Positions 1-64,000 of a stretch of DNA of 64,000 nucleotides are shown one piece after another. Position 1 is the first letter of the stretch. Each line of letters begins with the position of its first letter. The translations under genes and the position numbers were made by a program. The notes beneath the pieces were generated by a model that was not told where the DNA came from, made no database searches, and saw nothing but the letters and a program-made list of their open reading frames with translations. The stretch spans positions 64,001 to 128,000 of the forward strand of contig JAHLWS010000070.1 of NCBI GenBank assembly GCA_019057795.1, given 5' to 3'. Source of the stretch: Promethearchaeota archaeon (GTDB lineage: Archaea; Asgardarchaeota; Lokiarchaeia; Sigyniarchaeales; SOKP01).

Positions 1-435
1 TAAAACTATGGACATATAAGATAACGTATCAGGTAAAAATAAATATGTAAAAAAATCTAACGGTATAAAAATTAAAAAAAGTAATAATATTCCATATAAA
101 AGCTGATATTTAAAATTCTTTTTTGTAATATTAAATAAAGTTAAAAAGTTCTTTGAAGGGCTGATATCCTCTTCTAAGATTAATTTTTTTCTTTGAGACT
201 CCATTATAAAATTGGCCAAATATAGAAATAAAGGAATCGCAACGATAATAATTGCCGCTCTCAATATAAAAAAAAGAGGTTCAAAAATTATAGAATTAAA
301 ATCAATAAAGAAAGGTAGTAGAAAAGTAGGAATTAACATAAAAATAAAGATTCCAAGAAAAATAATTAGAACTTCGAAGAAATAATATATTCGTTGCTTA
401 AATATTTTCTTTAAAGGGTTTTTAGGTCTTCTCAT
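1..435 (-). CDS. multi-pass membrane protein, 5' part (runs off window edge)
   Basis: ATG at 435 opens MRRPKNPLKKIFKQRIYYFFEVLIIFLGIFIFML..., open to position 1, several hydrophobic segments; not in the ORF track. Confidence 0.7.
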   Translation of the reverse strand, partial: MRRPKNPLKKIFKQRIYYFFEVLIIFLGIFIFMLIPTFLLPFFIDFNSIIFEPLFFILRAAIIIVAIPLFLYLANFIMESQRKKLILEEDISPSKNFLTLFNITKKNFKYQLLYGILLLFLIFIPLDFFTYLFLPDTLSYMSIVL

Positions 436-493
436 AGTTTATCTATCTCTACCAAGAAGTTCAATGAATAACAAATAATTAAATCGAAATATT

Positions 494-1468
494 TTAAATT
501 TTTTTATTTGAAGCATTCAAAAAAAAATTTAAGTCCTCTCTACTTGGAATCCCATTTCTTGCCCCTAATTCTTGTATACAATTTCCAGCTACAAAATTAC
601 CAATTTTTACATTATTTTTAAGGTGTTCAAATTTTAAATTTATATTTCGAACAAAACCATAAATGAATCCCGCTGAAAATGCGTCACCAGCTCCAGTAGT
701 ATCAATTAAACTACTTAAATTTAACGGAGGTAGAAGTTCTGCATTACGGTTGGTTAGTAAGAATGCTCCTTTTTTGCCTAATGTAGTAATAATGGCTCGT
801 ATACCTAATTTAAATAGGGTACTCGATTTTTCTTGGATTAAATCTTCGTTTAAATAACATTCTTCTATATCAAAAAGAGTTGCATATTCGTTTTGAGAAA
901 GAATTAATATATCAATTTTCTCCAGCAATTTTTTAATGTTCTTTAAACCTTGGTCGATGATTAACATACCAGGATTTAAAATAACGGGTATTTTGTTGTT
1001 TCGACCAATAATAGAGGCTTCAATAAACGGTTCTAAATTTTTTAAGCTACTTAAGAAAATTATTTTTGTATTTACCAATTCTTTTTCTATAAGATCTTCC
1101 TTTGAAAGATAATTTGCGGCACCACTATGAGCATATATTCTTCGGTCTCCTTTTTCATTTAAAGCAATATAGGCAGAACCAGTTCCATGGTGCTCAGAAT
1201 ATTTAATAAGCTTAGTAGCAACATTTACTTCCTTGAAATCGTTAAGTATTTTGTCGCCAAAAGTATCGTGACTCCCTAATTTTCCAATGAACGCTGTTGA
1301 TAATCCAATTTTCGCACATGCATAAGCAGTATTAGCGGCTGCTCCACCAGATAATAAAGTTAAGTCTGATACGAATACTTCATCATCATCAGCAGGATGT
1401 CTAACTACTTGAGCGACCATATCAACAAGGGCGGCTCCTATACAAATTACATCAAAAATTTCAATCAC
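494..1468 (-). CDS. PfkB/ribokinase-family carbohydrate or nucleoside kinase
   Basis: GGAAANTA N-terminal motif and DTTGAGDAF PfkB signature. Confidence 0.92.
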   Translation of the reverse strand: MIEIFDVICIGAALVDMVAQVVRHPADDDEVFVSDLTLLSGGAAANTAYACAKIGLSTAFIGKLGSHDTFGDKILNDFKEVNVATKLIKYSEHHGTGSAYIALNEKGDRRIYAHSGAANYLSKEDLIEKELVNTKIIFLSSLKNLEPFIEASIIGRNNKIPVILNPGMLIIDQGLKNIKKLLEKIDILILSQNEYATLFDIEECYLNEDLIQEKSSTLFKLGIRAIITTLGKKGAFLLTNRNAELLPPLNLSSLIDTTGAGDAFSAGFIYGFVRNINLKFEHLKNNVKIGNFVAGNCIQELGARNGIPSREDLNFFLNASNKKI

Positions 1469-1490
1469 ATTATATATTTTTTAAATGAAT

Positions 1491-2672
1491 TTAATAGTAA
1501 TTAAAAGATCCAAATTCAGATTTTATTTCTAGTTGGTTTTTGTTCTTATAAGACGATTTTTCACATTGCCCGATGATTTTTGATTCGATGTTGTATTTTT
1601 TAGCAATATCTATAATTTCTTTAGCAATTGACTCATCACAACAAATTTCCATTCTATGGCCCATATTAAACACTTTATACATTTCTTTCCATAAAGTTTC
1701 TGAAGATTTTTCTATAATTTCAAATATTTTGGGAATTTTAAAAAGGTTATTTTTAAGATAAGTAATGCCCTTACCAAAATTGAGAATTTTCGTCTGACCT
1801 CCTCCCGTGTTATGGATCATTCCGTGAATTTCCTCTCGATATTTTTTTAGTACATCCAACACTAATGGAGCATAAGTCCTAGTCGGAGACAATAAAGCTT
1901 CTCCAACAGTCAAACTCAATCCTTTGATCTCATCGGTAAGTTGATAATTCCCAAAAAAGATAAATTTTTCATCAAGGTTTTGATCATAACATTCAGAGAA
2001 TTTCTTATAATAATCATGAGATAGAACCCCATGTCTGGCTAAGGTTAATCCGTTACTTCCTATTCCGCTATTAAATTCTTCTTCATATGATGCTTTTCCA
2101 TCACTAGCTAATCCAACTATCACATCTCCTGCCTTGATGTTTTCAGCATTAATAATATCTTCTCTTTTCATACTGGTAAAAACTGAGGCATCAATTAGTA
2201 GAGTTTTTACAATATCTCCTACATCAGCAGTTTCGCCTCCACACATTACGACATTTAGACCAAATTCAGACAGCTTTTCGCTATATGTAAAATATTCTTT
2301 AATTATTGTACTAATTACTTCGCCCGAGATAAATCGTTTATTTCGACCGATATTATTAGATATAAAAAAATTTCCAGTAGCTCCAACGCACAACATATCA
2401 TCAATGTTCATAACAATAGCATCTCTTACAATTCCCTTAAAAACAGATATTTTGTCCGTTTCTTTATAATACATATAAGCTAAGCTTGCTTTTGTACCTG
2501 CTCCATCTGAATGAAATATTGAACAATAATCATCTCTCCTACCTACATCTTGTAAAATTTTACAAAATGCTCCGGGGAATAATCCTTTATCAATCGATTG
2601 GATTGCTTTATGAACATCTTCCTTTTTTGAGGAAACCCCTAATTGAGAATATATATCTTTTTCGTTAGACAT
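1491..2672 (-). CDS. purM: phosphoribosylformylglycinamidine cyclo-ligase (AIR synthase)
   Basis: YSQLGV, DGAGTK, GGETAD, SNGLTLAR, HNTGGG, FNMG motifs; adjacent to purB. Confidence 0.92.
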   Translation of the reverse strand: MSNEKDIYSQLGVSSKKEDVHKAIQSIDKGLFPGAFCKILQDVGRRDDYCSIFHSDGAGTKASLAYMYYKETDKISVFKGIVRDAIVMNIDDMLCVGATGNFFISNNIGRNKRFISGEVISTIIKEYFTYSEKLSEFGLNVVMCGGETADVGDIVKTLLIDASVFTSMKREDIINAENIKAGDVIVGLASDGKASYEEEFNSGIGSNGLTLARHGVLSHDYYKKFSECYDQNLDEKFIFFGNYQLTDEIKGLSLTVGEALLSPTRTYAPLVLDVLKKYREEIHGMIHNTGGGQTKILNFGKGITYLKNNLFKIPKIFEIIEKSSETLWKEMYKVFNMGHRMEICCDESIAKEIIDIAKKYNIESKIIGQCEKSSYKNKNQLEIKSEFGSFNYY

Positions 2673-2674
2673 TT

Positions 2675-4033
2675 TTACAAATTATGTTTATTTTTCAGAA
2701 ATTTTAATAGATTTTCTAAAAGCTCGAGAGATTTTCCTATGTAGTTATGCGGATTTAGGATATCATCTATTTCATCTTTTGTAAAGCTTTCCATTATTTT
2801 TCCATTTTCTAATAAGATTTCTTTAATAAAACGATTTTCTTTTTTTGCTTTTATTGCTGCTTTTCTTAAAATTTCATGCCCTTCTTGTCTTCCGATACCT
2901 TTTTTAACTAAATTTAACATGATTTTTTCAGATAAACAAGCTCCCTTGGTAAGATTTAAATTTTCTTCTATTCTTTCTTCATCAAATTCAACTTCTTGGA
3001 TAATGCTTGTTAATTGTATTATCATAAAATCTAATAGTATGAAATTTTCAGCAAAAATTATCCTTTCGTTAGCAGAATTCGTTAAATCTCTTTCATCTTC
3101 TAATATTATATTATCTAAAGCGGGTATAATATTGGATTTTAAAACTCTAGCTAAACTACAAATTCGTTCAGATTTATGTGGATTTCTCTTATGAGGCATA
3201 GTCGAGCTTCCTACTTGAGTCTTTTTGAAAGGTTCAAACATTTCAGCGATTTCGTTTCTTTGGAGCACTCGAAATTGCCTTGCAACTTTAGCTAGTGATT
3301 GTCCGATCAACGCTGTTAAAAAGAGTACTTCAGCATGACGATCTCTCTGAATTATTTGGTTCGAGATTAAAGCTGGATTTAATCCAAGCTCTTTCGTTAT
3401 GAAATTCTGAATTTCAATACCTTTCTCTCCAAAACTCGCCATATTTCCTACGGCGCCCGACATTTTACCATATGATATACGATTTAGAGTTTCTTTTAAT
3501 CTATCTAAATGTCTATCTATTTCATATGACCACACGCCGAATCTCATCCCATATGTAGTTGGAATAGCGTGTTGTCCGTGAGTTCTTCCTATACAAACAA
3601 GCGATTTCTTATCCTGTATAACTTTTATTAGTTCTATTAAAAGCTTTTTTAAAGAATTAGTGATATATATTATAGCTTCTTTTAACTGTAATCCTGTTGC
3701 TGTATCTTCAATATCGTAACTTGTAGCCCCTAAATGGATGTATTTTCCAGCACTTCCTTCACATTGTTCTGATAAAGCCTTAACCATAGCCATTAAGTCG
3801 TGATGAATTTCATTATCAATCTCTTTTACCCGATTTAATTTAACATAATTCAAATTAGCTTTCTTACATATCTCTTCTGCGGACTCTTGAGGAATATTGC
3901 CCCATTTAGCATGTGCTTTTGCTAGTACTGCCTCAACTTTTAACCAATTCTCTAATTTTTTTTCTTCTGTAAAAATTTCAGCTATTTTAGTTCGATAACG
4001 AGTTTCAACTGGATTAATAAATTTATGATCCAT
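2675..4033 (-). CDS. purB: adenylosuccinate lyase
   Basis: GSSTMPHKRNP fumarate-lyase signature, GRTHGQHA, HLGATS. Confidence 0.96.
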   Translation of the reverse strand: MDHKFINPVETRYRTKIAEIFTEEKKLENWLKVEAVLAKAHAKWGNIPQESAEEICKKANLNYVKLNRVKEIDNEIHHDLMAMVKALSEQCEGSAGKYIHLGATSYDIEDTATGLQLKEAIIYITNSLKKLLIELIKVIQDKKSLVCIGRTHGQHAIPTTYGMRFGVWSYEIDRHLDRLKETLNRISYGKMSGAVGNMASFGEKGIEIQNFITKELGLNPALISNQIIQRDRHAEVLFLTALIGQSLAKVARQFRVLQRNEIAEMFEPFKKTQVGSSTMPHKRNPHKSERICSLARVLKSNIIPALDNIILEDERDLTNSANERIIFAENFILLDFMIIQLTSIIQEVEFDEERIEENLNLTKGACLSEKIMLNLVKKGIGRQEGHEILRKAAIKAKKENRFIKEILLENGKIMESFTKDEIDDILNPHNYIGKSLELLENLLKFLKNKHNL

Positions 4034-4179
4034 AGCTAACTTATTGATCTTTTATTTCTATAATAGAAATAATCTATGATCAATTATTATTCTTTTTTTA
4101 AATTTCTATTAAAAAGCGAATATCTACGAAAATTTAATTTATTAGAACTTTTTATTTAAAAAATTTTAAAAATAAGATT

Positions 4180-4908
4180 TTAGTTCTGATGACCTGTTCT
4201 CCTAGCGGCTATTTGTCCCACCTTTCTACCGGGTGGGGCATTTCTCGAGGTTGTTGTTGGTTTATGAGGACTTTGTTTTGCGCCTCCTCCGTAGGGGTGA
4301 CTTGCTGCGTTCATCGTGACTCCGCGAACAACCGGCCATTTTATAGCTTTAGATCTTACATAATGGAATTTATTACCGGCTTTTAAAAATGGTTTATCGG
4401 TTCTTCCGCCACCAGCAACAACTCCAACTGTACAAAGGCAATTTTCATTAAACCATTTAGTTTTTTTTGATCGAAATAGCACTTCAATGTTTTTACCCGA
4501 TTTATCCCTTACAATGGCGGCTACTCCAGATGCTCTCGCAAATTTACCACCGTCTTGCGGAGTTCCCTCAATATTAAATACGAGCGCACCTAGAGGGATT
4601 TTTTTCAAAGGTAAGATATTTCCTACTTTCACTTCTTGGCTATATCCCGTTTTAGACTGAATAAATTCCTGTCCTTCGTAAATTCCTTCTGGAGGGAGCC
4701 ATAAACTTTTTTCCCCATCTTCGTACATAATTTTAGCCACTGGAGCCCCTCTACCTGGAGCGTGGACGAATTCAATCACTTTAAATTTTAACAATTTTTC
4801 ATTTTTCTTGAAGGGACGATACTTTACCTTTCCTACATGTCGGTGACTTGGAGATCGAGCCCATAAATGGCCGTATCCTTTTCTTTGAGCTAATATACGC
4901 TTTCCCAT
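4180..4908 (-). CDS. rpl2: 50S ribosomal protein uL2
   Basis: MGKRILAQRKG, HAPGRGAP, WPVVRGVTMNAASHPYGGG, APPGRKVG; ATG at 4908 preferred. Confidence 0.97.
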   Translation of the reverse strand: MGKRILAQRKGYGHLWARSPSHRHVGKVKYRPFKKNEKLLKFKVIEFVHAPGRGAPVAKIMYEDGEKSLWLPPEGIYEGQEFIQSKTGYSQEVKVGNILPLKKIPLGALVFNIEGTPQDGGKFARASGVAAIVRDKSGKNIEVLFRSKKTKWFNENCLCTVGVVAGGGRTDKPFLKAGNKFHYVRSKAIKWPVVRGVTMNAASHPYGGGAKQSPHKPTTTSRNAPPGRKVGQIAARRTGHQN

Positions 4909-5017
4909 AAAGATCACTTACTATATCGAATTAGTAATATCTAATTAATAAAAGTTTAAATTTTTTATTATTTTAGTTAGAATTTATTTAATTTTAAGAT
5001 AAAACAAGAGAAACAAA

Positions 5018-6376
5018 TCATAATTTTTTATTTTTTAATAACTCGTCTATATTGTAATTAAAAGCGATTGGAACTTCTCTATCGATAAACTCCCCAGCAA
5101 CGTTAGTTAACAATAGCTCTTTGATTTCTTTTAGATCGTTTGTTTGGCCTAGTACCCAACCTAATTTTACGTACCCAACTTCTGGTAAGAGGTTCCTACC
5201 TGGGATAACGCCTAAATGTTGTAATTCTCTCCCAGTGGAATACACATTCATCCCTACAAAACCATGTAGAGTTTGTGTGGTCATAAGAATAGTAATTCCT
5301 TCTTGAATGGCTCTTTCAATAGCATTATAAACATATGTGCTGACATGTCCAAGCCCTGTTCCAGCAAATACTATGCCTTTATAACTTTTATCTATATAAA
5401 ATTCAATTTGTTCATTATCCATTCCGGGATAAGAATAAATGAGAGCAACTTTCTTCTCAAAATTCGTATTGATAGTAGTTTCAGATCGACTTCGTTTTCT
5501 ATAATTATTTTTAAATGTTTTTATCTTCCTGTCCCTTACCATTCCTAACGGAATATCATCAATAGTGCGAAAAGTATCTCTTACTGAGGAATGCATTTTT
5601 CTTACTATTGTTCCTCTATGAATTAATCCATAATCATGTGAAGGAGAACCTAGCATAGCTACTACAACCTCAGCTATATCAGAGGTAGCTACAGTAGCAG
5701 CGTTTATCAGATTTAAAGCAGCATCAGAAGAAGGACGATCGGAGCTTCGTTGACTCCCTGTTAACACAACTGGAATAGATAAATCTTTTAACATGAAAGA
5801 TAAAGCGGCGCTAGTGAATGTCATAGTATCTGTTCCATGTCCTATAATTACTCCATCAAAACCAGAATCTATGGCTTGTTTAACTTTTTCTGCTAATTTT
5901 TGCCAATATTCAAATTTCATATTTTCTGATAATATTTCAAAAACATTTTCGCAATCAAGATTACAAATTTCTGCCAATTCAGGTACGGAACTAAATAACT
6001 CACTTGGTGTAAAAGAAGGTATAACCGCCCCAGTCGTATAATCTAATCTTGAAGCAACCGTTCCTCCAGTTCCTAATAATTGAAGCTTAGGCAAATCTTT
6101 ATTGTATGGAAATTCTTTTTCTGGAAGTTTGTAATTAGCTTCTCTTTTTCCAATTTTTTTTATATTTTGTATTTCAGAGACATTTATTCCAACATTATAA
6201 TTGTTTTCTAACTTGATTTCTATAAAATCAGGAGCAGAATATTCGCTTCTTGGCATTAAAATTCCTTCTAATTGTGTTTTATTTGTAGTGATTTGAATGA
6301 TGTCCCAGATCTCTATTGTATACTTTTTTAAAAGATCTATAGATTTGCCTTTATATCCTTTTAGTTTATCTTCCAC
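5018..6376 (-). CDS. gatD: glutamyl-tRNA(Gln) amidotransferase subunit D
   Basis: asparaginase motifs TGGTVAS, HGTDT, SQRSSDRPSSD; directly follows gatE. Confidence 0.96.
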   Translation of the reverse strand: MEDKLKGYKGKSIDLLKKYTIEIWDIIQITTNKTQLEGILMPRSEYSAPDFIEIKLENNYNVGINVSEIQNIKKIGKREANYKLPEKEFPYNKDLPKLQLLGTGGTVASRLDYTTGAVIPSFTPSELFSSVPELAEICNLDCENVFEILSENMKFEYWQKLAEKVKQAIDSGFDGVIIGHGTDTMTFTSAALSFMLKDLSIPVVLTGSQRSSDRPSSDAALNLINAATVATSDIAEVVVAMLGSPSHDYGLIHRGTIVRKMHSSVRDTFRTIDDIPLGMVRDRKIKTFKNNYRKRSRSETTINTNFEKKVALIYSYPGMDNEQIEFYIDKSYKGIVFAGTGLGHVSTYVYNAIERAIQEGITILMTTQTLHGFVGMNVYSTGRELQHLGVIPGRNLLPEVGYVKLGWVLGQTNDLKEIKELLLTNVAGEFIDREVPIAFNYNIDELLKNKKL

Positions 6377-8296
6377 TTATTTCATCTCCTTTAATTTGTT
6401 TGATATTTGTATCTTCAATTCTTTAGAAATGATCTCACCATCTATTTTTCCTCGTACTTTTTTCATAACTTCTCCCATTAGTGGTCCCATGGATCTCATT
6501 TCTCTTTCTTTAATGATTTTTAAGTTTTTAATTACTATTTCATTAATTATTATTTTTAAATCTTCAATTGAGAGACTTTCAAGATTTAGATTCTCGATTG
6601 ATTGTTCGATAGTGAGATTTGGAGAATCTGCTTTTAATCTCATTATATCTTCGATAGCTTCCTTTCCAATTTTTTTATTTTTCAATTCTAGGAAGATTTT
6701 TTTATAATCGTCATTAGTTATATTTTCTATTATTTTTCCTTCCCGCTTAAGTGCTTTTGCTGTGTTTAATAATGTTGTTATGATTATTGAAGGTTTCGCG
6801 GGGTAAATATCTATTAAGCTGTCAAATAGAGATAACTGCCCATTAAAAATTAATTTTTTAATGGAACTCTGTTCAACTTTGTACATTTTAGCATAATCTT
6901 CAATTATATCCCAAGGATAATTAGGTAAAGTCTTTTGAATTTGTTTAGTTTCTTCTATTGTATTCATTATTGCTTGTGAATCTGTATCAGGATATAAACG
7001 TGCCCCACCATGTAATTCTCTCAAAAATTCCGTATTTCCATTATCAAGCGCTTTTCTTGTCTCAGGTGGAACACCTTTAAAAACATACTTTACCCGATTA
7101 ATGATTATATCTGCTGCTTTTTTTAGTTCTTTACTAGTTCCCAAAACTAAAACAAAGCAATCTTTTTCTTTTGAATTCAATTTATTTTGGATTTTTTTTA
7201 TTTCGTCTTGAGAAAAATTATAATTTTCTAATTTTTCATCAGAATGAATAATCCCCATTAAGCCTGAAATAACCTTGACCTTACTACTTACTTCGGTACC
7301 GAATCTATAATCCTCCATTAGCTCCTTTCCAAAAATACCTTTGAAACCTTTAAAATTGAAACCATAGAGTTTTTTTCCCGATTTTATACCAGTTGCAATG
7401 AATTTTGATTCAGTTTTTCCCATTAAACTAGTTAAATCTACGGGCTCCTGAGGGATGTCATTTTCACTTACTTTTCGATTCTTTAATTCTTCTCTAATTT
7501 CTATTAGGTTAAGTTGACGTGAAATTTCATGATTAATCAATAAGGTTATCCAACTCAATTTTTGAACTCCTTTAATTTCAATCCGGGTTCCAGATTTAAT
7601 GCTTACATTAACATCTTGCCTGATTGAGCCAAGAACTTTTTTTACATTAGTTATCCACAGTAATAATCCAATCCTTTCAGCACATTCTCTACATTCTTCA
7701 GGTGTGTTTATATCCGGTTGTGTTGTTACTTCTACTAATGGAATTCCAAGGCGATCTAGTCTGTAAAAATTAGTTTTATTTTCAGTTTTTATTTTCCTAG
7801 CAGCTTCTTCTTCTAAACTTAAAATAGCGATTCTGATTTTTTTACCGTTCTTCAAAGTTATGTATCCATCTGTTCCCAAAATCATTGTGCGCTGAAACCC
7901 AGAAGGGACGCTTCCATCAAGATAATTTTTCCTACTTACATGCATCTCTTCAATAATATTTGCATTAAGAAGTAAAGCTAATTCTAAGGCAATTTTTCTA
8001 GCTTCCTCATTACAAGAAAACGGGGGGGTATCGTCTAACTCATAAGTACAAATTACATCGTTGTAACCTTCATAGATGATAGTCTTACCCTTTTTATATT
8101 CTGTCAGCATAGCTTCATCAAATGTGCCCATTTCTCCCAAAACGGGTCTCATATACCTTATTGTATTAAAATCTGGTACTCTAGTTCCTTGAAGTTTACT
8201 TGGGCATCTACAAAACAGTTTAGTTTCTGTATCAAGCTGCTGATGAATTTCTAAGCCACATTTTAATCCTAATTCTACATAATCGAAATTGTACAT
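6377..8296 (-). CDS. gatE: glutamyl-tRNA(Gln) amidotransferase subunit E
   Basis: GLKCGLEIHQQL, KLFCRCP, LDRLGIPLVEV, RQDVNVSI, GARLYPDTD. Confidence 0.96.
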   Translation of the reverse strand: MYNFDYVELGLKCGLEIHQQLDTETKLFCRCPSKLQGTRVPDFNTIRYMRPVLGEMGTFDEAMLTEYKKGKTIIYEGYNDVICTYELDDTPPFSCNEEARKIALELALLLNANIIEEMHVSRKNYLDGSVPSGFQRTMILGTDGYITLKNGKKIRIAILSLEEEAARKIKTENKTNFYRLDRLGIPLVEVTTQPDINTPEECRECAERIGLLLWITNVKKVLGSIRQDVNVSIKSGTRIEIKGVQKLSWITLLINHEISRQLNLIEIREELKNRKVSENDIPQEPVDLTSLMGKTESKFIATGIKSGKKLYGFNFKGFKGIFGKELMEDYRFGTEVSSKVKVISGLMGIIHSDEKLENYNFSQDEIKKIQNKLNSKEKDCFVLVLGTSKELKKAADIIINRVKYVFKGVPPETRKALDNGNTEFLRELHGGARLYPDTDSQAIMNTIEETKQIQKTLPNYPWDIIEDYAKMYKVEQSSIKKLIFNGQLSLFDSLIDIYPAKPSIIITTLLNTAKALKREGKIIENITNDDYKKIFLELKNKKIGKEAIEDIMRLKADSPNLTIEQSIENLNLESLSIEDLKIIINEIVIKNLKIIKEREMRSMGPLMGEVMKKVRGKIDGEIISKELKIQISNKLKEMK

Positions 8297-8468
8297 AATA
8301 AACCATTTAAAAATAATATACTACTACTATAAACTGTTTAATTCATTTTATAATTTTAATATATTGTATGTAAATACATTAAGATAGTAAATCAAACTTA
8401 TTTTTATTGTCCTTATGCAGCCAATAAAATGCTTATTTGTTATAGTAGGACTTTAGTGTTGCAATTCT

Positions 8469-10796
8469 TTAGAATTTAGAATAGCAATATCGTGCTTTGA
8501 TGTCATCTTGAACAGCTCTTGGTAATTCTGTATACCTAGCACTGTAACCTGATACTCTAACCATCAAATCTTTGTATATTTCTGGATAATTTTGAGCTTC
8601 GTTAAGGGTTTCTAGAGAAATTGAGTTAAATTGTAAATGAGAACCATTTAATTTTACATATGTTCTTAGTATTGATTCGAAAATCTTTCCATGGTCTAAT
8701 AATACAATATTAGGATCAATGTTAAGAGTGCATGCCACACCATTTGTAAGAAGAGCGTGATTGATTTTGGTTATGCTATTAATAGCGGAAGTGATCCCTT
8801 TTTCTCCCGTGAATCCAGGAGCGATATCCCTATTTAATGGTTTTCCCTTTTTTCTGCCAGAGGGAAGAGCTCCCGTGAATATGCCAAAACCAACATGAGT
8901 AGTCATTGCATGAATCCCCACCCTATAATCACCTCCTCGTGCACTTTTTAACCCCTTTACAGATTGAGCAAGTATTTCAATAGCTTTTTTAGCGAAAACA
9001 TCTGCGTTATCATCATCGCTTCCATATTTAGGGCACTTATAAATAAGATAGCTCTGGATATCCTTACTCCCCCTAAAATTATTTTTTAAGGTATTGATTA
9101 AATCTTCCATTTCTATTTTCTTTTCCTTAAAAACAGCCCAATCTATAGCAGCTATTGAATCTACTACGTCTGTAAAGCCTGTCACATGAATACCTGAAAA
9201 ATTGTATTTAGCTGAGCCTTCATTCACATCAATTCCTTTCTCAAAACTTCCTCTAATACAAAGTGACATCAATGGAGTTGGTTTTAATATTTTATGTGCT
9301 TCCTGATAAGCATTAGCTGCTGTAGCTGCCATTTTCATCAACGCTTTAAGTTTAATTTCAAAGACATCTAAAATATCTTTTATTGATTTAAATCTGTTAG
9401 AATCAGTATTATTATCAATATGTTTACTAACTATTGATTTATCTGTCCCTAAAGCAAGTTCTAAAGCCTTTGGCAAGTTCAAAAAAACTGCTCCGGTATT
9501 ATCGTAGGAATTCCCTGATGTAGATAACCCAACACAGCCCACTACGCCATAATCACGCGCTTCCTCTAATGATATACCACAATTTGTTAAACTTTGAACT
9601 ACTAATTCATCATTGTATAAACCAATGACATTTTTTCCTTTTGCTAATATATCAGCTATTTTTTTAATAATAGCGGTAGGAGTGTTTCTATTTAATCTCA
9701 CAACCAAGTTTGGGCTTGGAACTGCTGCTTGATCTAATGCATCAAGAAAAAGATAGGTAAGATTATTAGTGGAATCCTTACCATTTTTATCAATACCACC
9801 AATTAGGATATTTTGAGTAGTAGCCATACCTCCAAAGTATTGAGTGGCAACACTGTCGTATAATGCAATTACTTCATTGGTTTTCAGAAATAAATTTTTA
9901 ATCAATTTTATAGCTAATTCCCCATTCCCATCATAGAATTTCAATAGATATTGATCCATTCGTCCAAAAGAAATTCCATGTTCGAAATTTTCTAAATGGA
10001 GCGCCATGTGGATAAACCAAATAAATTGGATCGCTTCTTGAAGATTCTTTGGGGGATTTTCTGGAATGTTGTTACAAGTTTCAGCGATTTTTTTTAATTC
10101 TAGCTTTCTTTCTTTATTATCCATACTATCAGAAAGTAATTTTGCATGTTCTGAATATCTATGAGCATAACTAATCAATGCTTTACAAATAATTACCATT
10201 GCCTTATAAAAAGCCATTTTCTCATTATCTTTGGTATTTCCAATTATTTCCTGCTTATAATTAGCTAATTTTTCTTGAGATAAATTAATGTACTTCTTTA
10301 AACCCAAAGAAATTAGTCTGGGATAATCGACTACAACATGAGCAATCCCACCTATTTCTGTGGCAACAAATGCACACCCGCTAAATGATGTCTCAAAAAC
10401 ACTTTTAGGTGCGATTTCTCTGGCGTATGTATCAATTTTAAAACTATCGTAAAAGGGTGCTATTTCTTCTCTTAAAGTTTTTATATCTTCCTTTTTGACT
10501 TTTATCGGATTTACAATTCTATGTGGAAGATTTTCGAGTTCTTTCATAATTCTAAAGCCACTACCTTCCATTCTAGGAATTGCGACGGGAATGTTATTAT
10601 CAAAAGTACCGACAATGAGCTCATCAGGTCTAATAATAATGGGTAAATTCTCTAAAATATGGTTTAAACCCAATGCTTGTCTAATAATCATTGGTTTTCC
10701 AACGGTCTCTTTCAATACTAATGTATACGATAAGGGAACTTTTAGGGAAAGATGAGGTGTGCCCCGAACGAGCTCATTTAACGATTTAGCATCCAA
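8469..10796 (-). CDS. glycyl-radical enzyme (PFL2/dehydratase-like family)
   Basis: C-terminal LMVRVSGYS glycyl-radical motif, VVGCVG Cys loop, SFGRMDQYL. Confidence 0.9.
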   Translation of the reverse strand: MDAKSLNELVRGTPHLSLKVPLSYTLVLKETVGKPMIIRQALGLNHILENLPIIIRPDELIVGTFDNNIPVAIPRMEGSGFRIMKELENLPHRIVNPIKVKKEDIKTLREEIAPFYDSFKIDTYAREIAPKSVFETSFSGCAFVATEIGGIAHVVVDYPRLISLGLKKYINLSQEKLANYKQEIIGNTKDNEKMAFYKAMVIICKALISYAHRYSEHAKLLSDSMDNKERKLELKKIAETCNNIPENPPKNLQEAIQFIWFIHMALHLENFEHGISFGRMDQYLLKFYDGNGELAIKLIKNLFLKTNEVIALYDSVATQYFGGMATTQNILIGGIDKNGKDSTNNLTYLFLDALDQAAVPSPNLVVRLNRNTPTAIIKKIADILAKGKNVIGLYNDELVVQSLTNCGISLEEARDYGVVGCVGLSTSGNSYDNTGAVFLNLPKALELALGTDKSIVSKHIDNNTDSNRFKSIKDILDVFEIKLKALMKMAATAANAYQEAHKILKPTPLMSLCIRGSFEKGIDVNEGSAKYNFSGIHVTGFTDVVDSIAAIDWAVFKEKKIEMEDLINTLKNNFRGSKDIQSYLIYKCPKYGSDDDNADVFAKKAIEILAQSVKGLKSARGGDYRVGIHAMTTHVGFGIFTGALPSGRKKGKPLNRDIAPGFTGEKGITSAINSITKINHALLTNGVACTLNIDPNIVLLDHGKIFESILRTYVKLNGSHLQFNSISLETLNEAQNYPEIYKDLMVRVSGYSARYTELPRAVQDDIKARYCYSKF

Positions 10797-10990
10797 TATA
10801 AATCACAGATAATTACAATAATAACTTGATAAATTAATTAAGATTTAATTTTATTTCTTTTAAATCTTTAATTATTATGTAAAATAACTCGAATTAATGC
10901 TATTACAAAAGAAATTAAGCGCAAATGTAAAAAGAAAAAATAAATTTTGATAAACGAATCAAAAGGAATTTAGTTAATCGCGATGTATAA

Positions 10991-12064
10991 TTATTCTAAA
11001 TAAAATTTTTCATCAATATTTGAAATTGTTGAATGTTGCGAAAGAAAATTTAATAAAAACTCTCTATCTTCGTTATTTTTTTGTTTTGAGAGTCTAATAA
11101 CGAAACTTAATTCTTCTTCACTTTCTATATCTATCCAGTGTAACCTCTCAAAATATTTTAGAATGTTTAAAAGAAAGTTAGAATCCTTTGAATGGTTTTC
11201 CACTTCTTTTTTAATTAGGTTAAACCATTTATTTTTAACTTTATTATCTTTAAAGCCAATAAATACACCTTTATCCTTCGCCATTTTCATCCACAGGTAA
11301 AAATCCTCATCGTTAATAATTTTATAATAATTTGTCAAAAACGATAAGTTATGTTCTATAAGTTTGAATCGTTCCTTTCTAGCAATTTCTTTACGAAAAA
11401 GTAAATCTGTAGCTATCATATCGAATCTACAATATAAATTTGCTTCAGAAAAGTTTATATCTGTTATTTTGACGCCTAAAACAGCTAGTAAAGCCGCGTT
11501 AAATTTGCAATTCTCAAAAAACAAATTTCTATACGTTCCAATATATTCAAAAACACCTTTAGCGTATTTAGAATTTTCCTCTGTAAAAATATCTATTCTT
11601 ATTTCTTTTGTTAATTTATTCTTTAAATAGAAATTTTTAGCTCTCTCGAACCTTTCCTTTAACTCTCGATAGTCATATGGTTTTAAACCACCTGTAAATA
11701 ACTTTCTAAATCCTAACAAAAATCGAGGAAATTCATGAAAAGTAAAGTTTGTGTATCTATTCGATTTTAAAATGAACTCGTAAAATGGAATGATTCCCTT
11801 GAATGTAAACTGATCGAAAAATTCTTGAGTTTTCTCGTCAACAAATCGTTTAAAATCATCTAAAGTTTTTCCACTTTTAAAACTTTCCATGGATTGTTCC
11901 ATAACATAGTTAAAAAAAGCAGATACGCTTTTAAATCTCTTATCATCTGGATTTTTTCGTTGATTCACTTTAACATATCTTTCTATCCACTCTTTAAGCG
12001 CGGGGGATAAAGATATCGTTTGTTGAGCTGTTTTTTTATTAGATAGATATTTTTTAGTAGTCAT
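10991..12064 (-). CDS. hypothetical protein with ribbon-helix-helix-like N-terminus (putative regulator)
   Basis: 357-aa ORF; QQTISLSPALKEWIERYV...SVSAFFNYVM resembles an RHH pattern. Confidence 0.55.
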   Translation of the reverse strand: MTTKKYLSNKKTAQQTISLSPALKEWIERYVKVNQRKNPDDKRFKSVSAFFNYVMEQSMESFKSGKTLDDFKRFVDEKTQEFFDQFTFKGIIPFYEFILKSNRYTNFTFHEFPRFLLGFRKLFTGGLKPYDYRELKERFERAKNFYLKNKLTKEIRIDIFTEENSKYAKGVFEYIGTYRNLFFENCKFNAALLAVLGVKITDINFSEANLYCRFDMIATDLLFRKEIARKERFKLIEHNLSFLTNYYKIINDEDFYLWMKMAKDKGVFIGFKDNKVKNKWFNLIKKEVENHSKDSNFLLNILKYFERLHWIDIESEEELSFVIRLSKQKNNEDREFLLNFLSQHSTISNIDEKFYLE

Positions 12065-12578
12065 TCATCTAACCCTTTTTAGAATAATATGTATAAATTT
12101 CATTATATATTAATTTATAAAAATGTTAAAGTATTTAAAATTTAATTAGAATTTATTGTTTGATTTAATTTTTTTGAAAGTACATTTCTGCCATATATAG
12201 AGCAAAAATCTGAATTTTCAACTTAATATATGTGAAATTACAAAAATGAATGCTCTTTTTAAAATTAGATATAAATAAGTAATCAGTTTTATTTATAGAA
12301 CAGTACATTTGAGTCAATAATAGATTTAAATCATTATTATATTCAACAAAACCAATTTCAATCAATATTTTTGAATATTTGTTAAAAAAATTTTAAGTAG
12401 TACGTTTTATAAAGAGAAAAGTAATAGTTTAAATGAACATAACTCTGAAAAAAAAGCTTTTAATTTATTAAAAGGGAGACTCCTGTCAAAAAAACCAAAT
12501 ATAAGGTTAGGAGGATTATTAGGATTTAGCTTATCCAGGGCGAAATCTTAACACTCTTAAGTAGAGTTAAATTTATTA

Positions 12579-14207
12579 TTATAATTTTTTTGAGACATAG
12601 TATCCATCAAGTTTATAACCCATTTTATAAAACCAATCCCTCGCTCCAATACCACTAATTACTGCTAACTTTTTAGAGTTATAATCTTCAACCGCAATTT
12701 TTTCAGCGTTTTCCATTAACAATTTCCCATAACCTCTATGCTGAAGCTGGTTGCTATTACTTGGATTTGCATCTGTAGGAACTAATTCACCTACTACTCT
12801 AACTTCTCTTATAATCATCGTTTTACCATCCCTCAACTCAGGTCTATGAGCAAATTCAGAAGGTTTTCTCAATCTCAAATAACCTACCAAATAACCTTCC
12901 TTATTGTTTTCATAAGAAAGAAAGGTTTCCTGTCCTAGAGATGCCTTATAATCTAAACGATTTAATTTAATATTATTAAAAAAACCTTCTTCAATATTTT
13001 TTTCTCTTTTTATTATCCCATATTCTCGGCATCTAATACAATTACAATTAATATCAAGCTCTTTTAATCTCTTATTAACAAGTTGCCTCAAATTACTTTT
13101 TTTACAACCAGCTTCAATTAAAAATGCTGGTATATCTCTCATGATTCGCTGGATTCTTACATAAGGAGGAAGATGTTGTTTTATTTTTGCAATTAAATTA
13201 ATCAATTCACCTAATGAGTACGGTGTATATCTACCATCCTTCCACCAATCATACAATTTAGTTCCCTTAATTACCAAACAGGGGTAGATTTTTAACATAT
13301 CCGGACGATATTCTGGATTAGAAAATAGAATATCAAATGATTCAAGATCTTTAGCAAAGTTAGATCCTGGTAAATTAGGCATCATATGAGTATTTATTTT
13401 TAAACCTGCATCCTTAGCAATCCTAATAGCATCAATACTATTTTGAGTTGTATGACCTCGGTTATTTTTTTTATAAATTTCATCAAATACTGTCTGAATT
13501 CCAATTTCTACTCTAGTAGCACCATAATTTAACATCCTATCAACATATGGTTCTGTGCAATAATCAGGTCGGGTTTCAATTGTTAAACCTATTAATCTTC
13601 TTTTTGATTTTTCTGACAATCTTTTTACTTCTTCTAATGTTTTAACTCTCTTTTCAAGAATTCCTTCATATGCCCCTTTAATGAACTCTTCTTGATAAAT
13701 AATTGCAGAAGATAAGAAGGTTCCCCCCATTACAATTAATTCGATTTTATCAACAGTATGACCTATCGCTTCTAAATCCTCAATTCTACTTTTAACTTGT
13801 CTGTAAGCATCATAATTATTGTGAATAGATCTCATCGCAGCCGGTTCTCGGCCAGTATACGATTGAGCTACTTTTTGATCTGGTTGGGAATCTTGACCAG
13901 GGCAATAAACACATGTTCCAGGACATGGGAGAGGTTTCGTCATAATAGCTATTACAGATACCCCCGAAAGCGTTCGTGTAGTTCGTCTTCTTAATAATTG
14001 AGTTAAAATTTGTTTTTCTTCTTCTGTTGAATAGGTTAGTATTGTTGCATTCTTAATTACTTCATTATAATTAAATTTTTTAGCATATTTTCCCTTAATA
14101 TTAGTAATCTTTTCGCGAGGTGTATTTGGATGCTCCAGGAGATAATCAATAATAGCACGAGCGATTTTTTTAATTTTCTCAATATTAATAGATTCAGATG
14201 ATTCCAT
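12579..14207 (-). CDS. elp3: tRNA uridine(34) acetyltransferase Elp3 (radical SAM + KAT)
   Basis: RTLSGV, CPGTCVYCPG, QSYTGREPA, ETRPD, QHRGYG, VISGIGAR. Confidence 0.96.
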   Translation of the reverse strand: MESSESINIEKIKKIARAIIDYLLEHPNTPREKITNIKGKYAKKFNYNEVIKNATILTYSTEEEKQILTQLLRRRTTRTLSGVSVIAIMTKPLPCPGTCVYCPGQDSQPDQKVAQSYTGREPAAMRSIHNNYDAYRQVKSRIEDLEAIGHTVDKIELIVMGGTFLSSAIIYQEEFIKGAYEGILEKRVKTLEEVKRLSEKSKRRLIGLTIETRPDYCTEPYVDRMLNYGATRVEIGIQTVFDEIYKKNNRGHTTQNSIDAIRIAKDAGLKINTHMMPNLPGSNFAKDLESFDILFSNPEYRPDMLKIYPCLVIKGTKLYDWWKDGRYTPYSLGELINLIAKIKQHLPPYVRIQRIMRDIPAFLIEAGCKKSNLRQLVNKRLKELDINCNCIRCREYGIIKREKNIEEGFFNNIKLNRLDYKASLGQETFLSYENNKEGYLVGYLRLRKPSEFAHRPELRDGKTMIIREVRVVGELVPTDANPSNSNQLQHRGYGKLLMENAEKIAVEDYNSKKLAVISGIGARDWFYKMGYKLDGYYVSKKL

Positions 14208-14247
14208 TCACATCAAATTTGTTTAAAATAATAAGGATATCTAAATG

Positions 14248-15102
14248 TTAATCTAAAGGGATTTTCTTACCAGAAAAATCTCTTTTATATTTACCAAAAT
14301 CATCCATTTGTCTTAAATTTTTTGAATCGAATACGGGTCCATCCTTACACACTAATAACCCTAAAGGATCAACAGCGCATAATCCGCATAAACCACATCC
14401 GCATCTCATAATTCGTTCTAGACTAGCTTGTAGCTTAATACTATATCTTTCGCATATTTGAAATACTTTAAAAATCATTTTTTCAGGTCCACAAGTATAT
14501 GCCGTAAGGTTATGAATTTCAGATTTAGAATAATTTTTAACTAAACTTTCAAAAGTTTCAGAAGCGAATCCTTTTAATCCATAACTTCCATCGTCAGTAC
14601 TATAAATAATCTCTGAATATTCATGATCTAAAGATTGGAAATCATTAATAAACATTATTTCTTCACCAATTTTAGCACCTTCAATAATAGTAAATTTTGA
14701 GTTTTTTCTCATTATTTCTAATGAAAGACATTTAAGGGGTGCCATTCCAATTCCACCTCCAATTAAAATGAGTTTTTTCGAAGAATCATTTGGAAGTATA
14801 AAATTATTACCTAATGGACCTCTGATACCAATAAAATCACCAATTTTTAAATTATGAATTGCATTTGTACATTCTCCAACATCTTTTACAGTGATCGCCC
14901 AATTACCTTTGTCATCATAGCTAGATAATGACATTGGAACCTCATCCACACCAGGGACCCAAACCATCACAAATTGCCCAGCTTTAGGAATATTATATCT
15001 TCCTTGATTGCCTTCTTTCATATTAAAATAAATAGTCTTAACTCCCTTACATTCATTTGTGATATCTTTAACTTTCACGGTCTTGATTGTGTTTTCAGTC
15101 AA
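14248..15102 (-). CDS. pyrK: dihydroorotate dehydrogenase electron-transfer subunit
   Basis: GQFVMVW, RGPLGN, GGGIGMAP, CGCGLCGLC..CKDGPVF 2Fe-2S motif. Confidence 0.93.
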   Translation of the reverse strand: MTENTIKTVKVKDITNECKGVKTIYFNMKEGNQGRYNIPKAGQFVMVWVPGVDEVPMSLSSYDDKGNWAITVKDVGECTNAIHNLKIGDFIGIRGPLGNNFILPNDSSKKLILIGGGIGMAPLKCLSLEIMRKNSKFTIIEGAKIGEEIMFINDFQSLDHEYSEIIYSTDDGSYGLKGFASETFESLVKNYSKSEIHNLTAYTCGPEKMIFKVFQICERYSIKLQASLERIMRCGCGLCGLCAVDPLGLLVCKDGPVFDSKNLRQMDDFGKYKRDFSGKKIPLD

Positions 15103-16021
15103 ATTCAGGCACCTCTTGAGTTTTAAATTGATGAGCTAACCCTTTTATATCATTAAGAGAGTTTAAGTTATTTTTATTTAAATAATTCCGTAATCCATTG
15201 TTAATTTCGTGAATAATTTCAAATCCGTTGTATAAAGCTGTTCCTATTTGGACTGCTGAGGCTCCTGCTAGGAAAAGTTCAATCACATCTTCCCATGAAT
15301 CAATTCCTCCACATCCAATTATGGGAATGTTCAAAATCTTATATAGGTCATATACTTTTTTCACAGCAATAGGATGAATTGCTTTTCCTGATAGTCCTCC
15401 ACTTCCATGAGATAAAATTGGTCTCTTGGTGTTAATATCGATCTTAATTGCGGTTAGGGTATTTATTGCAACAACTCCATCAGCACCCCCCTTTTCTGCA
15501 GCTAAAGCAATTTCACTAAGATTTGTAACGTTAGGATTTAATTTAACAAAGAGCGGGATTGATAAATTTTTCTTTAATAATTTTGTAATTTTAAAGGTAA
15601 GGTCTTTATCAATACCAATAGAAGAAATTTCAGCATGAGGACAAGAAATATTTATTTCAATTGCATCTGCTCCTGCATTCTGAGCTTTTAATGCTACATC
15701 TAAATATGTTTCATTACTATCTCCAAAGACACTAACAATCAGAGGTATTTTATGTGATTTTATTTCTTCAATTTCAGAGATAAAGTTATCAATCCCTGGA
15801 TTACCAAGCCCTACACTATTTAGAAAAGTCCCTGGATATAATTCAATAATTGAAGGATTTTTAAATCCCTTTCTAGGTCTAGGTCCAATAGATTTGGTTG
15901 TTATAGCACCTATTCCGATATTAATCAATCTTAACATCGTAGAATAAGATACTCCTAAAATGCCGGAAGCTAAAATCAAAGGAGAGTTTAACTTTAAACC
16001 AGAAATATTTACTTCAAGCAT
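15095..16021 (-). CDS. pyrD: dihydroorotate dehydrogenase type 1B catalytic subunit
   Basis: LASG, TTKS, NISCPH, VKLNPN, GGLSG, VQIGT; ATG at 16021 avoids overlap with nop5. Confidence 0.94.
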   Translation of the reverse strand: MLEVNISGLKLNSPLILASGILGVSYSTMLRLINIGIGAITTKSIGPRPRKGFKNPSIIELYPGTFLNSVGLGNPGIDNFISEIEEIKSHKIPLIVSVFGDSNETYLDVALKAQNAGADAIEINISCPHAEISSIGIDKDLTFKITKLLKKNLSIPLFVKLNPNVTNLSEIALAAEKGGADGVVAINTLTAIKIDINTKRPILSHGSGGLSGKAIHPIAVKKVYDLYKILNIPIIGCGGIDSWEDVIELFLAGASAVQIGTALYNGFEIIHEINNGLRNYLNKNNLNSLNDIKGLAHQFKTQEVPEFD

Positions 16022-16091
16022 TACTATTATAATGTAAGAAATTATTATTATTATTATTTGAGAAATTTTATTTACGCGTAGATTTAGAAAA

Positions 16092-17315
16092 ATGAAATGT
16101 TTTATCATTGATACATTAATAGGAATATATACTATTGATGATAGTGGAAATTTTCTTAATTTTATTGATTTCTTGGACGATATCCAAAGAGTTATGAGTT
16201 TTTATGATTCATTAGATAATAATTTAATAGTTAAAGAGTATTCAGATTTTATCAATGAGTTGAGAAATTCGGGTTTTGACGAGTTTGTATTTGATAATAA
16301 AAAGTTACAGATTTTAACATCAGAAGAATTTGGATTTAACACTTCTTTTGAAAGACACTCTCTTGAGTTTAAAAATTTTCGCTTTAATTTAGAAGATCAA
16401 CTGAAAAGATTAGGGATTCATAAAACTCGAAAAGAAATTCTCTCCATTTTTAAGAAAGTTGAAGTTCAATTAATTAAGAAGAGAATAAGTCAGGCTGGAG
16501 CTCGAGGAGATGTAGAAATCATTCAAATCATAGAAACACTTGAGATTCTTAAAAAATCAATAAGCCTATTCTCGAGTCGTCTTAGAGAATGGTATGGTTT
16601 ACATTTTCCAGAACTTACTGATAAATTAATTGAAGATAATGTTATAATTGCCAAAATGGTTTCAATTTTAGGAAGCCGAGATAACTTTACTTATGATAAG
16701 ATTACTCAAAATTTTAGTTTCAAGGAAAGAAGAATTAAAACTTTGCAGAAGTTGGCTTCCCAATCAATGGGAGCAGATATTAATCTTAATATTGTTAAAA
16801 ACTACGCTAATCAGATTTTATCATTGGACGAGTTCAGACAAGAATTAGAAGAATATTTAAATACATTAATGGAACAAGTTGCTCCAAATCTCTATGCTTT
16901 AGTCGGAGGTTTAGTTGGGGCGAAATTAATAGCAAAAGCGGGAAGTTTAAAAGATTTAGCTTATATGCCAGCTTCAAGGGTTCAACTACTAGGAGCTGAA
17001 AAAGCTTTGTATAGATTCCTTAAAACGGGTGAAAAGCGACCAAAACACGGGTTAATTTTTCAGTGGAATTTGATTAGAGGAAGTAAAGCGTATAACCGTG
17101 GAAAGATCTCTAGAGTGATTTCAGGGAAAATTGGAATTGCTACTAAAGTAGATTTTTTTAAAGGTGAGTTCATAGGAGATATTTTAGCAAGAGAAATTGA
17201 AGAAAAAATAAAAGAGATTGAAAAAAAATATCCAAAACCTCCTATAAAAAAAAGTGAGCCCAAAACCAAAATAAAATCAAATAAAAAGCAAATAAGTAAG
17301 AAAAGAAGGAGGTAA
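16092..17315 (+). CDS. nop5: C/D box sRNP protein Nop5 (Nop56/58)
   Basis: REWYGLHFPEL, APNL, LLGAEKAL, PKHGLIF, lysine-rich tail. Confidence 0.95.
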   Translation: MKCFIIDTLIGIYTIDDSGNFLNFIDFLDDIQRVMSFYDSLDNNLIVKEYSDFINELRNSGFDEFVFDNKKLQILTSEEFGFNTSFERHSLEFKNFRFNLEDQLKRLGIHKTRKEILSIFKKVEVQLIKKRISQAGARGDVEIIQIIETLEILKKSISLFSSRLREWYGLHFPELTDKLIEDNVIIAKMVSILGSRDNFTYDKITQNFSFKERRIKTLQKLASQSMGADINLNIVKNYANQILSLDEFRQELEEYLNTLMEQVAPNLYALVGGLVGAKLIAKAGSLKDLAYMPASRVQLLGAEKALYRFLKTGEKRPKHGLIFQWNLIRGSKAYNRGKISRVISGKIGIATKVDFFKGEFIGDILAREIEEKIKEIEKKYPKPPIKKSEPKTKIKSNKKQISKKRRR

Positions 17316-17322
17316 AGTTATT

Positions 17323-18012
17323 TTGAGCAATGTTAATATCAGAACCCATCCAAAATACTCTAATGTTTATATATCTGGACCTCCACATAACCTAAAACTC
17401 TATTCTAGAAACCTAGTTCCTGGAAATAAAGTGTACGGGGAGAAGTTAATTACATTTAAAGGAGAAGAATATCGAGAATGGGATCCTTATAGAAGTAAAT
17501 TAGCTGCAATGATATTGGAAAAACCTTCAGTGGATTTCTTATCAAGCGAATTAAAATGTTTGTATTTAGGAGCGTCATCGGGTACTACAATATCTCATCT
17601 CTCAGACATAGTTTACAAGGGAATTATCTATGGAGTAGAATTTGCGGAACGTAGTATGCGACAATTAATTCAAAACACCAATAATAGAAAAAATATTGTT
17701 CCAATATTAGGAGACGCTAATTTTCCAGAAAAATATGCTAATTCCGTTTTTACTAATATTGATTTAGTTTATCAAGATATAGCTCAGCCAAACCAAGCAC
17801 AAATTGCTATTGCGAACTGTAGTTATTACCTAAAGGATAAAGGAACTCTAATTCTTGCAATTAAATCTCAATCAATAGATAGTGTTCAAAAACCTGAAAA
17901 AATTTACATTCAAGAGAAAAAGATTTTAGAAAAAGCGGGTTATAAAATAAGCGAAATCTTCAACATTCATAAATACGCAGCCAACCATATTATTTTAATT
18001 GCCCACAAATAA
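17323..18012 (+). CDS. flpA: fibrillarin-like rRNA/tRNA 2'-O-methyltransferase
   Basis: VYGE, REWDPYRSKLAA, LYLGASSGTT, YQDIAQPNQ. Confidence 0.96.
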   Translation: MSNVNIRTHPKYSNVYISGPPHNLKLYSRNLVPGNKVYGEKLITFKGEEYREWDPYRSKLAAMILEKPSVDFLSSELKCLYLGASSGTTISHLSDIVYKGIIYGVEFAERSMRQLIQNTNNRKNIVPILGDANFPEKYANSVFTNIDLVYQDIAQPNQAQIAIANCSYYLKDKGTLILAIKSQSIDSVQKPEKIYIQEKKILEKAGYKISEIFNIHKYAANHIILIAHK

Positions 18013-18052
18013 TTTAGCCAATATTTTTATTAATTTTCATTTTACAAAAAAT

Positions 18053-18748
18053 TTATACAAAATCAGTAATTTTTTTCGAATATAATTCTTCTCTGATTAT
18101 TTTTTTCGTAGTTTCCCACGATTTTCTCGCGATAGGTGGAGCTTTCTTATTCTTTCTTATCCATTCTCGAAGGAATGTAGTACTTCGTAAGTCTGAGGGA
18201 TATCCTGAGCCAAAATCTCCATAATTCTTTTTTAATTCTTCAATGAGTCTATCTCTCATATCTTTAGCGATAATTGAGCTCGCTGAAACTATTGGGTATA
18301 AATCGTCAGCCTTATGTTTAGAAATTATTTTTTTCGGTGAATAATTTAATAATGCCTGAATAGATGATGTAAATCTATCTTCAATAACATCTGCCGCGTC
18401 TATATATATTACATCTGGTTTAAGTTCATTAATAATTTCTGCCATTTTCAGTTCTTCGAGTCTATTCAGTGTGATTTTCTTCTTTTCTCTCGCATCTATT
18501 TCTTGAGCTCCAATAACTTTTGCTTTATATGTTTTACAATTTTCTTTTATAATTTTTGCTAATTCACTTCGTCTTTTTGTAGATAATTTTTTTGAATCTT
18601 TAACCCCGATTTCTGTTAAAAACCCCAATTTTGATTTAAGGAAGCAAACGCCACAAATAACCATAGGCCCCAAGACAGGTCCCCTACCCGCTTCGTCAAT
18701 GCCACAAATAACTTCTTGGTTAGTTCCCTGATTCTTGGATGAGGTCAA
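18053..18748 (-). CDS. rnhB: ribonuclease HII
   Basis: GIDEAGRGPVLGP, VKDSKKL, VSASSIIAK, GSGYPSD, C-terminal PIP-like KKITDF; TTG start at 18748 with GAGG upstream preferred. Confidence 0.95.
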   Translation of the reverse strand: MTSSKNQGTNQEVICGIDEAGRGPVLGPMVICGVCFLKSKLGFLTEIGVKDSKKLSTKRRSELAKIIKENCKTYKAKVIGAQEIDAREKKKITLNRLEELKMAEIINELKPDVIYIDAADVIEDRFTSSIQALLNYSPKKIISKHKADDLYPIVSASSIIAKDMRDRLIEELKKNYGDFGSGYPSDLRSTTFLREWIRKNKKAPPIARKSWETTKKIIREELYSKKITDFV

Positions 18749-19730
18749 CGAATTCCTCTTCATCATCAATTTTTTCTAAATTTCTAATTCTAATGATGGG
18801 AATTTTAATTTTTTTGAGAGAATCGGGTATTTTAATGTCATTGTTTACAATAAAAATAGAATTTTTTTGAAACAGTTCAGTAAACATTTTCAAACATTTA
18901 AAACCGAGCTCGTTAAGTTTTTTATCTTCTTCAGAAACTCCTGAAAAGAGAGGATAAACGCTACTTTCCTTATTTTCATCAATATTTTTTGAATATAACG
19001 ATAGTTTGAAAGGAATTGAACCTTTCTTGGACCAATAAGAACAAATTCCAATGTCATTCAAAACTTCTTGAAGATGAGATTCAAAAGAGTTCAGCATAAT
19101 ATCTTCTTGCAGGTCTTTTCGATCCATACTAAAATTGAAATTCCAATCAAAAATGTTAATTCTTCTAAAAAGATCATTACTTTCTAGTATTAATGAGATT
19201 TTATGAGCTATTTTTTCAGATGGTCGCATGCTTTCATTTTCATACGCACAGACAGTTCTTTTAGTAATTCCAAGTCTTCCAGATAGTTCTTTTCGTGAGA
19301 TTGCTTGTTTTTCTCTCAAAGATTTCATTAAATTACCGTTTAAAAACATAACGCCCCCTCCTCTTCTCGCTAGAATGTACGGATATAACTCTTTGCTGAG
19401 AATATTTTCTAAAGTAGTTAAAGTTATAAACGGCAACCCCTCTCTAATATAAATAGTGTTATCTTCTAATTTTTGATAACGATTTCTAATTCCTATTAAC
19501 AAGGGTTTAGATTTTAACAATAAGGATAAAGATTTAATATCGTTTATTGTATCAGCGTTTAAATTATCAATATTGGAAAAAATTTTTACGCTAAAAACTA
19601 AATCACTCTTTTTTACTAATAAGTCAAAACAAAACTTGTTTTTTTTATTAGAAAAGGAGTCTAAAATAAATGTCTCAAAATTAGCCCTTTTAAGCATATT
19701 ATCTATTTTTTCAAGTAGCGCTTCAATCAT
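18720..19730 (-). CDS. archaeal HTH (XRE-type) transcriptional regulator with nuclease-like N-domain
   Basis: CFDLLVK, ILARRGG, LREKQAISRKELSGRLGITKRTVCAYE HTH. Confidence 0.8.
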   Translation of the reverse strand: MIEALLEKIDNMLKRANFETFILDSFSNKKNKFCFDLLVKKSDLVFSVKIFSNIDNLNADTINDIKSLSLLLKSKPLLIGIRNRYQKLEDNTIYIREGLPFITLTTLENILSKELYPYILARRGGGVMFLNGNLMKSLREKQAISRKELSGRLGITKRTVCAYENESMRPSEKIAHKISLILESNDLFRRINIFDWNFNFSMDRKDLQEDIMLNSFESHLQEVLNDIGICSYWSKKGSIPFKLSLYSKNIDENKESSVYPLFSGVSEEDKKLNELGFKCLKMFTELFQKNSIFIVNNDIKIPDSLKKIKIPIIRIRNLEKIDDEEEFVDLIQESGN

Positions 19731-19844
19731 TTATTCCCATTAATTAAAAGATAAATAGTTAAATAAATTTTTTTTATTATGAAATTATATTCGAACTTAA
19801 TTAATTTAATTGTTATTTTAATTTCTTTAAATAAAGATCAACCT

Positions 19845-20411
19845 TTATTTACTTGTAAGTTTAAGGAAATCAGCATCTGTTATAATTCCAATAAATTTAT
19901 TATTTTCTTTTACTAATACGGCAGGGTATTTAATTAATAAATTTGATATATCTTTAGCGTTCCAATTTTTTTCTACTTCTGGAAAGGGCAATTCTATGAT
20001 AGTTAAAATATCTGCGTTTATTAAATCTGGAGTTGTAGTTATATGTTTCTGAATTTTTTTAGCAGTTATACTTCCGAAATTATAGCTTTTTTCCAAAATC
20101 GGTATCTGTGAAAAATTATATTTACTCATTAGTTTTATTACTTCCTTTATGGTTGAATTTGGTGTTATAGATATTATCTTTGGAGTCATAATATCTTCTG
20201 CGTGCTTTTTTGATCTTTTTTTCTCCATTCGTTCATTTTCTAGGAATTCGATAATCTTTTTCACTTTAGAATAAGGTGGGTCCATGTCTCCATTTTCTAT
20301 TCTTGAGATTGTAGATTGCGAAATATCTAATTTCTCACCCAATTCTTTTTGGCTAATGTTTAATTTTTTTCTTAAATATTTAATTCGAGATAAATTTGGC
20401 AAAACTTCCAT
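19845..20411 (-). CDS. HTH + tandem CBS-domain transcriptional regulator
   Basis: LRKKLNISQKELGEKLDISQSTISRIENG HTH; AEDIMT...FSQIP...GIITDADF CBS pair. Confidence 0.9.
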   Translation of the reverse strand: MEVLPNLSRIKYLRKKLNISQKELGEKLDISQSTISRIENGDMDPPYSKVKKIIEFLENERMEKKRSKKHAEDIMTPKIISITPNSTIKEVIKLMSKYNFSQIPILEKSYNFGSITAKKIQKHITTTPDLINADILTIIELPFPEVEKNWNAKDISNLLIKYPAVLVKENNKFIGIITDADFLKLTSK

Positions 20412-20447
20412 TTTAAAATGCGTAAAACTTATTTAGTATAATTTAAG

Positions 20448-20472
20448 TGCATATTTCATGCAATATATGCAT
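20448..20472. promoter_or_regulatory. overlapping palindromes, candidate operator
   Basis: TGCAT-N5-ATGCA (20448-20462) and ATGCA-N5-TGCAT (20458-20472) between divergent HTH-CBS and mat genes. Confidence 0.45.
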
Positions 20473-20562
20473 ATTATTATCAGTAATTATTTATAATTAT
20501 CAGCAATTTAAAAAAACATAATAAAATAATTATTTATATAATTAAGAAAGAGTTTAATCAAA

Positions 20563-21804
20563 ATGTTGAAAATCACACGGGCTGACTTTTTACCTATTGA
20601 AAAAAGCAAATTTCCTGAAATTTGCGAAAGGAAAGGAATTGGGCACCCAGATAGCGTTTGCGACGCCGTTGCTGATGCTTGTTCGAGAGCGTTATGTGTT
20701 TACTATTTGGAACATTTCGATAGAGTGTATCATCACAACGTTGATAAGGCCGCCTTGGTTGGGGGTGTTGCCAAACCAGAATTCGGAGGAGGAATGATCA
20801 TTCAACCACAATATTTTTTAATAGTAGGAAGAGCTATACATCAAATTCTTACAGAATGTGGAACTAAGAGTAAATTGGAATACATACCCGTTGCTACTAT
20901 TTGTCTTGATACACAACGCCAAGTACTCGCAAAAATATTTAGAAACCTTGATTTAGCTAGAGATATACAATTCGATTATGCAGTTCGACCAGGGTCAATA
21001 GATTTAACCGGAGTTTTTGACGAGTCTCATCATTCGGAAGATATTCCCCTCTCAAATGACACAAGTTTTGGAGTAGGATACGCCCCATATTCAGACGTAG
21101 AAAAAATAACGTTAGAAGCAGAATACCTTATTAATTCTCCGAGCTTCAAGGATAAATGTAAGGGATCGGGTGAAGATGTTAAGGTAATGGTTGAAAGAAT
21201 TGATAACAAGGTTGGAATCACCGTTGCGGCGGCAATGGTCAGCAAGTACATCAACGACGCTGATGAGTATGTTAACTATACAAATCAAATTAAAGACGCT
21301 GTATTAGATTTAGCGGCTAAAATCATCCCAGAACGAGAAGTCACTTGCCAAGTAAATGTAGCAGATAACATAGAGAAAGGAATTTTGTATCTTACCATAA
21401 CGGGCACATCAGCTGAGGCAGGAGATGACGGTGAAGTAGGGCGTGGAAACAGGTCTAACGGGCTAATAACACCTTGCAGAACTATGAGTTTAGAGGCTGT
21501 TTGTGGAAAAAATCCTATTAATCACGTAGGAAAAATCTACAACATTCTAGGAACGGAGATCGCCAGAGAGATTTATAAAAGAGGAGAGGGTGACATTTTA
21601 GAGGCACATGTGAAACTTTTATCCCAAATCGGGCGCCCAATTACGGATCCATGGGTAAACTCAATAGAGTTAATTCCTGCTGAAAATGTAAATTTTGCTA
21701 GCATTGAAAAAATCGCTAAAGAAGTCTCAGAAGATTTGTTGAAAAAGGAAGCGATGATTGATCTAAGGAAGCGATTAATTGCAGGTAAAATACAAGTATT
21801 TTAA
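20563..21804 (+). CDS. mat: archaeal S-adenosylmethionine synthetase
   Basis: [55 protein letters not shown]. Confidence 0.96.
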
Positions 21805-21932
21805 TTTTTAAGTTTAGATTGGTAAAATTTTTTTGTTCTTTTTTTATATTAAATATTAGAACTAAATAGTAAAAAATACCTAAAAATTTTTGGTTAAATA
21901 ATTAAATTAACTAAAATTGATGTGAGTTAAGC

Positions 21933-22187
21933 TTGGGATTAGACAAGTGGATAAAAACAGAAGAAACTGCAAAAAAGCCAAAGATAAAAGATGATGTTAA
22001 AAAACCAAAAAAGCCTGAATCTAAGCCTAAAGAAAAAAAGGGTACAATAGGACTAAAAAATTTATTGAAATTCGACTTAGTGTGTCCAAAGGCAAAATGT
22101 AAATATCAAAAGACGATAAGAAAGAAAGAGTTAACAGATAAGGATAAAGTCTGCCCTAGATGTAAAAGTATAATGAAAATCAAGTAA
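21933..22187 (+). CDS. small basic zinc-ribbon protein
   Basis: CPKAKC...CPRC, lysine-rich linker, GTGAG upstream of TTG start. Confidence 0.7.
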   Translation: MGLDKWIKTEETAKKPKIKDDVKKPKKPESKPKEKKGTIGLKNLLKFDLVCPKAKCKYQKTIRKKELTDKDKVCPRCKSIMKIK

Positions 22188-22190
22188 ATT

Positions 22191-22442
22191 TTAATTAGAA
22201 ATATCTTGTTCTAAAATATCTTTATCTGGTAGGTTTTCTAGATCAAATTGAGCTTCACAATTGGGGCATCGGTCTTTCTTTTTGCTATATTTTAAGATAA
22301 GATAAATGAAAATCCCAAACCCGCAAGTTAGAAGAACCATAAAGGCTAATACCTCGTGGTAAATGTGGTCAAAATTCTTTCTTCTTAGTACGATTTTCTG
22401 TTCACATGTAGGACAATAAACAATTTTTTTCCCCGTAATAAT
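22191..22442 (-). CDS. LITAF-like zinc-ribbon membrane protein (about 83 aa, ATT start)
   Basis: IITGKKIVYCPTC...VLAFMVLLTCGFGIFIYLIL...DRCPNC...; no ATG/GTG/TTG between the upstream in-frame stop (22461-22463) and the first CxxC. Confidence 0.7.
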   Translation of the reverse strand: MITGKKIVYCPTCEQKIVLRRKNFDHIYHEVLAFMVLLTCGFGIFIYLILKYSKKKDRCPNCEAQFDLENLPDKDILEQDISN

Positions 22443-22692
22443 CGACCGCTTTTTGTTATTTTATATAATTAGATAGGTAAATCGTTAATTTAATTATTTT
22501 GTAGTGCAATCGGAAAATTCAAAATTAAAGCTAAAAAGCTATTTATTCTTCATTTTTCCACTTTATTAATTTATATTGAAATAAAAAAAAAATTGTAATA
22601 AACATAGGCTAAATATTATTAATGTTGAATTTTATATGTTTAATAATATTTTTCAAATTAATAATTAAAACGAATTAGATAAGGTTTTAACA

Positions 22693-23688
22693 ATGCCAAT
22701 ATGTTATCACTGTGGAGTTGAAGTCCCTGAAACATTCAAATGTACTAAATGTGGTCAAAATTATTGTTCTTTACATAAAAATCCTATTGATCACGAATGT
22801 AATATTGTAATCGAAAGTCAAAATTTACAACATTATCAACAATCACCTCCTACTTATGTTGAAAGCGCTCAAATTCCATTTTCTCAACAAGAAGATGCGT
22901 ATCAGCAACAATTAACCCCCAGCGAAGTGCGTGGAACGACAGATGGGTCTTATACGTGGTATCGACAAGAAAAATCAGTCCCCGAAAACGCTTTTGACCC
23001 CGATTCAGGAATTAAATTCAAAGGAATATTGTGGGCTCATAAATCAGAATTAATTCATTTTATAATTGGTTCTGCTCTAATTTTCATCATAGGTTTAATT
23101 AATTTTTACGATCCACAGTTATTCACTTTGGGTTATGGCTGGGCTATGTTTATGCTAGCGGGTTTTTATATGACTGCGTTTCTTTTTCACGAATTTGGGC
23201 ACCGTCAAGTTGCCGTGCATTTTGGTCTACAAACAAAATTCAGACTCCTTACTTTCGGAATGGTATTAACTGTTTTTGGTCTAATTTCTGGGTTAATGGG
23301 ATTGTTAACTAATTCACTAGCTTTTCCTTCATTGGCATTGCCTGGAGCCGTTGTTGTTTTAGGGTTAGAAAAAATAGATCGAAAGACAGGTTTATGCAAG
23401 GCTGCTGGCCCGTTGGTTAATCTTGTGTATGGGTCAATTTTATTAATTGTGTCTTTACTAATTCCAAAAACCTTGTATCCATTAAATTATTTTTTTGGAC
23501 TTGCTGCTTACCTGAATTACATGTTAGGGGCATTTAATATGATCCCAGTAGGGATTCTAGATGGTCAAAATATTTGGAAATGGAAAAAGAAAGTTTATTT
23601 AGGCTTAATGGGTTCACTGGGAGTATTGTTAGTTATAACAATTATTATTATTTATACGCCGTTAGGAGCGGCCATCTATTTTTCCTAA
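22693..23688 (+). CDS. AN1 zinc finger + site-2 (M50) intramembrane metalloprotease
   Basis: CYHC..FKCTKC.QNYCSLH...HEC; HEFGH, AAGP, FNMIPVGILDG. Confidence 0.88.
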   Translation: MPICYHCGVEVPETFKCTKCGQNYCSLHKNPIDHECNIVIESQNLQHYQQSPPTYVESAQIPFSQQEDAYQQQLTPSEVRGTTDGSYTWYRQEKSVPENAFDPDSGIKFKGILWAHKSELIHFIIGSALIFIIGLINFYDPQLFTLGYGWAMFMLAGFYMTAFLFHEFGHRQVAVHFGLQTKFRLLTFGMVLTVFGLISGLMGLLTNSLAFPSLALPGAVVVLGLEKIDRKTGLCKAAGPLVNLVYGSILLIVSLLIPKTLYPLNYFFGLAAYLNYMLGAFNMIPVGILDGQNIWKWKKKVYLGLMGSLGVLLVITIIIIYTPLGAAIYFS

Positions 23689-23793
23689 TATTTAACGTTT
23701 ATTACAGTTTCAAGAGTAAAATTTTAAAAAAAATTATGAATGATAAAAGTCTTAAAATATTTATAAGTTAAAATTAAAAATTAAAGTCTTAAA

Positions 23794-24684
23794 ATGACAT
23801 TTTGCGAACATTGTGGTGAACCGATTAATTATTTACCTTTTAAATGTAAATATTGTGAAGGAGTTTATTGTAAAAAACACAGACTACCAGAGAATCATCA
23901 ATGTACTTTTGAAATAAAACATGGGCCTATTATCCCTTTAAATTTGAGAGAAGACCCTTCAAAAAGGGTTAATTCGCACGGAACTTCAACAGAATTTAAG
24001 AAATATATAAAAAGACAAGAAAAACAAAAGGAAAGAACAATAAGACAGTATAAAAGTTATGATATAAAAAAAACAAAAACTAGCAGTATAACATACTTAA
24101 TTATCGCGATTTTTATCATGTCCATAGCTGCTATGGTATACCCTTTATATTTGACCTTGAGTAGTTATAGCTTTTTCGAATTTTTTTTTTGGACATTTTT
24201 TACATCTCTTTTTGTTAGTTATACTTCTGATTTTTTTGGATTGTTTTTTCTAGCTATCTTAATACTATTTTTTTATATGATAATTAAAAATATAGAACGC
24301 GTATTTGGAACTAAATTTTTATTGCAATTGTATTTTATTTGCGCTATTTTTACGGGATTAGTTTACATTTTATTAATGCTCCTGTTACAATTGATTTATG
24401 GAAGTGGAGTTATTGTTCCATACGGTTTAGCCTCAGGAGCTCTATTAGGAGTCATATGTTTCATGATTTTTATGAACTGGAACCGAGAAATGACATTTTT
24501 AATATTCTTCCTTCCAATAAGAATGAAGGGACGAACTATAATAATTTTCTTAGTTTTATTAAAAGTTGTTCCAGGTCTATTATTTGCAATGGTTAATCCA
24601 TTTTATTTACTTGTTTATCTTCCTGATTTAGGAGGAATATTAGCGTCATACTTTGTTTACTACTTTAAATTTAAGTATCGATAA
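23794..24684 (+). CDS. AN1 zinc finger + rhomboid-like membrane protein (probable pseudoprotease)
   Basis: CEHC..LPFKCKYC...YCKKHRLPENHQC; IERVFG; GLASGA; PDLGG where active rhomboids have AHLGG. Confidence 0.8.
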   Translation: MTFCEHCGEPINYLPFKCKYCEGVYCKKHRLPENHQCTFEIKHGPIIPLNLREDPSKRVNSHGTSTEFKKYIKRQEKQKERTIRQYKSYDIKKTKTSSITYLIIAIFIMSIAAMVYPLYLTLSSYSFFEFFFWTFFTSLFVSYTSDFFGLFFLAILILFFYMIIKNIERVFGTKFLLQLYFICAIFTGLVYILLMLLLQLIYGSGVIVPYGLASGALLGVICFMIFMNWNREMTFLIFFLPIRMKGRTIIIFLVLLKVVPGLLFAMVNPFYLLVYLPDLGGILASYFVYYFKFKYR

Positions 24685-24700
24685 GAATAAAAGATTTAAA

Positions 24701-25357
24701 ATGCCAGAAGAAGGATTGTCAAAAATAATAGAATTAAACGAGGATTTAATCGAAAACAACGAGCGGTTAGCAGCCAAAAATAAAAAAGCTTTTAGTAAGT
24801 ATAATATTCGCTCGTTTGATATTGTTGGAGCTATAGGAGCTGGAAAAACTGCCCTTTTAGAATCTATATCAAAGAAGATTTCTAAAGAAAAAAGGGTTAT
24901 GGTAATAAATGGAGATGTAGCTACAAGAATTGACGCTGATCGCATAGAGAAACACGGTGTAAAAACCATACAAATTAATACAGGTCGAGAATGCGCTTTA
25001 AATTCTTATCATATCTCTCAAGTAATAAAAAATCACGATTTAAGCAATTACGACGTCGTTTTTATAGAAAACGTGGGAAATCTTATTTGTCCCTCAGATT
25101 TTATCTTAGGAACCGATAAGCGTATTGTAGTAGTTTCCATCACCGAAGGTCCATGGGTAATTCGGAAGCACCCCTTATTGTTTAAATTATCAGATATTGC
25201 GGTTATTAATAAGATTGATTTAATTGATGTGATTGATGTAAGTGTTGAAGATATGATCAAGGATGCCAAAGAAATAAATCCAAACATCAAAATAATTACA
25301 ACAAGTGCAATTACAGGAGAAAACATTCCCAACCTAATTCAAACCTTAGAAATATAG
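24701..25357 (+). CDS. hypB: hydrogenase nickel-incorporation GTPase HypB
   Basis: GAIGAGKT, GDV, INTGRECAL, ENVGNLICP, NKIDL; ATG at 24701 preferred. Confidence 0.88.
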   Translation: MPEEGLSKIIELNEDLIENNERLAAKNKKAFSKYNIRSFDIVGAIGAGKTALLESISKKISKEKRVMVINGDVATRIDADRIEKHGVKTIQINTGRECALNSYHISQVIKNHDLSNYDVVFIENVGNLICPSDFILGTDKRIVVVSITEGPWVIRKHPLLFKLSDIAVINKIDLIDVIDVSVEDMIKDAKEINPNIKIITTSAITGENIPNLIQTLEI

Positions 25358-25412
25358 GAGTTTAATATTTGTTTTGTACTTGTTAAATACAATGGAGGAG
25401 TATAAAACATTC

Positions 25413-25627
25413 TAAAAAAGAAAGGAAAATATGTGATACTTTTATAAAAAGCATCATTTTATGGTACTGCGTCTGCTTCCCCAGGCATCTTTTCTCACTT
25501 TGTTTGTTATGTGAATTGTTTTTAACTAATTCTTTTTTTAAATTTGAAACCGAAATGAAATGTTTATCCTAAGTTCTTTTAAAACAATTTATTAATTGAT
25601 AAAATTTATTTAAACCCCTAAAAAAAG
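25413..25627. repeat. direct repeat copy 1 (about 215 bp) carrying micro-ORF MPGEADAVP
   Basis: aligns with 25786-26001 at an offset of about 373 nt. Confidence 0.9.
25459..25488 (-). CDS. 9-aa micropeptide MPGEADAVP (putative)
   Basis: GTGAG-N5-ATG, TAA, then hairpin and T-tract; conserved in the second copy. Confidence 0.5.
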   Translation of the reverse strand: MPGEADAVP

Positions 25628-25785
25628 AGAGAGAACTTTTATTATTTAAAGTTAATATTAAAGAAAATTTTTTTTGATGTAATTTTATGCTAAATCGGAG
25701 GGGAGAATTGGGTTGATAAGCAGGTCTCGAAAATCCTTAACCGAGGGAAATTCCCCATATTTGTTTGTTATGAGTTTATTTATTA

Positions 25786-26001
25786 TAAAAAAGAAAGGAA
25801 AATATGTGATGTTCTTATAATAAACATCTATTTATGGTGTTGCACCTTCTTCCCCAGGCATTTTTTCTCACTTTATTTGTTATGTGAATTGTATTTAACT
25901 AATTTTTTTTTTAAATTTGAAGCCAAAATGGATGATTTGTGTTTAATTTTTTCAAGCTTATTTATTAAATTGAAAAAATTTATTTAAACTCCTAAAAAAA
26001 G
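25786..26001. repeat. direct repeat copy 2 carrying micro-ORF MPGEEGATP
   Basis: aligns with 25413-25627. Confidence 0.9.
25832..25861 (-). CDS. 9-aa micropeptide MPGEEGATP (putative)
   Basis: same layout as copy 1. Confidence 0.5.
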   Translation of the reverse strand: MPGEEGATP

Positions 26002-26182
26002 TAAAAAGTGATTAGCATAAGATAAACAACTTAGGCTTTTGGGGATTTATAAATATAATTTTTTATCAATGTAGGTCAAAACAATTCTAAATACTTTTCA
26101 TCGTCAAGTTTGGTGCTAAATGCTCCAGTGAAAAATGAAAGAAACTATAAGAAGTATTCTTCGATGAATATACAATGAAGTA

Positions 26183-27400
26183 TCATATTAAATCTGAGGG
26201 TAAAATTGGATTAACAAGAAGATATCGAAAATCTTTAACTGAAGGAGGCTCTCCGTACTTATGTTTTATGAGATTGCTTCCAAGGTGATATATAAAAGCG
26301 TTTTTTGAATAAACTGGGTTAGAGATTCTTTTAAGTTGATTTTTTATGTTCTCTTTACTAAAAATTTCAAAATTTGTTCCATATCGCATTAATTCCTCGT
26401 CGTTATATTTATCAATAAGCGCATGATATGCAAAATTATACCAAAAAAGCGTTATTTTCCCTTTTACTTTGTTTTGTGTCATCATTATTTCAAGAGAAAC
26501 TTCGTTTGATGAATCTGGACATAATTCTCGTAAACCAATTTCTACTGCTTCCCGATTTGAAAAGAGCACTTTTACTGCTAAATCTGCGATCCCTTCTGAG
26601 AGAATTAATTTAGGGCTATGTAGCAGTAGTATTGAGTGTTCAAATTGATTTAACTCGCGGTAAAACCTCTATTCTTTGACAATAAATTCTGTATGATGGC
26701 CAGGGTATCCCTCGTGAGTGGCAGCAGCCAGAAGTCCGGTCCAATACATGTTATAATTCGGATTAACTTCTATTCGGGAGCAAAGATTACCCAAGTACCA
26801 ATTGTAATAAGCCCATTTTACTTCATCGTTATTTTTGACTAATTCTAAAACAATTCGTTCTTTTTGAGGTAAGAAGTTGACAAATAACTCTTTAGTTCGC
26901 TCTCTCGTGATGTTGAGAGCTTTTTTAAATAATTCAAATACCTTACCCTCAGGAACAGTTCGTTGTATTCTTAAATCGTTTATTCGTTTTTCTAAACTTC
27001 CAAGACCACCATACGCTGCGTTAAACTCTTCTTTTAAGTTATCCAATTCGGATTCATTAGCTGGCTGTAAGGCCACATCATATAACCTTAAAAATTGTTC
27101 CTTAAAAGGTAATTTGACTCCGTTTAATATCTCGATCGAAGTCCTCATCGCTGTTAACATTTTTTCTAAGTATCGCTCGCGTTTTTTATCGTAACCTTGT
27201 TTAAATAAATTTTTTTGTAAAGCTTTACAATCGGTTAACAGTTTGCTTGGTGATGTTATAGCCTCATTGTCGACGATTTTCCGTAATTTTTTAGGACCAA
27301 TATAAAAATCGACATATCCCTTATTGTGTTTGTCTATGTGAAGTACTAAACGCAGAAATTTTCTTCCAAACACAGATAATTTCATAATAAAACCCAACAA
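26183..27400 (-). pseudogene. DUF885-like zinc metallopeptidase split by one in-frame TAG (26669-26671)
   Basis: HEGYPGHH in the 5' ORF; frame continues *RFYRELNQFEHSILLLHSPKLILSEGIA into the 128-aa ORF. Confidence 0.75.
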
Positions 27401-27737
27401 TTTTGTCTTTGTAACTGTAAACTAAGTATTTTACTTACTAATAAATATTTAAGTTTTTAAATAAATCTCTTATCTGCTTACTTTTTTGAATTTCTCTTGA
27501 TTAGCTTTCAAAGTTAATTAGGATTTTCTCCAAGACCTAATTGCGAAACATCTATTTTATTATTAATCCTATAGGTTGATTTTTCAAGCGCAATAACAAG
27601 GGAAAACATTCCAAAATTAGTAGAAATATTGTTCTCCAATTAATTAAAGTAAAGTTGAAATGTAATATTTGAATTAAAAATAAAAGGAAATGACAATAAT
27701 ATTAATAATAATAAAAATTTATTGAAGGTGTTGATAT

Positions 27738-28157
27738 ATCAGTCTAAGACAATACAATACGGAATTAGGCTTGCTCATAGATAAGATTGTTAAAGTATAT
27801 CTAGAAAAAGACAAATTCTTTGTTGGCCAATTAAAGGGCGTTTCAGAAGATTCGAATTTGATTTTAAATAACGTGAAAAATGAAAAAGGTAAGGCATTCC
27901 CAAAACTAATGATTAGGAGTTCGTACTATCATTTTGTAACAGTTGAGGAAGAACCGTTTCCTATGCAAGCTTTGGCAGATAGAATTGCTACAATTTTTTC
28001 AAAAGGACATGTGAACTATATTGAAGATCAAAATATTATATCCATTTTGAATGGGAAAATTATAGTAGATGAGAACGGAGTGAGAGGAACTGGTCCTTCT
28101 GCTGATCGCGTAAAGAAGATATACGATCAATTTAATATCGATTTAGAAAAGGACTAA
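27738..28157 (+). CDS. Sm-like protein with C-terminal domain (SmAP3 type)
   Basis: Sm fold (VKVYL..FVGQLKGV...NLILNNV) plus C-domain VDENGVRGTGPSADRVKKIY; frame extends 11 codons upstream of TTG 27771 to ATC after GAAGGTG. Confidence 0.85.
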   Translation: MSLRQYNTELGLLIDKIVKVYLEKDKFFVGQLKGVSEDSNLILNNVKNEKGKAFPKLMIRSSYYHFVTVEEEPFPMQALADRIATIFSKGHVNYIEDQNIISILNGKIIVDENGVRGTGPSADRVKKIYDQFNIDLEKD

Positions 28158-28184
28158 TTAATATCCTTATTTTTTTAAATTTTT

Positions 28185-28706
28185 TTAAGTAGATTCTTTT
28201 CCTTTAAACGCGTTTAATAAGTTTTTTAAATTTATATCTTGAATTATGTTTTTCAGTATTGCTTTTCCTAATGGGGTAATTTTTATTATATCTAGATCTT
28301 CAATTTTTCTTAAATAATCATTTTCAATAAGGAATTCAACATTAGCAGCCCAGACTTCTTTGAAAATTTCTTTTAGATCGCTAATTTTTATGTTTTCGTC
28401 TACTTCCTTGCTAAGGGCAAGTATCAAAGCCAAAGTACCGTATTGAGAAGGTGTAATGCTGTCATCTTTACCCTCAGAGGTTAAAACATAGAACCTTTGA
28501 TCTAAAAAATTAGATTTTATGAATTCAAAACCAATTTTCTTTAAATTTAAATAAACTGTGCTTATGATTTGTTCAAAATCGAAATTTTTACTTAAATTCC
28601 GGAGATCCTCTTCTCTAATCATTTTTTGAGGGCTTGTTAAAATAATTTTAGTAATATTTTTTACCGCTTCTTCAAAGTTTGTAATTTCCATATTTTTTCT
28701 TATCAA
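28185..28706 (-). CDS. tandem winged-helix KITE-like protein (MAGE/NSE3/NSE1/ScpB-like)
   Basis: FEQIISTVYLNLKKIGFEF...FYVLTS, GTLALILAL, FLIENDYL...ITPLGKAIL patterns. Confidence 0.6.
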   Translation of the reverse strand: MIRKNMEITNFEEAVKNITKIILTSPQKMIREEDLRNLSKNFDFEQIISTVYLNLKKIGFEFIKSNFLDQRFYVLTSEGKDDSITPSQYGTLALILALSKEVDENIKISDLKEIFKEVWAANVEFLIENDYLRKIEDLDIIKITPLGKAILKNIIQDINLKNLLNAFKGKEST

Positions 28707-30352
28707 CTCTCTTCAACTTTTAAAACTTTTAAATTCTCAATTTCTTTTTTTAATTCTAAATTTGACATAAGAAAGATTAGTTTAAAATTAGTTAGATTAT
28801 CATTAGTTTCGAATATTGGTAATATTTTTCTAATAGTTCTGTAAATGGAACCACCTTTATTATAGATGTTAGGAATGAATAAATTTGAAAACAAGATATT
28901 TTCAGATTTCAAAAGGATTTTAATAGAGAGGAAAAAAGCAATTATGAAATAAACTTTTTCGGGAGTTGTTAATCCTTCAAAGTTGACGTTCTCTTTGTAA
29001 TTTCGTATAAATTTTGTTTGGATAAGAAAAGCCATATTATCGTTGCTAACTACGAGCTGATATATAATTTCTAGATGAATTTCTTTTAAGAAGTTATTCA
29101 AAAAAATTTCAAGATCGTGAATTATAATCTCGAAATTCTTAAAATTTTCAAAGCTTTTAGCAACTTCTTTTTCATTAGTAGAAATATTGATTTTATCACT
29201 ACCAATTTTCAAAATGTTATCAAATTCTCTCAATTTTTCAATTATTAGAGTTAAGTCGCTCAAATTATGAATGTTAAATGTATCTTCTGGAATTGAAATT
29301 TTACCTAACTCCGAGATCGTTTTTCCAATCTCATCTTCAATCTCCACGGATGGTCGTACCGGTTTTAACATTAAGATTCCAGGTTCTTCATCTGGAGCGT
29401 CTATATTGTCTTTTCTTTTCTTTTCGTAATTAGATTTTACTTCCTTTATTCTTTTTTCGTCTTTTTTTATTGTTTCTAAGAGTTCCTCATAATCTTTTTT
29501 ATATATTTCATAATGAGGAGTAAGATTTTCTAGTTTTACTTTAGTTTCATTTGATCTTGATTGAATTTGTTTAATTTCGTATTGAGCTTCTTTCGCTTTT
29601 TTTTGAAGAGCTCGTATCTTTTCGGCATTAGTAAGATTTACATTAATCCCTAATTTCGCAATTAAGTCGTTTTTATATGCATTTAAAGAGCCCTCGATTT
29701 GTCGTGTAATTCTATTAATTTGACTAAAGCATTCTTTTTTAGTTTCGTTTAGATCTCGAATCTGTAGATCATAATTTCTTAATTCTTTTTTTATTTGATC
29801 AACTTGGTTTCTCTGTTGAAAATAATCCTCTTCTAAATAATTCAATTCTTTCCTATTTTTTATTATAGCCTCATTTAATTTTTTAATTAAGTCTATAATT
29901 GATGCTAGATCGCTTGATTTTTTGTAAAGTTTTGATAATTCTAATTCTTCAGATAACTGATTCTTCTTTTGCGTTAAAAAGATATATCTGAAAATTTTCA
30001 ATAATATTTCAATAAGCGAGTTAAAATCAGAAAAAGTTTCTAAATTATATTCCATAATTTTGCTATAGTTAGATAAATAATCTAATATATTTAGAGATTT
30101 ATCTAAGTTAGATAAATGAGTGTTTTGGTTTCGAAAAAGATTAATAAATTTTTTAACAGGGATTAACTCTAAATTGTCAATAATTGCTAAGAAATCTTTA
30201 TTCTTATATAGCTTTAGAGCATCTTTTTTGAATTTACCGACGACTAACGTAAATCTATCTTCTATTAATATTTCTTTCGTTCCAACAGTAAGCTTAAAAT
30301 TATTTAGACTAATAGGTAAATTCACTCCTGATTCTTTTTTAATCAGATTCAA
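28703..30352 (-). CDS. SMC/Rad50-like coiled-coil protein with degenerate ABC head
   Basis: ISLNNFK...FTLVVG(KFKKDA) replaces Walker A; long heptad region; LTTPEK and ILFSN replace LSGGE and Walker B. Confidence 0.65.
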   Translation of the reverse strand: MNLIKKESGVNLPISLNNFKLTVGTKEILIEDRFTLVVGKFKKDALKLYKNKDFLAIIDNLELIPVKKFINLFRNQNTHLSNLDKSLNILDYLSNYSKIMEYNLETFSDFNSLIEILLKIFRYIFLTQKKNQLSEELELSKLYKKSSDLASIIDLIKKLNEAIIKNRKELNYLEEDYFQQRNQVDQIKKELRNYDLQIRDLNETKKECFSQINRITRQIEGSLNAYKNDLIAKLGINVNLTNAEKIRALQKKAKEAQYEIKQIQSRSNETKVKLENLTPHYEIYKKDYEELLETIKKDEKRIKEVKSNYEKKRKDNIDAPDEEPGILMLKPVRPSVEIEDEIGKTISELGKISIPEDTFNIHNLSDLTLIIEKLREFDNILKIGSDKINISTNEKEVAKSFENFKNFEIIIHDLEIFLNNFLKEIHLEIIYQLVVSNDNMAFLIQTKFIRNYKENVNFEGLTTPEKVYFIIAFFLSIKILLKSENILFSNLFIPNIYNKGGSIYRTIRKILPIFETNDNLTNFKLIFLMSNLELKKEIENLKVLKVEES

Positions 30353-31376
30353 AATGATTTTTGAATTTTTTGTATTCTTTTTCTTTTTTTTTCTTTCTTT
30401 CTCTGATTAATTCGATAGGGTCTTTATTATCATCTTTTTGATTTAAATAATTCTCCTTAAAATTTTTATCAAATTGCAATTTAAACTTTTGAATTTTCTC
30501 TGAAACTTCATCTGAAAGTTCTAATTTCTTTTGATTTCCATCTACGATAACATCAGTTAATTTTTCACGTTTTTGTTTTCGTAATCTTCTTTCAAATTCT
30601 TTATTTGAGAATTTCAAATAGTTTTTATAGGTTTCTGTTTGTTCTTCTTGTTTTCTTTTTAATTCTTCGATTTCATATTTTTCTTTTCTTTCATTTACAA
30701 ATTCTTTTCTAGCTAATAATTCTTCTTCCGTCAGTTTACTCTCAGCAGTTTGTAAGAATTCTTCATAAGTTAACTCAGGATTTAAATAAAATTGTTGTTC
30801 AAATTCTTTAATAAAAGAAGAATCTATACTGTCAGGAATTCTACTTAATTCGTCTTCTAATCTTTTATCTATTAAATTACTATGATGTTTTTTTAATTGT
30901 TCGACAGAAGTTAAAAAGAGAGAATTTCGGTTTAGAGCATCTATTAATTCTAACCATTGATTTATCCCAATGGAAGAAATATAAGATGTTTGACTAATAA
31001 TTTTACTAATTTTTCTATTTTCAATTAAATCTAAACCAATAATTTTAGTATTAATTTCATTTAAACTAATTAGTTTTAGATGATCTTTAAAGTCATTTCT
31101 ATATTTATTAAGGAGTTTGTTTTGTAGGTCTAGAAATCTATTTATGTTATTATTTGAGATGTTTTCTAGGTTTTTATAGATATTACTTAGGATTTTTGTT
31201 AATTCATTTAATTGATTAATAAACGATTCATCGTCGAAATATTGGGATATTAATCGTTTTTCTGCTTCTAATTTTTTAGCGATATTAGTTATTTGGTTAA
31301 CTTTTCCTTGAAGATTTTCTATGGGAGATGTAAAATCTCTAATTTTTTCAAGGTTAAATAATTGATTTTCCATCAT
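30339..31376 (-). CDS. charged coiled-coil protein
   Basis: 345 aa, heptad-like, E/K-rich; overlaps next gene. Confidence 0.75.
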   Translation of the reverse strand: MMENQLFNLEKIRDFTSPIENLQGKVNQITNIAKKLEAEKRLISQYFDDESFINQLNELTKILSNIYKNLENISNNNINRFLDLQNKLLNKYRNDFKDHLKLISLNEINTKIIGLDLIENRKISKIISQTSYISSIGINQWLELIDALNRNSLFLTSVEQLKKHHSNLIDKRLEDELSRIPDSIDSSFIKEFEQQFYLNPELTYEEFLQTAESKLTEEELLARKEFVNERKEKYEIEELKRKQEEQTETYKNYLKFSNKEFERRLRKQKREKLTDVIVDGNQKKLELSDEVSEKIQKFKLQFDKNFKENYLNQKDDNKDPIELIRERKKKKEKEYKKFKNHFESD

Positions 31377-31423
31377 TTTTAGCTAAAAATTATATTTCGA
31401 AATTAAAATCTTCTAATACGATA

Positions 31424-32542
31424 TTATATCTCTGGTGGACTAAATAATCTTTTATTATTATTTTCAGTTCTTTTCGATCCTATATTCCTTTTGCTCGGAT
31501 TGCTTAAAATGTCTTGTCTCTCAACGTGAATTGCAGTGCCTCCAACTAATTTTAATGAATTGTAAAAATGTTCATAAGTTAAACGTTCTGAATCTATAGC
31601 CTTCAATAAAGATACTTTCGTACCCCTTTCGATATCTGAGCCCGAATATCCAATAGTTAATTCGAGTAAGCCCTTTGTTTTGTTCTTTTTGTTGAATTCA
31701 TTCCATAATATATTATCGTTAAACTCAGTGATGGTATAACCTAATTTACTTTCTAAACTTATTGTAATTGCCTTAAGTCTTTCGTATTCATCATTTAAAT
31801 TAGCTAAAATCGATTTATCAACGCCAATTTTTGCTTTTTCTACCTTATTAAGGAAAGATTCAATGATCTGCTTTCTTAGATGAAAATCGGGGAATTCAAA
31901 GCTAAAATGAAAGGTAAATCGTCTCCAAATAGCGGAATCTAATTGGTTTTGATGATTTGTTGCTCCAAATATCGCTAAAGGTACGCCTTGATAATTTATT
32001 CTATCGATTGCTTGTAAAAATGATATAACCGCGCGTTTAATTTCACCAACTTCATGAATATTTGATCTTTCAGAACCAATAGAATCAATTTCATCGAAAA
32101 ATAATATAAAAGCACCTCTTTCATTCGCGATTTCAGCTGCTAAATCCACAACATTTCTAATTTGTTTAATTGTATCTCCTAATAATGGTGATACCAATCT
32201 ATCAGTTTCTACTACACATATTGGAATTTCATAATGCTTTGCAAATCCTCTCGTAAGGGAAGTTTTACCTGTGCCCGGAGGCCCATATAAAAGAACTGTT
32301 AAACTGGGATTAAGTTTTGCTCCTTTTAACTGTTCCATAAATTCATTATATTTTTTTAAAGCTTTGAAAAAATCATGTAATATTTCTTTTTTAACCTCGT
32401 TTCCTAAAATATCGTCAATATTATCTTGAATATCGAAAGGAAAATACACTGCTCCATATTTACCTATCCTATTTTTAATTACTTCGTCGGTATATGTTTT
32501 TATTACTTCCACTTCTTCATTTGAATTGCTAATTTTTCTCAT
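31424..32542 (-). CDS. single-domain classical AAA ATPase
   Basis: GPPGTGKT, FFDEID, ATNH..LDSAIWRRF, GYSGSDI. Confidence 0.92.
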   Translation of the reverse strand: MRKISNSNEEVEVIKTYTDEVIKNRIGKYGAVYFPFDIQDNIDDILGNEVKKEILHDFFKALKKYNEFMEQLKGAKLNPSLTVLLYGPPGTGKTSLTRGFAKHYEIPICVVETDRLVSPLLGDTIKQIRNVVDLAAEIANERGAFILFFDEIDSIGSERSNIHEVGEIKRAVISFLQAIDRINYQGVPLAIFGATNHQNQLDSAIWRRFTFHFSFEFPDFHLRKQIIESFLNKVEKAKIGVDKSILANLNDEYERLKAITISLESKLGYTITEFNDNILWNEFNKKNKTKGLLELTIGYSGSDIERGTKVSLLKAIDSERLTYEHFYNSLKLVGGTAIHVERQDILSNPSKRNIGSKRTENNNKRLFSPPEI

Positions 32543-32558
32543 CTCATTTTATTGTAAT

Positions 32559-33875
32559 TTATTTATTTTTTCTTTCTTTATCAAATTTTTCACAATAATC
32601 TGCTATTTCATTAATAAATTCTTTAAGATTATCAATTTGAGAACCAATAAAGTTAAAAATTTCTTTTCTATATTGAGGGGAATCTCTTATCTTTAGTTTA
32701 TCTAAACCTAAATAATTAGGAAAACATATAAGCTTCATTAAATAAGGTAGTACTTTCTCATTTGTTTGTAAATCTTTGAATATTGGATAAAAAATATTTT
32801 GATCAGATAATTTCCATTTTAAAATTCCCATGTAAATTAGAAAGGCAAAATTCATTGAAATCCAATTTATAAATTCTTTTGATAAAAATCCTCTTCTTTG
32901 TGAAGCTAACGCTAAATAATACAAAATTAATGTTTCATTGCTCAATTGTGGTAATAATCTTATTTTTCCATCGGATTGCTTATTCTCACGTATGAAATTA
33001 TTTTCTAACATTATATCTACTAAATCTTCTTTTGGTGCTAGGAAGATTTCGTCAATAACACGGAGTCCAATGCGTTCGGCAATTTTATTTATAGCTTCTT
33101 CCTCGGCATTAGCGATAGAATCAATATATGGGTTAAAAACTTCAGTCTTTAAAATCATGGGAAGTTCTTGATTCCGTCTTTCAGAGAATTCTCCAAAATT
33201 TGGATCCAAATTGTAAAGAGAAGTTATATTGTTGATTAACTGATAAACTTTTGGAGACATACCCGGAATTTCAAAAAAATCTGATCTTTCTAATTTTTCC
33301 CTGTAATAAGTATGTGGTTGGAGCATATGTCGTTGGCACTCATAAAAATCCGAAGAGTATTCAAGTAATTTATTATAAATAATTTTTATATTTCTTCCTC
33401 GCGAAAATAATCTTTCTTCTATAAACTTCGTTAAAACATATAAAAATGTTTTTTCTAAACTTGATTCGTCTGGATTGGTAATATGTCGTAAAACATTCAA
33501 TGCACCAATGGATTCGTACAAAAATTCAATAATATAATCTTTTATATCAATTATTGGAATGGTTTCCCGATACTTCAATATAAAATCTTTAATTATATCA
33601 TAAATATTTGATCTATACATCGTATAAAATTCTGATAACGCTCTTACTTTTCGGATATTTCTTTTTTCTTCTTCTTGGCGAATTTTATCCAGGATTTCAA
33701 TATCTAGTAGTAGGTCAGCGTCTAATTCGATAATTTTTCTCCTTGTTTCTCGAAGAATTGGGGCCATATGACTTATAAAAGTTAAATATCTAGGTAGAAT
33801 GTCAGTCCACTTCTCCCTTTTTCTACCTGATTTTACCATTCTAGTAGATTTTTTTTTGTAACTCATAGTTTTCAC
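32559..33875 (-). CDS. hypothetical protein (operon member)
   Basis: 438-aa ORF with tight spacing to neighbours. Confidence 0.8.
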   Translation of the reverse strand: MKTMSYKKKSTRMVKSGRKREKWTDILPRYLTFISHMAPILRETRRKIIELDADLLLDIEILDKIRQEEEKRNIRKVRALSEFYTMYRSNIYDIIKDFILKYRETIPIIDIKDYIIEFLYESIGALNVLRHITNPDESSLEKTFLYVLTKFIEERLFSRGRNIKIIYNKLLEYSSDFYECQRHMLQPHTYYREKLERSDFFEIPGMSPKVYQLINNITSLYNLDPNFGEFSERRNQELPMILKTEVFNPYIDSIANAEEEAINKIAERIGLRVIDEIFLAPKEDLVDIMLENNFIRENKQSDGKIRLLPQLSNETLILYYLALASQRRGFLSKEFINWISMNFAFLIYMGILKWKLSDQNIFYPIFKDLQTNEKVLPYLMKLICFPNYLGLDKLKIRDSPQYRKEIFNFIGSQIDNLKEFINEIADYCEKFDKERKNK

Positions 33876-33892
33876 TCTTTTTATTAACTATA

Positions 33893-35041
33893 TTAACTTT
33901 CGTCGTATCCTACTACTATTTCTGTGAATATATTAGCGATCTCCACGAAAATTGGTATTTCTACGCGCACCAACTCTCCGAGAATCCACTTGTTTACATC
34001 TTTCAACAAGAAACGTATTTGATTTGTTATTTTTTTATTAATTTCAGAGTCTATTATTTTGGTTAACCATAGACCCCCTCCTAACCTATAAGCAATAATT
34101 TTTATTAATGGTTCAAAAAGAGGTTCTAAGACTTGTCTCATCATCCACGATTTTGGAATGACACTCATATTATCTGCGTCAAAATTAGGATCGTTGAGAA
34201 TTGGGTTTGTCTCATCAACAGATAATTTTGGCATAAAACTTAATAATAGAATTAAGGCAAATATAGCAGAGATGCCGTTTATTGTATAAGAGCCCCCAAT
34301 CTTCTCAATATCGTCTCTATTTATTGAAACATTAGCTAAAAACATACATATAAAAACATTTCTGTCGAAGGCATCAGACACATAGGTATAACCTAATTCC
34401 TCATTAATTATTAAATATTTTTCTTCAAGGATTTCAATAATATCATCGGGAAATGTGTAAAAAGTGTAAACTTTCTCTTCACTTTTTCTAACATCCTTTT
34501 TTACAACTAACTCTTTTGAAACCAAACCAAACATTTTAACCAGTTCTTCAAGTTGGTTTTTTATATAATGACGAGGTTTATTCGGATCGCCAAACATGGC
34601 ATAAAATTGATGATCTATAATATGAAAATCATTTCTTTTACTAAAGGCTTCTACCATCCTATTTATTATGGGTCCTTGTGTTCCTGAAGCGATTGCTTTC
34701 GCTTTTGATGTTACAAATCCATTTAATAATTCATTTATAATAAAATCTTGTTCATGAGTTCTAGATGATAATATTTTATCAAAAGCTTCAGAAAAGTTTT
34801 TTGTATTTGGAAAAAATGCGTTTTGAATTTTTTCATTTATAGATTTTAAAAAAATATCACCATTATTCTTTGGAAAGTGGAGCTTCATATTATTCAGTCT
34901 TTGTACTAGAGCTTCTTTTGCTCCTGGGATGTTTTCCGCATCTCTTTTTTCCAATTCATCGACTGCTTTTTCTAACCCTTTTTTAAATTGCTGAAGTAAT
35001 TCTTTCCATGTAGGATCTTGAATTTCTGCCATTATTTTCAC
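33893..35041 (-). CDS. hypothetical protein (operon member)
   Basis: 382-aa ORF with tight spacing to neighbours. Confidence 0.8.
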   Translation of the reverse strand: MKIMAEIQDPTWKELLQQFKKGLEKAVDELEKRDAENIPGAKEALVQRLNNMKLHFPKNNGDIFLKSINEKIQNAFFPNTKNFSEAFDKILSSRTHEQDFIINELLNGFVTSKAKAIASGTQGPIINRMVEAFSKRNDFHIIDHQFYAMFGDPNKPRHYIKNQLEELVKMFGLVSKELVVKKDVRKSEEKVYTFYTFPDDIIEILEEKYLIINEELGYTYVSDAFDRNVFICMFLANVSINRDDIEKIGGSYTINGISAIFALILLLSFMPKLSVDETNPILNDPNFDADNMSVIPKSWMMRQVLEPLFEPLIKIIAYRLGGGLWLTKIIDSEINKKITNQIRFLLKDVNKWILGELVRVEIPIFVEIANIFTEIVVGYDES

Positions 35042-35065
35042 TATAGATTATAATTATTTTATTAT

Positions 35066-36019
35066 TTACCAATTTAATTCGGCTACTATTTTCTTTAAGG
35101 CATCAACTAATGGATTTATAAGCTTTTTATCATAAAGGTTCGGAGAACTTACTCCTCTTTGGGCTTTCCAACCCATTTGTGTTCCTTCCCCCATTTCTCT
35201 TCTTCCATATTTTAAAATATTGCTTAGGTCTCGCATCCACCAATAAAATCTTAACCATTTTTTATTTGGATTATCTTTAGAATGAATAACTGCCAAAGCT
35301 TTCCATTCTCCCATTAGCCACTTTACTGTAATACCACTTACAGGCAAATAATAATTTATGGGAAAATTAGCTTGAAAACTTAAATCAAGATCTTTAGAAA
35401 TTATATTAAAGATTGGCTGGTTAAACCCTTCTAATACGACGATTTCACCACAATATTGGCATTCATAATAAGATTTCATTTTTTTCATTTTTTTTTGACA
35501 TTTTGGGCATGTCCGGTTTTCAATAATTCTATATTTGATAATGTCTAAGTTTTTTTCTTTTTCTAAGGTTTCTTTTGTTTTAGGTTCTCGTTTTCCGTAC
35601 TTCCCCTTCCAAGTCCATATCTCATCGAATGAGTCATTAATTTGTTCTAATGCGATAATAACATTTTTCAGAACATCTTTATCATAAATCTTAAACATCC
35701 CTGCATGTTGATAACTTTTCCACCAAGAAAGTCTTACATATTTCTCATTCTTTAAGTAAGCACTATGACAAATCAAGACAGCGAATAAACGGGTATCACT
35801 CTTATTGAGGATAATCCCTGACTCCGCAACCTCATAAGCTTTATTAAGCGAAACGTTTTTGTGAAACCAATCTCCATCTAAAAAATTTCCTATTAGGGAT
35901 TCTTCTTCTTTTTTTTCTACCTCTATACTCTTTTCCTTAATTATTTTCTTACATTGTGGGCATTGAAAAATCCCTGTAATTAGGGGTTCCATTTCAACAT
36001 TACATGCAGAACATTTCAT
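35066..36019 (-). CDS. internally duplicated [zinc ribbon + PC4-like] protein
   Basis: CSAC..CPQC / KYVRLSWWK, then CPKC..CQYC / KWLRFYWW, each followed by an IYDK/LYDK helix. Confidence 0.6.
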   Translation of the reverse strand: MKCSACNVEMEPLITGIFQCPQCKKIIKEKSIEVEKKEEESLIGNFLDGDWFHKNVSLNKAYEVAESGIILNKSDTRLFAVLICHSAYLKNEKYVRLSWWKSYQHAGMFKIYDKDVLKNVIIALEQINDSFDEIWTWKGKYGKREPKTKETLEKEKNLDIIKYRIIENRTCPKCQKKMKKMKSYYECQYCGEIVVLEGFNQPIFNIISKDLDLSFQANFPINYYLPVSGITVKWLMGEWKALAVIHSKDNPNKKWLRFYWWMRDLSNILKYGRREMGEGTQMGWKAQRGVSSPNLYDKKLINPLVDALKKIVAELNW

Positions 36020-36021
36020 AT

Positions 36022-37122
36022 TTATTCATCATTACGGGTTATAATATACCTTTCATAATCTAAATTTAATAATTTTAATTCTTTCTTTGTAAATCTTGTA
36101 ATCTTACTATCAATTTTTACCAAATCTTCTCTAAGATCGATTAAAGCGTTTTGAATACTATTTACAATGTCATCTTCGTTAAAAGACACTTTCTCGATGA
36201 ATTCAAGATAATTGTACTTTTTACCTTTTCCTGAATAATATAGCTTAATTTCTAATAATTTAGACTCAATTTGTTTCATATGGAATCTATAGTTTAATAA
36301 AGATAATAAATTAGAATTCCAATTTTTAAAGATTGGATTTTCTTTATCAATTCCATCGTAATTAAATTTATCTGGAAGCTCTACTTTTTCATCTTTAAGA
36401 AATTGGATTATGTCTTTATTTTCTTTAACAGCTTTATTTATTTTTTTTAAAACGTTTTTATTTTTCAATTTAGAGTCAAAAATTTCAATAAATTCATCAA
36501 TTTTGTCCTTTATCTCCAAAAATCTTTGGTAAAACCCTTCAATTGTAATCTCAATTTTGATAGCTTGAAAAATATTTCCATACTGGTCTAAAATATAATA
36601 AAGATCATCTGATATTCTAAAATCATGGGCCCCTATTTCAAAAACAAATGGGTGGATAATGTTACCTGTTTCGCATCTAACTCCTTTTAATTTATTTAAA
36701 GCCAGATTAAAATTCCGCCTAGTTAGAAACTTAAATTTTTTATTTATTAGTAAAAATAATGTATGATCTGGCACTGAAATTGTATTATTTTCTATCGTTA
36801 CTGTCTCTTCTCCTAACCGGATTATAAAATCACCGTCTTTTTGTTCAAATTCTCTTACACTTCGTATATTTTTAATTAAACCTAAATCAATAGCAATTTC
36901 AATAAATTCTTTATTCCAAAAGCTTAAAATATTATCTTTATATATCTCATCTAATATTAGGACCCTCTCATATGATTTTATAAGTTCTTGATTACTTAAA
37001 TCCTTGAATAAATCATTTCTGATGACATATAAAAACAAAATGATATATCTCATATCAATGTCGTCAAGAACTGTTTCTATCAAGTTTTTATCGTAATCCA
37101 TCGACAAACTCGTATGTTCCAT
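36022..37122 (-). CDS. hypothetical protein with winged-helix-like N-part and helical C-part (first operon gene)
   Basis: 366-aa ORF; 2-nt gap to next gene. Confidence 0.75.
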   Translation of the reverse strand: MEHTSLSMDYDKNLIETVLDDIDMRYIILFLYVIRNDLFKDLSNQELIKSYERVLILDEIYKDNILSFWNKEFIEIAIDLGLIKNIRSVREFEQKDGDFIIRLGEETVTIENNTISVPDHTLFLLINKKFKFLTRRNFNLALNKLKGVRCETGNIIHPFVFEIGAHDFRISDDLYYILDQYGNIFQAIKIEITIEGFYQRFLEIKDKIDEFIEIFDSKLKNKNVLKKINKAVKENKDIIQFLKDEKVELPDKFNYDGIDKENPIFKNWNSNLLSLLNYRFHMKQIESKLLEIKLYYSGKGKKYNYLEFIEKVSFNEDDIVNSIQNALIDLREDLVKIDSKITRFTKKELKLLNLDYERYIITRNDE

Positions 37123-37317
37123 GCCTAAAATCCACTTGCTATATTTAAAATGAATAAATTATTTCAGTTAAAAAGAGTAATTAAATAAATTAAACATCCC
37201 TAAAAAATTTTTCGATTTCCGTCATTCTACGCATTGAAAAAGCTAAAATTTTTTAGTTTTAATCTCTTTTTACTTAATAATTAAGAAACTTAATATTTAT
37301 TAATTAGATGGTTTTTT

Positions 37318-37931
37318 ATGGGAAGAAGAAAAAGAAAGCAACAATCTTATAAAAGAGTCAAAACAGTCCCCAAAATTTTTACTTGCCCAAACAGGTAATT
37401 ATGGTTTTCCCATTTACCTTGGATTGTGGGGAAAAAGCAATAAAAGTAGAAAATTTACGAAAAAGTGTTATAGCTACGGTGAAATGTGGTCATTGTGGTT
37501 TAACAAAGGAAGTTCTGGTTAATTCCATATCAGAACCTGTTGATGCTTTTGGAGATTTTATCGATGTTCATTATGCTGATCAAGAACTTCAGAGATTAGA
37601 AAAGCGTATTGGAAAATTAATAAAAGAAAACGAATGGGGAGAACTAGCATTCTCATACTCAATTTTATCGGATATTTGTAAACTTAAAGTTGCTCAAGCT
37701 TTAGAAGACGAAGATAAAGTAGATTTTGATGAGGTAAATAAATGGAAATTTAAAGCTGAAGAATATAAAAGGCGTGAAAAAGATGCTCTACTTCAATTAG
37801 ACACACTTGAATTGGAAAAAGGAATTAGAACAGACGAAGAATCTTTATTTTCAGAGCATGATGAGAGTGATATGAAAAAAGAAAAGAAAATTGAAGATAT
37901 CTTTGACGATCCTGGTTTTCTTGAATTTTAA
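37318..37931 (+). CDS. elf1: transcription elongation factor Elf1 with acidic C-terminal extension; spliced join(37318..37392,37425..37931), 193 aa
   Basis: MGRRKRK...VPKIFTCPN|CGEK...VKCGHCGL...SEPVDAFGDFID is the Elf1 zinc ribbon once the intron is removed. Confidence 0.88.
37393..37424 (+). other. 32-nt bulge-helix-bulge intron in mRNA
   Basis: CUUGC/GUGGG outer stem, CCAA/UUGG central helix, ACA and AUU bulges, GGUAA/UUACC and AUGG/CCAU inner stems. Confidence 0.85.
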
Positions 37932-37985
37932 ATAAACTGATTTCTTTAATTGAGCACTTTGATTTAAATGTAACAACTCTTTATT

Positions 37986-39716
37986 TCATTTATTTAGGAT
38001 ATGGGATTTAACATTAAGCGGAATATGTTTCCAAATAGGAAGATTTAAGATTAAATTGAAAAAGCGAATTCGATTCAATTTTTTTTTTAAAATAAAGTAA
38101 CTCCAGTTGTAAAATGCTAATTTATTAAAGAGATTCATTAGGTTCACACCAAATAGATTATATCTTGAAGTTAGAAAACTTGCTAAATATGCACCTAATC
38201 GTTTAGTTCGTGGGATTGATTCAGGATATACTGATTCTGATAGAGGTCTATTGAAAATTTCATAAATTGAAAAAATGGGTATAAGAATATCTAAATATTC
38301 ATTTACAATTCTATTGTAATCTGAACTCTCTAACGATAAAGCAGAAAGCTCATTTAATTTTTTTAAGGCAAGATTAAGTTGTTGTTCCTTAAAATAAAAC
38401 CACATAGTTCCCATAGTATCTCTTAATTTCACCAACTCGTCAATAATTTCCTTTTCTTTAAAAGAAAATGAGTTTTTTTTCTCGAAATGTGTTATATAAA
38501 GTAAAAATATTGAGTAAATAGGGGTATTATCAAATTCAGTTAAATTTTTATTTTCCTTGACCTCTTGGAGATCAATTTCTTTATTTGATATATTAAGGAT
38601 AGTATGAGTATATAATGGTGTTGTCCATAACATTCTCAAAATTTTTTCCATAAGTCGAATATGGAGCGTATATTCTTCAATTTTTGAAAATTTTTGAGAT
38701 CGTTTCAAACTAGGAATCGAAAAGGTTTTAGATTGATCGATTCTAAATTTAAATCTATCGATTCTTTTTAATTTATTAATTAATTCTTTTCTTTGTTTTT
38801 TATTTATGAAAATCTTTTCAATTAGCAACTTCTTTATTGATATTAACTCCTTTATGTAGGTATAGAAATCTACATTGTATTTTTTTACAATATAATCGTG
38901 CGTTATTAAAGGAATGCTTATAGTTTGTTTTTGGGTTTTAGTCTCAATACTCATTGCATGGTCCCCTATAGTATATGAAAATGTAATTCTTTCAAGAGTT
39001 TCTTCTAAACTAGAATATACACCTAACTTTTTTGGATCATGGGTGAAATAACCGTGCAAGAGAGTATCGATTCCTTTAAACTTATTATTTTCATATTCTG
39101 AAATTATAACAGATTCAAATTCACCCGGATGATGTCTTTTAATACCGTACCGTTTACCCACAAGAAAGATTGCTTGATTAGCTCTATGACATACAGTATG
39201 AGACCACCTAAACAATGGTTCTAATATTTTTCCAATTGTTAATAAATATCCATAAAATTCTGGTCCAAAATAGATAGGGAATCCAAAACCTCGAGATGTT
39301 GAAAATGTAAATTGGAAAACATTCCTTGTTTTCTCACCTTTTAAAAATCCGGGAAATTTATAGTGTAAAGCTAACCTGGGATAAAGTGCTCCCAAACCCA
39401 AATTCATCCACATTTCAAATAGAATTATGCTGTCAGGAAATTTAAATGAATCTTTTTTGATTAAGAAATCGTCTCTTGATGTGTTTGACGCAGTTGGAAT
39501 AGCATAGAGCCAATCTTTATTGCTTTCTAAAGGTTTTAGCCGGTTTTTATACCTTTTTACCAACAATCGTTTTTTCTGGTTTTGTACTATAGCTTTTTTA
39601 TAATAATAATTATTCAGAACTCTAAAAAGTGAAGTAATTTCTAGTATTTGTCTTTGAAGATCATGAGCTACTTTTACTCGAATAATTCCTGAATTCTTAT
39701 TTGAGGATTGCTGCAC
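37986..39716 (-). CDS. hypothetical protein
   Basis: 576-aa ORF, no recognised motif. Confidence 0.75.
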   Translation of the reverse strand: MQQSSNKNSGIIRVKVAHDLQRQILEITSLFRVLNNYYYKKAIVQNQKKRLLVKRYKNRLKPLESNKDWLYAIPTASNTSRDDFLIKKDSFKFPDSIILFEMWMNLGLGALYPRLALHYKFPGFLKGEKTRNVFQFTFSTSRGFGFPIYFGPEFYGYLLTIGKILEPLFRWSHTVCHRANQAIFLVGKRYGIKRHHPGEFESVIISEYENNKFKGIDTLLHGYFTHDPKKLGVYSSLEETLERITFSYTIGDHAMSIETKTQKQTISIPLITHDYIVKKYNVDFYTYIKELISIKKLLIEKIFINKKQRKELINKLKRIDRFKFRIDQSKTFSIPSLKRSQKFSKIEEYTLHIRLMEKILRMLWTTPLYTHTILNISNKEIDLQEVKENKNLTEFDNTPIYSIFLLYITHFEKKNSFSFKEKEIIDELVKLRDTMGTMWFYFKEQQLNLALKKLNELSALSLESSDYNRIVNEYLDILIPIFSIYEIFNRPLSESVYPESIPRTKRLGAYLASFLTSRYNLFGVNLMNLFNKLAFYNWSYFILKKKLNRIRFFNLILNLPIWKHIPLNVKSHILNK

Positions 39717-39889
39717 TGAATTAACCGAATTAAAAACAATTAATTTCTTACTTTGATATATTTGTTTATCAATTTTAATTTTAATTGATTTTAACTATTC
39801 TTATATTAATTATTAAAAAGTGAAAGTGAGATGTTTTTTTAATCCATATTTCCAAGTAAATTAAATGGATTTAAAGTTAAAATTGATTT

Positions 39890-40312
39890 TCAACTGGTCT
39901 TTCTTTTAGCGAATAAGGATTTTAACTCACCCATAATAGCCCCTCTTAAACTTACAGGGCTGGCTGGACGAGGTCCGCCAGGTCCGCCAGGTCCGTCAGG
40001 TCCTCCAGGTGGCCCTCCAGGTGGCCCTCCAGGCGGTGGTGGGGCGCTACTTGGAGCTGTAGGTGCTGCAATGACAGGAGCTGCCCCAGTTCCTCTCGTT
40101 CTAAGTGCCGAAACATCATTATTTATAGAATTGATTTGCGATTCTAATGTTGAAATTCTTTGACCAACAACCGCTAAAGATTGATCTACTAAATCTGGTA
40201 TTCTTAGAATCATTGACATCATTTTTTCAACAACATCGCCAAATGTATTTAACTTTTCTTCAAGAGGGGCTTTTCTTGTTTCTTGCATGAAATTTGCGAA
40301 TTCTTCGGCCAT
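39890..40312 (-). CDS. coiled-coil + polyproline + WH2/FAB-like helix protein
   Basis: LAVVGQRISTLESQINSI heptads; APPPPGGPPGGPPGGP; LRGAIMGELKSLFAKRK. Confidence 0.8.
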   Translation of the reverse strand: MAEEFANFMQETRKAPLEEKLNTFGDVVEKMMSMILRIPDLVDQSLAVVGQRISTLESQINSINNDVSALRTRGTGAAPVIAAPTAPSSAPPPPGGPPGGPPGGPDGPGGPGGPRPASPVSLRGAIMGELKSLFAKRKTS

Positions 40313-40455
40313 TTTAATCTCTCTAATTTTATTAATAACGAACTTTCTTGTTAATTTTCTAGTAATAATATATTTGAACTATTTAATAAATTTAAGCTCA
40401 TACAAATTATAACTTAATTTAAAAAAAAATTATAAAAAAATATAAGGTTTTTTAC

Positions 40456-41088
40456 TTAACTAGCCTTGTTGACGGAGTTTTTTAAATTAACCCAGAGATC
40501 ATCCACTTCATTCCTAACTTGTAAAAATTGATTAATTTTTTTTAATAGTACATCCCTTGCACGATCAAAATCTCTTTGGGAGTCATTCAATTCAGATTCC
40601 AATATTTTTATCTTTTCTCCTTCGATCAAATCGTTTTTCTTTTTTTCGACAGATAACGCTTTTTTAATAACAACGCTTCTTTTACTGGCTACTTCGGCCA
40701 ACGCTGTAGCAAATTCATATTTTTTTTCTACTAAATAATCTTTTTTTACTGCGAGGTCTTTAATCGAATCTATGTACTTGTTATTTATTTCGATATATTC
40801 ATCATTTTTATGGATGATTTCCTGAAAATATTTTACCTCCTCGTCTTTGATATTTGATCTTCTCTCTCTTACTAGCGTTTGCATTTGCTTTAATACATCT
40901 CTAAACATCCTATTGACCATATCTCGTGTAAGATTTACTTTTCTCAAGTTATCAGCGTATTTTTTTTGAGAATCGATTAATGTAGTCTGATTTTTCGCTA
41001 ATTTTTTTATTTGGCTTACTAATTCTTTTTCCATGCTTGCTAATTCAAGCTCATCTTCATGTGTTATAATTGGGCTCATTTCAATCAA
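40456..41088 (-). CDS. all-helical coiled-coil protein, BAR-like
   Basis: 210 aa, continuous heptad helices, almost no Pro/Gly. Confidence 0.6.
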   Translation of the reverse strand: MIEMSPIITHEDELELASMEKELVSQIKKLAKNQTTLIDSQKKYADNLRKVNLTRDMVNRMFRDVLKQMQTLVRERRSNIKDEEVKYFQEIIHKNDEYIEINNKYIDSIKDLAVKKDYLVEKKYEFATALAEVASKRSVVIKKALSVEKKKNDLIEGEKIKILESELNDSQRDFDRARDVLLKKINQFLQVRNEVDDLWVNLKNSVNKAS

Positions 41089-41173
41089 ATCAAAATAGTA
41101 TTGATTTATAATAAATTACGATATAATTCTTATGTAAATTCATTATTTTAATTTTTAGTCTTTTTATTTCTTA

Positions 41174-42211
41174 CTATCTATAAGGAAAAAAAGCAGTAAG
41201 AATATTATCTTTATAATTTGCTTTTATCACTTTAGCCTCAATATATTTTCCGATCAGTGCTTCGGAGAAAACGAGTGGTTTGTTCAATAATATTTTAATT
41301 CCGAGAGAATCGTTGATTTTCCCTATACACTCGTTTTTCCATCTTCCCCCGGAAACGATTTTTAATTTAATAAGGTCATCCTTCTTAAATTCTGATGGGG
41401 AGATTTTTGTTCTTTTATGAATACCAAAGTCTCTAGGTCCAAGTTTTAGTTTTATACCGTACTTTTTTTCTAATTTGGATAAGTGTAAATAAAAATAACC
41501 CCATGATTTCGGTCGAATTTTTTTTAATTTTCTACCTGTTTTGTAAATTAAATATTTTTGGATACCGATTTGAATTTGTTTCTCAGAATAACCTTCGCTT
41601 CTTAAATTAACGATCAACTTAATAATATCTTCTATATCTTTGTCATTTTCTCCTGGAAACCAAACTGGTGCAATTAAAACATGGATTTTAGAATCCAAGA
41701 GGGAATAAATATTATTTAAAAATTTACCAACATTAAATTTAGCACAATTGCATAAATAACAAGCCATTTCCTCCTTTAGGCTATTTAAGCTTACATTGAT
41801 TCGCGTCAGGTTGCTTTTTTTCAATTTATTAATAATATTTTTCGAGAGTAATACTCCATTGCTTTGCATTGAGATAGTTGTTACTCCTTCGATATCTGAG
41901 AGATTCTTTATTAAATTAAATAGTTCCCCGTATAACAACATTTCACCGTAGGGTGCCAGATGAATCTCGATGTTATAATTTCCTTTTATCGCTATGGCTT
42001 CTTTAACTTTATCTATTAAATAATTTGAATCTATTACGAAATTAGTGCTGTAATCGCCAGAACTGACGAAACAATACTTACAACGTAAATTACACTGTGT
42101 TAAGGGTTTAAGTTCAAGAATGTTGGTCCCTCTGTCAATTATCCCTAGAAAATCAACTCCAGCTAGTGGAATTTCCGAAGTTGTATCGATATATTTTATA
42201 TTTTCATTCAT
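41174..42211 (-). CDS. archaeal radical SAM protein with C-terminal TRAM-like domain
   Basis: PLAG...GIIDRGTN, CNLRCKYC, SMQSNG. Confidence 0.85.
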   Translation of the reverse strand: MNENIKYIDTTSEIPLAGVDFLGIIDRGTNILELKPLTQCNLRCKYCFVSSGDYSTNFVIDSNYLIDKVKEAIAIKGNYNIEIHLAPYGEMLLYGELFNLIKNLSDIEGVTTISMQSNGVLLSKNIINKLKKSNLTRINVSLNSLKEEMACYLCNCAKFNVGKFLNNIYSLLDSKIHVLIAPVWFPGENDKDIEDIIKLIVNLRSEGYSEKQIQIGIQKYLIYKTGRKLKKIRPKSWGYFYLHLSKLEKKYGIKLKLGPRDFGIHKRTKISPSEFKKDDLIKLKIVSGGRWKNECIGKINDSLGIKILLNKPLVFSEALIGKYIEAKVIKANYKDNILTAFFPYR

Positions 42212-42229
42212 TGTCGAAATTTTTCTTAT

Positions 42230-43303
42230 TTACATTTTATACCTTAAAATAGCAATCAGAGATCCTAAATCAATAATCTGTTGTCCTGTCGGGTGTTCAC
42301 TGTTTAGAATATGAACTCTACCACCAATTTTTTCAACTCCATTAATAATACTTTCGATTTTTAATTTTTGTTCTTTTGAGGCACCTCTAATTAAAATATC
42401 AGCACAAAATAATTCCTTTACAGCACCTTTTTCTGTTGCATTTGAAATCTCGTCAAAACCAATAGCAATAATATCTGAGTCTGTACTAAATAATTGTAAT
42501 ATTTCTTCAATTTTTTCTGTTTCCTGTAATATTTTTACATTTTTTTTTAAAATTTTTAACTCTTTTGATTTTAAAGTCTCCAAAATAGCACTTTCAGTTC
42601 CGGAGCTGGCTTGAATGTTATAAATTTTTGGTAGATATGTAGACTGTGTTCTTTCTTTAAGAAATTGATTGAAATGAACCTTTGTACTACCAGGCCCACA
42701 TATAACTAATGTATTTATTTTTGTATTCTTTATATTTTCGTCGATAAGCCTAAGGATATCACTATAAAATTCTTCGTACGCTTTATTTCTATAAGATTGT
42801 TCGTATCTTTTACCAGGAATATTTTTTTTTATAGTAGCTATTCTTTTATGACTGAAATTTGTTATTAGAGAGATTGTAGCTAACCCCGTCTCGATTGCAA
42901 TTATTAACATTATAAAATCAGTTTCGAATCTTGACGATTCCTTAAGACGTTTTATTTCGCTCTTTAACCACTTCTCTTTATTTATTGTTAGTTTTTGGTT
43001 AGGTTCAATATTAAAAGTGTGATATGTTCCAAAAGTTACTAAATCCTCCGGACCCTCTATAATAGTACCTTTTACTCTTAATCTATTTGAAAATTCATGA
43101 AAAGCGACAGATTCAACTTTTAATTTCAAGTACATTGGTTTTCTTTCTCCTTTAGAACCTTCCTTTAAAACAACTCTTCTATATGTTCGTGCTAAAATTT
43201 TATCATTTTTAGCTATTATGTTATAGAGAGTCCATAGATCGTTTAAGATCTCTGTTTTAACTGTAATAACTTCCTTCTTTTTATCTATTTCCAGAATTTT
43301 CAT
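42230..43303 (-). CDS. pelA: Pelota (ribosome rescue factor)
   Basis: DLWTLYNII, FHEFSNRLRVKG, YHT, IPGKR, CGPG, SEHPTGQQI..LG...AILRY. Confidence 0.95.
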   Translation of the reverse strand: MKILEIDKKKEVITVKTEILNDLWTLYNIIAKNDKILARTYRRVVLKEGSKGERKPMYLKLKVESVAFHEFSNRLRVKGTIIEGPEDLVTFGTYHTFNIEPNQKLTINKEKWLKSEIKRLKESSRFETDFIMLIIAIETGLATISLITNFSHKRIATIKKNIPGKRYEQSYRNKAYEEFYSDILRLIDENIKNTKINTLVICGPGSTKVHFNQFLKERTQSTYLPKIYNIQASSGTESAILETLKSKELKILKKNVKILQETEKIEEILQLFSTDSDIIAIGFDEISNATEKGAVKELFCADILIRGASKEQKLKIESIINGVEKIGGRVHILNSEHPTGQQIIDLGSLIAILRYKM

Positions 43304-43443
43304 TTAAATTATCAAACTCCAAATTATAAATTTAAGATATATAATTAAGTATAGTATAAATCTAAAGACTAACTATCTAAGGTTTGATATATTAGACAAA
43401 ATAAAGAAAAAAATAATAAAATACGACAAAGACAAAAAATTTA

Positions 43444-43596
43444 TTATTTTGCTCCTAAGGCTTCTTTGACCTTTTCTAATTCTTCCATTCGTTTCTTTTT
43501 CTCTTCTTCACGTTTTTTGAGGTCTTCTTCGTCAACCTTTTGGAGCGAAACACCTTTTTTGATTTCTTCTTTTAGTTCTTTACCTACGGGCGTCAT
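43444..43596 (-). CDS. 50-aa WH2/beta-thymosin-like small protein
   Basis: MTPVGKELKEEIKKGVSLQKVDEEDLKKREEEKKKRMEELEKVKEALGAK; ATG, tandem TAA TAA; below the ORF-track cutoff. Confidence 0.7.
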   Translation of the reverse strand: MTPVGKELKEEIKKGVSLQKVDEEDLKKREEEKKKRMEELEKVKEALGAK

Positions 43597-43704
43597 TGTT
43601 ACTCAACACTTTTTATTTTATTCTCTTTTTTGGGTACAATTACAATACTTTTTATGCACAAATTATGATAGAATTTATTTATAAGTCTTGGTTTTTAGAT
43701 AATG

Positions 43705-44151
43705 TTAAATCTTCAAAATCATTAAATAAGCGCTTTTCTGTTGTCGGTAATAGTTCTCTATTTTCTGTCCAATTTGGAACCCAAATTTTTGATACAACCA
43801 AATGGCAACTTTATTTTTAGAGTTCACATTTAAAACTATTACTTCAATATTGTTCATTTCTTTTATTTTGTTTAAAGTATATTTTAATAGATGAGATCCA
43901 TATCCTTTATTCTGATATTGTTTACTAATAAGCAAATTAATTAAATTTACTCTACCTTCTCGATCTTGAATAACAATAATGAATCCAACAATTTCATTTG
44001 AACCATCATCATTTATCAACTTAAAAAAGAAAGTGTTATTTACGATAAGATTGAGAATTGAATTTTTAGAAAAAGCATCTTTCTTGAAAGTATTACTTTC
44101 CAATTTGAATATTTCATCTAAATCCTTAAGACTAACAGTGTTTATTCTCAT
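43705..44151 (-). CDS. RimI/Ard1-like GNAT N-acetyltransferase
   Basis: YQNKGYG, LNVNSKNKVAIWLYQKFGF, ENYY. Confidence 0.88.
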   Translation of the reverse strand: MRINTVSLKDLDEIFKLESNTFKKDAFSKNSILNLIVNNTFFFKLINDDGSNEIVGFIIVIQDREGRVNLINLLISKQYQNKGYGSHLLKYTLNKIKEMNNIEVIVLNVNSKNKVAIWLYQKFGFQIGQKIENYYRQQKSAYLMILKI

Positions 44152-45292
44152 TAAACCCCAACTCTTCTTTAAATACCTTGATTGGTGTTTTTTCCGTTAT
44201 TTGTTGATATTGCTCTTCTCGAAATGGTGTTATTTCTACGATATGTCCTTTTAAATTATTTTGATCAATTAATTTTACCAAATCCTCCTCGATCGCGAAT
44301 GATAAAGGCAATTTTATATTTAACCCATCATAAGATAGAAACTTACGAGGAACTTTTAATTGATTTAATAAAATATTCTTAAACTCTTTTATTCTTATTT
44401 TATCACCTTCTATTTGAGCGAATATTAACAAACCATCCTCATTTATTTCCTCATAAGGTAATTTTATAGTTTTTGCACGCCTTAAGTACCTTTCCCTCAA
44501 TTGCCAATAATCCTTGGCAATAATCGTACAAAAATGAATTTTTATCTTAACTTTTGGAGCGATTTTTTTTATTAAAGTAATTGCAGTTTCATTACTATAC
44601 TCTACAGAAGCTATTGTACCTTCTTTCAATTTAAAACCGCGTTCTTTTAAGCTTTGGCTATTTGGTGAACAATACTCAAATTCGTTCAAATTGATAAAAT
44701 CTGCACCTATTTCATCTAAATAAAATATCAATTCTTCAAGATTTTCAATATATTCCTTTTCTGGAATTACCGGAACCTCAGCGCCTACAGACATACCCTT
44801 ATCCAATGCGTATTTTATAACATTCCAATTTTCTTTTGGTGGGTTGAATCTAATTTCGTCTAACCCTGCTCGAGCAAGACTAATTGCTTTTGATTCGTTA
44901 AAATTAAGACCATTTGTATAAAGATGAACATGAAATTTTTTCCCTTTTTGTGTCTTAACAAATTTAATAAATTCTAAAGTGTTTTCGAAGTTGGGCTCAA
45001 ATAAGGGATCTCCTCCCGTGATACTCATCCCTTTTGCTTTAATTTTGTTAAGCTCGTCTAATAACTGCTCTTTAGAATTAATTTGAATTTCGTTAGCATA
45101 AGTTAATTTTTTATTTTTTCTCTTTTCAGATATCGGACAATACCACCAACAATGTTTTGGATTCTGACAGATTCCGTTTAGAAATAACACGGCTTTTGTG
45201 CCATTTAAACAGTGCTGACACCCTTTGGGAATTCCCCTACTCTTTACGAAAAATGTATGTGATTTAGATTCTACTATTTTAGACTCGTTCAT
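44132..45292 (-). CDS. archaeal radical SAM protein
   Basis: IPKGCQHC, CQNPKHCWWYCP, SITGGDP, HLYTNG, GLDEIRF, NLNEFE. Confidence 0.88.
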   Translation of the reverse strand: MNESKIVESKSHTFFVKSRGIPKGCQHCLNGTKAVLFLNGICQNPKHCWWYCPISEKRKNKKLTYANEIQINSKEQLLDELNKIKAKGMSITGGDPLFEPNFENTLEFIKFVKTQKGKKFHVHLYTNGLNFNESKAISLARAGLDEIRFNPPKENWNVIKYALDKGMSVGAEVPVIPEKEYIENLEELIFYLDEIGADFINLNEFEYCSPNSQSLKERGFKLKEGTIASVEYSNETAITLIKKIAPKVKIKIHFCTIIAKDYWQLRERYLRRAKTIKLPYEEINEDGLLIFAQIEGDKIRIKEFKNILLNQLKVPRKFLSYDGLNIKLPLSFAIEEDLVKLIDQNNLKGHIVEITPFREEQYQQITEKTPIKVFKEELGFNENKHC

Positions 45293-45996
45293 TTTTGAAA
45301 TAACTTCTTTCTCACAAAGGATTTTTTGTTTGCAAGTTTTTTTAGTACCACTTCGGTAGATTCGTTAAGATCAAGTGACCTTTTTAGAAATACACCAGTT
45401 CTACCGTGTTTTTCTCTTTTTAAAAGAACTCTTTTTCGTTCATTAATTAAATCAATACTTACATTCACTTGTTTTGCTACCAAATGTTCGTTTCCAATTA
45501 TTGAATATTCTTCATGGCCTTCTAAGGTAGGTTTAATTAATACTAATCTCTTGTCTATTCCAGGGACTCTGAGATTATCTTCTAATTGGTTTAAATTGAC
45601 CTTTCCTCCAAAATCATAAAATTCCTCTGATTTTTTATCAAACTTAGATAATGGAATAGTAATACTCTCTAACTCGTTTAAATATATGTACAATTTTAAT
45701 GTATCCGTTGGTGTTGCCATTAAAATTTCTCTAAAGTAATTGTTGATACCATATTTCTCAAGAATAATTTCTATTTGATAAGATGGTATTAATTGCAAAA
45801 AGATAATATCAATATCACTATCCCTATGAACATCCCCACGAGCCACGCTTCCGTAGATAAACGGGTTTAAACCTTCTTTAGCAAACATCTCCAATAATTC
45901 TATGGAACGAGTTCTTTTTTGGTTTAAGAGTTTAAAATGATCTCTAGGGTATACTACGGTATTATAATAATCTCTTAAAATAGTATATTTTTTCAT
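45289..45996 (-). CDS. Pol-beta-superfamily nucleotidyltransferase
   Basis: YGSVARGDVHRDSDIDI, EFYDFGG, RVPGIDKRL, GRTGVF. Confidence 0.88.
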   Translation of the reverse strand: MKKYTILRDYYNTVVYPRDHFKLLNQKRTRSIELLEMFAKEGLNPFIYGSVARGDVHRDSDIDIIFLQLIPSYQIEIILEKYGINNYFREILMATPTDTLKLYIYLNELESITIPLSKFDKKSEEFYDFGGKVNLNQLEDNLRVPGIDKRLVLIKPTLEGHEEYSIIGNEHLVAKQVNVSIDLINERKRVLLKREKHGRTGVFLKRSLDLNESTEVVLKKLANKKSFVRKKLFQK

Positions 45997-46012
45997 CAGA
46001 AATTATTCTTTT

Positions 46013-46840
46013 TTATCTAATTTTATTTTCGATATTTTTTATTATTATGCTTAAAAGTACCGTTTCGTAATATTTGAATGTGCTTTTTGCTTTTTGAATG
46101 GTATGATATTTGAATTTATTTGAATTTTTCAGGGTTTTATCGCTTAAAATCTTCTTGTCTGAATTCCTATTTTTAAGAAATGGATTTAAACGCCCACTAA
46201 AAATAATAAATAACTGAAACTGTGGATTTGAAACGGTTTCTAAAGTTTGTATAATTTTAAGATTGGCCAAATTTAACCGTGGATTAATTGAAATTAGTTT
46301 AGCACTGTTGAAATTTTTTGTAATAATATTATAGGGAAAAAAAAATTTATCAAAATTCATGACAACATATCTCTGACTCAATAAATGAAGATCTTGATTA
46401 TAAATCGAGAGAAATGAGGGTAAAATTTGTTGGATTTCTCTTTCAATATCTTTAATCGTTTTACTTTTTCCTTTATCAGCTTTTATTTTAAGCCAAATGT
46501 TAACTACATTAAAACCATAAGTGCTTAAACCTTCCGTCAATATTTTCAATAACATTTGTTTTCTATGCGTTCTCATTATAAAAATTGATGGTTTAGACGA
46601 GATTTCTTCTTGAATTACTTTGGATTTAGTCAAATTCCACTTTTTTAAGTAAATTGAGGGTCGATCTAAGTTAAAACTTAGAGCCTTAGTCGTTGTTCGC
46701 GTCAAAAATTCGTTTGACAAAGAAAACCTCCATCTATACGCTTCTTTAAATATTTTTACGCTGATTAGAAGTAAAATTAGCAAAATTATTATGATAGTAT
46801 CAACTAAAATCCAATCCACTCGAAAGATATCGAAGGCCAT
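46013..46840 (-). CDS. hypothetical protein with N-terminal membrane anchor
   Basis: WILVDTIIIILLILLLISV hydrophobic helix. Confidence 0.7.
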   Translation of the reverse strand: MAFDIFRVDWILVDTIIIILLILLLISVKIFKEAYRWRFSLSNEFLTRTTTKALSFNLDRPSIYLKKWNLTKSKVIQEEISSKPSIFIMRTHRKQMLLKILTEGLSTYGFNVVNIWLKIKADKGKSKTIKDIEREIQQILPSFLSIYNQDLHLLSQRYVVMNFDKFFFPYNIITKNFNSAKLISINPRLNLANLKIIQTLETVSNPQFQLFIIFSGRLNPFLKNRNSDKKILSDKTLKNSNKFKYHTIQKAKSTFKYYETVLLSIIIKNIENKIR

Positions 46841-46863
46841 AATATTTATACAACATTTTTTAA

Positions 46864-47178
46864 TTAATCTACAACTTCACTAATCCAATTTAAATATGTT
46901 TCAGAACCCTTAATAATCTTCAAACCAATGCATTCCGGTTCAGAATATGAATGAAGCTCTTTAACTTTCTGAATTATTAATTCTCCTTTACTTTCCTTTG
47001 TTTTAATTATTAATAGATGTTCGTTGTCCTCTTCAATGTTTCCTTTCCACCAATAAATTGATTGTATATTTTGAATTATGTTTACGCATGCGGCTAGCTT
47101 GCTTTCAACCAAAACTCTTGCTATTTTTTTACCTTCTTCAATATTTGGAACCGTAACTAAAAAAACATAAAAATTCAT
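46864..47178 (-). CDS. cutA: divalent-cation tolerance protein CutA
   Basis: LVESKLAACVNI, SIYWWKG, LHSYSEPE. Confidence 0.95.
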   Translation of the reverse strand: MNFYVFLVTVPNIEEGKKIARVLVESKLAACVNIIQNIQSIYWWKGNIEEDNEHLLIIKTKESKGELIIQKVKELHSYSEPECIGLKIIKGSETYLNWISEVVD

Positions 47179-47420
47179 TTTAATCCCTTAGTTGTTATAT
47201 CTAATAATTTATAATGTACATCTTAATTTCAATTTATTTAAGAAATTAACGCCATTAGAAAATTGATTTATTCTGAAGTATTTAAATACATTATTTAATA
47301 TACATTATAAATGATAATCTCTCTTTTTTTTTGATTTTAAAACCGGTTTTACAAAAAATGAAGATATAAATTATTAAAATTTATATAATAATAAAAAAAA
47401 AATTATTATACTTTGAGGAG

Positions 47421-48152
47421 TTGATTATTATTCTTCACAATGTTTACCTAATATCAAATTTTACGGGCATTTGTTTAGTTCATAGGAAGTATGGTACTAT
47501 AGAGTTTAACCAAGATTTAGTATCTGGTTTTTTAACAGCATTAAAAGATTTTTCAGTGGAGTTCTCGAAAGGATCGGGCGAATTGAAAATCATTGATATG
47601 CAAATATTTTATCTCCTTCTTGTTTTTAAGGAAGGAATCCTGTGCACAGCAGCAGCTGATAAAAATGATGATGCTAAAATCACCCATAAAGTTCTTAGTG
47701 AGATTATCGATAAATTCCTGGAAAAGTATGGAAACCTAATGGACTGGTCAGGAGATGTTAGGATGTTCAAAGGTTTTGATAATGTTATGGATGTTATGCT
47801 AAAGGACGGTCATGTGGCAGAAATTCCCTTAAAGATTCCCATCTTGAAGATATTTGAGAAAGATTTTGTAAAATCACGGAAGCAGATCGCTAAAAAAGGA
47901 CTAGTATTGTCAGAAGAGGATTTAAGGGACGCTCAGAACCAGAAACCAAAGTGGACATCAAAGCGACTTCCCCACCAAGTAATTGCACAAGGATTTCTTG
48001 ACAAAAAGGTCTACAAGATTGCTCATTTAGCCGATGGCTTTCACACTATTTCGGATATCGCGGAGGAAGCAGGGGTACCACAATCAGAGATAAATGTAAT
48101 GATCGATGATCTGGACGATTTAGGGCTTTTAAAGTTTATCGATATTAAATAA
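47421..48152 (+). CDS. longin-like domain + C-terminal winged-helix protein
   Basis: VYLISNFTGICL...DLVSGFLTALKDFS longin pattern; LADGFHTISDIAEE...LDDLGLLKF wHTH. Confidence 0.75.
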   Translation: MIIILHNVYLISNFTGICLVHRKYGTIEFNQDLVSGFLTALKDFSVEFSKGSGELKIIDMQIFYLLLVFKEGILCTAAADKNDDAKITHKVLSEIIDKFLEKYGNLMDWSGDVRMFKGFDNVMDVMLKDGHVAEIPLKIPILKIFEKDFVKSRKQIAKKGLVLSEEDLRDAQNQKPKWTSKRLPHQVIAQGFLDKKVYKIAHLADGFHTISDIAEEAGVPQSEINVMIDDLDDLGLLKFIDIK

Positions 48153-48322
48153 GCAGTATTGTTTTTCTTTTAATCTAATTTCAGGAAAGAAGAAATTGGG
48201 TTTAATTTTAAATTCCTTATCATATTTAAAAAAAAACTTCGATAAGAATTTTTAAACTATATCTTGTTTTTAAAAGTCGTAAACATAAAATTTATGAAAA
48301 TAATTTCACTTATTTAGTTAGT

Positions 48323-49795
48323 ATGAATGTGATTAAGATTGATGAGAACATTTACGAAATACCGCCAAAAACTTTAATGGCGCGTGTAGAAGGCAAAATC
48401 GCGAAGTTTCAAATGAAAGTGCCGGTACATATTTATGCGAACGAGTACATATTGGAAAAGATCAAGAACGACAGAACGCTTGATCAGATTAGCAACGTCG
48501 CTTGCCTTCCAGGAATACAGAAGCATGCAATTGCGCTCTCCGATGCCCATCAAGGATATGGATTTTGTATAGGCGGCGTTGCTGGAACTGACGCCGATTC
48601 GGGTATGATTTCGCCTGGGGGTGTAGGGTACGACATAAATTGCGGCGTAAATTTGTTGAAAACATCATTAAACCTTAAAGACATCAATAGCTCAATTCCC
48701 AGTTTATTAAACGTTATTTTTAAGAATATACCATCAGGTTTAGGAAGTAAAGGTAAATTAAATATAAGTTATTCAGATTTAGATAATGTATTAGATAATG
48801 GTTTGAATTGGGCTTTAGACAATGGTTATGCGATCGAAGAGGATTTAGTACACTGTGAAGAAAACGGTTTTTTAAAGGATGCTAATTCAAAAATGGTTTC
48901 TCAGAAAGCTAAGCAGAGGGGGTTAAAGCAACTTGGTTCTTTAGGAAGTGGTAATCATTTTATAGAAATCCAGAAGGTTGATAAAATCTACAACGATTCT
49001 ATCGCAAAAAAATTAGGAATTTTTGATAAGGATCAAATAACAGTTATGGTTCATACAGGGTCGCGAGCTCTTGGCCATCAAGTATGCACAGATTCCTTAC
49101 GAAATGTCGAACAGGCAATGAAAAAATACAATATCAAAGTTCCTGATCGAGAATTAGCATGTGTACCAGCTGATACTCCCGAAGCACAAAATTACTTAAG
49201 TAGCATGGCGTGTGCTGCAAATTTTGGGTTCAACAACCGTCAATTAATTACCCATTGGTTAAGACAATCTTTTCAAGATTATTTGAGAAAGAGTTTAGAC
49301 GAGCTAGACTTTAAATTAATCTATGGTGTATGTCATAATATTTTAAAAATAGAGGAACACGAAGTTAATGGCAAAAAAATGAAATTAAATGTTCATAGGA
49401 AAGGAGCAACCAGAGCGTTTCCACCAGGACACCAAGATATACCGCAAGACTATAAAAGTATTGGTCAACCCGCTTTGATTCCGGGTACAATGGGATCAGC
49501 TTCCTACTTATGCGTTGGAAGGCCAAAAGCGATGGATCTCTCCTTTGGATCCACCGCTCATGGATCTGGTAGAGTAATGTCAAGATCTAAAGCTAAAAAA
49601 TTATATTGGGGTTCTCAAGTCAAAGAAGATTTAAAAAATAGAGGAATAATTGTAAAAGCTGCTTCACCTAAAATAATTGCCGAGGAAGCTCCAGGAGCAT
49701 ACAAAGATATAGATCAAGTAGTACAAGTAAGTCACGATCTTGGAATCGTAGAAAAAATTGTAAGGTTAGTTCCCATAGGGGTTGTAAAAGGTTAA
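48323..49795 (+). CDS. rtcB: RNA-splicing ligase RtcB
   Basis: DAHQGYGF, GYDINCG, GSGNHF, HTGSR, HRKGAT, PGTMG, HGSGR, EEAPGAYK. Confidence 0.97.
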   Translation: MNVIKIDENIYEIPPKTLMARVEGKIAKFQMKVPVHIYANEYILEKIKNDRTLDQISNVACLPGIQKHAIALSDAHQGYGFCIGGVAGTDADSGMISPGGVGYDINCGVNLLKTSLNLKDINSSIPSLLNVIFKNIPSGLGSKGKLNISYSDLDNVLDNGLNWALDNGYAIEEDLVHCEENGFLKDANSKMVSQKAKQRGLKQLGSLGSGNHFIEIQKVDKIYNDSIAKKLGIFDKDQITVMVHTGSRALGHQVCTDSLRNVEQAMKKYNIKVPDRELACVPADTPEAQNYLSSMACAANFGFNNRQLITHWLRQSFQDYLRKSLDELDFKLIYGVCHNILKIEEHEVNGKKMKLNVHRKGATRAFPPGHQDIPQDYKSIGQPALIPGTMGSASYLCVGRPKAMDLSFGSTAHGSGRVMSRSKAKKLYWGSQVKEDLKNRGIIVKAASPKIIAEEAPGAYKDIDQVVQVSHDLGIVEKIVRLVPIGVVKG

Positions 49796-49862
49796 GTTTT
49801 TATTCTATTTATTTTCAGAATAAAATTTTAAATTATATCATTATTCAAAAATCATTTTAAAG

Positions 49863-50300
49863 TTAAATATCAAATACTATATCAATTATGGTGCTTTTGC
49901 GTTTTTCTTCTATATTCATAAAGGAATAAGTTATAGCCTTAACTTCAATTCCTATTTCGTGCTTATCCGAATCGAATTTTTCACCTTTTAGAATAGCCTG
50001 CAACTTGTAATTATCATTGAATTTTTCAATTTTACTTACATAAATTTGACTAAAAACAAGCTCATCTACATCAAAAATATACAAAAATTCAGAGAGAAAA
50101 TCAAATAGAAGGGCTTCTTTATCCTCAGCCTTAATTGTTATTTTTTTTTCGATTTTAGGAGTTATTTTTTTTAAGTCTGGCGTTATTGTTGCCATTAAAC
50201 TATAAGCGGTTTGCGTAAAGGCTTCTTCTAATGATGGTCCCCAACTTCTTACCTGAACATCGGCAGTATGCTCTCTAAACTCAAATCCGGGTTTTTTCAT
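49863..50300 (-). CDS. archease (RtcB activator)
   Basis: EHTADV, EVKAITY, C-terminal VFDI. Confidence 0.95.
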   Translation of the reverse strand: MKKPGFEFREHTADVQVRSWGPSLEEAFTQTAYSLMATITPDLKKITPKIEKKITIKAEDKEALLFDFLSEFLYIFDVDELVFSQIYVSKIEKFNDNYKLQAILKGEKFDSDKHEIGIEVKAITYSFMNIEEKRKSTIIDIVFDI

Positions 50301-50420
50301 ACTAATAAGATTATTTTCAGTATAGATTTACTATAAATAGTCTCGTTTAAAAATAAACCTTTTGTTGTTTGATTTAATTTTCCTAGGAGTTTAAAATAAT
50401 AGGTCTGAAATTGTAATTAT

Positions 50421-50936
50421 ATGTTGAGTACAATTCAAAGTATGTTTATTGATAACTTACTTCTTTATCAAAAATTAGATATGAAAAAAATATTTTCTAA
50501 CAAAGAACTTTTGCTCTTTCACTTCTTCCATGATATAACCAAGATATTTCCCCAAAACATTATTATCGTTAAAGATATTATGTTTTTCTTCCTTGATAAC
50601 CAAAATTATTTTGAAGCGAAAATGAAATTGCCATATCTTAGAAAGAAATTTCAGCACAGAAGAATTGTGCTTGTTCGGGAAGAAAATGTATTAATTAATT
50701 TGATTTATGGTTTTTTTCCTGATCCATATATTCATAAATTAAGAATAGAAAGAAATATTTATTCTGGAAAAATAGAAATTATTGTGGGGTTTCTCTCTTA
50801 CGAAGAACGAGGAATTGCAGTAGGTTGTAATGGCGATTATATTAAAGCTGTGAACGAAATCTTCGATACTCAGATTAAGTTTGGGGAATATCAAGGATTT
50901 CCGGTAAGAATAAAATGTGAAGTAGTAAAATTGTAA
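50421..50936 (+). CDS. divergent archaeal NusA-like KH protein
   Basis: RGIAVGCNGDYIKAV KH motif; first KH degenerate; start uncertain. Confidence 0.6.
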   Translation: MLSTIQSMFIDNLLLYQKLDMKKIFSNKELLLFHFFHDITKIFPQNIIIVKDIMFFFLDNQNYFEAKMKLPYLRKKFQHRRIVLVREENVLINLIYGFFPDPYIHKLRIERNIYSGKIEIIVGFLSYEERGIAVGCNGDYIKAVNEIFDTQIKFGEYQGFPVRIKCEVVKL

Positions 50937-50942
50937 ATAAAA

Positions 50943-51716
50943 TTACCAAGGAACATCTTTTAATTTTGTTAGATAAGCAATTGTGTTAGCAATTAGGCTA
51001 ACAGAAGGAGTTAATATAAGAAGGAATATAATAATATTGATGTCCGGGATAATATAAAAACCCGGAAAAAATAAAGCAGGTATTGAGGCAAAAATAATAG
51101 CCCCTACAGCAAAATCTAATTGATCTACAACCCAAAAAGGTGCGCCACTTTTTATATTAAATCTTCTCTTAAGAAAGGATCCTGCTAAGTCTCCAAATGC
51201 AGCACCGTACGAGCAAAAAATTATTCTAAAGCCCAGCATCAATATCCCTATTGGAAAAGGTCCACCTATAAAATAATATTGGTAATAGAAAATGTCAGAG
51301 TACAATTTATAAACCCCTAATGTTGCTCCCGTTATTGGGATCTGTTGTATAGCGGGCCATAGTACTATAAATAGTAAGAACAATGCGCAACTTAATGGAA
51401 TACCAATGAATAACGGTCCTTTAACAAGTCCAGAAACTGTTTTATGATCTCCTAGGATTCGTCGTCCATCACGCCAATTTTTTCCACGATCTAAAGGTTT
51501 TCCGCCGCCAACGATGACCATTCCAGCATTCGAGAAATACGCGGGAACGATAAAAAGCATACTAAATATAAGGGTCGCCACCCAATCGGACCAAGCAAAT
51601 AATACGGAAATAATTAAAAAGTTTAAAAAGAGTAAGCTCATAAAAATTACAGTTAAAATTATTGCAAATTTTATATTTCTTTTCTTGTTATCTCTCTTAT
51701 CATTATGTGTCGACAT
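50943..51716 (-). CDS. carS: CDP-archaeol synthase
   Basis: PAYFSN, PLDRGK...DGRRILGDHKT, GDLAGSFLKRR, DQLDF. Confidence 0.93.
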   Translation of the reverse strand: MSTHNDKRDNKKRNIKFAIILTVIFMSLLFLNFLIISVLFAWSDWVATLIFSMLFIVPAYFSNAGMVIVGGGKPLDRGKNWRDGRRILGDHKTVSGLVKGPLFIGIPLSCALFLLFIVLWPAIQQIPITGATLGVYKLYSDIFYYQYYFIGGPFPIGILMLGFRIIFCSYGAAFGDLAGSFLKRRFNIKSGAPFWVVDQLDFAVGAIIFASIPALFFPGFYIIPDINIIIFLLILTPSVSLIANTIAYLTKLKDVPW

Positions 51717-51990
51717 TATTATTCCTACAAATAAAAAATTAGATTGAATAATTTTTAATTAAAATTAAATTTTGGTAAATATAATTGAATATACTAAACC
51801 CTTAATAATATTGCTCCTTAAATAATTATCTTTTAATATTCCGACAATAATATTATAAATTATTGCTTAGATTGTTGCAAATCGAATAAAAAGAGAAAAG
51901 TGTATTAAAGCTTTAACATTTTATCAATAATTTTTCGATTAATAATTAAGTTTAAATAGTGTGGAATCGAAATATTTTATTATGCGATAT

Positions 51991-52003
51991 TTCGAGTGGA
52001 AAC
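51991..52003 (+). promoter_or_regulatory. mini-ORB-like Orc1/Cdc6 binding site
   Basis: TTCGAGTGGAAAC versus ORB core TTCCAGTGGAAAC, 20 nt upstream of cdc6. Confidence 0.5.
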
Positions 52004-52023
52004 TATATACATGGTGTGATTAA

Positions 52024-53346
52024 ATGTTGACGAATCAAAACGATAATAACATTTATTCTTTTAATATTGATAAATTTTATCGAAACTACTTAAAAGGTCC
52101 AAATCTTTTTAGGAAGCGAGAGGCTCTCGAACCTTCATTCATTCCTGATGAATTACCACATCGAAACTCTGAGATTGAAAAGATTGCGGGTATAACTGCG
52201 TGTGCTTTAAAAGGGGATGTTCCACCCAATTTCTTATGTTATGGGATGACTGGAACGGGTAAAACTGCCACTGTTCGTTATGTTTCACAAAAATTAGCTC
52301 AACATTGCGCCAACAATCCTCCATGGTGGATATATATCAATTGTACTGTAGTTTCAACGCCTTATAGAATTCTAGCTCATATCTATAACACAATTGTCGG
52401 AAGAGAAAAAATCCCAGCGACAGGTTTGCCTAAAGATGTTATTCTTAAAAAATTGCTTGGTTTATTGGATCAAAAAGTTAAAAATAGCGTATGTTTTTTT
52501 GTTTTAGATGAAATAGATATCTTAATAGAGAAAAAAGGAGGAAATGAAATTCTTTATACTTTAACTAGACTTAATGAGAGCTTAGATTTATGTAGAACAA
52601 GTGTTATTGGAATCTCAAATAAACTAAAGTTTATGGAATATTTAGATTCAAGAGTTACATCGAATTTAGATCAAGAAGAACCGATTGTTTTTCACCCTTA
52701 TAATGCAAACGAATTGGCAGATATTCTAAAACAAAGAGCAAAGATTGCATTTCATGAAGGTATTATCGAAGAAGGGGTAATAAAGTTGTGTGCAGGGCTC
52801 GCTGCAAGGGAGCATGGGGATGCAAGAAAAGCACTACAATTACTAAGAAAAGCGGGAGAGGTTGCAGAAAGAAATCAAAATAAAAAGATTTTAGAAAAAC
52901 ATGTAGAAAATGCCCAAAAAGATATTGATAAGGATCACATTGTTGAATATATAATATCAATGCCACTTCAAGCTCAATTAACGTTAACAGCTATTTATTT
53001 ATTATCTAAATATACCCGAGAACACATAATAACTTCGGGAGACATTTACGAAGTTCATTCAGAACTTACAAATAAAATTCCGGGCGTGAAACAATTAACT
53101 CATAGAAGAATAAGTGATTATATTAATGAGTTAGCATTATCAGGTTTAATTACTGCCAACACGAGGTCTATGGGACATTATGGGCGTACTAAAATAATAA
53201 ATCTCGATATAGAAAGTGAGTTAGTAGAACGAGTTTTATCTCAAATTAAGAAAATACAGGATTATAAATTGTTAAATTACAAACCTATTTTACTTCAAAC
53301 TGATAAAGTCAAAGTAAAGAATATTGTTTTTAAAAAGTTAATTTAA
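52024..53346 (+). CDS. cdc6: Orc1/Cdc6 replication initiator
   Basis: LPHR, GMTGTGKT, YINC, VLDEID, PYNANEL, GDARKAL, GHYGRT wing. Confidence 0.96.
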   Translation: MLTNQNDNNIYSFNIDKFYRNYLKGPNLFRKREALEPSFIPDELPHRNSEIEKIAGITACALKGDVPPNFLCYGMTGTGKTATVRYVSQKLAQHCANNPPWWIYINCTVVSTPYRILAHIYNTIVGREKIPATGLPKDVILKKLLGLLDQKVKNSVCFFVLDEIDILIEKKGGNEILYTLTRLNESLDLCRTSVIGISNKLKFMEYLDSRVTSNLDQEEPIVFHPYNANELADILKQRAKIAFHEGIIEEGVIKLCAGLAAREHGDARKALQLLRKAGEVAERNQNKKILEKHVENAQKDIDKDHIVEYIISMPLQAQLTLTAIYLLSKYTREHIITSGDIYEVHSELTNKIPGVKQLTHRRISDYINELALSGLITANTRSMGHYGRTKIINLDIESELVERVLSQIKKIQDYKLLNYKPILLQTDKVKVKNIVFKKLI

Positions 53347-54026
53347 CTTAAAAAATCCCAATTATTAATTTCATTAGTAATACTTTCAAGAAAAAATGAA
53401 GCCGATTTTTCATTTTTTTTCTTTAAAAGTAAAAATAACTTTGCTAAATGTTTACAGAATTTTTTGTTTTTAGCTCTATTAGTTTGGAAATCATGGCAAT
53501 TATGCTTAATGAATTTATCATTTATGGATATTTCAATATTATATGGAGCATCATTAGAGCCTTTAACTTCAGCTTTAATGATCTTACTCTTAGGATCGAA
53601 TTTAATTATATTAAATGCGCTATCTGATACGGTGACTGCTCTGTTTATAGTTCCTTTATCTAAAAACGCTTTTAATAGAGTATTAAACTTATTTAAATTA
53701 TTTTTATCAAAGTTATCTATTTCTTGTGTTTCCTTTTTGGAAGAACCGATTTTTTTTAAAATTTGAGCTTTTCTTTTTATGTGCCAATTCTTTAATTTTT
53801 GTTCTAAATTATGTGATAATTTAAACATATTGTTAGGGATTTCTATTAAAAGTTTGTTGTCAACAACCTTTTGTATGAATTGACTTGCGTCGTTAGGTGA
53901 AAAAAGGAATAATTCAAACGATAATTCGTATAGTAAGTCACTTAGAGATATCGATGGGAGCTCAATAATTTTCCAAATATATAAAACCATCTCAGAATTG
54001 TTATTTCTTGGGATTGCGAAGTTCAC
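53343..54026 (-). CDS. SWIM zinc-finger protein
   Basis: VKGS...PYNIEI...HNCHDF...FCKHL. Confidence 0.8.
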   Translation of the reverse strand: MNFAIPRNNNSEMVLYIWKIIELPSISLSDLLYELSFELFLFSPNDASQFIQKVVDNKLLIEIPNNMFKLSHNLEQKLKNWHIKRKAQILKKIGSSKKETQEIDNFDKNNLNKFNTLLKAFLDKGTINRAVTVSDSAFNIIKFDPKSKIIKAEVKGSNDAPYNIEISINDKFIKHNCHDFQTNRAKNKKFCKHLAKLFLLLKKKNEKSASFFLESITNEINNWDFLS

Positions 54027-54058
54027 TTAAAACTACCTATTTAATTTTTTTTTAATAA

Positions 54059-55846
54059 CTAATCAATTTTTTTAAAATCTAATGGAAAGAAGTTTAATGT
54101 GTCTAATTCAACAATGGGTACTATTCCGGGAGTAGGTGTTATTCCAAAACTTCTCATATAATCAGTTTGAGCTTGAAAGCATCCTGAATTAACCAAAGTC
54201 ACATTCCTATATTTTCCGGCCCCGTTAATATGTACATGACCTGTATGAAAAATATCAGGAATCTTATCTAATAAAAGCAGATCCTTATTAATAGGAGCCA
54301 ATTGGGTTTTTTCTCCAAAAGTTGGCGCGAGATGTCTACAAATAAGAAATTCTTTCATGGTTTCGATAGGGTTGTTGATATCTAAATCGTGGATTAACAT
54401 ATTCATGTCATGCATACTCTCCCCATGATATATAAGTGTATTAACATTATGAGTTTTTATTAAAGAGGGGTTGCCCAAGCATTTTATTCCCAAATTAATT
54501 AAATCTTCACAATATTTTTTTGGTACCGCAGGTAGAGGTAATGCATTTCTTACGGGTTCGTGATTTCCAGATACATAAAAAATTTTAATATAATCTGGAA
54601 TTTCTGAAAGTAAATCTGAAGCTTTTTTAAACTGTTTATAAATATCTGTTATAATCAAATCTTTTTGTTGGTTTGGATAAATTCCGATGCCATCAACTAA
54701 ATCACCGTTAATAACGAGGTATTTTATTTTTCCCGCAATATCTCTTAAATGTTTGTTATTACTTTTACCGTTTAAAAAATTTAGAAATTTTTTAAATAAC
54801 CCTTCTTCAAATTCTTTACTACCAATATGAGTATCCGAAATTAACGCGATAGATAAAGGATCTGGAGATGTGTTTGGTCGAAAATCAGTCGGAATATCGA
54901 TTTTTGAAATGGAATTGGCAAAAATTATCCCCTTTCTACCTTTTTCACCAGGATTAAAGGTTCCCTTGACAAACAACATCTGATCGTTGATAGTTCTTTC
55001 AATAATTTTGATGTAATCTATGTTATCAGAGTTATTTTGAATTAAAACACTAATTATACCGGTTAAATCCTCCAAAGTTAATAGATAATTTCCCTTTTTT
55101 GTTAAATGAATTTTATTTACTAAACCTATTATAGAGATTTCGGCGCTATTCGACAACCTAAAAATATTGTTAATATTAGTTGCTGAATTTACTTCTGGCC
55201 TTCTTCTAATGAGTTTTCGAAGTTGGTTAAATTTATCGAGCGTTAATTCGTAAAATTCATCGTACTTACCATTCGTGTGCATATTACCTGTTGGATCTTT
55301 TAAAATTTCGAAAATAAAATCATAATCCTTTGCTACTGGTTTAAAAATAAAAGTTGATTTGGTGGATTCGTGTGTTTTTGCTTTAATTTTCTTCTTTGTG
55401 GGTATTTTATCTAATTGAGTATATGTTTGAGTTGACTGAGTTTGACCCTCAGATTTCGAAGTTTTGATTAGAGTTTCAGAGGATATTGATGGAACTTCAT
55501 CGTTAAACAATTTAGTTACTGGTTTGCTTGATGACTTGAAAACATCTTTTGTGCCTATGGATTTCACATCCATAGAGAGCGAATTAGATCTGGAGATTAT
55601 TCGCTTTAATGCCCTTTGTATTTCTTCGTTTGATATTTCTTTTAAAACGGTTTCTGTTAAATGATTTTTAAAAGTTGGGATAAAACTAGTTTCTTTAATA
55701 ATAATATTTAAGTTTTTCATGGGATTCTCAAGATTTACTATCCAATCTAGCATTGTAGGAGTAATATTAATTCCTGAGTTTACCAATTTATCTAAGATAA
55801 CCCGTTTCTGCTCAGATATTTCGTTTTTCAAATCCTTTTCTTCCAA
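54059..55846 (-). CDS. polB: DNA polymerase D small (exonuclease) subunit DP1
   Basis: OB fold, SDTHIGS, GDLVDG, GNHE, YHG, RHLAP, HTGHVH, NSGCFQ. Confidence 0.95.
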   Translation of the reverse strand: MEEKDLKNEISEQKRVILDKLVNSGINITPTMLDWIVNLENPMKNLNIIIKETSFIPTFKNHLTETVLKEISNEEIQRALKRIISRSNSLSMDVKSIGTKDVFKSSSKPVTKLFNDEVPSISSETLIKTSKSEGQTQSTQTYTQLDKIPTKKKIKAKTHESTKSTFIFKPVAKDYDFIFEILKDPTGNMHTNGKYDEFYELTLDKFNQLRKLIRRRPEVNSATNINNIFRLSNSAEISIIGLVNKIHLTKKGNYLLTLEDLTGIISVLIQNNSDNIDYIKIIERTINDQMLFVKGTFNPGEKGRKGIIFANSISKIDIPTDFRPNTSPDPLSIALISDTHIGSKEFEEGLFKKFLNFLNGKSNNKHLRDIAGKIKYLVINGDLVDGIGIYPNQQKDLIITDIYKQFKKASDLLSEIPDYIKIFYVSGNHEPVRNALPLPAVPKKYCEDLINLGIKCLGNPSLIKTHNVNTLIYHGESMHDMNMLIHDLDINNPIETMKEFLICRHLAPTFGEKTQLAPINKDLLLLDKIPDIFHTGHVHINGAGKYRNVTLVNSGCFQAQTDYMRSFGITPTPGIVPIVELDTLNFFPLDFKKID

Positions 55847-56107
55847 AATAGAATTATTATAATTATGATGGGATTAAGTTAAAATGTTTGTTATTAAAGA
55901 AAAAACAAAATTTTTTTTAAATCTTGGGAGGGCTGTATTAATTCTCATAATATCATTATAAATTAGAAATCTCTTCAAATTAAAATAACATAATTCAATA
56001 ATCAGCCTATTAATAAAATAGTTTATTTTGAAAGTGAATATTTAGAATAATGTATCCCATTCTTCTGCATTGAGATTACTAAAGTAATTTTAAGGTGTAT
56101 TTATTTT

Positions 56108-59100
56108 ATGGTAGAAATGAGTAAGGAAATGGAAGCGTATTTTTCACAAATACAAAATGATGTAGATAAATGTTACAAGATTGCAGATAATGCTCGTCAA
56201 AAAGGATTGGACCCTGAACTTTTCGTAGAATCGCCTCAAGCTAAAGATTTAGCGGGAAGGGTTGAGAAGCTCGTAGGGCCAGAGGGTGTTGCTGAATTAA
56301 TAAGAGATCTAAAGAATCAAGGCAAAAATGACGATGAGATAGTGTTTCAAGTAGTTTCTGATATTCTTGACCAGAAAATAGGGGCGATCATATCATTAGA
56401 GGCTAGGGTTGAGAGAGCCATTCGAGTTGGGCTTGCTATAAAAACGATGGGCGTCGTTAGTGCTCCACTTGAAGGAATATCTAAAATTTTAATTCGAGAA
56501 GATCGGCAACATAACAAATATTTGTCGTTATACTTTTCTGGTCCTATTAGAGCAGCAGGAGGAACAACAGCTGCGTTATGTGTGTTAATCGCAGATTATG
56601 TAAGAAAAAAATCAAATATTCCAAAGTATGAAGCGACTGAGGGAGAAATTGGGAGATTTGTAGAAGAAGTCAAGCTTTATGATAGAAGAGTGCATTTACA
56701 ATATCCTTCCTCAAATGATGAAATACGATTTGCTGTAGAACATTTACCAGTGGAAATTAATGGGGATCCTACGGAAGATGAAGAGGTTTCTGCTTTTCGA
56801 AAATTACCTAGAATAGAAACGAATAATATACGGGGGGGTGCTTGTTTAGTTTTAAATGACGGGATACTTCTTAAGGCACCAAAACTCTTAAAAATAGCAA
56901 AAAATATGAACTTAGAAGGTTGGGATTGGTTAGCAAAATTAAAAAAGATTTCTCAAAGGGGTGAGAAAACAGAAAATTTAGATATAAAAAATAAAGATAA
57001 AAATTTCATAATTCCACCTAATTCAAAATATGTTTCTGAAATTATCGCTGGAAGAGCTGTATTTAGTCATCCTTCTAAAATTGGGGGCCACAGAATTCGA
57101 TATGGGAGATCTCGTAATACAGGATTAGCTGCTGCTGGTTTACATCCAGCAACAATGGTGGTATTAGATAATTTTATAGCAATTGGAACACAATTGAGAA
57201 TTGAGAGACCGGGAAAAAGCGCCAGTATATGTCCTGTTAGTTCTATAGAACCACCAATCGTAAAGCTTAAAAATGGAAACGTAATAAGGATTTCAAATGT
57301 AAAAATAGCAAAAGAAGCGTTTCCAAATATTGAAAAAATCTTGTTTTTAGGTGATATTCTCTTTAGTTTTGGTGAGTTTGCCGAAAATAATCATAGGTTG
57401 GTTCCATCGGGTTATGTAGAAGAATGGTGGGCGTTAGAGTTAGAGAAAGCAATAGATGTTGAAGGAAAAATTAATTCGGATATATTTAAGTTTGTAAAAA
57501 ACCCATTTAAAAAGATTCCCTCTGCCAAGGAAGCTTTAACTCTGGCAAAAAACTATAATATACCGTTGCATCCACTTTATACCGATTTTTGGGGAAATCT
57601 CTCAATAAGTGAGTTACAAGTTCTAAGGGAAGCTTTAATTAATGGATTTGATGAAGTCAATAAAACAATCGAATTAAAAAATAATAAAGGATTGAAACAG
57701 ACATTAGAAAAAGCATTTATTCTTCATACTATTAAAGAAAGTAGCATCATTCTAAATAAGACTACAATTGAAATTTTTAAAACAATTTTCAATTTAGAAG
57801 ATAAAAAAATCGTTGATATAGGTAAAGACAAAGATGTATTCTCCTATTTCTCTAAGGTCTCTCCTATAGTTATTAGAAATAAAGCACCCTCTTTCATGGG
57901 TACTCGTATGGGTCGACCTGAAAAATCTGAAAGAAAAAGCATGAAAGGTGTCCATACTTTATTTCCTCTCAGCGATAAAGTTGGAAACACGAGGTTGGTC
58001 GAGAAAGCAATTGAATTTGAAAAAGTTAAAATTGACCTTTGTAGAAAAAAATGCCCCAATTGCGGAACAGTCACTCCCTTTAATCTTTGTCCTAAATGTA
58101 GAACACATACAGAATTTCAGAAGATATGTCTCAACTGTAATAACAAATTATACCCCAAAAATGAAGAAAAATGTTCTCAATGCGGTAGCAAATTAAGATT
58201 TTCTGCAGAAGCTGGTTTTAATATAAAAAATTATGTCCAATCTGTATTAAGCCCATTGAAAATAGCATTACCAAATAAAATTAAGGGTATTTTTGGATTA
58301 ACCAATAAATTTAAAGTTCCAGAACCCCTTGAAAAAGGAATTCTTCGAGCTAAAAATGGTTTACTTGTATATAAAACTGCAGAAATTCGCTACGATGCTA
58401 CTGATATTCCATTAACACATTTTAAGCCAAAAGAAATAAAAACATCAATTAACCGATTAAAAGAATTAGGATATAAAAAAGACTATAAAGGTAAAGATTT
58501 AATTGATAAAAATCAGATTTTAGAACTTAAAGTTCAAGATGTTGTTATCTCTGAAGATTGCGCAGAATATTTCATAAAACTTGCTAAATTTTTAGATGAC
58601 GAATTGGAATTCTTATATGATATGAACCGTTTCTTTAATGTCCTAAGGAGAGAGGATCTTATTGGGCATTCAGTAGTAGGTCTCGCCCCTCATACTAGTG
58701 CGGGAATTGTTGGTAGGATCATTGGTTTTACCGTGGCACGATCTATTTACGCCCATCCCTTTTGGCATGCAGCAAAACGACGCAACTGCGATGGTGATGA
58801 AGATGGTATTATGCTACTTTTGGATCCTTTATTAAATTTTTCGAGATATTATTTACCAAATAAAATTGGAGGTAGAATGGATGCAACTTTAGTAATTTCT
58901 TCAATTTTGGACCCAAATGAAATAGATGGTGAGGCTCATAATATTGATACTCTTTTTAAATATCCTTTAGAGTTTTATATAGCAACCCAAAAATTTGCTA
59001 TACCATCAGAAATAGAAGAAAAAATGGATTTAGTTATAGATCGCTTAGGGACTTCAAACCAATATGAAAATATTGGTTTTAACATACCAACGAAAGATAT

Positions 59101-59545
59101 TAATGAGGGTCCCACGATAACATCATACAAAACTCATAAATCGATGGAAGAAAAAATTAATGCCCAATTACACCTCGCAAAGATCATTCAAGCGGTCGAT
59201 GATAAAAAAGTCGCTGAGAAGATTTTATCTTCACATTTCAATCCAGACATATTAGGAAATTTAAGAAAATTTGCTATGCAGAGTTTTAGATGTGTAAAAT
59301 GTAACGCAAAATTTAGACGGCCACCACTTTCAAATGCAGGTAAGTGTCCAAAATGTGGAAATAAAGTGATATTGACCGTTAATCGAGGAGGTATAGAAAA
59401 ATATATCCCTAGAGCTATAAAACTTTGTAATGATTTTAATTTGGATAATTATACAATTCAACGAATGGAATTAATAGAAGAATATGTTGAAAGCCTTACC
59501 AATAATCCTAAAATTAAGCAACAACAGCTATCTAATTTCTTCTGA
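56108..59545 (+). CDS. polC: DNA polymerase D large subunit DP2
   Basis: GPIRAAGGT, RYGRSRNTG, RMGRPEK, LAPHTSAG, RRNCDGDED, zinc fingers, C-terminal PIP QQLSNFF; no intein. Confidence 0.97.
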   Translation: MVEMSKEMEAYFSQIQNDVDKCYKIADNARQKGLDPELFVESPQAKDLAGRVEKLVGPEGVAELIRDLKNQGKNDDEIVFQVVSDILDQKIGAIISLEARVERAIRVGLAIKTMGVVSAPLEGISKILIREDRQHNKYLSLYFSGPIRAAGGTTAALCVLIADYVRKKSNIPKYEATEGEIGRFVEEVKLYDRRVHLQYPSSNDEIRFAVEHLPVEINGDPTEDEEVSAFRKLPRIETNNIRGGACLVLNDGILLKAPKLLKIAKNMNLEGWDWLAKLKKISQRGEKTENLDIKNKDKNFIIPPNSKYVSEIIAGRAVFSHPSKIGGHRIRYGRSRNTGLAAAGLHPATMVVLDNFIAIGTQLRIERPGKSASICPVSSIEPPIVKLKNGNVIRISNVKIAKEAFPNIEKILFLGDILFSFGEFAENNHRLVPSGYVEEWWALELEKAIDVEGKINSDIFKFVKNPFKKIPSAKEALTLAKNYNIPLHPLYTDFWGNLSISELQVLREALINGFDEVNKTIELKNNKGLKQTLEKAFILHTIKESSIILNKTTIEIFKTIFNLEDKKIVDIGKDKDVFSYFSKVSPIVIRNKAPSFMGTRMGRPEKSERKSMKGVHTLFPLSDKVGNTRLVEKAIEFEKVKIDLCRKKCPNCGTVTPFNLCPKCRTHTEFQKICLNCNNKLYPKNEEKCSQCGSKLRFSAEAGFNIKNYVQSVLSPLKIALPNKIKGIFGLTNKFKVPEPLEKGILRAKNGLLVYKTAEIRYDATDIPLTHFKPKEIKTSINRLKELGYKKDYKGKDLIDKNQILELKVQDVVISEDCAEYFIKLAKFLDDELEFLYDMNRFFNVLRREDLIGHSVVGLAPHTSAGIVGRIIGFTVARSIYAHPFWHAAKRRNCDGDEDGIMLLLDPLLNFSRYYLPNKIGGRMDATLVISSILDPNEIDGEAHNIDTLFKYPLEFYIATQKFAIPSEIEEKMDLVIDRLGTSNQYENIGFNIPTKDINEGPTITSYKTHKSMEEKINAQLHLAKIIQAVDDKKVAEKILSSHFNPDILGNLRKFAMQSFRCVKCNAKFRRPPLSNAGKCPKCGNKVILTVNRGGIEKYIPRAIKLCNDFNLDNYTIQRMELIEEYVESLTNNPKIKQQQLSNFF

Positions 59546-59596
59546 ATAGAAATTCATTAGCTTTTTTTCCAATAAGAAGATTCACTTAAAATGTAA

Positions 59597-59681
59597 TGCA
59601 GGAGGAGGGATTCGAACCCTCGAACTCCTATGAGACTAGAGCCTCGGTCTAGCACCGTTGACCAGGCTTGGCAACTCCTGC
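59597..59681 (-). tRNA. tRNA-Leu(GAG)
   Basis: GCAGGAG/CTCCTGC acceptor stem, CTAGA-CCGAGGC-TCTAG anticodon arm, long variable arm, GGTTCGAATCC. Confidence 0.93.
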
Positions 59682-59949
59682 GAAGTTTTTAAATAAAATC
59701 AGATAATTTTTTACTTTAAATTTCTAGAACTTAATAGCATTAAAGAGTAGAAATATTAAAAAATTTTATTATTTACTTTCCCTATTAATTTATTTGTAAA
59801 ACTAATAGGATTCTAATCATAATAAATTAAATTAATAATTAGATGAAGAGCTTTGTTTTTAATAAAATTTTTATTTAAAAGTTTTAACTATTTTTATATA
59901 ATTTGTTTATTTAAAATTTGATTTATAAAAAAGGAGAAATTGGGAAATA

Positions 59950-60966
59950 TTGTCAGTTGATACAAAAAAGTTAGCGGCATTGCTTCAATGGTATAAACAA
60001 AGCCTTGGTAATGAATTAATCGCAGTTTTAGTGGTAAATAGAGACGGGTTGGTTATGGATTCTTTAATAGGTTCTTCAGAAAAATCGCTAGATGAAGAAA
60101 TTATTAGTGGTGTAAGCGCTTTAGTAGAACCTGTATTAACTAGAATTACCGAAGAATTCAGTTCAGGATCCTTTGGAACGGGAACCTTTGATACTGAAGA
60201 TTATAGATTCATATTTTGTGAAGCTGGACCTGAAGCAATTCTTGTTACGGTTTTGGATGCTATAGCGGGTGTAGATCCTGTTTTTCCTTACGCTTATTTA
60301 GCATCTGAAAAGATTGCCCGAATTTTCGACGGAAGAACCGTAAGTCCCGTTATTCCAAAGTTAATTTCTGAACAAGATGGAAAGCATATCCAACGAAAAG
60401 TGGATAAACTTCAAAAAATTAATATAAAATCTGGAGAATACGCTTTTAAATTAATCCTTGGTGGGGATGGCGCAGTTGGTAAAACAAGCATGGTACACAG
60501 ATATGTTGAAGATAATTTTGCCACTGATTATAAATCTACGATAGGTACTTCAATTATGAAAAAGAAATGTTCATTTGAAGGGCTTGAAAGTGCTGTGAAG
60601 TTTGTAATATGGGATTTAGCAGGGCAAGCTCAATTTAAACGAGTTAGACAATCGTATTTAGTTAATGCAGAAGCAGGAATTTTAGTTTATGATGTAACAA
60701 ATCGAATATCTTTTGAAAATGTCAACAAGAATTGGTACGGTGAAATTAAAAAAGCGTCTCCTAACATTTCGCTTATTTTGGTTGGAAATAAAATAGATTT
60801 AGAAAATGATAGAGTGGTTTCTACTGAAGAGGGGGAAACTCTAGCACAAGAATTAAAGTTATCGTATATAGAAACATCTGCTAAATCAGGAGTAAATATA
60901 AATGATGCTTTTAAAATGCTTGCTTTACAAATAATAAAAAAGTTTATAGTAATGGAGGATGTGTAA
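59950..60966 (+). CDS. roadblock/LAMTOR domain + Rab-like small GTPase fusion
   Basis: VLVVNRDGLVM roadblock; GDGAVGKTS, YKSTIG, WDLAGQ, GNKID, ETSAK; no C-terminal Cys. Confidence 0.92.
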   Translation: MSVDTKKLAALLQWYKQSLGNELIAVLVVNRDGLVMDSLIGSSEKSLDEEIISGVSALVEPVLTRITEEFSSGSFGTGTFDTEDYRFIFCEAGPEAILVTVLDAIAGVDPVFPYAYLASEKIARIFDGRTVSPVIPKLISEQDGKHIQRKVDKLQKINIKSGEYAFKLILGGDGAVGKTSMVHRYVEDNFATDYKSTIGTSIMKKKCSFEGLESAVKFVIWDLAGQAQFKRVRQSYLVNAEAGILVYDVTNRISFENVNKNWYGEIKKASPNISLILVGNKIDLENDRVVSTEEGETLAQELKLSYIETSAKSGVNINDAFKMLALQIIKKFIVMEDV

Positions 60967-60970
60967 ATAG

Positions 60971-61071
60971 AGCCTCTGGGGGGAATTGAACCCCCGATCT
61001 ACAGATTACGAATCTTTAGCATGTAATTCTAAATGGCATTAAATGTTGCTCTACCGCTAAGCCACAGAGGC
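60971..61071 (-). tRNA. tRNA-Thr(CGT) with 29-nt intron (61016-61044) in the anticodon stem
   Basis: GCCTCTG/CAGAGGC acceptor; splicing gives ACAGA-TTCGTAA-TCTGT; AGCA/TGCT helix with ACA and AAA bulges. Confidence 0.9.
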
Positions 61072-61181
61072 GTAAGATTTAATTTATTTAAAATTACTAT
61101 ATTGAAATTTCCTTTTAAAAAAAATTTTTTCATTTTAATAAAATTCTTCTTAAGATGAATATTTTAAAATGTGTTTTAATT

Positions 61182-62657
61182 CTAATCTTTCTTCATTAAC
61201 GCTTTATCCACAGATGAACCAAGTTTTTTCAAGGTTTCTCTAATATCGACCTTTTTAATCTTCCACTTCATTGGTTCTATGGTAATTATGAAGTTTTTCA
61301 CATCCGTTTTTGCTCGAATAAGAGTTTGATATCCTATTAACAATTTTCCTGTTTTTTTCGAAATTGTTTTTGACATAGTTATTTTACCGCAAGATATTCC
61401 TAAAGAGCGACACATCTCTTTAAAATTCTTAATTAGGGGTAATGACGCATTTCTAAAACCAATACCTATAGATTTGTTTTTTTTATCAACATAAATAGTA
61501 CCATCTGTATCAACTAACCCCTTTAAACCTCTAATTACTAGGGGACTATATTTAAATATCCACTCTTCCTTATTGCGTTCAATCCATTCTTGATCCTTTT
61601 TAATCCATTGAGGAACGCATACTTGGTTTTGTACTTTGTCTCCTGTCATTAATCCTAATCGCTTTAATGTCTCTATCAAACCATCTCCATATAATTTAAT
61701 GTCGACTGATTTAGAATTCTTTCGTGGAACCAAATCTGGAGAAATCTTAAACACCTTTTGCATCAAATTTTTTACATAATGTACATATTCGAGTTCATCC
61801 ACACGATTCAAAGATATGCTTAATAAACTATTTTTGTATTTCTTTTCTCCTTTTTTATGAAGATGTCCATCCCCTAATATTATACATATTAACTCAGCAA
61901 GATCTTCATTCTTTTTTAATTTTAAAGGTTTATTTATTTTTTCTTTGGACTCAATTATTTTATGTGGAATTCTATTTCCATAAAATTCTACTAATTTTTC
62001 AAAACTATTTTGGTTCAGGGTGTATCCATGATATAAAGTATTACCAATGTAGGTTCCTATATTCTTACTTATTTTATTATTTGAAATTCCTCTATCGTTG
62101 AGTTTTGAACATATTTCACTTATTAAAGAAGGTTCTATGTAAATTCGGCCTTTTTTTTCTAAAATTTCAATTTTTTCTGCTCTGCATATTTCCCTTCCAG
62201 CTAGACTTTCAAGCTTTTTTAGAGATTTCTTATTTATTCTATTTCCCCGGTAAAGAGCACCTCTGATATCAACTCCAATTTTTTCTCTTATTTGTTTTAA
62301 AGTAAAACCATTGTTTTTTAATTCGTCCCAAATTTTCTTTAAATCATCATCATCTAATTTAATTTTATCTTCGTCAATTTTTTTTTTATTTTCAAGATTC
62401 TCTTCTTTTAATTCATAAATTGGTTTATAATGTTCATCAAGATCAAGTGGTTCCCAATCATCTCCTATTTCTTGTTCATCGGAATTAATGGGTTCCCAGT
62501 CATCTTCTAATAATTCTTTATTACCTTCATCTTCCTCAAAGGGTTCCCAATTATCCTCTATTTCTTCTAGAAGGTTTTTTTTTAGTTCTTTCTCATCCCC
62601 TGAATTATCTCCAATATAATCAACGATTTCTTCATCATAATCCTTGTTATTCATCAA
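61182..62657 (-). CDS. free-standing two-motif LAGLIDADG endonuclease-like protein with acidic repeat N-terminus
   Basis: LAELICIILGDG and LKGLVDTDG; three D(N/D)WEP repeats. Confidence 0.82.
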   Translation of the reverse strand: MMNNKDYDEEIVDYIGDNSGDEKELKKNLLEEIEDNWEPFEEDEGNKELLEDDWEPINSDEQEIGDDWEPLDLDEHYKPIYELKEENLENKKKIDEDKIKLDDDDLKKIWDELKNNGFTLKQIREKIGVDIRGALYRGNRINKKSLKKLESLAGREICRAEKIEILEKKGRIYIEPSLISEICSKLNDRGISNNKISKNIGTYIGNTLYHGYTLNQNSFEKLVEFYGNRIPHKIIESKEKINKPLKLKKNEDLAELICIILGDGHLHKKGEKKYKNSLLSISLNRVDELEYVHYVKNLMQKVFKISPDLVPRKNSKSVDIKLYGDGLIETLKRLGLMTGDKVQNQVCVPQWIKKDQEWIERNKEEWIFKYSPLVIRGLKGLVDTDGTIYVDKKNKSIGIGFRNASLPLIKNFKEMCRSLGISCGKITMSKTISKKTGKLLIGYQTLIRAKTDVKNFIITIEPMKWKIKKVDIRETLKKLGSSVDKALMKKD

Positions 62658-62796
62658 CTATTTTTCTTTATCATTGTTTTTATACTCCCCTGAATCTTCT
62701 ACAAGAAAATAAATTAGATGAAAAATAAAATAGTAATATCAGTGCTTAAAAAATTTAAAACCTAATTAAATCATATAGAATTATAAAATTTTACCA

Positions 62797-63813
62797 ATGA
62801 ATAACAACGATTATATTAGTTCAATAGGAGAAATAACATTAATAAGAATTATAGAAGAATTAATTTTTGAAAAAACTGGAAGGAAATTAATTAGAGACGA
62901 TTCTTTTTTTTTTAAAATTATAGAGGAAGATATCCTAAAAGATATCGTTCTTAACTCAGACATGTTCAATGCTGCAACTGATGCTCCAGAACAAATGTCC
63001 TTTTATCAGATGGGACGAAAATCTGTTCTTATGAATATAAGCGATCTTGTTGTTAAGGGCGTAAAACCCCAAGGTGTTATTATTTCTCTAGGACTTCCTG
63101 AAAATTTAAAAGTTATAGATTTTAAATGTTTGATTGAAGGAATTATCGATTATATAAAATTGTGGAATATTAATTATCTGGGAGGAGATATTAATAAATC
63201 TAAAGAAATAATTATAAATCCGACTGTATTTGGTTTTAAGGATCCAAAAAAAATAATTTATCGAAAAGGTTTAAAACCAGACGATTTAATTTTAATAAAC
63301 AATAAATTCGGCTTAACTGGTGTAGGATTTGACATAATTTTAAATAGAAAAGAGAAAATAGAGGATTTTTCTAAATATAGTAGAGCTATCAAAAGTGTAT
63401 TAGAACCAAACGATATAGGAAAGGAAGGTATTGTTTTGGCAGATAACCAATTAGCAACGGCGAGTATTGATTCTTCTGATGGGTTATCTAAATCTTTAAA
63501 AGATTTGCTTTTGTCAAATCCTAATATGGGGTTTGAAATTGAATTTAATGAAAACTTAATTCATCAAGATTCAATAAAATATTCAAAAGAATACAATGCC
63601 TCGTTAGAAAAATTAATCTTTAATGGAGGAGAAGAATTTATTCATCTATTTACAACCAATGCCAAAAATTTTAAAACGGCTCAAAAATTCGTCAATTCGA
63701 TGGGTGGAAAATTGTTTAAGATCGGAAAAGTAATTTCTGAGGAAAAAATCTATTTTTTAAAAGAAGGTAAAAGAATTGAATTAAAGAGTCAAGGTTATGA
63801 ACATTTTAAATAA
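62797..63813 (+). CDS. thiL: thiamine-monophosphate kinase
   Basis: GEITLI, DDS, MNISDL, GGD, SIDSSDGL, GGEEF, GYEHF. Confidence 0.93.
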   Translation: MNNNDYISSIGEITLIRIIEELIFEKTGRKLIRDDSFFFKIIEEDILKDIVLNSDMFNAATDAPEQMSFYQMGRKSVLMNISDLVVKGVKPQGVIISLGLPENLKVIDFKCLIEGIIDYIKLWNINYLGGDINKSKEIIINPTVFGFKDPKKIIYRKGLKPDDLILINNKFGLTGVGFDIILNRKEKIEDFSKYSRAIKSVLEPNDIGKEGIVLADNQLATASIDSSDGLSKSLKDLLLSNPNMGFEIEFNENLIHQDSIKYSKEYNASLEKLIFNGGEEFIHLFTTNAKNFKTAQKFVNSMGGKLFKIGKVISEEKIYFLKEGKRIELKSQGYEHFK

Positions 63814-63968
63814 TTTACCTTAATGAAAACATTCAAGGAATATAGAACAGAAACGACTACAGAAAAAGTTATAAATTATTATAGATTTTATCCATTACAA
63901 TTTTACTTTAATTTTAACTTTTTAACAAGAATTAAAACATTTGATCTTATAATTATTCTATTAAAACA

Positions 63969-64000
63969 GGGCCATTAGCGCAGGCAGGTAGCGCAGCAGG
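63969..64000 (+). tRNA. 5' part of a tRNA (anticodon beyond window)
   Basis: GGGCCAT-TA-GCGC-AGGCAGGTA-GCGC-A-GCAGG acceptor and D-arm layout. Confidence 0.75.

What the first reader, a model, noticed from the sequence alone, without database searches (positions are those of the whole stretch)
37318..37931. tRNA-type (BHB) intron inside the protein-coding elf1 gene
Seen in sequence: ATG 37318 encodes MGRRKRKQQSYKRVKTVPKIFTCPN and then hits AGG TAA, while the rest of Elf1 (CGEK...CGHC...EPVDAFGDFID) lies in another frame. The junction folds into a canonical bulge-helix-bulge: outer stem CUUGC(37382-86)/GUGGG(37426-30), 4-bp helix CCAA(37387-90)/UUGG(37419-22), 3-nt bulges ACA(37391-93) and AUU(37423-25), inner stems GGUAA/UUACC and AUGG/CCAU. 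Established: archaeal splicing endonuclease EndA cuts after the 2nd nt of each bulge. That removes 37393-37424 (32 nt) and gives TGC CCA AAC|TGT GGG = CPNCG, restoring frame and the CxxC knuckle exactly (193 aa). The archaeal mRNA intron I know of is in crenarchaeal cbf5. Inference: this Asgard archaeon splices the mRNA of a transcription factor with the tRNA machinery, which makes Elf1 output depend on EndA/RtcB, loosely paralleling RtcB-ligated XBP1 splicing. Gene callers would mis-start the gene at 37383.
Basis: partly seen in the sequence, partly recalled or inferred. Interest (0 to 1): 0.96.

Follow-up and report, generated by a model that had tools for sequence, protein, structure and literature searches.

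The report
tRNA-type intron splits Asgard elf1 gene
The only gene for transcription elongation factor Elf1 in this Loki-type Asgard archaeon is broken by a 32-base insert shaped like the introns archaea cut out of tRNAs; comparison with about 160 related genomes indicates it is removed from the mRNA, which the papers I could search report for only one other archaeal protein gene (cbf5).

Summary
Exon 1 (37318-37392) matches Pfam Elf1 positions 1-27 and exon 2 (37425-37931) matches positions 28-76. The 32 nt between them carry an in-frame UAA and shift the frame. They fold as a strict helix-bulge-helix-bulge-helix motif, and its predicted cuts fall on the junction seen in intronless relatives.

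This is the genome's only elf1. Two EndA paralogues and RtcB are encoded, RtcB in this window.

Comparative support is strong:
- 16 of 37 congeneric genomes carry 28, 30, 31 or 32 nt inserts at the same codon boundary.
- All 20 loci fetched from three sister genera carry 30-32 nt inserts there.
- Every insert blocks read-through.
- Exon 1 is under purifying selection (pN/pS 0.07).
- Helix pairs covary, including exon codon bases with intron bases.
- Intronless alleles nest among intron-bearing ones, which points to precise loss.

No RNA evidence could be obtained, so splicing is inferred, not shown. This scan has already noted the elf1 intron, and other mRNA mini-introns, on other DNA and elsewhere in this genome. 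The papers I could search report none of them.

The BHB is also not the minimum-energy fold.

The parts
37318..37392 (+). elf1 exon 1, 25 codons (basic N-terminal tail and first Cys of the CxxC knuckle)
   Evidence: Pfam PF05129 profile positions 1-27; pN/pS 0.068 among 15 intron-bearing alleles.
37393..37424 (+). 32-nt BHB intron; excision restores frame and CPNCG
   Evidence: absent at exactly this point in intronless alleles (e.g. L018, 96% nt identity); strict hBHBh' geometry.
37425..37931 (+). elf1 exon 2, 168 codons plus stop (rest of the zinc ribbon, EPVD motif, long acidic C-terminal extension)
   Evidence: PF05129 profile 28-76, 36.3 bits (cut-off 29.8).
37382..37386 (+). outer (exon-exon) helix, 5' strand CUUGC; pairs with 37426-37430
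   Evidence: C-G, U.G, U.G, G.U, C-G; weak in this allele (-4 kcal/mol), strong in the 28-31 nt classes (-10.7 to -13.1).
37426..37430 (+). outer helix, 3' strand GUGGG
37387..37390 (+). central 4-bp helix, exon strand CCAA; pairs with 37419-37422
   Evidence: pairs 3 and 4 covary across genera (A-U/G-C/U-A; A-U/C-G/G-C).
37419..37422 (+). central helix, intron strand UUGG
37391..37393 (+). 5' bulge ACA; predicted cut after 37392
   Evidence: Cut between 2nd and 3rd bulge nucleotide as stated for cbf5 in PMC2738675.
37423..37425 (+). 3' bulge AUU; predicted cut after 37424
37394..37418 (+). inner hairpin: GGUAA/UUACC, 2-nt UU bulge, AUGG/CCAU, loop UUUUC
   Evidence: 3 of its 9 pairs have compensatory changes. 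RNAalifold recovers it de novo.
37396..37398 (+). in-frame UAA that ends translation of unspliced mRNA after 26 residues
   Evidence: all 36 alleles examined have a stop or frameshift in the insert.
37401..37403 (+). intronic ATG in frame with exon 2; the start used by automatic gene callers (176-aa truncated models)
   Evidence: clusters P0054 and P0060, 49 member sequences; no such ATG in 20 of 36 alleles.
48323..49795 (+). RtcB RNA ligase gene, the presumed exon-joining enzyme
   Evidence: PF01139, 561 bits, profile 1-426; 490-aa ORF.

Best explanation
The 32 nt at 37393-37424 are an archaeal bulge-helix-bulge intron inside the elf1 coding sequence. In the pre-mRNA, the last bases of exon 1 pair with the 3' end of the intron (CCAA/UUGG). 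Exon 1 also pairs with exon 2 (outer helix), and the intron interior forms a hairpin. This presents two 3-nt bulges 4 bp apart. The two-subunit splicing endonuclease EndA cuts after the second nucleotide of each bulge, and RtcB joins the exons and probably circularises the intron. The result is AAC|UGU, i.e. CPN|CG, and a 193-residue Elf1 with an intact zinc ribbon. Unspliced mRNA can yield only a 26-residue peptide. Shown here: gene structure, motif geometry, conservation, covariation, selection on both exons, the matching junction in intronless alleles, and presence of the enzymes. Inferred: the cutting and joining themselves.
For: (1) Exon 1 matches Elf1 profile 1-27 and exon 2 matches 28-76. 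The intronless orthologue P0003 matches 1-76 in one piece.
(2) This is the only elf1 locus in a genome scored 100% complete.
(3) The motif is a strict hBHBh', and its cuts equal the homology-defined junction. Chance is 2.3e-6 per position.
(4) 16 of 37 congeneric genomes have inserts of 28, 30, 31 or 32 nt at the same boundary. All 20 loci fetched from three sister genera have 30-32 nt inserts there. Only exact excision restores the frame for all these lengths.
(5) Exon 1 pN/pS is 0.068, against 0.12 for exon 2, in intron-bearing alleles.
(6) Covariation: 90.7% of cells are paired, against at most 51% when partners are slid, and 4 pairs have double changes. RNAalifold recovers the skeleton on its own. 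Central pair 4 is A-U, C-G or G-C, tracking codon 25 (N, Q or E). Central pair 3 is A-U, G-C or U-A. A two-sided 1-nt deletion turns a 30-nt allele into a better 28-nt BHB.
(7) The intronless allele L018 nests inside the 32-nt clade (100/100). Metagenomic intronless alleles are 94-98% identical to intron-bearing ones.
(8) Two EndA paralogues of about 200 aa fit an (alpha-beta)2 enzyme, and RtcB is present. Asgard EndA is reported as the broad-specificity (alpha-beta)2 type with the L1 loop (PMC5829648).
Against: No RNA-level evidence. No spliced-form protein or transcript-like contig was found. The BHB is not the minimum-energy fold, and the region is no more stable than shuffles. The outer helix of this allele has three G.U pairs and is no stronger than in its intronless sister. 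Most alleles outside the 32- and 28-nt classes and genus g21 have one mismatch in the 4-bp central helix, so they rely on a relaxed-motif enzyme. Related alleles are not independent, so covariation counts overstate the number of events.
Confidence: 0.85

Rival explanations
1. Split or truncated gene. The insert is never removed. Exon 2 is translated alone from the intronic ATG 37401 as a 176-residue Elf1 lacking the basic tail and the first zinc ligand. Exon 1 gives a separate 26-residue peptide or nothing.
For: An ATG in frame with exon 2 lies inside the insert in the 32- and 30-nt classes. All automatic annotations use it.
Against: 20 of 36 alleles have no in-frame ATG in the insert, and 15 have no ATG, GTG or TTG at all. 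Exon 1 is as constrained as exon 2 (pN/pS 0.068), and its last codons covary with the insert. A zinc ribbon with three of its four Cys is not a known functional Elf1 form. This reading does not explain the BHB geometry or its compensatory changes.
Confidence: 0.06
2. Translational recoding. Ribosomes bypass or frameshift across the insert, as in phage T4 gene 60 hopping or a programmed frameshift.
For: The hairpin directly after a stop codon is superficially like the gene 60 take-off site. The cbf5 introns were once mistaken for frameshift sites (PMC2738675).
Against: Inserts of 28, 30, 31 and 32 nt would need four different shift or hop rules. Most carry one to three stops in the entry frame. 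No take-off codon matches a landing codon: AAC or AAU before, GAU or GAA just before exon 2. The conserved feature is pairing between exon 1 and the insert's 3' end, which a hop does not need.
Confidence: 0.03
3. Decaying pseudogene or assembly artefact.
For: The frame is interrupted in a metagenome-assembled genome.
Against: The same site is interrupted in 36 independent assemblies and in 49 further database sequences. Both exons are intact and under purifying selection in all of them. It is the only elf1 copy.
Confidence: 0.02
4. RNA-level removal by some other route, such as a self-splicing element or an unknown nuclease and ligase.
For: Excision has not been observed, so the enzymes are inferred.
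Against: 32 nt is far too small for a group I or II ribozyme, and Rfam finds nothing there. The conserved features are exactly those EndA recognises.
Confidence: 0.03

Closest known systems
BHB intron in the cbf5 (pseudouridine synthase) pre-mRNA of Crenarchaeota (Watanabe 2002; Yokobori 2009, PMC2738675)
   Same: A short BHB intron inside a coding sequence splits a functionally critical motif. The cut falls between the 2nd and 3rd bulge nucleotides. The BHB is often relaxed, the enzyme is hetero-oligomeric EndA, and presence is patchy with inferred secondary precise losses.
   Different: Different gene (elf1, split between the two Cys of the zinc knuckle) and different phylum (Promethearchaeota, Asgard). 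Four length classes occur within one genus. cbf5 splicing was confirmed by cDNA and in vitro cleavage; here there is no RNA evidence.
BHB intron in the 5' UTR of Haloferax volcanii HVO_1309 (Schwarz 2020, PMC7714728)
   Same: An mRNA substrate of the tRNA-splicing endonuclease outside tRNA and rRNA.
   Different: It lies in the untranslated leader (46 nt), so it does not interrupt the reading frame. It was found by circRNA-seq and confirmed in vitro.
BHB introns of Asgard tRNA genes (bioRxiv 10.64898/2026.10.13.758758; PMC5829648)
   Same: Same motif, same size range, same presumed enzymes, and repeated gain and loss in the same lineages. A tRNA gene with about 30 extra nt lies in this window (60971-61071, minus strand).
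   Different: The host is an mRNA, so splicing must keep a reading frame and competes with translation. The preprint does not mention mRNA or elf1.
HAC1/XBP1 unconventional mRNA splicing (IRE1 cut, Trl1 or RtcB ligation)
   Same: Spliceosome-independent excision of a small intron from an mRNA for a transcription-related factor changes the reading frame. In metazoans the ligase is RtcB.
   Different: The nuclease (IRE1) and its recognition motif (twin stem-loops) are unrelated, and the event is a stress-regulated switch. Regulation is not shown here. This is an analogy only.

Membership tests
Archaeal BHB (EndA-type) intron | Two 3-nt bulges on opposite strands separated by a 4-bp helix, each bulge 3' of its central-helix strand | tested here: met
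   CCAA/UUGG with bulges ACA and AUU, in tRNA-like topology. The helix is 4/4 paired in the 32-nt, 28-nt and g21 alleles, and 3/4 in most others.
Archaeal BHB (EndA-type) intron | Flanking helices h (exon-exon) and h' (intron) | tested here: met
   outer helix 5 bp (three G.U), inner helix 5+4 bp. RNAalifold predicts both without prior input.
Archaeal BHB (EndA-type) intron | Cutting after the 2nd bulge nucleotide yields the functional junction | tested here: met
   intronless alleles read AAT|TGT or AAT|TGC at exactly this point. Pfam positions 27|28.
Archaeal BHB (EndA-type) intron | Helices maintained by compensatory change | tested here: met
   4 pairs with double changes, 90.7% paired against at most 51% in slid controls; central pairs 3 and 4 each show three Watson-Crick types across four genera.
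Archaeal BHB (EndA-type) intron | Host encodes splicing endonuclease and RtcB ligase | tested here: met
   two EndA paralogues (200 and 201 aa), one resembling the catalytic half and one the structural half. RtcB.
Archaeal BHB (EndA-type) intron | Spliced RNA and excised or circular intron observed; accurate cleavage by EndA in vitro | not testable with these tools
no transcript-derived spliced form found.
Elf1 (Pfam PF05129 zinc ribbon) | CxxC...CxxC ribbon, basic N-terminus, EPVD-type motif, score above the gathering cut-off | tested here: met
   exon 2 alone scores 36.3 bits (cut-off 29.8) and exon 1 covers profile 1-27. The first CxxC exists only after excision; the intronless orthologue scores 65.5 bits.
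Programmed translational bypass (T4 gene 60 type) | Matching take-off and landing codons flanking the gap | tested here: not met
   AAC/AAU/GAA/CAA before the insert; GAU/GAA/GAC immediately before exon 2. No consistent match across alleles.
Group I / group II self-splicing intron | Ribozyme core of hundreds of nucleotides | tested here: not met
   The insert is 32 nt; the only Rfam matches in the window are two tRNAs.

The most novel reading that the evidence does not exclude
The elf1 intron is one visible member of a routine mRNA-splicing layer in this Loki-type family. Many ordinary and essential protein genes would carry roughly 30-nt BHB introns that EndA and RtcB must remove. The only rpl11 of this genome is also broken into three frames, and earlier unchecked notes of this scan list more such genes. 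The elf1 intron has persisted across four genera with a stop codon placed right after the 5' splice site. Splicing may therefore compete with translation and set the Elf1 level, linking transcription elongation to tRNA-splicing capacity in the closest prokaryotic relatives of eukaryotes.
Probability: 0.4. Interest if true: 0.9.

Novelty: new member of a known kind. Interest (0 to 1): 0.78.

Why it matters
In the papers I could search, endonuclease-type splicing of an archaeal coding sequence is documented only for cbf5 in Crenarchaeota, plus one 5' UTR intron in Haloferax. An intron in elf1, kept for a long time in Asgard archaea and polymorphic between species, would have several consequences.
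- Protein-gene splicing by the tRNA machinery would be neither a crenarchaeal oddity nor limited to one gene.
- It would provide a natural series (0, 28, 30, 31 and 32 nt alleles) for testing what a relaxed BHB needs.
- It exposes a systematic annotation error: at least 49 database entries are truncated 176-residue models.
- It raises the question of how far mRNA had to be processed before translation in the lineage nearest to eukaryotes.

Tried and rejected
(2) I looked for spliced forms as proteins. The spliced products of 15 intron-bearing alleles match no full-length cluster representative exactly. The closest 193-residue proteins (P0006, P0007) lie on metagenomic DNA scaffolds with neighbouring genes, so they are genomic intronless alleles.
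(3) Exact junction scans of JGI metagenome contigs. The 32-nt-class junction gave 0 hits. The 30-nt-class junction gave 5 hits, all on 2-17 kb genomic contigs.
(4) Genome-wide de novo scan: a strict BHB whose excision fuses two open frames. True-register joins did not exceed controls shifted by 1-2 nt (for example 34 against 31.6 for 28-34 nt). The background is closely spaced gene boundaries. The scan says nothing either way about how many mRNA introns this genome has, and elf1 itself is missed at a 60-codon flank because exon 1 has only 25 codons.
(5) Looking for copies of the intron elsewhere in the genome with blastn-short found none. The one 25-nt look-alike on contig C11 lies inside an uninterrupted ORF. 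So there is no sign of a repeated mobile family.
(6) Single-sequence thermodynamics do not single out the BHB.
(7) The bacterial promoter and terminator scan is uninformative for an archaeon.

Full report
**Observation**

ATG 37318 opens 25 codons ending FTCPN, followed by AGG UAA. From 37425 another frame reads CGEK...CGHC...EPVDAFGDFID to a stop at 37929-37931. Pfam's Elf1 model (PF05129) matches exon 1 at profile positions 1-27 and exon 2 at positions 28-76. Removing exactly 37393-37424 therefore joins the two halves with no gap or overlap and rebuilds the first CxxC knuckle. The intronless orthologue P0003 matches positions 1-76 in one piece at 65.5 bits.

All 18 proposed base pairs are present:
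- an outer exon-exon helix, CUUGC/GUGGG, of which three pairs are G.U;
- a 4-bp central helix, CCAA/UUGG;
- two 3-nt bulges on opposite strands, ACA and AUU;
- an inner hairpin, GGUAA/UUACC plus AUGG/CCAU.

The topology is that of a tRNA intron: on each strand the bulge follows the central-helix strand. The cut between the second and third bulge nucleotide is the rule stated for the cbf5 introns (PMC2738675).

**Is it more than chance?**

I scanned both strands of the whole 4.95-Mb genome (31% G+C) for strict BHBs. A motif with outer helix of at least 5 bp, inner helix of at least 5 bp and a 32-nt excision occurs 23 times in 9.9 million positions, or 2.3e-6 per position. Here it coincides with a boundary that homology defines independently.

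Single-sequence thermodynamics do not help. The BHB fold (-11.5 kcal/mol) is not the minimum-energy fold of the 86-nt context (-18.4). The 61-nt fold is no more stable than shuffles (z = -0.99).

**Genomic context**

The window is contig C70:64001-128000 of a genome of 87 contigs. The genome is scored 100% complete with 7.5% contamination, and this is its only Elf1 locus. Congeneric assemblies are titled Promethearchaeota or Lokiarchaeota MAGs, so the Asgard assignment stands.

The genome encodes two EndA paralogues of 200 and 201 residues. One aligns to the catalytic half and the other to the structural half of fused endonucleases. This fits the (alpha-beta)2 enzyme with the L1 loop that has been reported for Asgard archaea and associated with broad, relaxed-motif specificity (PMC5829648). 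RtcB lies in this same window at 48323-49795.

**Comparative evidence within the genus**

Of the 42 species-level genomes of the genus, 37 have elf1. In 21 it is uninterrupted and in 16 it is interrupted. I fetched all of them. The inserts are 32 nt (5 genomes), 31 nt (1), 30 nt (9) and 28 nt (1), and each lies exactly between codon 25 and the second Cys codon. The 30-nt inserts are in frame but carry UAA. The others shift the frame. Only exact excision gives one protein for all four lengths.

Exon 1 of the intron-bearing alleles has many synonymous and few replacement differences (pN/pS 0.068, against 0.12 for exon 2). It is therefore translated in its own frame even though it is cut off from exon 2.

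Synonymous sites that pair in the BHB are fixed in intron-bearing alleles and free in intronless ones. For example, codon 23 is TGC in 16 of 16 intron-bearing alleles against 11 of 22 intronless ones. Codon 24 is CCA in 15 of 16 against 8 of 22, and the single CCG allele has a matching U-to-C change in the intron. These alleles are related, so this is suggestive rather than a test.

**Structure conservation**

On the 16-sequence alignment A1, the BHB I specified is paired in 90.7% of cells. With the 3' partners slid by 1-3 columns, at most 51% are paired. Four pairs have compensatory double changes, and 0-6 of 500 column shuffles reach the observed values. RNAalifold, given no structure, returns the same skeleton: outer helix, 3-nt 3' bulge, central helix and inner hairpin.

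The 28-nt allele differs from its 30-nt sister by one deleted base on each strand. The two deletions together convert a mismatched central helix into a perfect CCAA/UUGG.

**Beyond the genus**

A class-wide search covered 161 genomes, 143 of them with elf1. It showed the same interruption in three further genera of the same family. No interruption was seen in the other six families sampled. All 20 loci I fetched from those three genera carry inserts of 30-32 nt at the same codon boundary. Their sequences are quite different, but the architecture is the same.

Across 33 distinct alleles, central-helix pair 4 is A-U, C-G or G-C. It tracks the first base of codon 25 (Asn, Gln or Glu), so an amino-acid change in the exon is matched by a change in the intron. 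Pair 3 is A-U, G-C or U-A. Most alleles outside the 32-nt, 28-nt and g21 forms have one mismatch in the 4-bp helix. They are therefore relaxed BHBs, as are most cbf5 introns. The allele in this window is a strict one.

**Gain and loss**

In a maximum-likelihood tree of the exons, 15 of the 16 intron-bearing genus alleles fall in one supported clade (95/94). That clade also holds three intronless alleles. One of these (L018, genome G005) sits inside the 32-nt subclade (100/100). Metagenomic contigs add intronless alleles that are 94-98% identical in nucleotide sequence to 30- and 32-nt alleles.

The simplest history is one old gain, followed by length drift and repeated precise losses. Precise loss is what recombination with a copy of spliced mRNA would produce, as was argued for cbf5. 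That step is inference.

**Rival explanations**

- *Internal initiation at the intronic ATG 37401.* Gene callers assume this: 49 database sequences are 176-residue models beginning MVFPFTLDCGEK. However, 20 of 36 alleles have no in-frame ATG in the insert, and 15 have no start codon of any kind. This reading also leaves the selection on exon 1 and the covariation unexplained.
- *Translational bypass or frameshifting.* This would need a different rule for each length class. Most inserts carry stops in the entry frame, and no take-off codon matches a landing codon.
- *Pseudogene or assembly artefact.* This is excluded by 36 independent assemblies with both exons intact.
- *A ribozyme.* This is excluded by size and by the absence of any Rfam match.

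**What is missing**

I have no RNA evidence. Indirect searches for spliced forms found only genomic intronless alleles. My genome-wide motif-first scan for further mRNA introns did not rise above its shifted-register controls, so it is uninformative. The intron has no other copies in the genome.

**Comparison with what is known**

Full-text searches found no paper linking BHB introns to Elf1 or to protein genes of Asgard archaea. A 2020 paper states that cbf5 is the only additional BHB intron reported in an archaeal mRNA, and itself adds a 5' UTR case in Haloferax (PMC7714728). A 2026 preprint on Asgard tRNA introns does not mention mRNA.

Earlier notes of this scan, which are AI notes and mostly unchecked, had already flagged elf1 introns in related genomes and other mRNA mini-introns in this genome. 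My allele survey reproduces their 30- and 31-nt elf1 forms. I also saw that this genome's only rpl11 is split across three frames.

**Verdict**

This is a real feature and very probably a spliced mRNA intron (0.85). It is a new member of the kind defined by cbf5. It is of high interest because of the lineage and because the natural allele series makes the mechanism directly testable.

Noticed in passing
window 60971-61071 (-): Rfam finds a 101-nt tRNA gene (50.3 bits) with about 30 extra nucleotides in the anticodon-arm region. ARAGORN does not call it, so it probably carries one or more BHB introns.
   Followed up: partly
window 48323-49795 (+): The RtcB RNA ligase gene (490 aa, PF01139 561 bits), the presumed exon ligase, lies 11 kb downstream of elf1 in the same window.
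   Followed up: partly
G000 C73:108504-109000 (-), loci L097/L098: The only rpl11 of this genome is broken. The L11 N-terminal domain matches only profile 26-58, and the upstream residues (MSKTNK...GGPP, then GPAVGPTGIN) lie in two other frames separated by hairpin-forming inserts of about 30 nt.
   Followed up: partly
window 37401-37931 (+); proteins P0054, P0060: Public gene models of intron-bearing elf1 alleles are 176-residue truncations that start at the intronic ATG. At least 49 member sequences in two 90% clusters are affected, so this is a systematic annotation error.
   Followed up: yes
window 37570-37931 (+): This Elf1 carries a charged, probably helical C-terminal extension of about 120 residues beyond the 76-residue zinc-ribbon domain. 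The extension is conserved in length (193 aa) across the genus.
   Followed up: no
G058:C1:196-723, G059:C64:11530-12057, G060:C77:3366-3890: In another family of the same class, two Elf1-like domains sit in tandem in single ORFs of 237-320 residues.
   Followed up: no
loci L059, L062, L063, L065: Record titles of genomes in or near this genus disagree (Hermodarchaeota, Odinarchaeota, even 'Nanopelagicaceae bacterium'). NCBI labels for these MAGs look unreliable.
   Followed up: no
36 elf1 alleles: In 32 of the 36 alleles a stop codon lies within the first two codons after the 5' splice site, so unspliced mRNA would end translation almost at once. Whether this is selected is unknown.
   Followed up: partly

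Follow-up and report, generated by a model that had tools for sequence, protein, structure and literature searches.

We describe a family of small proteins that is widespread in Asgard archaea and was previously undescribed. Its member here is a 140-residue protein encoded on the reverse strand at 39890..40312 (140 codons plus stop, from the open reading frame list and translation) of the window, the whole 64,000-nucleotide stretch of Promethearchaeota DNA that was analyzed. The protein has a coiled-coil head, a linker rich in proline and glycine, and a basic amphipathic helix at its C-terminus; this architecture is conserved, and there are proteins in which the head is fused to small GTPase or gelsolin domains, or head and tail together to a small GTPase. 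Our preferred reading, with a probability of about 0.5, is that the protein is a small Asgard-specific scaffold, a multivalent tether carrying a docking helix. Asgard archaea have actin, profilins and gelsolins, and a filament nucleator or elongation factor has not been found in them (PMC9433394; bioRxiv 10.1101/2025.11.30.690169). The 140-aa family shares its layout with eukaryotic actin-assembly scaffolds, and recombination has joined its head to gelsolin and small-GTPase domains.

The open reading frame is a real gene, and a chance ORF is excluded. A sequence search found 219 homologs at E<=0.01; the 120 of these that were listed span E-values from 1.5e-73 to 2.9e-40, are unnamed or called 'hypothetical' throughout, and come from Loki-, Thor-, Hod- or Promethearchaeota MAGs. 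An exhaustive HMMER scan yielded 92 cluster representatives, with identity down to ~26%. Two alignments were used below: A1, of Loki-type orthologs, and A2, of 29 diverse members, which also served as a profile. The A2 profile matches 297 of 400 Asgard genomes, 77 of the 90 that are of high quality, and 126 of the 134 in the source genome's own family; profile search of the source genome itself found a single copy. No named relative emerged: Pfam gave just sub-threshold coiled-coil noise for the window protein, Foldseek with the AF2 model (one long helix plus disorder) returned zero matches at E<=10, and a protein-atlas and language-model search reached unnamed Asgard clusters only, with no usable named match or named cluster.

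The AF2 model, made with the family alignment, has helices at residues 2-14, 17-73 and 122-139, and disorder at 76-119. The sequence-only reading had laid the protein out as a coil, a proline-rich tract and a terminal amphipathic basic helix, and this layout is borne out by sequence and model alike; its three quoted segments all occur in the translation, RIPDLVDQSLAVVGQRISTLESQINSINNDV at residues 37-67, PPPPGGPPGGPPGGP at 91-105 and LRGAIMGELKSLFAKRK at 122-138. The head comprises residues 1-73, and its conservation persists to 22% identity. It opens with a short helix, AEEFANFMQETRK (residues 2-14, 40271..40309, reverse strand; alignment A1 and AF2), of which residues A2, E3, E4, F5 and F8 do not vary among Loki-type orthologs in A1. 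The long helix follows (residues 17-73, 40094..40264, reverse strand; AF2 pLDDT 84-91), with a conserved docking-like start, LEEKLNxFGDxVExMMSxILRIPDLVDQS, and then variable heptads. Across both helices the invariant head start in A1 reads AEEF..F..P.E.K..FG..E..M..L.IP..D. The coil has clean a/d heptads as read from the sequence (V42, L46, V49, I53, L56, I60, I63, V67, L70), and the whole-family profile finds only coiled coils in the PDB, mostly trimeric (adhesins, sigma-1, Lpp), at noise-level E-values.

The linker (residues 74-119, 39956..40093, reverse strand) is disordered and rich in Ala, Pro and Gly, and includes PPPPGGPPGGPPGGP; its AF2 pLDDT falls below 50 at 76-91 and 93-119. Across the family it ranges from 19 to 62 aa in length and from 16 to 51% in Pro content. 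P-runs of at least 5 are common in Loki-type proteins, many distant members have one or two, and distant members with few P-runs retain head and tail. The DNA of the Pro/Gly tract forms a GC-rich island (66-71% GC, surrounded by DNA of 12-34% GC, by composition profile) with short tandem repeats that encode GPPG units (39971..40033); TRF identifies a 9-bp unit at 4.4 copies and a 12-bp unit at 2.7 copies, and it is therefore that the linker varies in length.

The tail, VSLRGAIMGELKSLFAKRK (residues 120-138, 39899..39955, reverse strand), is an amphipathic basic terminal helix and a putative docking motif, placed by the alignments and by AF2 (helix 122-139, pLDDT 73-78). No other part of the protein is as well conserved; its family consensus is SLRGAIMGELKxLFxKRK, conserved to 22% identity. 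Invariant positions in A1 are R115, P116, P119, L122, R123, G124, A125, I126, E129, L130, K131, L133 and F134. The E129-L130-K131 triplet is invariant in the more distant A2 set, whose members share 22-82% identity with the window protein, and the pattern P-x-S-[LA]-R-x-[AS]-[IL]-x-x-E-L-K-x-[LA]-F-x-[KR]-[RK] is kept at 22-44% identity. Loss of the tail motif from orthologs had been named as grounds for giving up the first interpretation of this gene; A1 and A2 both have the motif conserved. Conservation is thus bipartite, at the start of the head and in the tail, as against a variable linker, which supports the tether reading. An ESCRT MIM1 reading of the tail was considered and rejected by eye: IxxELxxLF stands against the MIM1 pattern LxxRLxxLK, with the key Arg replaced by Glu. 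In one genome (G126) two tandem family paralogs of 130 and 147 aa lie head to tail (L041:6601-7433, forward strand), each with its own tail variant, LRSAVNTELKDLFKKLKK and PRAELQSELKALFSKMKR.

The tail profile finds only two genes in the source genome at E<0.2, the window gene and one that encodes a 414-aa GTPase (G000:C75). The P-loop and WDxGGQ motif of the latter were read from its translation; it has a head-like helix, a short linker and then the tail motif at its C-terminus, ending ...STVLNELKQLFEKKRKLNL. It aligns to the family profile within a single ORF at positions 12-60 (E 0.002) and 112-138 (E 0.026). Two further proteins with Arf and Gtr1/RagA Pfam domains, P0145 and P0189, likewise carry the head-tail module at the C-terminus, aligning to the family over residues 15-139 and 70-138. 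The window protein and these GTPases therefore share a head-like helix and a terminal xx[IL]xxELKxLFxK[KR] in the same order. The likeness to this extension of Asgard Arf/Rag(Gtr1)-like GTPases, with its head-like helix, linker and terminal xLNELKQLFEKKRK, is close, but the window protein is free-standing, has an extra AEEFxxF first helix and has a far longer Pro/Gly arm, whereas the linker of the GTPase copy is short, with few prolines.

The head occurs without the tail in further settings. It lies C-terminal to the Ras-family GTPase domains of P0158, P0168 and P0214. In P0148 it is fused in frame with a gelsolin that matches 7whg_G, the crystal structure of a Lokiarchaeota 2DGel, at E 9e-11 and eukaryotic gelsolins at E ~1e-5; in P0161 it is in frame with a gelsolin-like domain (Thor 7c2f_B, E 4.5e-4). 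We think that the in-frame head-gelsolin fusion is new. A metagenome scan found head mosaics on several independent contigs, all of them tailless: one orders a Ras-like GTPase, head, gelsolin and Zn ribbon (L061), another a Ras-like GTPase, gelsolin, head and Zn ribbon with a frameshift present (L096), a third a Ras-like GTPase, gelsolin and head up to a contig edge that precedes any Zn ribbon (L100), and a fourth only head and Zn ribbon (L095). A search for the gelsolin/GTPase-head fusions found them in none of the 400 representative genomes; the gelsolin part of the fusions matches ordinary 286-287-aa gelsolins in those genomes, gelsolins of the source genome included. The head fusions are real and probably lineage-restricted.

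We examined the neighborhood of the window gene and its homologs. A syntenic block is found within the source genome's own family, consisting of genes for a zinc-finger protein, an unknown, an Elf1-like protein, a 576-aa unknown (in part of the cases), the window gene, a 210-aa coiled-coil protein, a radical SAM protein, Pelota, a 50-aa ORF and a GNAT protein; gene order is weakly conserved beyond the order level. The most widely kept neighbor is the Elf1-like zinc-ribbon gene (37383..37931, forward strand; Pfam PF05129, 2.7e-09), whose product has a long acidic C-terminal extension and which is adjacent or one gene off in 11 of 15 loci, three closed genomes included. The gene for the 210-aa protein (40456..41088, reverse strand) is upstream of the window gene and co-oriented with it, across an AT-rich gap of 143 nt. 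The AF2 model of this neighbor (pLDDT 92.3) has three helices, at 7-71, 79-149 and 154-206, and BAR domains account for nearly all the folds that match it best: arfaptin (Z 13.6 and 13.3), FAM92A (13.2), and further SNX1, APPL, endophilin, amphiphysin and the MIM IMD (11.2). We term it BAR-like and not BAR, because Z ~13 is borderline for helical bundles. In family f1 and in one f3 genome (L043) its gene stands next to the window gene or its homolog, but not in the three closed genomes, where the Elf1-like gene alone stays adjacent. In two other families of the class the homolog of the window gene is flanked by a V4R+Roadblock/LC7 gene, and in one of these (L034) a gelsolin-repeat gene is two genes off (PF00626, 21.6 bits, just over the cut-off of 21).

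Three minor observations concern these neighbors. The 576-aa protein (37986-39716, reverse strand), which lacks a Pfam match and is encoded between the Elf1-like gene and the window gene, occurs in some genera but not in all, and L040 retains a remnant of it. In Lokiarchaeum ossiferum (genome G138) the ortholog of the 210-aa protein (G138:3020648-3021262) lies ~19 kb from the 2DGel2 gene (tag 02589); by numbering, profilin-2 is tag 02587. The 50-aa ORF (43444-43596, reverse strand), beginning MTPVGKELKEEIKKGVSLQKVDEE..., is syntenic throughout the family, with identities of 45-88%, and its stretch ELKEEIKKGVSLQKV is closer to the WH2 pattern LLxxIxxGxxLKKV than is the tail of the window protein; the Pfam WH2 and thymosin models are silent on it at E<=10.

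Under the tether reading, the head, made up of a short helix and a heptad coil of ~55 residues, would oligomerize the protein and would probably co-assemble with other head-bearing proteins such as the GTPase/gelsolin proteins. The Pro/Gly/Ala low-complexity arm would act as an extended spacer of variable length, and the near-invariant amphipathic basic helix of 18-20 residues at the C-terminus may serve to dock onto a single partner that is itself highly conserved. Such a design recalls FtsZ, which has a folded core, a disordered linker and a conserved C-terminal peptide. The parallel of a variable disordered spacer ending in a short conserved docking peptide is an analogy only: the two have no relation in sequence or fold, and the core here is a coiled coil, not a GTPase fold. 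For the partner of the tail we give as a rough split 45% to a protein other than actin, 30% to membrane and 25% to actin. To judge from the alignments, a protein groove is favored as the target by E129 and K131, both polar and invariant, and by the non-helical lead-in, which is conserved; that E129 and K131 stay invariant at 22-82% identity is easier to reconcile with a specific protein contact than with binding to bulk membrane. We infer that the protein belongs to an Asgard network of small-GTPase, membrane and actin remodeling, because the module ends an Arf/Rag-like GTPase and the head recombines with Ras-like GTPase, gelsolin and zinc-ribbon domains. The tether and the network are favored by the head-tail GTPases, the gelsolin/Ras fusions, the BAR-like neighbor, and the V4R+Roadblock and gelsolin flanking genes, as also by the helix-disorder-helix succession of the AF2 model, the breadth of the family and the proteomic detection described below. 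Against this reading, the fusions may be confined to one uncultured lineage, gene order is poorly kept beyond the order level, and if the head is a generic oligomerization coil, the fusions say little on the function of the window protein.

Docking to a protein has to be weighed against the membrane, since the hydrophobic moment and charge of the tail also fit a membrane-binding helix. The tail would then be a membrane-targeting amphipathic helix that anchors both the window protein and the tailed GTPase, with the coil clustering the window protein on the membrane beside the BAR-like protein; we regard this as possible, though doubtful. The window tail has a muH of 0.37 and a charge z of +2, and the six tails tested have muH of 0.31-0.54 and net charge of +1 to +4; the mean hydrophobicity of four of the six falls within the range by which membrane-binding helices are predicted in Asgard Arfs (PMC11914678), and a preprint describes archaeal lipids as permitting the adsorption of amphipathic helices (bioRxiv 10.1101/2024.02.28.582541). 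The position of the helix, C-terminal after a flexible linker and found on a GTPase as well, agrees with this reading and has an analogy in Ras and Rab proteins, which are anchored to membranes by a hypervariable linker and a lipid or polybasic anchor; the BAR-like neighbor agrees too, and absence from a cytosol-biased co-immunoprecipitation (co-IP), treated below, is compatible with it. The details of the conservation do not sit well with lipid binding, for which the invariant E129 and K131, the near-invariant R123 and the lead-in P-x-S/N-P-x-S are unusual; moreover the hydrophobic face is small, and M127 is replaced by N in several families, with mean hydrophobicity down to 0.13.

The sequence-only reading proposed a prokaryotic actin polymerase or nucleator prototype. 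As an Ena/VASP- or WAVE-like factor, the oligomer would recruit profilin-actin on its polyproline, its WH2/FAB-like tail would bind G- or F-actin, and it would nucleate or elongate Lokiactin. The general layout fits, with coil, PPPP/GPPG runs and basic amphipathic helix; the head is fused elsewhere to bona fide gelsolin domains, and a gelsolin gene is nearby in L034. The extreme conservation of the tail would suit a partner as conserved as actin, and a nucleation machinery is not yet known from Asgard archaea (PMC9433394). Likeness to Ena/VASP extends to the oligomerizing coil, the GPPPPP-like runs and the short basic amphipathic helix, but the order is reversed: PRR-GAB-FAB-C-terminal tetramer coil in Ena/VASP (the EVH2 region of VASP), and coil-PRR-helix in the window protein, which has no EVH1 and no WH2-type GAB with LKKV; Pfam matches to EVH1 and VASP_tetra are absent from it. 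For the VASP FAB we take the pattern to be [LI]-M-x-E-[ML]-x-x-[ML]-[LF]-A-[RK]-R-[RK]. The tail scores 28 against the FAB motif (ungapped BLOSUM62; shuffle p 0.0005-0.0035, uncorrected for motif choice), which is to be taken as a lead only. According to PMC3034019, WH2-like properties have been proposed for the FAB of VASP as well. Similarly, the tail shares with WH2 proteins, including MIM/ABBA (I-BAR, Pro-rich region, C-terminal WH2), an amphipathic helix at the C-terminus after a Pro-rich region, although in contrast to MIM/ABBA the BAR-like protein is encoded next door and not fused; and it has a short amphipathic helix with a hydrophobic triad in WH2 style, I126-M127-x-x-L130, which is conserved and LLxxI-like. 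WH2 domains themselves bind actin in the region between subdomains 1 and 3.

More specific comparisons speak against this actin factor. Searches with 16 tails gave no Pfam family at all at E<=10, WH2 (PF02205) included; WH2 did not match the window protein at E<=1, nor was it among the 25 most-matched Pfam families of the 29 full-length relatives. The tail profile found nothing relevant in the PDB, with no WH2-containing or VASP chain. The LKKT/V that should follow the helix is absent, its place being taken by LF-A-KRK in the window protein and [LF][FL]x[KR]x[KR] in the family. Membership of the tail in the WH2 family is not borne out. The central C motif and acidic A motif with Trp by which WASP/WAVE factors activate Arp2/3 are missing: the window protein ends in KRKTS, and none of the 29+29 aligned relatives has an acidic or Trp motif. 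Many distant members keep the tail and have no P-run of at least 5. As to the recruitment of profilin, binding to VASP polyproline was reportedly absent for Loki profilin-1 and -2 and for Odin profilin, and weak, at ~0.25-3 mM, for Heimdall LC3 and Thor profilins (PMC8410842).

Proteomic data bear on the same question. The closed genome G138 (6,035,313 bp) is the one used in a preprint on L. ossiferum motility, as shown by exact agreement between the monoisotopic masses of its ORFs and those tabulated there: 29.89 kDa for tag 02589 (2DGel2), 76.34 kDa for 02254, 52.75 kDa for 02255, 38.10 kDa for 04696 ('Arf') and 24.01 kDa for 02218, the Elf1-like gene directly upstream of the window-gene ortholog. 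That ortholog encodes 152 aa (16.13 kDa) and is most probably GNAMCCOK_02219, going by gene order and on the assumption that the annotation includes the gene. Expression of the protein is probable: GNAMCCOK_02219 was detected in 16 of 16 proteomes at a mean log2 intensity of 18.47, near 'Bar2' (18.55) and above 'Pro2' (17.38). It is absent among the Lokiactin co-IP rows listed, whose log2 ratios run from +10 to -1.06, and is therefore not enriched with Lokiactin, in contrast to gelsolins, one profilin and a Rag-like GTPase. This absence counts with moderate weight against a stable actin complex, and not against a weak or transient contact of WH2 type. Taken with the failed family matches, it makes the actin factor quite unlikely; the polymerase prototype should be worded as a proposal and not as a finding, since the specific family claims behind it did not pass. 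What does find some support is the wider actin/GTPase context, from the gelsolin/Ras-like fusions, the BAR-like neighbor and the nearby gelsolin gene.

The coil had also been likened to BRK1 and CCDC53. If the head were truly homologous to BRK1/HSPC300 or CCDC53, the protein could be seen as the small coiled-coil subunit in an early forerunner of the WAVE/WASH complexes. Like BRK1 and CCDC53 it is a small protein with a core of a single long heptad helix, and there is some weak similarity of coil profiles: BRICK1 (3p8c_E) comes up in the PDB profile search at E 0.37, and hhalign against a BRK1 alignment gave 48% over 23 columns for A2 and 27% over 42 for A1, against 4-9% for reversed controls. 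The BRK1 alignment was built from real BRICK1 sequences recovered by bait search, and its profile is shallow, because that search gave close metazoan BRK1 only. Probabilities of 27-48% are above background and far from homology, and 23-42 columns are all that the alignment spans. The Pfam CCDC53 model (PF10152) matches four of the 29 relatives at E<1, among them P0184 (24.6 bits, equal to the gathering cut-off), P0149 (18.7) and P0195 (15.3). These matches cover coil and Pro-rich low complexity and are borderline, the window protein is silent at E<=1, and we read them as probably reflecting shared architecture or composition. All the scores are under accepted thresholds and lie within coiled coil, where false positives are common; BRK1 has neither proline arm nor tail helix, other WAVE/WASH subunits were not seen in the analysis, and the language-model search reached no named cluster. 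Homology to either protein is accordingly highly improbable.

We return to the tether, of which a bolder version can be formulated. In it, prokaryotes would have an actin-assembly scaffold linked to GTPases, with the window protein as its free-standing arm. The head would co-assemble with the BAR-like neighbor and with Ras/Arf-like GTPase-gelsolin proteins that bear the head, and the multivalent tails, joined in some lineages by polyproline runs, would feed or tether Lokiactin at the membrane. We consider this version distinctly unlikely. If true, it would describe a pre-eukaryotic functional forerunner of Ena/VASP or WAVE-type machines; if the partner is not actin, the invariant tail would still be a new docking motif, one found in an Asgard GTPase family as well.

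Several further observations were made on GTPase and roadblock proteins. The Lokiactin co-IP shows a modest enrichment (log2 1.36, adjusted p 0.034) of the Elf1-like ortholog GNAMCCOK_02218 (G138:2628036-2628656). The co-IP-enriched 'Arf', GNAMCCOK_04696 (L127, reverse strand, G138:C1:~5472000-5473000), is a 329-aa Arf/Rag-like GTPase whose C-terminal half is roadblock-like by eye, giving it a RagA/Gtr1-like architecture and not that of a plain Arf; it does not carry the ELK tail, and neither does the 400-aa L. ossiferum ortholog of the tailed GTPase. In the source genome a 157-aa protein (L103:1477-1950, reverse strand, G000:C78) has a weak Pfam match to MAPKK1_Int of LAMTOR3 type (E 0.0045) and reads as Roadblock-like by eye; its end, ...INKELKELFNSDTISLL, weakly resembles the ELK tail (E 0.87). 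A metagenome contig (Ga0114925_10184633; L099:259-1215, forward strand) has a Roadblock/LC7-like domain, again by eye, within a frame 'ESMEGTDPLLDIHYPRN...PYxYIFKPPEPP...Zn-ribbon' that in sister contigs carries gelsolin, Ras GTPase and head; together these look like a family in which GTPase, roadblock and gelsolin modules are shuffled.
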